Source: Chlamydiales bacterium (GTDB lineage: Bacteria; Chlamydiota; Chlamydiia; Chlamydiales; JBDQID01). Taken from it: a stretch of 26,511 bases of DNA. Each line of letters starts with the position of its first letter. Position 1 is the first letter of the stretch. The stretch lies in NCBI GenBank assembly GCA_047611865.1, contig JBLFWS010000031.1, forward strand, positions 1 to 26,511. Direction: 5' to 3'. The position numbers and the translations under genes were made by a program. The notes below the pieces were generated by a model. That model ran no database searches, was not told the DNA's origin, and worked only from the letters and a program-made list of their open reading frames with translations. Of this stretch, positions 1-26,511 are shown piece by piece.

Positions 1-222
1 ATACCTCCTTAAGAATAGGTCAGTTGAATCTGACGTCAAGGCTACCCTTCGGCTCGCTCCGCTCGGCCCTGACATCAGATTCAACTGACCAAATTTCTAA
101 GAATATCTGATTTTCGAAAAAATAATTTGGATTTTGAATTTTAACAAAAAGTGTAACCTATGTGGTTAGTGAGTGTAACCTATGTGCTTAGAGAGTTTGT
201 TACCCTTGTGCTTTACCGAACC
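1..222 (-). mobile_element. Terminus (probably left end) of an IS481-like insertion sequence; transposase presumably lies beyond the left window edge
   Basis: Three tandem copies of a (G)TGTWACCYWTGTG motif at 151-164, 173-186 and 198-210 (22-24 bp spacing), resembling the reiterated TGTTACCTATGT boxes of IS481-family ends. The RHS reading frame runs into these and stops. A perfect minus-strand SD (AAGGAGGT) sits at 3-10. The exact end (~221-224) and the family are inferred. Confidence 0.6.
18..90 (-). repeat. 24-bp inverted repeat / hairpin
   Basis: GGTCAGTTGAATCTGACGTCAAGG (18-41) vs CCCTGACATCAGATTCAACTGACC (67-90): 22/24 complementary, and both mismatches become G.U pairs on the minus strand. 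Confidence 0.9.
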
Positions 223-1546
223 GGTCTTTACCGCTGAGATTTCCGTAGCTTCCCTCCTTGAGGACGTTGCCTTTTTTGTCATAGTGAAAGGTTTGGCAGG
301 AAAGTACCTGATCATGTTTGTCACAAATCGTTTTGGCTATGAGATTTGCTTCATCCTGAGAGTTATTGGCGCCCCAGTAAAAACGCTCTATTGAGCTGAC
401 TACATGTTTCGCAGGTCTGACGTGGCAAGGAACAAAATGTTCTATACATGTCAGGCGGTGATCTGCGTTGTAGTGGTAAAGGGTCTTGTTATTGTGGCCG
501 TCGTAAACTTCCGCAGAGCCTCCTTTATCAAGAGTACAGTTGTAGAAATAGCGTGCGACAATTTCCTTTTTTTCGTTCACTCCGACAGGTGCTCTTTGGA
601 GCATAACCCTGCCAAGTAAATGCCCGCCACCCTTTGAGTTGATGATAACCGGAGTCCCTCCCACATCATTGCTGCCATAACGGTAATATTCTGTTTCGAG
701 ATAATTGCCGTCCGGGTCTCCGCTGAAAATCACCCGGGATTCTTCATCGTATTTGTAATGTACATCGGGTTTATCGGAGGAAACAACTTTTGTTAGCTGT
801 AGTTGCGGATGGTTGAATTCATATCGGACAAATTTCCCATTGTCCGCTTCGAAAGACACTTGTCGAGGTACGCCTTTTTTCAGATCGAGTTAAAAGGTAT
901 TGTCAAAACAGTGAATTTCGTGAAAAGTGTGACGGCCTTTTCTATGCCCAAAGATCATTTTAATTAATTTCCCGTATGGATCATAGAGATAGGAAACTTT
1001 ATTCCCTGATGGCTTTGTTTCGTAGTGCAGGCGTGGACCGGAAGCATACTCATGTGAATTAGGCAAAAGGGTGCGAGGCCAGTTTTTAAAGAATCGTTCT
1101 CCTCCGTCTCCTCGAATAATTTTTTGCCCGACTCCAAAAGGATTGTCTTGATAATTTTTCAAGTTTGTTCGTCCACTGATCTCCCCGGAGGCGCAGTTTG
1201 TCAGACCTTTGTAGTTCTTACCTAAGATAAAGGCCCCTGTGGAGTCAAATTCAGGCTCGCGATAACTGTGATTGGAAAACCATCCATAACCCAGGCTCCC
1301 GAAGCATTTATAGGCATTCGAATAAAAACGGTTGAAATCCAGAGGCTCGGGACCGTCCAAAACAAGGTCATTGCTGTTTTCGCAATAATCGCCGGTAATG
1401 ATATTAACGCTTCCGTTCACTATGGCGCCGGGCACGTTGTTCATAGTAAAAACGGGAGTAGAAGGAGCGTCAGAGTAGATGTCAAAGTTCCTGGCTAGAC
1501 ATAAGACAATGAGGAAACAAAAACGCAGGGTGATTTTCATATTCAA
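200..1546 (-). pseudogene. RHS/YD-repeat protein (signal peptide + DUF6531-like N-terminus), interrupted by an in-frame TAA and truncated at the 3' end
   Basis: ORFs 890-1546 and 200-859 are in the same frame, separated by TAA at 890-892 plus 10 sense codons. N-terminal hydrophobic signal; VNIITGDY...DLVLDGPEPLDFNRFYSN...GSLGYGW; repeated YxYD motifs (YLYDPYGKL, YKYDEESRV, YHYNADHRL, FHYDKKGNV). No RHS core terminus is present. Confidence 0.85.
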
Positions 1547-1747
1547 TTTTTGTAAGAGTTTGATACATATAGGTTTGAAAACACAGATATACTTTCATAC
1601 ATTGCAGATATTCCGCAATGGAATAAGTTAAAATAAGTTAAAAGTGCTTTGTTGTTCTGAAAATTTCTTTTAAAAGCCTTTGAAATCATCTAATAATTTG
1701 GGCTATATACGAGTGCAGCAGCGAATAGCAACCGGGGTATCAAGGGA

Positions 1748-2353
1748 ATGATGGTAAAGACTCAAGAGCAGAACTCAGCCAGGGAACAAGTGAAAAGTTT
1801 TCTACTTGTGATTTTCACTGCTGTAGCATCTGCAACGGCATTTGTTTTTTTTCTGGTATACTATTATGGTCCAGAGGGGAGCTATGTCCCCAAAAACATC
1901 CTCCTTTCTCCTGAAGTGATGGAAAGCCTTAGCTATACGGATGTGGACAGAGGGTCAGGTCTCTCTTCCCGATACATTTTTGACAAAATTGATTTCCTTT
2001 ATTTTGACAAATATGAAGGAAAGTGGACTCAAGGGGAAGTTGACAGATTGGATTACGCTTCTTTCTATGGCATGATTGCTAATACAAAAAGTATCGTTGG
2101 TGATGAGGCTGAATTATCTGGAGCCTTCGCTGGGTATGGTCAGGCTTCTTTACTTTTACATGTGATTCCAAAAAATACTTTAGCTTCAGGAAAAGAGGGC
2201 AGAAAGGTCTTTCAGGAAGTACACTTTGCTTCAGATAGTGATCTATTTCGTATTGAACTCCACAGTGAGAAGATGGGCGGAGGATGGGTGTATTTCCGTT
2301 ACCCAAACATCTACTCAGAGGTAACAAGACGGTTTGTTCAAAAAAATGAGTGA
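1748..2353 (+). CDS. Hypothetical protein with one N-terminal transmembrane helix
   Basis: 201-aa ORF with hydrophobic stretch FLLVIFTAVASATAFVFFLVYYYG; its stop overlaps the phnP start. Confidence 0.8.
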   Translation: MMVKTQEQNSAREQVKSFLLVIFTAVASATAFVFFLVYYYGPEGSYVPKNILLSPEVMESLSYTDVDRGSGLSSRYIFDKIDFLYFDKYEGKWTQGEVDRLDYASFYGMIANTKSIVGDEAELSGAFAGYGQASLLLHVIPKNTLASGKEGRKVFQEVHFASDSDLFRIELHSEKMGGGWVYFRYPNIYSEVTRRFVQKNE

Positions 2354-3149
2354 TTCAGGGAAACTTTTATTTTTAGGTTCTGGGGGATCAATGGGTGTCC
2401 CTATGGTTGGCTGCCGCTGTGATGTCTGCACGTCCACAAATCTCCGTAATAAACGACTGAGACCCTCAGCTCTTATCAGTGTCGGAGAAAAAAAACTTCT
2501 CATCGATGTAGGTTTCGATTTTCGTCAGCAGGCTTTAAACAGCAATTTAAACTGTGTAGATGGTGTTCTTTTTACTCACGTCCACGCTGATCACATAGCA
2601 GGAATTGATGATCTTCGAGCTTTTTACTTCTTTAGTAGAGAGGCTACAAAGTGTTTAGCATCTGAGGCGGCCTATAGAGATTTAAGAATTCGTTATTACT
2701 ATCTTTTCGGTGGTAATGGCGGAATGCCTGTTACAAGTAGTAATATTACGGCTCAACTGGATTTTGAGGTTTTAGAGAATAGCCGTGGTGAGGTAGAATT
2801 TGTGGGAGTTCCCATTCGTTACTTCACCTATCATCAAGGTAAAATGCCCGTTACGGGCTTCCGATTTGGCGAACTTGCCTACGTGACCGATATTTACGAA
2901 TACCCGGAGTCTATTTTTGAAGATCTGGAAGGAGTGAAGACCCTTATCGTTAGCGCTGCGCAATATACCAAAAGTAAAATTCATTTTTGCGTCGAGGACG
3001 CAATAAGCTTCTCTAAGAGAGTAGGGCCTGAAAAGACGTGGCTTAACCACATTACACATGGTATAGACCATGATAAGGGCAATGCTTACCTTCCCTCAGG
3101 AATGGAGTTTAGCTATGATGGATTGGAAATTGACTTCCTTATGCATTGA
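2346..3149 (+). CDS. phnP: MBL-fold metallo-hydrolase, PhnP-like phosphodiesterase
   Basis: FLGSGGSMGVP, CxCxxC, THxHxDH (THVHADH), YVTD and LNHITH motifs. ATG at 2346 is preferred over TTG at 2334. Confidence 0.9.
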   Translation: MSDSGKLLFLGSGGSMGVPMVGCRCDVCTSTNLRNKRLRPSALISVGEKKLLIDVGFDFRQQALNSNLNCVDGVLFTHVHADHIAGIDDLRAFYFFSREATKCLASEAAYRDLRIRYYYLFGGNGGMPVTSSNITAQLDFEVLENSRGEVEFVGVPIRYFTYHQGKMPVTGFRFGELAYVTDIYEYPESIFEDLEGVKTLIVSAAQYTKSKIHFCVEDAISFSKRVGPEKTWLNHITHGIDHDKGNAYLPSGMEFSYDGLEIDFLMH

Positions 3150-3163
3150 AAAAGTAGAGTCTC

Positions 3164-4489
3164 ATGACAGAAGAAAATAAAATAAGTGATAAAGAAGAAT
3201 ATTTTGAAGAAGAAAAGCGGCCATCTAAAGCTCTTTTGATAGGGGTATATACCCATAAAGATCATAAAGATACCTGTGTAGAGCACCTCGAAGAGCTGGA
3301 AAGACTCACAGATACTTACGGTTTCATTACTTTGGAAAAAGTTCCCATCTTTTTGAGGAAATTCGAAGCGTCCACATTTCTGACAAAAGGTAAGATGGAA
3401 GAAATGCAGGAGCTGGCAAAATCTCTCGATGTGAATGTCGTAATTTTCGATGACGAAATACAGCCGAGTCAACAACGGAATCTGGAAGAAGTTTTTGAAC
3501 GAACTGTTATGGACCGCACAGAGGTGATACTGGAAGTCTTTGGGCAACGTGCTCAGACAAAAGAAGCTCAAATTCAAATCAAGCTAGCTAAAGTTCGCTA
3601 TCAATTTCCTCGTCTAAAAAGATTGTGGACGCACTTGGAAAGACAGGCTGGTGGTGGGTCAGGTGGTGTTTTCCTAAAAGGTATGGGTGAAAAGCAGATC
3701 GAAATTGACCGTCGTCTTCTTAATTCAGAGGCCCGAAAACTTGAAAGAGCTCTTAAGGAAATCAAAGTCCACCGTGAAACTCAAAGACAGGATCGTGTTA
3801 GAACCGGAATTCCTACCTTCGCGATCGTTGGCTACACTAACGCGGGTAAATCCACCCTTTTGAACGCATTAACAGATGCTGAAGTTTTTGTAGAAGATAA
3901 GTTATTTGCGACTTTGGATACTACTACCAGAAAGTTTACTTTGCCGAACAAGCAAGACATCCTCTTGGTGGATACAGTAGGATTCATTCGTAAATTACCT
4001 CATACTCTTGTAGCTGCTTTCAGAAGTACTTTGGAAGAAGCTGTACAGACAGATGTCCTACTGCACCTGATTGATGTCAGCCACCCGATGGTTTTGGAGC
4101 AGGTCGCTGCCACAGAAGAAGTTCTAAAAGAACTTAAGGCAAGTGATAAGCCTATTATTACAGTTTTTAACAAGATAGATAAATGTGAAAACCTCGCTAT
4201 TATCGACCGATTGCGCATCAAATTCCCCAGGACTGTGCAAATCTCAGCTTTGAAACAAGAAGGTTTTGATGACCTTATGGACCTTATGGTGGAGGAGCTG
4301 AGTAAGAGGAGGGAAGTGGTGAAGATACGTGTTCCACAAAGCCAGTATGATGTAGTCAGCGAGGTGATGCGTAAGGGTAGAGTCATAAATCAGGACTATG
4401 AAGAAAACGATGTTCTTATGACAGTGGAAATGTCTAGTGAATTGAAAGGGCGGGTCGAAGAATATATAATTCCCTCTCAGCCTGTGTAA
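3164..4489 (+). CDS. hflX: Ribosome-associated GTPase HflX
   Basis: GYTNAGKST P-loop, DKLFATLD, DTVGF, NKID, and glycine-rich GxGEKQIEIDRR segment. Confidence 0.97.
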   Translation: MTEENKISDKEEYFEEEKRPSKALLIGVYTHKDHKDTCVEHLEELERLTDTYGFITLEKVPIFLRKFEASTFLTKGKMEEMQELAKSLDVNVVIFDDEIQPSQQRNLEEVFERTVMDRTEVILEVFGQRAQTKEAQIQIKLAKVRYQFPRLKRLWTHLERQAGGGSGGVFLKGMGEKQIEIDRRLLNSEARKLERALKEIKVHRETQRQDRVRTGIPTFAIVGYTNAGKSTLLNALTDAEVFVEDKLFATLDTTTRKFTLPNKQDILLVDTVGFIRKLPHTLVAAFRSTLEEAVQTDVLLHLIDVSHPMVLEQVAATEEVLKELKASDKPIITVFNKIDKCENLAIIDRLRIKFPRTVQISALKQEGFDDLMDLMVEELSKRREVVKIRVPQSQYDVVSEVMRKGRVINQDYEENDVLMTVEMSSELKGRVEEYIIPSQPV

Positions 4490-4561
4490 GATGAGCTATT
4501 ACTATAAAGTTTTCTGCATAGAGAAATTTCTCTAAATGGATTTTTATCTATGTAATACAGT

Positions 4562-4596
4562 GCTCAAGCTTCTTTAGATGAAGGGCTTGGGCTTTC
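4562..4596 (+). terminator. Possible intrinsic terminator after hflX
   Basis: GCTCAAGCTT...GGGCTTGGGC ~10-bp stem with G.U pairs, followed by a short TTTCT. Confidence 0.4.
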
Positions 4597-5054
4597 TGTG
4601 ATGTTATATAGGTCGAACTTGTCCACAAGGTTTGAACCGAGACCTGTAGAGGTGTCCCTCCATAATTCAAAGAAATGAGACAGTCTCCCGGGCAATGTTT
4701 CAGGACTGTATTGAGAACAGTCGAATGTAAATTCTCTGATATTAGGATCTAGGAAACGAATTTTGGTCGGTAATTTACCTCCTTCTGTGGTAAATCGGTC
4801 ATTATAAACCTCTCATTATTACCAAATAACCTACAAACAAGAGTGGCATATACTAACTGTAGTCAATTAATCATCTCATATAGTAGTTTTTTACCACGAA
4901 CACATAATATATAGTATTAATTAGACACTTAAGTGTGCTTTTGCATGTATCTTTAAGAAATCTTTAACACACCCTCATGTAATTCTAATAAAGATATAGT
5001 AAAGTATAGTTATAAATACGTAATTATACTGTATTTTAATTTGGATGTGTAAGA

Positions 5055-7988
5055 GTGGTTAGTAAATTAAATACTTCACATATAGCTTCAGTTCCCGCTG
5101 TTATGGGGCAGAAGTCCCCGGGAAAGAGCGGAGCTGTGAGCAGTGCCCAAACAGTACTCAGTATGAGTGAATCTCCTATAGAGTCTCCTGCTGTGGTGGA
5201 TCGGGATATTAAACCCGTAAAATCGAGTTGGACGGGTGCTATAGCTGATCGCATCAGTGGTGCTTTTTCTTGGGCCGGTTCTACGGCGTATACTACCGGT
5301 TCAGCAATTGTAGGAACTTCTAAGCAAGTCGTTTCTTCTGCTGTGAATGTTGTAGACACTTCCTTAGGTACAGAAAAGGGTTATCTCAATCGAACAGGGC
5401 AAGTAATATTTACTTCAGCTGCCACCGAAAGTGGCTACCTCCATCGCGCTGGAAAAGCAGTATGTTCTTCTGCAACTACAGAGAACGGTTATCTCTATCG
5501 GAGTGGTCAAGTAATACACAGTTCTGCAACGACAGAAAATGGTTACATCAATAGAGCTAGAAATACTTTACTTCCTTCTGAGGTAACGAAGGGAAAGGAA
5601 CCTGAACCAACGTGGAGAAAAGTACAAGCGTCTGTCGTTAAGGAAGACGGTTGGTTGCGTTGGGTAGGAAAAAAAGCTAAGTCTTTCGCAGAGTGTTTTC
5701 CCAAAACCTTGAAGTATACAGTCGATGCTACTGATAGAGGCTTGTTCCAAGGACGGAGGAATGAACAGCAAGCGCAAATGGTCAGATTAAGAAAAGAGGT
5801 CGGTGAGGACTCAGCGCAATTTTGTGAAACATTGGGAGAATGGACAAAGGCATACATACCTAATTTAGTGCATGGAAAAGATCCTATATTTTCTTCAGAT
5901 GGTTCAAGTCTTGATGAGCAGACTGTTAAAATGGCTATAGGAGTGGCTCATGACTCTGGCTTGATTGAGCGGACAGTTGATTATGAGCACGCCCTATTAA
6001 ATGGATTTTCGAATGGAAAAAAAGTATTAGATGACTTTACTCCCGATCAAGTGACCAAATTATTAGCTGACACTACTGCAGGTTTCGTAAAAGATGATAA
6101 AGCCCTTCAAAAAGGATTTCGGAAGAGGCGTTTTTCTTCCGAAGATGCAAAGAAAATTGCTATATTTAGAGAATATGAAAAAAAAGGTAAATTGCCAAAG
6201 GGCTTTCCTAAAACAAAGGTCTTAACAGAAGCTAATTTGGATGATGAGTTAGACAAAGCTTTGAAGTTATACCTCCATGATTTTTGCAATGGCTTACTTA
6301 AGGTTCTTTTACCAAAAGAGGAAAAGGGTGTTGGAATATGGGAAGCTCCTCTACTTGAAAAAATAGGCAAATTAGATTGGTGCTTGAGTAATGGTTATAC
6401 TGCAGCAAAAGATAATATCCTCATTCCTATTCTTCAGAACCTTCTAGGAGGGCTCGTTGTAGATCAATTCACAAAGAAACACGACTGTAACCTCATGATG
6501 ATGAAGATTATTGGGTTAGATGTTACAGATCTTGAGATGCATGGTTTTGGTTTGGGAAAAACAGATAATGTGGAAAGAGTTGCTGAAAAGATGATGGCAG
6601 AATTCGTTCGTGATGGATCTAGTAATGAAGTAATAGATAAAATACTTAAAGAATCAAAATTGGAGAAGGTTAGTGAACAAGGTCCCAGGGCAGCTTTAAG
6701 GACTAAAGAAGAAGCAAACAAAAGGTTAAAAGCACAGATTGTTCACATATTGAGAAAAAATATGTACGGCGTTAGTACGAAAAAGTGCAAAGCGAAAAGA
6801 ACCTGGTTTACGCCGATTAAGGAAGCTTATAAAGCATTTCGACACAAAATAAGGGCCTTACCGATTATTGGATGGGTTTATCGAGGAATCGAGAATACCT
6901 ATCACACCATTAAGTTTGGGCTAAGCTATTTTATGTGCTTGCTTCTTGGCAAAGATAAACCCGCAATTGGAGACTGGGCGAAAAAAACGCTATCAGGTAG
7001 TAGACTTGCAGAGAGTATTGCTGACAACTCTATGGAGACTTTACATAACCCAGCAAACAGAGTTCTTTTCTTGCGCCTTCTTGAAGACTTAAAAAATGAA
7101 TTAGTAAGTAGAAGTGAAGAAATTCATGAGCAGGAAAAATTAGGGCTTAAAGGAAAGAATCGTTCAGGCACTCTTCCTGTGAAACCAATAGCTAGATACG
7201 ATTTTTCAGCTTCCGCAGAGCCTATAGGGAGAATCGCCGATCATTATTTTCCAAGAATATTCCCCCGCTTTGTTGCGAAACCTATTCAAAAGGTGACGAG
7301 GTTTTTAAATAAAGTCTTTAGATGGAAGAAGGCTAATTTAAAGACCATTGCGGGTAATGCGGTAGTCGACAAGCTCAATGATACAATAGAATCTTCTACT
7401 TTTGACCTGATAGGTAGGTCTCTTCAAATGGCTCAGCCATGTTTAGATGAAAGTAGAATTGGAATGAAGTTGGCAGCGGCATTTAAAAAGCGAGGTGTAG
7501 ACCACCCAAACCTGGATCAAGTCATAGCTAATAAATTATGCATGTTTGTTGAAGGATATGTTAGTAATATTGGTGAAGAGCTTTATTTGAAAGAGCTTTG
7601 CCAAAAAGGGTATGACCCACTGCATCATAATTTTGAGACTGTTAAAAAATGTGGATTTGAAGATTTAATGTCCTATGAGGACTACATGAACAGTGCTGCA
7701 GTATTAAGGAACCAAGGAGAAGCTCTCTTTTTGGTGGCTTTGAAAGATCAGGGATTTTCCCCTCAAGATAAAGACTTTAAACTGGTAAAAAAACTTGGTT
7801 TCGGAACGATTCGCCCTTCTGGATCAAAGAGTGCGTATGAGAGCTTCATGGAAGTAAGAGCTTATAAAGGGACATACTATGAAACCTATAGAAGAGAAGT
7901 CCTGAATAAATTACTTGCTCTTTCTGATGACCCCAAAGAAATGATGGCAAGGATTCTTGAGGGGCCGCAAAGAAATAACAAGCTCTAG
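5055..7988 (+). CDS. Large hypothetical protein (977 aa), candidate secreted effector; paralog of 8151-10074
   Basis: Long ORF with Ser/Thr/Pro-rich N-terminus, 4 x 18-aa repeats, 2 x ~48-aa C-terminal repeats and a mostly helical-looking core. No family recognised. Confidence 0.85.
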   Translation: MVSKLNTSHIASVPAVMGQKSPGKSGAVSSAQTVLSMSESPIESPAVVDRDIKPVKSSWTGAIADRISGAFSWAGSTAYTTGSAIVGTSKQVVSSAVNVVDTSLGTEKGYLNRTGQVIFTSAATESGYLHRAGKAVCSSATTENGYLYRSGQVIHSSATTENGYINRARNTLLPSEVTKGKEPEPTWRKVQASVVKEDGWLRWVGKKAKSFAECFPKTLKYTVDATDRGLFQGRRNEQQAQMVRLRKEVGEDSAQFCETLGEWTKAYIPNLVHGKDPIFSSDGSSLDEQTVKMAIGVAHDSGLIERTVDYEHALLNGFSNGKKVLDDFTPDQVTKLLADTTAGFVKDDKALQKGFRKRRFSSEDAKKIAIFREYEKKGKLPKGFPKTKVLTEANLDDELDKALKLYLHDFCNGLLKVLLPKEEKGVGIWEAPLLEKIGKLDWCLSNGYTAAKDNILIPILQNLLGGLVVDQFTKKHDCNLMMMKIIGLDVTDLEMHGFGLGKTDNVERVAEKMMAEFVRDGSSNEVIDKILKESKLEKVSEQGPRAALRTKEEANKRLKAQIVHILRKNMYGVSTKKCKAKRTWFTPIKEAYKAFRHKIRALPIIGWVYRGIENTYHTIKFGLSYFMCLLLGKDKPAIGDWAKKTLSGSRLAESIADNSMETLHNPANRVLFLRLLEDLKNELVSRSEEIHEQEKLGLKGKNRSGTLPVKPIARYDFSASAEPIGRIADHYFPRIFPRFVAKPIQKVTRFLNKVFRWKKANLKTIAGNAVVDKLNDTIESSTFDLIGRSLQMAQPCLDESRIGMKLAAAFKKRGVDHPNLDQVIANKLCMFVEGYVSNIGEELYLKELCQKGYDPLHHNFETVKKCGFEDLMSYEDYMNSAAVLRNQGEALFLVALKDQGFSPQDKDFKLVKKLGFGTIRPSGSKSAYESFMEVRAYKGTYYETYRREVLNKLLALSDDPKEMMARILEGPQRNNKL
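5370..5558 (+). repeat. 54-nt (18-aa) intragenic tandem repeat, ~3.5 copies
   Basis: TEKGYLNRTGQVIFTSAA / TESGYLHRAGKAVCSSAT / TENGYLYRSGQVIHSSAT / TENGYINRA, starting at 5370, 5424, 5478 and 5532. Confidence 0.9.
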
Positions 7989-8150
7989 GAATTCTAAGGA
8001 AGCATTAATAAATAACTTGGTCTTTTTGGAGCGCTTCAGCATCTTATCTGCTCTTTTCCTGAAAATCAAATGATTCTAAAATTTCTTATTGATAATAATT
8101 TCATAACACTGTGATTCTGCGGATTTCTGTATCCAACAGCGAGGGCTGAA

Positions 8151-10074
8151 ATGACGAGCGGAATCCAAAATCCTAATAACCCTACTTTTCCCCCGATAGT
8201 TGATTTTTCTATTATTCCCGATGAAAAAAAGGAGGATGTAGAAGATCTGGATGATATTCTGTCTCAAAATCTATATCCAGAATCTGTTGAATCGATTTCA
8301 TCCGATGAGATTGCTGGGCCTGTCGGGATAATGGGACGAGCAAGGGATTTCTTTGTCCTCAATGCTATTAAAGGGTATGTGCGGGCAACTAAATTAATCA
8401 GTAGTGATAAAAAATCTGAAGCAGAAGAGCTAGAAAAACTGAAATTACAATTGGGAGATAACTGGTTTCGGCTCGCAGAAAATCTGACTGAATTAATTAA
8501 ACAGTGTATTCCGCAAGAGACAGTTAGAAAGGGAGTGGCAATTCTTGACCCTGTAATCAATATTAAACTCCGGATGTTACGGTCAGGGTCGGCTATTGAG
8601 GGTCTATTGAACACATGCTCTGCATGAGTTTTTAGATGAAGATAAAAGAGTTAGAGAGATTTATGGAGGTAAGGAGTTTTCAAGCGCGGATGAGGAAGCA
8701 CGATTTATTCTAGGGAAATTCAGGGGTAACCGTCTTCATGATGCTTTGGTAAACCAACTTGGCAATACAGATGAACCCTTAAATGAACAATTTCGTAGAG
8801 TTTTTGATGAGTTTGCTGATAGCACATTTGTTCCTGTATTACTGCAAGTAATACTCGTTAGCGGAGTAGAGACAGGACTTCCAATGGGCGCAGACAAGTA
8901 TGTTAAGGACTTGTTGAGAGAACAAATCAGACTGTACACATGGATGGCTTATGAAGAGCGTTCTTACTTGATCTTATCTATGCTTGGTGAAGATGTACTT
9001 GATTTGAAGCCAGAGGGATTTAAGGTGGGCAAGAAGGAGGGAACCCTACAACAGGGAAGAGAACTACTTGACCTACTTTTAAAAGAGTCCTCAAGCAAGA
9101 AAATGAAGCGTTTGCTTGAAAGTCGAAACTTGCAGATTGTTGATGACTCAGAATTAATTGAAAAAAGGAAAGAAGGTACTCGTAGATTAAAAGCGGTCGT
9201 GACAGAGCTGATATCGAAAGGGGTGAGAGGTCGTATTGGAAGCTTTTTTCAGCCTGTTACGAATGCAGCACGTGTTAGCAGTGAGGCGGTTCAGGGAATA
9301 AGTTCTTATCTTCCCAATTTTTTAAATGAGATATTCTCGACTACAGTAGATTATGGGGGTAGATCTCTTTTATGGCTTTCATCTTGGATTGGGTCTACGT
9401 CCCTTGTTAGTAAAGTAAATGATAAGTTATCGATCGATAAAATGTCTGCAGATGTCGCAGCACGTATGGTCAAAAAGCTGGAAAGTCCAAATCTTTTTAA
9501 CCTTTACCTACACCTTTTAGAAGGGGTTACTTCACAGCTTACTCAGTCTTCCCGAAGGAGAGAACGCAATGAGATTGTCGTGCCTGGACAGACAAATACT
9601 CCCTCTTTCCACAACAGTCGAGGCGTTGTAGGGAAATTAGCCGGGTATTTTTTTGACGAGACGATGCCTGCTTGGCTTGCTCGCACGGTTCGGGCTTTAG
9701 AAAGTGTACCGCGCTTTTTTCAGAGCAAAAGTTTTACCCTTGAAGCTAGCCTTGGAGACAGTGTAGTAGGGTGGCTCGAGGATAATATGAACAAACCACT
9801 CAGGCGATTGGTAAGTGATGATATTCTTCCAGGTGTAAATGAAAATATTATGATGCTTACTATAGAGTTTAGAATTCTCAATGCCTTTAAAGAAATAGGC
9901 TTTGAGCATCCCAGTTTGATGCATATCCTGGAAGTCATTGTTGAAGATCATATTTTACAGGAATGCAAAGGAAAACCACGACCGTACATGCGAGTTTACT
10001 GTAAGCATCTTTTAACTTTTAGCCTGCCAGTTATGATACGTCATATTTTGGATCATGAGGCAGGAGATCGATGA
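8151..10074 (+). pseudogene. Frameshifted paralog of the 5055-7988 protein (~640 aa if restored)
   Basis: The frame of ORF 8746-10074 is open from 8611 (THALHEFLDEDKRVRE...FSSADEE). Both halves align by eye to the upstream protein. Deleting one A at 8610/8611 fuses them. This could be a sequencing error. Confidence 0.8.
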
Positions 10075-10108
10075 AAGTTATTGGGCTTAGAGACTACTTG
10101 GATAAAAG

Positions 10109-12301
10109 CTAAGAAGGTCTTAGGAGATCTTGTAGTCCAAGCCTGCCAAGCTCATCTTGGTAGCGTCTCTTTTGGCTGGAGTTTGCTGGCATTTCTGAAA
10201 TTAAGTCTAGTGGAGATTTTCCTTCTAAATTTTTTGACTTCAAAATTTTCTCTGCTTGTCCGTCTGTTGCACCTGTAATACTTGTGAGTATATCTCTTAA
10301 AACGGGAGTGGGTACTTTTTCTTGTAGTGCAAGGTGTACAATGTTATTGCCTTCCTGATCTTTTTGCTGAAAGTCTGTCATTTTATTTAAAACGGTTTCT
10401 ACAAATTCTCTTAGGCCTCGAATCCGCCTTTTGCTCTTATCCCTTTGATTTTTTAAAGCAAACATTATTGGATTTTCACCATTTGTATTTTGAACTTGAG
10501 GGTTGGCTAATGGAGGTTTTAAGAGAGATGCAGTAATTCTTTTTTTGCTACCAGTGTCTACAAACCATAAATCATGGAGAGCGGTACTTCCATTTTGATC
10601 TATTGCGTTCGGATTTAATTCAGGATGATTGAGTAATAAAGTCATAGCTCCAGAATTTTCTTGTGTAACTGCTGTATGCAATGGGGATTTTCCTCTGGCA
10701 TCGCTTCTATTGACATCAGCCCCATGATCGAGCAGCTTTCCTACCGCTTGCATATTACCTTTTTTTCCCATTTTCAAAGCTTGATGCAAGGGGGTTAAGC
10801 CCTCATCGTCTGTCATGTTGATGTTTGCTCCGTGATCTATTAATGCTTCGAGAGCTTCATTTTTGCGAAACTTGGCAGCAATGTGCAGTGGAGTTTTCCC
10901 AAGAACACCAGGACTGTTTATTTGAACCCCTTCAGATGAGAGAAGTTCTTCAAGTTTTGACAAACTTCCCAACCTGGAGGCTTTATGTAGAGGGCTCTCT
11001 ATCGCTCTTTCATGAGTTCGCACTGTAGTTCGCGGGATTCGAGGAGGCAGGGTAGTTTCAGGAGGTGGTGGCAAGTCTTCTGTGTCAGAAGCTAAGACTA
11101 AATTCAGACCAAGCTGCTTGTTAATCTCTTGTAAATACAAGGCTTTTTGTCCACCTCCAGGTGACTTGCTTGCTAATAGACTAAGGGGCGTTTGCCCTTT
11201 TTTGTTTGCTGAATGTAAAATTCCATCGATTTCTTCTGGATTTGCTGCCATTTTAGACAATATTTCTCTAAGTACTGGATTGGGGGCTTTTTCTCGAATG
11301 GCTAGTAGCAAAAGATTATTGCCCTCATTGTCTTTTTGTTGAAGGTCTGACATTTTATCCAAAGCGGTTTTCACAAAACCATTTAACCCCCGACCTCGTC
11401 GCCGGTCCGCACCTCTTTGATTTTTTAGAGCAAACATTACAGCATTTTCACCATTTTTATTTTGGATTTGTGGATTTGCTGATGAATGACTTAAAAGAGA
11501 GGCTGCTGTGAGGTGTTTGTTCCCGGTATCTACAAGCCATAAATCGTGAAGGGCTGTATTTCCGTTCTGATCTTGGGTATTGGGATTTAATTCTGAATGA
11601 CTTAGTAGTAAATTTATAGCTTCAGAATTTTTTTGAGTAATTGCTGTGTGTAATGGGGATTTTCCTCTGGAATCGCTGATATTGATATCAGCTCTATGAT
11701 CGAGGAGTTTTTCTATGGCGTGCATATTGCCTTTTTTACCCATTTTTAAAGCTTGATGTAAGGGTGTTAAGCCTTCATCGTCTGTTATGTTGATATTTGC
11801 TCCGTGAGCGATTAAAGCTTCAAGAGATCTCTTCTGTCGAAATTTTGCAGCAAGGTGCAAGGGGGTTTTTCCAAGAACTCCTGGACTGTCTATTTGAGCC
11901 CCTTCAGAAGTGAGGAGAGCTTCAAGTTTTGTCAAGCTTCCTAACCTTGAAGCATGATGAAGTGGGCTATCCGTAGAAGGGGAGGAAGCTTCAGCATCGA
12001 GGGAGGGATGGCTGAATTGTTCATCAATGATTTGCAAGCATTGCTCAAATACTGTCTGAAATTTAGTAAAGGTTTCGCTATTGGCAGTTAGAATACTGGC
12101 AACGCACTGTAAGTTATTCTGATTAGAGCTGAGGTCACTCAAAGTATTCCCTTTAGAGATTATAGCTTGTGCCAGTTTTACAGTGATTTGTTCTCTTTCA
12201 AGAAGATAAGAAGATTTTTCAGAAATGTTAGGTAGTTGTTTGAATCCTTCAATAAACCGATTGAAATTCTGAGGAACCTCTCTTGGAATTATCCTACCCA
12301 A
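10109..12301 (-). CDS. Ankyrin-repeat protein with two duplicated ankyrin modules
   Basis: Repeated GKTPLHxAA, GLTPLHQA, GKSPLHTA and GNTALH motifs; two modules offset by 972 nt; TTG start preceded by GAAGGA. Confidence 0.95.
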   Translation of the reverse strand: MGRIIPREVPQNFNRFIEGFKQLPNISEKSSYLLEREQITVKLAQAIISKGNTLSDLSSNQNNLQCVASILTANSETFTKFQTVFEQCLQIIDEQFSHPSLDAEASSPSTDSPLHHASRLGSLTKLEALLTSEGAQIDSPGVLGKTPLHLAAKFRQKRSLEALIAHGANINITDDEGLTPLHQALKMGKKGNMHAIEKLLDHRADINISDSRGKSPLHTAITQKNSEAINLLLSHSELNPNTQDQNGNTALHDLWLVDTGNKHLTAASLLSHSSANPQIQNKNGENAVMFALKNQRGADRRRGRGLNGFVKTALDKMSDLQQKDNEGNNLLLLAIREKAPNPVLREILSKMAANPEEIDGILHSANKKGQTPLSLLASKSPGGGQKALYLQEINKQLGLNLVLASDTEDLPPPPETTLPPRIPRTTVRTHERAIESPLHKASRLGSLSKLEELLSSEGVQINSPGVLGKTPLHIAAKFRKNEALEALIDHGANINMTDDEGLTPLHQALKMGKKGNMQAVGKLLDHGADVNRSDARGKSPLHTAVTQENSGAMTLLLNHPELNPNAIDQNGSTALHDLWFVDTGSKKRITASLLKPPLANPQVQNTNGENPIMFALKNQRDKSKRRIRGLREFVETVLNKMTDFQQKDQEGNNIVHLALQEKVPTPVLRDILTSITGATDGQAEKILKSKNLEGKSPLDLISEMPANSSQKRRYQDELGRLGLQDLLRPS

Positions 12302-12375
12302 AATCTTTATCCTTCTGAAATTACGAATCTAAGAAGGATTATCGGAATTTTTAGAGCTCTACTTAAGTCCTTTCG

Positions 12376-13161
12376 TCAAAATAACTCTACTTGATTGGGG
12401 AACTTTGTAAGGTACAGACAGTTTTCCAAAGAGCTACGATTTTCATTTAAAGATGGCTGTTGATTCTCAAGAGAGAGTTCAATTATTGTGCAGCTTTTTG
12501 GGGGGAGAGGTGAGCTGGATTTTTCTACCTTGCTGTCTAATACGGCTATTTCTAGTTCTAAAGGCTTGTCTTTTTTTTCAACTATCTTAGTTTCTATGGT
12601 TTTGACTTTATAGATAAGCAGGCGGATAGAAAAAATACTTTCTTGAATTTCATTTAAAAGATGCTTTTGATTTTTTTCTTCTTCCCATTTGTTTTGAAAG
12701 AAAGATTTACCTTCCGAAAAGATAATAGTTGAAATAAGGCTGACATATCCAATTATGAAGAGGCTTGAATTTGATGAACCATTACTTTCGATAATTCCCT
12801 CTATGGTGGGTGCTGTGATTCCTGCTAGAAAAGAGGCTCCTTGAAAAGACGACAGGGCATAAAATTGAAATTTACTTTTGGCGATTCCGCAGATTTTTTT
12901 ATCTTCTATACCAGCGCGAGTTTCATCCTGTAACTTATTAAGAGATGAAAAGAAGTGAACTAGTTTTTTTTGGTAAACCCCAAGGTGTGTGATAGTTCGA
13001 TTAATTTCTTGAGGCTGGAATGCTTCTCTCGTAGAGAATATGTCAATATTATCTAAGACTTCTGAAATAAGATTCCGAGAGTTTCTCCAGGCATTTAGGG
13101 GACATTCCAGGCCTTCTGGCTCTATGGTAATTTCGACGGATGGAGTTTCTGTTATACGCAT
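12376..13161 (-). CDS. Hypothetical membrane protein, inclusion-membrane (Inc)-like topology
   Basis: Two adjacent hydrophobic segments (FYALSSFQGASFLAGITAP and LFIIGYVSLISTIIF) joined by a short loop and flanked by coiled-coil-like stretches. AGGAGG lies 5 nt before the ATG at 13161. The Inc label is an inference. Confidence 0.7.
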   Translation of the reverse strand: MRITETPSVEITIEPEGLECPLNAWRNSRNLISEVLDNIDIFSTREAFQPQEINRTITHLGVYQKKLVHFFSSLNKLQDETRAGIEDKKICGIAKSKFQFYALSSFQGASFLAGITAPTIEGIIESNGSSNSSLFIIGYVSLISTIIFSEGKSFFQNKWEEEKNQKHLLNEIQESIFSIRLLIYKVKTIETKIVEKKDKPLELEIAVLDSKVEKSSSPLPPKSCTIIELSLENQQPSLNENRSSLENCLYLTKFPNQVELF

Positions 13162-13293
13162 AAACACCTCCTGATAGGGTACTAGGGTGAAATTTCAAAA
13201 ATGTTGGCACATAATTATAAATTTCTAAAATTATTGCGAGGAAAATTCCACGCACAGCTCTGTGGCTTTAGCTTGGTGTAAGTGGGTTATAAC

Positions 13294-13323
13294 TTGAAAA
13301 TTAGAGGGGAGATATGCTAAAAT
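13294..13323 (+). promoter_or_regulatory. Putative sigma70/sigma66 promoter of mtaB
   Basis: TTGAAA-N18-TAAAAT with an extended -10 TG, 33 nt upstream of the ATG. Confidence 0.5.
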
Positions 13324-13356
13324 TCCTCTCCAAACTCAGGGCATTTCGGAGTCGTT

Positions 13357-14658
13357 ATGGAGCAAAGCTCAAAAAAGTTTAAGGTAGTGACATTGGGTTG
13401 TAGAACAAACCAATACGAATCACAGGCCTACCATAATCAATTAAAAAATATGGGCTACTCAGAAGCCCAAGAGGGTGATGAAGCTGATCTGTGCATCGTG
13501 AATACTTGCACCGTTACGGCGTCTGCTGATAGTCATAGCCGTCACCAGATCCGACAACTTGTACGAAAAAACCCCGGTGCAGAAGTGCTCGTAACGGGAT
13601 GTATGGCTGATAGTGCAGGCAAAGAGCTCCAGAATATTGAAGGCGTATCTTCAGTCGTCCCTAACTCGAAAAAAGAAACTCTTCTGACAGACCATTACCC
13701 TGACGCTGAAGTTCCTGAATTTTCTATAAAAACGTTTCCTGATCACACGCGTGCTTTTGTTAAAGTACAGGATGGATGTAACTCCTTCTGCACATATTGT
13801 GTCATTCCCTACGTGAGAGGAAGGTCCCGCTCTCGCAGCATAGCTGAGGTTCTTAAGGAAATAGAGGGCTTGGTGGAAAATGGATATAAGGAGGTCGTTC
13901 TAACGGGTATTAACATTGGAGATTTCGATGGGGGCAAAACAAAAGAAGAAAATCCAGATAACCTCGCCGATTTAATTCGTGCCGTTGATAAAATCCCTGG
14001 CATCGAACGAATACGAGTTTCTTCCATAGACCCTGATGAGGTAGATGATAACCTACTTGACGCTATCATAAACTGTGAGAAAACTTGTCCCTCTATGCAC
14101 CTGGTTCTTCAGTCCGGGTCTAATGTGGTTCTTAAAAGAATGAACCGGAAATACACCAGGCAAATATTTTATGAGACAGTAGAGCGCTTAACTAGAGCTT
14201 GCCCAGACTTTACAGTAACAACGGATGTAATCGTGGGCTTTCCAGGTGAAACTGATATGGACTTTGCTGACACCCTGGAAGTTCTTAAGCAAGTGAAATT
14301 TGCAAAAGTGCATATGTTCCCTTATAGCGAAAGACCCAGAACACGTGCTGCTACTTACCCCAACAAAGTCTCTCCGGGACTTACAAAGGCGAGAAAGCAA
14401 GAGGTCCTGCACCTGTCTGAGCAAATGACTTTTGAATTAGGAGAACGCTTCATCGGTCGTACAATGACGATTTTAACAGAAAAAACTGATGCAGCTCACC
14501 CGAACTTCATTGCGGGTCATACAGACAACTTTTTGATGGTTTGGATACCCGACGAGGGATTTAAAACTAATGAACTTATTGAAGTTGAAATAACAGAAAA
14601 TTCCCCCCATGGCCTTATTGGCAAAGCTCTAAAACAACCTCAACTACAGGCATCTTGA
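13357..14658 (+). CDS. mtaB: tRNA t6A37 methylthiotransferase MtaB (radical SAM, MiaB-like)
   Basis: TLGCRTNQYES, NTCTVT and VTGC (UPF0004 domain); CxxxCxxC (CNSFCTYC); HMFPYSERPRT; C-terminal TRAM-like region. Confidence 0.92.
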   Translation: MEQSSKKFKVVTLGCRTNQYESQAYHNQLKNMGYSEAQEGDEADLCIVNTCTVTASADSHSRHQIRQLVRKNPGAEVLVTGCMADSAGKELQNIEGVSSVVPNSKKETLLTDHYPDAEVPEFSIKTFPDHTRAFVKVQDGCNSFCTYCVIPYVRGRSRSRSIAEVLKEIEGLVENGYKEVVLTGINIGDFDGGKTKEENPDNLADLIRAVDKIPGIERIRVSSIDPDEVDDNLLDAIINCEKTCPSMHLVLQSGSNVVLKRMNRKYTRQIFYETVERLTRACPDFTVTTDVIVGFPGETDMDFADTLEVLKQVKFAKVHMFPYSERPRTRAATYPNKVSPGLTKARKQEVLHLSEQMTFELGERFIGRTMTILTEKTDAAHPNFIAGHTDNFLMVWIPDEGFKTNELIEVEITENSPHGLIGKALKQPQLQAS

Positions 14659-14662
14659 TTCT

Positions 14663-15811
14663 ATGCAGATATCTATCGCAGGTCGCCTTCGGCCTTATTC
14701 GCACACTCCGGGCACTCACTGTGTTCTACCTGGCTCACTTATAAGTTTGCAGGTCTTTCCAGCCCTTATCCGTTTTGAGGAACTTAGCTCGTCACCTTCT
14801 TTACCAAAGAGTGAAATCAGCATAGGCATTAATGGGCCCATGAAAGAATTCACTGTGAGGCAAGACTTGGAACAGGGCTTTGTTCTTGTATGGGGAAAAA
14901 CCCCAGATGGTTTCATTCGCTATCGGATAACTGCAGAGAAAGGGGGGATGGCTATAAATTTCGAAAAAACCCCAAAAGATGGCTTGTCTGTAACTTGTTC
15001 GAATTCTGAGCTAGCAAAACTTTTCCGTAAGGACGAGGAAAAGCTGAGTACTTTGAGCAAAGCTGTAGCGGAAAAGGACACCCTTCTTATCACCACGAAT
15101 ACTGACGTTTCGAATAGAGAAGTGTTGACGGGCTGTTGCAAAGAGCGACTCTCCTTAGGAAGTCATAAAGCTCAGGATTGGGATATGATTGTGCGAAGGC
15201 AGGACCTTAGAGAAATTTTCCCCGCTTGGCTACGTCTTGGGCAAATGTCTCCCTCCCTCGGAAATGGAACTTCTTTACAGGGAGCAGCGGCACTTTTCAA
15301 AACATGTGCGGATGTTTCTGAAGAAAGAAAAACAGAAATCCTCCATGATGCTTTTTTGAATCTCTTTAAGGTAGGGTTTGAAGGAATGTTTTCTCCTAGA
15401 CTTGAGGATAAATTCCATCAGGGCTTTTCTTTGCCGGAAATAGAGGGGGTTTCCGAACCATTCTTTCTTCTTCAAGAAGGGGCAAAAGCTATAAAGAGCC
15501 TTTTTGTGAAAACAGAAGGAGCGATAATCGATGTGCTCCCTGCTTTGCCTCCACAGTTTTTCTGTGGACGTTATTTGAATATTGATTGTGATGGGCTAGC
15601 TACTCTAGACCTTGAATGGTCGAAAAAAAGGGTTCGGAAAATGTCTTTTACTGCAGAGAAAGACGGAGAGATCCAATTCAAATTTCATAGGCATCTAAAA
15701 ACCTTTCGCTTGCGTAAAGGGAGAAAAGACAGAGGGCGCGTGATGAAATGTGGAGACCTTATGACTTGTGTTGCCGGGAAGCAATACATGCTAGATAATT
15801 TTGAAAAATAG
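14663..15811 (+). CDS. Conserved hypothetical protein; C-terminus resembles the LPALP beta-domain of GH95-like proteins
   Basis: 382-aa ORF tightly packed between mtaB and ligA; IDVLPALPPQF..GR...LDLEWSK motif. Confidence 0.8.
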   Translation: MQISIAGRLRPYSHTPGTHCVLPGSLISLQVFPALIRFEELSSSPSLPKSEISIGINGPMKEFTVRQDLEQGFVLVWGKTPDGFIRYRITAEKGGMAINFEKTPKDGLSVTCSNSELAKLFRKDEEKLSTLSKAVAEKDTLLITTNTDVSNREVLTGCCKERLSLGSHKAQDWDMIVRRQDLREIFPAWLRLGQMSPSLGNGTSLQGAAALFKTCADVSEERKTEILHDAFLNLFKVGFEGMFSPRLEDKFHQGFSLPEIEGVSEPFFLLQEGAKAIKSLFVKTEGAIIDVLPALPPQFFCGRYLNIDCDGLATLDLEWSKKRVRKMSFTAEKDGEIQFKFHRHLKTFRLRKGRKDRGRVMKCGDLMTCVAGKQYMLDNFEK

Positions 15812-15839
15812 ACGGGATTAAATTGAGGGTGTGAGGCGA

Positions 15840-17831
15840 ATGACAGATCAGGACGAGTACCTAAAACTGAGCAAAGAAATCTGGCGGCATAGCAGGCTTT
15901 ACTATGTGGACCACAGCCCGGAAATTTCAGATCAGGAATTTGATGACTTGTATCGTCGTCTGGAAGATATGGAAAAAGTACATCCCGAATGGGTCTCCAT
16001 AAACTCCCCTACGCAGCGGGTAGGCGAAGCCCTTACCGATGGCTTCCAAGCAGTTACTCATTCTACACCGATGCTGTCTTTGGGGAATACCTATTCTTCA
16101 GATGAAATTCAGGATTTCATAGACCGTTGTAGTAAAAACCTGGGGCGTAGTAGCGAGTTCTCTGTTGAGTTAAAAATGGATGGCATAGCCGTTTCTATCC
16201 GTTATGAAAACGGACTCTTTTGTCGAGCAGTAACCCGTGGTGATGGCAAGCAGGGAGATGACATTACAGCCAATATTCGTACGATAAAGTCTCTCCCGCT
16301 ACAATTGTTTGGCGACGATGTGCCCGAGGTCTTAGAAGTTCGTGGTGAAGTGTTTATGCCCCATAAAACCTTTACGACACTAAATGAACAAAGGGAAGAG
16401 CAAGGTGATGCGTCATGGGCAAACCCACGAAACGCCGCAGCAGGATCTTTGAAGTTATTGCATCCTCAAGAAGTAGCTGGCAGGGGGCTTGAGTTAGCTC
16501 TTTATTCAGTGGCTGTAGACTCTTCCGCTTCCATTAAGACACAAAGCGAAATCCATCAGCGACTAAAGAACTGGGGACTTCCCAATCTTCTTCATACAGC
16601 TCATTGTACTTCAATGAATGAAATAATGGATTTTGCTGAAAAAGTTCTTCAATTGAGAGCTTCATTACCTTTTGACATTGATGGCATCGTGATAAAACTC
16701 GATAGTCTACGTGAACAAAATGTTCTTGGACTTACGGGAAAAAAACCTAGGTGGGCTGTGGCCTATAAATTTGCAGCGGAAAAAGCTCTTACCCGTATCC
16801 GTGATATCACAGTTCAAGTTGGGCGTACGGGGACTCTTACGCCAGTAGCTGAGTTGGAAGCTGTATCTCTGGCTGGTAGTACCATTGCTCGGGCGACACT
16901 ACACAATGAAGAGGAAATCCAAAGAAAGGATATTCGCATTGGGGATACGGTTTGGATAGAAAAAGGGGGAGATGTGATTCCTAAGGTTCTAGAGGTAGAT
17001 CTCTCTCAAAGACCATCGGACTCAATAGCCTGGAAGATGCCGGAATTCTGTCCTGCATGTGAAACTCCTGTTCTACGTCTAGAAGGGGAGGTGGCTGTGC
17101 GCTGCCCCAATACAGAACATTGTCCTGACCAGCAGCTTCGTCGTATCGTGTATTTCTCCGGAAAGCAGGCAATGGATATTGATCATATGGGAGAAAAGGT
17201 TGTCGAGCAGCTCTTCCAGAAGGGCCTAATAAAAAAGGCCTCCGACATCTTTCTCGTAAGTGCTGAACAACTTTATCAGCTCGAAGGTTTTAAAGAAAAA
17301 TCAGTAGAAAATTTGTTACAAAGTATTGAAAATGCAAAGGATGTCTCACTGATCCGTTTCATCATGGCGTTGGGAATTAAATTCGTGGGAACAGGAACAG
17401 CAGAGCTCCTCGCTTATAAGGCGGGTAGCATCGATGCTCTTATGAAGGTGACGGAAGAACAACTCCTTGAAATCGATGGGATAGGGGATAAAGTTGCAAG
17501 CTCTGTAGTGGAGTTTTTCTCCAATGAAAAATATCTTTCAGAAGTCCATGCTCTTTTGAGAAATGGGGTGATACCCGGCGTGGTAGAGATCAGGGGCTTC
17601 TCCGATCATGATTTTAGCGGAAAAACTTTTGTCTTAACAGGGACACTGACTAGCTACACTCGCAGTGCAGCTGCTTCATTGATTAAAGAGCGTGGCGGTA
17701 AAATTACGGGTTCTGTAAGTAAAAAAACTGACTTTCTCTTGGCTGGAGATTCTCCTGGTTCTAAATTTGACAAAGCGGAAAAGTTAGGGGTTAAAATTAT
17801 AGAAGAAAAGGAATTTTCAACTCTTCTATAA
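15840..17831 (+). CDS. ligA: NAD-dependent DNA ligase
   Basis: ELKMDG adenylation motif, TRGDG, NPRNAAAGSL, QVGRTG, Zn finger CPAC...C.....C, HhH repeats and C-terminal BRCT (FVLTG...VSKKTD). Alternative GTG start at 15831. Confidence 0.98.
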   Translation: MTDQDEYLKLSKEIWRHSRLYYVDHSPEISDQEFDDLYRRLEDMEKVHPEWVSINSPTQRVGEALTDGFQAVTHSTPMLSLGNTYSSDEIQDFIDRCSKNLGRSSEFSVELKMDGIAVSIRYENGLFCRAVTRGDGKQGDDITANIRTIKSLPLQLFGDDVPEVLEVRGEVFMPHKTFTTLNEQREEQGDASWANPRNAAAGSLKLLHPQEVAGRGLELALYSVAVDSSASIKTQSEIHQRLKNWGLPNLLHTAHCTSMNEIMDFAEKVLQLRASLPFDIDGIVIKLDSLREQNVLGLTGKKPRWAVAYKFAAEKALTRIRDITVQVGRTGTLTPVAELEAVSLAGSTIARATLHNEEEIQRKDIRIGDTVWIEKGGDVIPKVLEVDLSQRPSDSIAWKMPEFCPACETPVLRLEGEVAVRCPNTEHCPDQQLRRIVYFSGKQAMDIDHMGEKVVEQLFQKGLIKKASDIFLVSAEQLYQLEGFKEKSVENLLQSIENAKDVSLIRFIMALGIKFVGTGTAELLAYKAGSIDALMKVTEEQLLEIDGIGDKVASSVVEFFSNEKYLSEVHALLRNGVIPGVVEIRGFSDHDFSGKTFVLTGTLTSYTRSAAASLIKERGGKITGSVSKKTDFLLAGDSPGSKFDKAEKLGVKIIEEKEFSTLL

Positions 17832-17989
17832 AGTATAGTACTTCAAATATTGACAGCCCAAGGTGATATACCTTGGGTATACTGAAACCAATTCATGAAC
17901 TTGTTTCGGTATAATATCCAAATAAAATATTGAAGCTCTGAAAAGTGTTAGAGGTAATTCAGGCTTGGTCAAATCCATCCTTTCTTTCG

Positions 17990-18018
17990 TGGACTTTAAG
18001 CTAAAAATCGAGTATACT
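17990..18018 (+). promoter_or_regulatory. Putative sigma70/sigma66 promoter of the Omp85-type gene
   Basis: TGGACT-N17-TATACT, 73 nt upstream of the ATG at 18092. Confidence 0.5.
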
Positions 18019-18091
18019 TTTGAACTAATCTCATCGTTTTTTTTAAAAAACACTATTAGCTTAACAAAATTACATGGAATAGATTTCTATT

Positions 18092-20815
18092 ATGTTACAG
18101 TCGTTAAATAAAAAGTTTGTAATTTTCCTTGCCATGATCTGCAGCTTTTCTCAGTATTCTTATGCAGAGGTGGACCAAAACTTAAATTGGTTTACCATTT
18201 CCACCCCTCACTTTAATATTCACTACCATGAAGAAGAGGAAAGCAAGGCTCAAAAGCTTGCTGTAATTGCCGAGGAAGCACACACTTATCTGTCCCAAGA
18301 GCTTGAGTGGACGCCTAGCAGGCGCACTGAAGTAGTTCTTAACGATAACTACGATTTAACAAATGGTTACGCTAATCCAATTCCTTATAATAAAATTTAT
18401 CTTTTTGACTTTCCGGAGACAACGGCTGCAAATGGTTTAATGTCTCAAGGGAATACCCTGAAATATCTCTTTATCCATGAATACACACATATTCTACAGA
18501 TGGATAAAGCTAGTAAAAATCCCTTAACATTCAGAAATATTTTCGGTCCTACCGAAACCTTTTTCCTTTTTTCATTTAAACCGAACATCGCTTTACCTCT
18601 TTGGTTTATTGAAGGCTTGGCGGTATATAACGAAAGTCATTTTGAAAAGGGAGTAGGCAGAGGTCAAGGTAGCCACTACCCCATGCAAATGCGTACAGAG
18701 TTGAAAAGGGGCCTAAAAGGTCTTGATGAAATCAATATGGATCGTGGGATCACATGGCCATTTTCCTCAAGATATCTTTACGGATACTATTTCATAAAAT
18801 TTATTGCGGATGAATACGGTAAAGAAACTCTAGTACGGCTGATAGATCGACATGGCAGTAACTTAATACCCTTTCGAGTTAACGACACTTTTGTCCATGT
18901 TATTGGAAAAGATTGTGAGACTCTTTGGAATGAATATCGGATTTACCTTAGCAATATGTTTCAGCCTGAAATTGATGATATCAGAAGCAAAGGAATCGTT
19001 GAAGGCTCTGCTCTTACGACTTCTGGCGGTAGAGGGGGAATGCTAAGAAGTACTCCCGATGGAAGCATTTACTATTCCGAAGACAACTTGATAGATAGCC
19101 AAAGTTTGTTCCGTCTTTCTCCTAATGGTGAAAAAACTAAATTGTTCTCTACTACAAATCCTTTTACTCTTCGCTTTTCTATCCACCCGGAAAGAGGGAT
19201 TGTCTTTAATAAGTTGGATCGAATTGACAGAACAAGAATATATGCAGACCTCTATCTAATGGATATGGATGGAAAAAATGTTCGTCAACTTACGGAAGGA
19301 AAAAGAATATATTCCGCTGCTTTTGACAGAAGCGGTACGTCTATTATCGCGACTCAATACTACCAGGGTAACTGGCGGCTTGTTCGACTTGCCCTTACTG
19401 GCGAGATCAAGGAAGTCCTTTGGAGCGGTGGCTATGAAGAACTTCTTTCAACGATTGATTGTTCTCCCATACAAGACAAAATTATTACTGCTGTAAAAAG
19501 TCCGAAAAAGGGGTGGCAGCTTGCGGAATTTGACCTCGAAAGCAAAGAGTGGACCTATCTGACCAAAGGCTACCTTGTGGGTGAGCCTCAATATAGCCAA
19601 TCTGGAAGAGATGTAGTCTTTAGCTCAGATTCCGAAGGGGTTTACAATATCAAATTGATGGATCTCGAAACTAAGGAAATTTCTGTACTTAGCAATGTTT
19701 TGGGCGGAGCTTTTGCACCATGCTTAAATAATACATCAGAAATGGTCTATTATTTTCAGTATGAAGGGAATGGGTATAACCTATACAGGTCTCCCAATAA
19801 ATCACTTGGAATTGACACCTTTGAAAATCCCTTTATTTCTCACTTGGTTGATGTAAATGAAAGCGATATCAAGGATCTTGACCTAAGTAAAATTGATTCA
19901 ATGCCCAGCAAGGCTTATTCTCCATTTGATAGTCTCTCGCCAAAATGGTGGTTTCCTATTTCCTTGTCTGGACTAACGACTAGTGGTAGAGATGCGTTGG
20001 GTTTACACTCATATCGGACAGAAATTAATTTATTGCCTCATCCTGAAGCGGTTGTTATTTATTCTTACGCTAATACCTATGTTCTGGGTATTAAGAATAA
20101 TCAGGAAACAAATGAAACTCAATTTTTTGGAAGAATTGTCTACCCATTAAATTATAGCCTTGAGAACAGGCTTTATTCTGTATCAACTGTAATGAATTCC
20201 TCTGAAAATGGTTTAAGTTTTGCTGAGGCCGTAGCTTTTAATAATACTTTCACAGCTCGGGGTGGCTTTTCTCCTCAGCAAGGTAGGAGTGTTGTCGGAG
20301 TTGTTGATTATAATACCAAAATTCATGGAAGTTCGTTTGTCCTGTCCTGGGATGAATACTTGCCTATAACTGATACTAACATTTTGATACTCTCGTTTGC
20401 TCGTGGACTTTCTACCGATAGCCTTTACAACATCGGCGGTTCATATGAGAGTGACCCAGCTGTAGACTCATTTTCAAAGATGTATAAGCTTCGAGGTTAT
20501 TCCGAAGGAGCACAAAGGGGGAAACATCTGCAATACGTCAGTGCTGAATGGAGATTCCCTATTGCAAAGATGGAAAGGGGACTACTATCTGTTCCTGTGG
20601 GTGTTCAGCAAATTTATGGGGACGTTTTCGTAGAAAACGGATCCGCATGGAATTCGGGAGTTTTTCCAAAAGATTCTCTTAGTAGTGTCGGTGCAGAGGT
20701 TCATGTTGATGCAACTCTTTTCCACAAGTTTCCTTTGAAGATTAGTATAGGCTATGGAAAAGGTCTTTCTTTTGACAGCGAAGAAACCCTAATTACTATA
20801 GGGACAAAGTTCTAA
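18092..20815 (+). CDS. Outer-membrane protein: signal peptide, zincin-like peptidase domain, TolB/PD40-like beta-propeller, C-terminal Omp85/BamA-like barrel
   Basis: Signal peptide ending SYA; HEYTH plus downstream WFIEGLAVY; propeller-like repeats (EPQYSQSGRDVVFSSDSEGVYNI); LRGY motif, SAEWRFP and C-terminal Phe. Confidence 0.8.
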   Translation: MLQSLNKKFVIFLAMICSFSQYSYAEVDQNLNWFTISTPHFNIHYHEEEESKAQKLAVIAEEAHTYLSQELEWTPSRRTEVVLNDNYDLTNGYANPIPYNKIYLFDFPETTAANGLMSQGNTLKYLFIHEYTHILQMDKASKNPLTFRNIFGPTETFFLFSFKPNIALPLWFIEGLAVYNESHFEKGVGRGQGSHYPMQMRTELKRGLKGLDEINMDRGITWPFSSRYLYGYYFIKFIADEYGKETLVRLIDRHGSNLIPFRVNDTFVHVIGKDCETLWNEYRIYLSNMFQPEIDDIRSKGIVEGSALTTSGGRGGMLRSTPDGSIYYSEDNLIDSQSLFRLSPNGEKTKLFSTTNPFTLRFSIHPERGIVFNKLDRIDRTRIYADLYLMDMDGKNVRQLTEGKRIYSAAFDRSGTSIIATQYYQGNWRLVRLALTGEIKEVLWSGGYEELLSTIDCSPIQDKIITAVKSPKKGWQLAEFDLESKEWTYLTKGYLVGEPQYSQSGRDVVFSSDSEGVYNIKLMDLETKEISVLSNVLGGAFAPCLNNTSEMVYYFQYEGNGYNLYRSPNKSLGIDTFENPFISHLVDVNESDIKDLDLSKIDSMPSKAYSPFDSLSPKWWFPISLSGLTTSGRDALGLHSYRTEINLLPHPEAVVIYSYANTYVLGIKNNQETNETQFFGRIVYPLNYSLENRLYSVSTVMNSSENGLSFAEAVAFNNTFTARGGFSPQQGRSVVGVVDYNTKIHGSSFVLSWDEYLPITDTNILILSFARGLSTDSLYNIGGSYESDPAVDSFSKMYKLRGYSEGAQRGKHLQYVSAEWRFPIAKMERGLLSVPVGVQQIYGDVFVENGSAWNSGVFPKDSLSSVGAEVHVDATLFHKFPLKISIGYGKGLSFDSEETLITIGTKF

Positions 20816-20865
20816 GAAACATTCATCAGCGTTACCTATGTAATTGAATTGGAGCGTGTAAATAG

Positions 20866-21028
20866 CCACTGAGGCAATGAGAAGGTGTGAGAAAATTGAG
20901 AAATGTTATGCGACTAAGCGTCGAAGGTAATGTTTCAGTAGTTTTAGAGATGCTACAAAGTGGGAGAGTAGAAGCTTAGATCTTCTCCCAATCTCACTTT
21001 CCTCTCAGTGATCTCACTGGCTCAGTGG
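20866..21028. repeat. Intergenic imperfect palindromic element built of short ...GAG repeats
   Basis: CCACTGAGGCAATGAGA (20866-20882) vs TCTCACTGGCTCAGTGG (21012-21028), 15/17 complementary, with further TGAGA/TCTCA units inward. Confidence 0.7.
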
Positions 21029-21124
21029 TGAATTGTGTAATAAGGCTTCGCTACTTCCGGCGCTCATTAAATTTTACGTTCAAACCACGATAGGGTTGAT
21101 TTATACTTATATCAGTCCTAATTC

Positions 21125-21153
21125 TTGCCAAATTCTCTTTTTGACGTTACATT
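21125..21153 (+). promoter_or_regulatory. Putative sigma70/sigma66 promoter of the mlaEFD operon
   Basis: TTGCCA-N17-TACATT, 40 nt upstream of the GTG. Confidence 0.55.
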
Positions 21154-21193
21154 AAATAGATAACTTTTTGTTCCCCAATTTGAGGCATCATCA

Positions 21194-21973
21194 GTGCAAG
21201 TTATTGTCATGGATTACCTGGCAGCTCTCGGAAGATACGTGTCGTTTGTTCTGGAAGTTTTAATTGCGATTCTCCGTAGACCTCCGTCATGGAAGCTCGT
21301 AAGAGAGCAATTATATAGCATAGGGGTTCTTTCCATCCCGGTAGTTGCGACCACAGGATTTGCCACAGGTTTGGTTCTCGCTGCGCAGTCCTTTTATCAG
21401 CTTTCCGATAAGGGGCTTGCAGGGGCGACAGGCTTGATGGTGACAAAGGCTCTCTTCACAGAGATGGGGCCTGTTCTAACAGGTTTTGTGATCACTGGAC
21501 GGATAGGTTCGGCTATGTGCGCGGAGCTTGGTTCCATGCGTGTTACGGAACAAATTGATGCTTTACGTTCCATGTCGGTGAACCCCTTGCGCTATTTGGT
21601 AGCTCCCAGGTTTATTGCTGGAACGATAATGATGCCAATACTAACGGTTTTTAGTAACGCCATCGGAATCTATGGGGCCTATCTTATCTCTGTTTATTAT
21701 TTTGAAATGCAGCCTACAAGTTTTTATGACCCTATATCTCAGCATATCTCCCATTTTGACTTTTATACCGGAGTCGTCAAGTCTTTGATCTTCGGTGTTA
21801 TGATCATCACGATTTGTTGCTATAAAGGAGTCAATACCTTCGGGGGAGCTTCAGGCGTAGGGAAGGCTACTACTAATAGTGTGGTCATCTGCTATTCCTG
21901 TATTTTGATTGGGAACTTTATCCTTACTGTAGCGATGAATATTTTACGAATCACCATGAGAAAGTGGCTATGA
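21194..21973 (+). CDS. mlaE: MlaE-family ABC transporter permease
   Basis: EMGPVLTG...GRIGSAMCAELGSMRVTEQIDAL...P..YLVAPR and GVGKATT.SVV motifs. Start uncertain (GTG 21194 or ATG 21209). Confidence 0.93.
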   Translation: MQVIVMDYLAALGRYVSFVLEVLIAILRRPPSWKLVREQLYSIGVLSIPVVATTGFATGLVLAAQSFYQLSDKGLAGATGLMVTKALFTEMGPVLTGFVITGRIGSAMCAELGSMRVTEQIDALRSMSVNPLRYLVAPRFIAGTIMMPILTVFSNAIGIYGAYLISVYYFEMQPTSFYDPISQHISHFDFYTGVVKSLIFGVMIITICCYKGVNTFGGASGVGKATTNSVVICYSCILIGNFILTVAMNILRITMRKWL

Positions 21974-22758
21974 TAAATATCAAAGGCCTGTGGAAGCAGT
22001 ACGGTAAATTGCAGGTTCTAAAGGGGCTGGATCTATTTGTGAAAAAAGGGGAAACGCTAGTGATCCTCGGGCGCTCCGGAGTGGGGAAAAGTGTTTTGCT
22101 AAAGCAGATTATCGGGATAGAAAAGCCTGATGCTGGCAGTGTAGAAATCGAAAACTGTAATATTGTTAAAATGAAAGAAGCTGAAAGAAGTAATTTCCTT
22201 CGGGGAATGGGAATGCTTTTTCAGGGGGCAGCTCTTTTCGATTCCATGACTGTTCGGGATAACACAGCCTTCCACCTCATGGAACACGGAAACGTTGCTA
22301 CGGGAGAACCTTATAGCGAATCTGAAATTGATGACCTCGTCGCTGAAGTTCTGGAAAGTGTAGACCTCGCTGGTACACAGAACAAAATGCCCTCTGATCT
22401 CTCCGGAGGAATGCGAAAACGAGCAGGACTTGCAAGAATTATCGTTTACCGGCCGAAAATATTATTGTATGATGAGCCAACAACTGGGCTGGATCCGATT
22501 ACTGCTACGCAAATTAGTGATATTATCATCGGAATACAGAAGGAACTGGATGCCACGAGTATTGTTGTGACACATGATATTCGATCTGCGTTGAGAGTGG
22601 CAGACAGATTGGCCATACATCATGATGGTCGGATCCTCCATGTGGCGAAGAAAGAGGAATTCTTTCAGATTGATGAGCCTTTAATACAAAGCTTTATTTC
22701 TAATGCCTTTCCTGAGAAAGGGACCTTTGCTAATCTAGGAGCAGCAGTAGATGACTGA
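21970..22758 (+). CDS. mlaF: MlaF-family ABC transporter ATP-binding protein
   Basis: Walker A GRSGVGKS, LFQGAALFDS, LSGGMRKR and YDEPTTGLDP motifs; ATGA overlap with the mlaE stop. Confidence 0.93.
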   Translation: MINIKGLWKQYGKLQVLKGLDLFVKKGETLVILGRSGVGKSVLLKQIIGIEKPDAGSVEIENCNIVKMKEAERSNFLRGMGMLFQGAALFDSMTVRDNTAFHLMEHGNVATGEPYSESEIDDLVAEVLESVDLAGTQNKMPSDLSGGMRKRAGLARIIVYRPKILLYDEPTTGLDPITATQISDIIIGIQKELDATSIVVTHDIRSALRVADRLAIHHDGRILHVAKKEEFFQIDEPLIQSFISNAFPEKGTFANLGAAVDD

Positions 22759-24127
22759 CCAGGTCAAAAATGTAATGATAGGTTGTTTTGTCGTTGTAGG
22801 GGTAGCCCTAAGCGTTTGGATCTTAATGTTCCTCGAACCAACTGCCGGCGATGGATCTCTTATCCTTCGAGTCCGTTTTCCCAGCATAGAAAAAGTTGGG
22901 ATCGGAACACGAGTGACTTTTGCAGGACGGCATGTGGGAGAAGTTGTTGCGATCAGACAGATCAGCAACGCCCGTGAAGAGGAAGTAGATTCAGTTGGAA
23001 ATGTATATACTTACGAATTATTCTTGCAGGTAGACTCCTCCGTTAAAGTTTATCACACAGACGATATTGGTATTCATACTTCTGGACTCTTGGGAGAAAA
23101 ATCCATTTCGATTGTTCCAAATCCTCCGAAGGCTGGAGAGAGTCTACGTTTGGTTTCCGACGAGGTCATCTATGCCAAAGCTCCTGGATCTGTAGAAGAA
23201 ACAATCACCAAGTTTATTTCCCTCGCCTATAAGGCAGAGGAAACGATGGATCACGTTATTAAGCTTATTGAAAACAACAATCAAGAAATATTTTTCACCA
23301 TTAAAGCCGCGCGAAATACGATCCAACATTTAGATGAAAGTATCGAATATGCTAATGAAATTGATCTGTTGGGGTCCACGAAAAAGGCCGCCGATGCTTT
23401 TGCAAGTACATTAGAGAAAGTAGGTACTCAGCTACAGGTGATGGAAGAGGAAGGTACTGTAAAAGAACTCACAGCAGTTGTGCGTAATGCAAAAGAAATT
23501 ACCGATGTAATAAATCAGCCAGAGCAATTAGCTGCGATTGTAGAAAATATTCGATCATTTTCCGAAGGGTTTAAAAATCTGGAAGGGAAAGTTTCTCGGT
23601 CATGGATAAGCATGGAGAAGTCATTTACGGATATAGCCCAAACAGCCGGAAATCTAAGGGATATAACTCAAACGGGAAAAGAAATTACTGAAAGTGCTAA
23701 AGTTTTAGTACAAAAGGTAGAGCGCGGAGAAGGCGATCTGGGAAAACTTCTTAACCGTGAAGACTTATACTTTTCGGCAAAAGGCATCATGGGGAAAATG
23801 AGTACGGTGATGAATGATGTGAATCATTACGGCCTTCTTTTCCACTTGGATAAAGGGTGGCAGCGTCAGCGTACCAAACGAATGAATGTATTGGTCAATC
23901 TACAGACTCCAGCGCAGTTTAAGGACTTCTTTGAAGAAGAAGTTGATCAAATATCTACTTCTCTTGCTCGCGTAGCGATGCTTATGGATCGTATGGATGA
24001 AAGTAATCAGGATAGTACATACACTCAAGATTTTAAAAGAGGCTTCGTTGAGCTTATGCGACAGGTGGAAGCTCTGGAGGAAGTCTTGAAAATTTACAAT
24101 CAAGAACTAATAGAAATCATTGAATAA
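22751..24127 (+). CDS. mlaD: MCE/MlaD-domain protein with long helical C-terminal extension
   Basis: N-terminal TM helix; G..V.FAG..VGEV and SGLLGEK.I.I.P MCE motifs; ~300 aa heptad-rich tail; overlaps the mlaF stop. Confidence 0.88.
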
Positions 24128-24156
24128 TTTTTATTGTTAGCTTTGAAGGGAATACC

Positions 24157-24726
24157 ATGGTTAATTTACCTCACGCCGATCTGAGAAAAGGAACCTTACT
24201 TATAGCTACTCCAGACATTGACGCGGGGATGTTCTTTCGGAGCGTCATACTCGTTTGTGAGCATAGCGTTAATGGGTCTTTTGGAATCGTTATTAACAAA
24301 AACCTCGACCTGGAACTTCCCGATGAAATACTGAATATGAACCAACTGGCGAATCCGAGAGTGGGATTGAGAGCCGGAGGTCCCGTTCAAACAAATCAGA
24401 TGATGATTTTACATGTATCAGGTCAGATCCCTGAAAATACTTTAGAAATATGTACTGGGGTTTACCTTGGGGGAGACTTGCAGTTTCTTCAGAGTGTGGT
24501 CACAGATGATGATGGACCAGAAGTTCTTCTCTGCTTTGGATATGCTGGATGGGGAGGAGGACAATTAGAAAGAGAGTTTCTTGATGGGAGCTGGCTTCTT
24601 GCCCAAGGCGATATCGATTCGATATTTCGAACCCCGGTAGAAAAGTTATGGCAGGTATTATTGCGGGAAATGGGTGGTAAATACGCTACTCTTTCGATGA
24701 TTCCTGAAGACCTGACACTGAATTAA
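24157..24726 (+). CDS. yqgE: YqgE/AlgH family protein (DUF179)
   Basis: [17 protein letters not shown]...[12 protein letters not shown] and [16 protein letters not shown] motifs. Confidence 0.93.
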
Positions 24727-24764
24727 GAAAAAAAACTATTGCGGCACGCCTAGTGCGAAAGAAG

Positions 24765-24807
24765 GCAAAGAGAGTGGTAATAGATAAATCTCTTACACTC
24801 TCTTTGC
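24765..24807. terminator. Hairpin between convergent genes; probable terminator
   Basis: Perfect 12-bp stem GCAAAGAGAGTG / CACTCTCTTTGC with additional inner pairing; followed by CTTCTTTC on the minus strand. Confidence 0.65.
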
Positions 24808-24865
24808 TGTGAAGTTTTATTGAAGTTAATGTTTTTTTACCTAGACCAATCAAAGAACCTTCCTC

Positions 24866-25000
24866 CTATAATTGTGTTTTTCTAGTAATTCTCACCCGAA
24901 CAGGAACGAGAACTTTCTTTTTACCGGGAGTGTTTTTCCGTTTTGTTACGGACCATCGTCGGCTTTTGCCGCTTTCCAACTTGTCGCTTTGTTTACTCAT
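24866..25000 (-). CDS. Small highly basic protein (44 aa), not in the ORF track
   Basis: MSKQSDKLESGKSRRWSVTKRKNTPGKKKVLVPVRVRITRKTQL; GAGGAG 5 nt upstream of the ATG; downstream hairpin. Confidence 0.7.
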   Translation of the reverse strand: MSKQSDKLESGKSRRWSVTKRKNTPGKKKVLVPVRVRITRKTQL

Positions 25001-25188
25001 GGCATCTCCTCTCTGTAAGTCTTAAGACTACCTCTTGGTGATGGAAGGTGACGCAATTATTATGCCAACCTCTAACTTTGTAATTACAGACCATAGCTTC
25101 GAAGTCAAGCTTTTTTTAAGATAAAAGAGTTCTCGTAGGATTTAGTCTCAGAAGATAGGAGCGCCTGCTGTGGAAAAGTTTTATGAAC

Positions 25189-25216
25189 CTCGGTGCCTTC
25201 TTGTGGCCTCTGTGGT
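25189..25216 (-). repeat. Orphan half of an ACCACAGAG-type 9-mer palindromic repeat
   Basis: The minus strand reads ACCACAGAG GCCACAAGA AGGCACCGAG, similar to the arm at 25664. Confidence 0.55.
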
Positions 25217-25612
25217 TTTTCCGATTTCCCATGTTTCTTGTGTTAAATATCTAAATTCGGGAATTAGAGGAAGAGCAGGAAAAAAGATATTCCGAAGTAA
25301 TCCCGGCAATATCCATACAAGTATGTTCCGTTATTTGCTTAAAAATATACCCGTGACTTCTTTTGTCAAGCTCCCCTTGGACACTAGCTATCGCCCTTTC
25401 AGTACAATTTAAGCGACTCTCCAAAGTTCCCAAATAAGCATAGGGACCTTGATGATCAACATAAGAAGAACCTCCAAACACGGCTTCCCCTTCATGCCAA
25501 GTTACAATGTTCTGATCAAGGTATTGCTTCTCGCAACGCAAATCAACAAGTCTTGTCTCGAGATTCATTATCTTCTGAAGTTCACTCCTTTCTACATTTT
25601 GAGCTTTTATAG

Positions 25613-25813
25613 GGCGTTGTTGCATAAAACATTCGTCTACAAGAGGCTTATGATTAACATTTTACCACCGAGATCACAGAGGGCGCAGAGAAAATAAAAA
25701 ATCACAGATCAGTTGATAATATATTCTGAGAGACTTTATGCATTTTTCTATCTCTCTGTGTTCTCGGTGGTTAAATAAATGATTGTAAACGTATTAAGTT
25801 ATGCAACAACGCC
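25613..25813. mobile_element. 201-bp MITE, IS5 family / IS903-group-like
   Basis: Perfect 15-bp TIR GGCGTTGTTGCATAA (25613-25627 / 25799-25813), 13/15 to the IS903 IR GGCTTTGTTGAATAA. Perfect 9-bp flanking direct repeat CTTTTATAG (25604-25612 / 25814-25822). No transposase. Confidence 0.9.
25664..25771. repeat. Palindromic 9-mer-repeat element nested in the MITE
   Basis: ACCACCGAG ATCACAGAG GGCGCAGAG ... CTCTGTGTTCTCGGTGGT; the outer 18 bp are 17/18 complementary. Confidence 0.85.
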
Positions 25814-25870
25814 CTTTTATAGCCCTAACGCTGTTAATGGCATTTTTTATAAATTCAAACAAGGGTCACG

Positions 25871-26288
25871 CCTGGGGCGACACAGATGAGGCTAAAATCC
25901 CATGATCTCCCCCTCAAGTCTTCCTGTTAAAACCCGTCCCATTTTTGTGGTGATTTTGTGGAATAGGCAACGCCTTCATGAGTCCGGCAGGACGACCCGA
26001 TTAAAGCCTCGGGTGACTTGAGCTTGCGAGGGAACCCGTGGAGGAGAAAATAAAAAATAGAGCCTGAGGAACGAAGGCGATTGAAGCCTCTTACACCTTT
26101 CAGTCGCCCTCGCGGGCTCGGATTTTCTGTTCTCACTACCACGGATTCCTTCGCTCCGCTTAAGTCATCCGAGGCTTTGATCGGGCACCCTACGGGCTTT
26201 CGAAGTTGAGCGAAATTGGTACCACAACAAGGATGTAAAAAAAATAAATCTAACTAGCCGTATATGGTAGCATCTGTCTCACCCCAGG
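25871..26288. mobile_element. ~415-bp non-autonomous element (MITE) with TIRs, target duplication and a long internal hairpin; family unassigned
   Basis: CCTGGGGCGACACAGATG (25871-25888) vs CATCTGTCTCACCCCAGG (26271-26288), 16/18. Direct repeat GGTCACGCCT at 25864-25873 and 26287-26296 (TSD of 5, 7 or 9 bp depending on the end chosen). Confidence 0.85.
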
Positions 26289-26489
26289 TCACGCCTATAC
26301 TGGGTGTTATTTAAAATATTAACTTTTACAATTAGAGGCCAGTCATATTAACACCGCGGATATTAACTCTCAAATAAAAGGAAACGCCCTTTCAACCGTG
26401 AAGTGCGACAAATAGTCTAAAGAAAAATGGCCAGACATGGCTAAGACCTCTATAGTAATTTTTACTACAAAATATTCTATGGAGAAATT

Positions 26490-26511
26490 ATGCCCGAAGA
26501 CTACCATCATC
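26490..26511 (+). CDS. Possible 5' end of a gene running off the window
   Basis: GGAG followed 5 nt later by ATG CCC GAA GAC TAC CAT CAT; only 7 codons are visible. Confidence 0.35.

Follow-up and report, generated by a model that had tools for sequence, protein, structure and literature searches.

Introduction

MITEs derived from DDE transposons of bacteria have short terminal inverted repeats (TIRs), a target duplication of fixed length and no ORF, and they occur in many copies in genomes that also hold an IS with the same termini. The IS200/IS605 family, whose transposases are Y1 enzymes, likewise has palindrome-associated miniature derivatives (PATEs).

Repeats that move by Y1 enzymes may also be built from paired units. 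In REPIN-RAYT systems, as set out in the parts of the papers by Bertels and Rainey drawn on here (2011; PMC3116915, PMC3337134), a non-autonomous hairpin consists of inverted units, and the Y1 gene is flanked by the same units. TIRtrons are a sister of the REP/RAYT and REPIN systems; as described by Di Nocera, De Gregorio & Rocco (2013; PMC3733652), a Y1 gene (TIRYT) lies between long inverted repeats that are also dispersed as singles and dimers, and the inverted repeats of many TIRYT genes contain the motif GGGGWSAS. According to Quentin et al. (2018; PMC6006769), subclass 2.1, in which an HTH domain is present throughout, accounts for most TIRYTs.

Here, we analysed a stretch of 26,511 nucleotides (the window), which is contig C31 of a Chlamydiales bacterium assembly (3.59 Mb in 272 contigs, 95.5% complete). 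An earlier note, made from the letters alone, had described near its right end a TIR element around a long rod-like hairpin, and had proposed that the hairpin is a structured RNA. We found that the rod consists of two inverted copies of a repeat that brackets a Y1 transposase gene elsewhere, carried inside a MITE of DDE type.

Results

The rod lies inside a mobile element with 9-bp target duplications

The outer parts of the element are as follows.

25864..25872, no strand: left copy of the target-site duplication GGTCACGCC (9 bp), identical to the 9-mer at 26287-26295
25873..26286, plus strand: MITE shell, DDE type, non-autonomous (414 bp; four full copies in its own genome)
25873..25888, plus strand: left terminal inverted repeat TGGGGCGACACAGATG (repeat search and alignment of copies)
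25889..25963, plus strand: left subterminal segment, with about 82% identity to other MITEs of the same TIR and a resemblance to the right end of the IS described below (TCCCCCT...AAACCGTCCYATTTTT)
26205..26270, plus strand: right subterminal segment of the MITE, kept in all full copies
26271..26286, plus strand: right terminal inverted repeat CATCTGTCTCACCCCA (repeat search and alignment of copies)
26287..26295, no strand: right copy of the target-site duplication GGTCACGCC (9 bp), identical to the 9-mer at 25864-25872

The earlier note had given imperfect TIRs of 18 bp. Such repeats exist, with 89% complementarity over 18 nt in a repeat search, but the true ends lie two bases further in and the TIR is 16 nt long; the longer figure arose because two bases of the target duplication had been counted in on each side. 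The 16-nt TIRs are complementary at 14 positions in the window copy and at all 16 in the copy on contig C68. The duplicated target that had been noticed is the 9-bp GGTCACGCC on either side of the element. The description of the core as richer in GC than its flanks and lacking a credible ORF also stands, since the GC content falls from 54.6% in the core (25964-26212) to 43.8% in the element's outer parts, that of the window being 41.1%, and the element contains ORFs of 39, 71 and 42 aa only, 71 aa being the longest.

The bases GGGGTGAC within the outer TIR (window 25874-25881 and 26278-26285) match the GGGGWSAS motif; the owner of these ends is a DDE-type IS with 9-bp duplications, and the fit may be a coincidence. 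Two further repeats are present in the vicinity. A second palindromic repeat of about 220 bp occupies window 25603-25823, directly left of the MITE, with outer arms TTTTATAGGGCGTTGTTGCATAA and TTATGCAACAACGCCCTTTTATAG, and the flank that holds it has 81 BLAST matches in the genome; in metagenome contigs, its depth exceeds that of unique DNA by a factor of about 100-300. Right of the element, a short dispersed repeat with 14 genome matches occupies window 26385-26436.

Copies of the element differ in their target duplications

A BLAST search of its own genome gave 53-89 matches to the element. Four full copies, 96-100% identical, are located at distinct sites (C31, C68, C90 and C128), and about six derivatives of the 414-bp MITE accompany them. 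C55 and C208 have the same internal deletion of 80 bp between direct repeats CGATTRAAGCCTC, C183 is an older deletion copy from which most of the core is gone, and the copies on C239, C119 and C35 are broken off at contig ends. The 9-bp duplications are perfect at C31 (GGTCACGCC), C68 (GGCCAAAGC) and C90 (ACTCTGACC), and 8 of 9 bases agree at C208, while no recognisable 9-bp duplication was found at the flanks of C128 and C55. All three deletion derivatives (C55, C208 and C183) have intact MITE ends, and only C208 among them has a recognisable duplication.

No empty paralogous site was found in its own genome, where the left flank is itself repetitive (the 81 BLAST matches above), and no contig that joins across the element was found among the contigs of four metagenome DNA runs compared with window 25300-26511. 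The organism is present in those four runs, where the unique DNA next to the element is matched by contigs of 9-25 kb that show no difference from it; one contig contains an internal deletion form like that of C183, and there are many loose ends at the repeat borders.

Related MITEs of 252 bp (C12, C19 and C148) do not contain the repeat unit of about 105 nt that makes up the core of the window copy. A further element of 453 bp (C253:1-453) has the same outer TIR as the MITE and a different GC-rich palindromic core, which is closed by a clamp, GGCGAAGCCTTCATAAG...CTTATGAAGGCTTCGCC (the GGCGAAGCCTTCATRAG clamp); the doublets of the unit have the same clamp.

A parent-type IS encodes a transposase outside the public family models

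By searching for the terminal 15-mer, we identified an IS of 1,886 bp in two full copies that are 99.8% identical (C55:857-2742 and C3:23839-25725), together with one partial copy and one 253-bp derivative. Its termini, TGGGGTGACACA, are 13 nt long and at both ends are the same as the first 13 nt of the other MITE copies. The IS copy on C3 has a 9-bp duplication, GGCCTGGCG, and the two flanks of the copy on C55 do not match. Beyond the 13 nt, the left end of the MITE and the right end of the IS have patchy similarity only (TCCCCCT...AAACCGTCCYATTTTT), and the nhmmer profile of the repeat unit found no match in the IS. The element is thus multi-copy, with target duplications that differ from copy to copy and an IS that has the same termini, which bears out the earlier view of a transposase-less TIR element, possibly a MITE; it is neither a single-copy region nor one without an autonomous parent type.

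The IS contains an upstream ORF of 82 aa and an ORF of 400 aa. Pfam and NCBIfam searches with the 400-aa protein returned no match, none of 28 aligned family members matched any Pfam or NCBIfam transposase model at E<=0.01, and a sequence comparison with solved PDB structures gave no match at E<1. None of its 68 homologues has a Pfam domain, and where their sources name them they are called 'hypothetical protein'. Most of the 68 come from contigs of about 2 kb, as would be expected of a repeated element. Three residues, D39, D107 and E306, are invariant in the family alignment. An AlphaFold model of the protein (pLDDT 86, pTM 0.81) had its top Foldseek matches in the Hermes hAT transposase (E 1e-6), the ISCth4 transposase of the IS256 family (2e-4) and the P element transposase (1e-3). 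In a protein atlas, only unnamed or 'transposase' clusters were found for the protein; the nearest clusters bearing a Pfam domain are ISL3-/MULE-like, which we regard as a lead. IS256 and MULE elements duplicate 8-9 bp of their target, in which the IS described here would resemble them. The 400-aa ORF encodes a DDE transposase with a predicted RNase-H-like fold that resembles hAT and IS256 transposases, and the IS may represent an unnamed IS family.

The hairpin core is a doublet of a repeat unit of about 105 nt

All four nested stems that the earlier note had reported are present: 25996-26023 with 26158-26185 (28 pairs), 26026-26041 with 26139-26154 (16), 26060-26066 with 26113-26119 (7) and 26076-26086 with 26098-26108 (11). 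The 28-nt arms are 89% complementary in the repeat search. The 62 stem positions comprise 54 Watson-Crick pairs, 7 G.T pairs and 1 C.A mismatch, with no other combination, and the reported plus-strand count of 7 G.T against 1 C.A is therefore correct.

The core also matches places in the genome that do not have the outer TIRs, and an alignment there defines a unit of about 105 nt, with the consensus TTCAATCGCCCT..CGGGCTC, about 20 variable AT-rich bases, CCACGGGTTCC..GTCACCCGAGGCTTTGATCG and GYCCNNNGGRC. In the window, two copies of this unit, one on each strand, are joined head-to-head to make the rod.

25975..26084, minus strand: left hairpin arm, one unit of about 105 nt (nhmmer 75.2 bits, E 8.6e-21, profile positions 2-104)
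26085..26099, plus strand: apical loop joining the inner ends of the two units (from folding and unit borders)
26100..26204, plus strand: right hairpin arm, second unit (nhmmer 82.2 bits, E 5.8e-23)

Each unit contains three short GC-rich stem-loops. Across the units, 94.9% of the cells of these three stems are paired, compared with 22-53% in slid controls; changes on both sides occur in 4 of 15 pairs, and none of 500 shuffles reaches the covariation score. For example, GCCC/GGGC in 13 rows is replaced by GTCC/GGAC in 11. RNAalifold recovered two of the three short stems from 30 units. Covariation support for the intra-unit stems is only moderate, because the unit sequences are related. The four full copies of the MITE, 96-100% identical, contain almost no covariation information. 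We also considered covariation between the two arms and dropped it as a test, as the two ends that a single transposase binds will co-evolve even across 590 bp (in assembly G023, described below).

One change in the window copy distinguishes the short stems from the long rod. In the right arm, the double change CGGAT...ATCCG, at pair 56/79, keeps the central intra-unit stem. In the long rod, this change is the source of the sole C.A and of one G.T pair, and it breaks pairing between the arms. Because this change preserves the intra-unit stem at the expense of the rod, it argues that the unit and not the rod is the selected fold.

The nhmmer search gave 65 unit matches in its own genome, namely 27 near-full units, 36 partial units and 2 fragments. 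Eight doublets are present, four in the 414-bp MITE and four in a MITE of 355 bp (C16:27927-28281, C43:15353-15708, C109:4200-4553 and C131:9301-9655), in which the doublet is about 77% identical. The termini of the 355-bp MITE are GTAAGCGTC / GTAAGCGTCAAATCAACCC / GTAAGCGTCAAATCAACCCATCTTGACAG, its 8-bp duplications are CTTGTAGC and GGGGAAAC in two copies and agree at 7 of 8 bases in two more, and its TIR resembles that of IS66. IS66-type transposase genes are present in the genome, in which a matching parent of the 355-bp MITE was not found. The doublet is heterodimeric, with a TTCCT insert in the loop of one arm, and is so in the same way in these two unrelated MITEs. The 36 partial units cover profile positions of about 30-103 and lie near one end of a third, high-copy MITE of 586 bp with different termini (for example, C97:7332-7916), which has about 30-44 copies, often at contig ends, and ends in GGGATGGTTCAG... 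and ...GAATTGAACCATGCC. This MITE has a long internal hairpin of its own in addition to the partial unit. Nearly every unit in the genome is embedded in a larger DDE-type repeat, these repeats being MITEs of three different families, and all doublets found in the genome are within a larger MITE.

The core folds better on one strand

Folding of the whole element was far more stable than that of shuffled sequences on both strands (z -9.0 on the plus strand and -9.5 on the minus strand), and the energies of -184.6 and -183.4 have no strand asymmetry. The core alone reached -67.4 kcal/mol on the plus strand (z -9.8) and -59.7 on the minus strand (z -6.8) with DNA parameters, and -137.9 and -125.9 kcal/mol, respectively, with RNA parameters. 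In all eight doublets of the genome, the same relative strand gives the more stable fold, by 5.4-15.2 kcal/mol, and has more G.T pairs than the complementary one. These eight represent only two families that share ancestral arm differences, so that the strand bias may come down to about a dozen independent substitutions, and the excess of 7 G.T over 1 has a two-sided binomial p of ~0.07.

The strand asymmetry of the core is real but modest. The earlier note had taken the asymmetry as a sign of selection on the folding of one single strand, RNA or ssDNA. This part holds in that the core favours one strand in both MITE families, but it does not extend to the whole element, and the G.T count is at the p value given above. 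The bias could also be a mutation bias in a master copy. By itself, it fits ssDNA processed by a strand-specific HUH enzyme and RNA equally. Of the two possibilities named in the earlier note, ssDNA is the better fit, because inverted copies of the unit elsewhere flank an IS200-like Y1 gene.

Inverted units flank a Y1 transposase gene in other genomes

Among 400 genomes of the order that were scored, with two candidates scored in each, the element or its core occurs in 3, counting its own; another search found it in 4 of 41 genomes, again including its own, with one of these matches marginal (E 8e-4). Outside its own genome, two assemblies among those searched contain the unit: G001, which belongs to the same family as the source and is 68% complete, and G023, from another family of the same order and 61% complete. 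An exact-motif scan over one genome per prokaryotic species gave 28 loci, with full units only in two chlamydial assemblies. In the ten loci from outside chlamydiae, the match is confined to 20-33 nt around the motif; this is at chance level, and these loci were rejected.

Single units were found in G023, and doublets in G001. On contig C96 of G023, two inverted units are located directly upstream and downstream of an ORF of 150 aa with a Y1_Tnp domain (Pfam E 4e-22), which also passes the NCBIfam model of IS200/IS605 TnpA (NF033573; 65 bits, cut-off 55). The element is about 690 bp long and has subterminal hairpins. A second, truncated copy of the locus stands at a contig start, and the Y1 gene seemingly has at least two copies in G023. 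Starting from the protein, we examined 80 metagenome loci with genes for its relatives: the sole close one (L101, 78% identity) has inverted units on both sides, and in none of the other 79, whose proteins have at most 48% identity, is the gene so flanked. An H-x-H motif and one tyrosine are invariant in three aligned Y1 proteins, and presumably have the catalytic role that they have in the IS200 family. The proposed link between the unit and a Y1 enzyme thus rests on the sequence of two loci outside its own genome.

In G001, a near-perfect palindrome of at least 420 bp on contig C75 (L032 480-900) has the doublet in its middle and continues far beyond the units, as in a foldback-type element.

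Y1 genes occur at four loci of the source genome, namely on C24, C51 (broken), C112 and C195 (truncated); the closest of them to the G023 type has 42% identity. The unit profile search of the genome found no unit adjoining any of the four loci, and no cognate Y1 gene (above 42% identity to the G023 type) was found in the 95.5% complete assembly. The Y1 genes at C24:29250-30091 and C112:6915-7972 are each flanked by long inverted repeats of their own, which are not the unit, and the C112 protein, of about 310 aa, has a long C-terminal extension. Other Y1 loci also have their own inverted repeats, which bracket the gene on C166 of G023 and form a hairpin beside the gene on C129 of G001. Environmental chlamydiae thus have several systems of this kind. 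A literature search gave no description of Y1-transposase repeat elements in chlamydiae.

Discussion

The outer element has 13-nt termini in common with the IS, 9-bp duplications and multiple insertion sites, and the unit that it carries is homologous to the inverted flanks of a 150-aa Y1/HUH gene in two other sources. We consider the locus to be probably a composite of two selfish DNAs: a DDE MITE shell and, inside it, a gene-less doublet of Y1 end-repeats, which is likely a passenger without an RNA function of its own. The shell (25873-26286) would be a cut-and-paste MITE moved in trans by the DDE transposase of the 1,886-bp IS. The cargo (about 25975-26204) would be the gene-less form of a TIRtron, an analogue of REPINs that may have arisen by loss of the gene, because inverted units bracket the Y1 gene in the two other sources. 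Y1 enzymes act on ssDNA hairpins of one strand, which would allow G.T pairs to be tolerated on that strand. In its own genome, the doublet would most likely spread as a passenger on DDE MITEs, because the assembly contains no cognate Y1 gene and the units occur almost only inside such MITEs.

A bolder version of the composite seems to us possible but rather doubtful: the Y1 end-repeat doublet would have outlived its own transposase as cargo of at least two unrelated DDE MITEs, as a hairpin selected on one strand and a hyperparasite or symbiont of its carriers. If true, it would be carried by one MITE with 9-bp duplications, linked to a DDE family outside current models whose fold is hAT- and IS256-like, and by another with 8-bp duplications, and may contribute to their mobility.

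The structured RNA of the earlier note is in our view very improbable; on that reading, the plus strand would give rise to a rod of about 200 nt that serves as a regulatory or guide-like RNA or an RNase III substrate. Its 7 G.T pairs against 1 C.A on the plus strand, the better folding of the core on that strand in both MITE families and the covariation of the short intra-unit stems would all suit an RNA. However, the supposed RNA is two inverted transposon end-repeats, which are also found single and split by a gene, and the paired change in the right arm saves the intra-unit stem at a cost to the long rod. Covariation between the arms would be indistinguishable from that of co-evolving transposase-binding ends. 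The Rfam search that had been proposed returned no match on 25871-26288 at E<=10, and over 25000-26511 at the same threshold it returned only sub-threshold (plant) miRNA models, which lie on the palindrome at 25603-25823. Promoter- and terminator-like sites in the element were no more frequent than in shuffles. The claim of an RNA cargo was therefore set aside in favour of a doublet of the unit that flanks a Y1 gene.

The doublet might instead still be active in the manner of a REPIN in its own genome, served by a cognate Y1 gene that was left unassembled or by a Y1 enzyme that cross-mobilises it, and would then have inserted itself into several MITEs. The same heterodimeric arrangement in two unrelated MITEs, with its TTCCT insert, needs either mobility of its own or recombination; an assembly of 272 contigs and 95.5% completeness could lack such a gene, as repeat-flanked genes break assemblies, and the genome has at least four Y1 loci. 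Yet no unit adjoins any of the Y1 genes found there, the best relative is only 42% identical, and no doublet stands outside a larger MITE, and we hold continued activity to be unlikely. We also give little credence to a hairpin that serves its carrier by joining the ends for the DDE transposase, blocking read-through, or stalling replication in favour of transposition. Such a role would explain why several MITE families keep GC-rich palindromic cores. In its favour, MITEs of the same TIR have different cores of this kind (the 453-bp element on C253 shares the GGCGAAGCCTTCATRAG clamp), and the G001 doublet sits in the middle of a palindrome that is near-perfect over at least 420 bp. Against it, the ends are intact in derivatives that lack 80 bp (C55 and C208) or most of the core (C183), and the related 252-bp MITEs (C12, C19 and C148) do without the unit.

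Under the composite reading, the case illustrates that nested selfish DNA can account for a striking 'RNA-like' rod of a bacterial genome, and it warns that a G.T asymmetry is not proof of RNA. It also allows one to ask, on a concrete example, whether orphan hairpin repeats survive by travelling on other transposons. The results would extend Y1-transposase repeat systems of the REPIN/TIRtron type to environmental chlamydiae, and add a family of DDE transposases, with 68 homologues, for which Pfam and NCBIfam have no model.

Comparison with known systems

The likeness to TIRtrons, as far as the part of PMC3733652 drawn on here describes them, lies in a Y1/HUH gene between long inverted repeats that are not REPs, in dispersed singles and hairpin-forming dimers, and in the self-complementary parts of the repeats. 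Inverted units on either side of a Y1 gene were found on G023 contig C96 and at metagenome locus L101, though not in its own genome, where the dispersed singles and dimers are represented by 27 near-full units including 8 doublets. Compared with the TIRtrons of that description, the Y1 protein here is short, with 150 aa and the Y1_Tnp domain only; it has no HTH at its C-terminus, and its score is that of an IS200/IS605 TnpA. The units, about 105 nt in length, have three mini-hairpins, and the dimer in its own genome resides in DDE MITEs with no Y1 gene nearby. The unit also does not contain the GGGGWSAS motif, and the protein lacks the HTH feature of subclass 2.1, both being features of most TIRYTs and not of all in the parts of the sources concerned (PMC3733652, PMC6006769).

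As in the REPIN-RAYT systems of the cited parts of PMC3116915 and PMC3337134, two inverted units form a hairpin and a Y1 gene is flanked by the same units. However, a unit of 105 nt is far longer than the classical REPs of 20-40 nt, and its mini-hairpins have the form GCCC-N-GGGC without a conserved GTAG tag. The RAYT model NF047646 does not match the G023 protein and gives 24.5 bits, against a cut-off of 80, to the C24 protein of the source genome; both proteins pass the IS200/IS605 model NF033573.

With IS200/IS605 elements, the system has in common a Y1 HUH transposase of IS200 size and the subterminal hairpins of the ~690-bp element in G023, which together imply single-strand chemistry. 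To our knowledge, the ends of canonical IS200/IS605 elements are not inverted repeats of each other, whereas the two flanks here are inverted copies of about 100 nt. Unlike in typical DDE MITEs, the interior of the window element is foreign, a Y1 end-repeat doublet and not a deleted parent IS, and among Pfam and NCBIfam families there is no match to the parent transposase.

Both kinds of element, the DDE MITE and the Y1 end-repeat doublet, are known already. The long unit with three hairpins is modestly new, as is the finding that two or three unrelated MITE families carry it in a genome from which its transposase seems to be missing; the occurrence of such systems in environmental chlamydiae, and a parent IS whose transposase is not recognised by public family models, are modest novelties as well.
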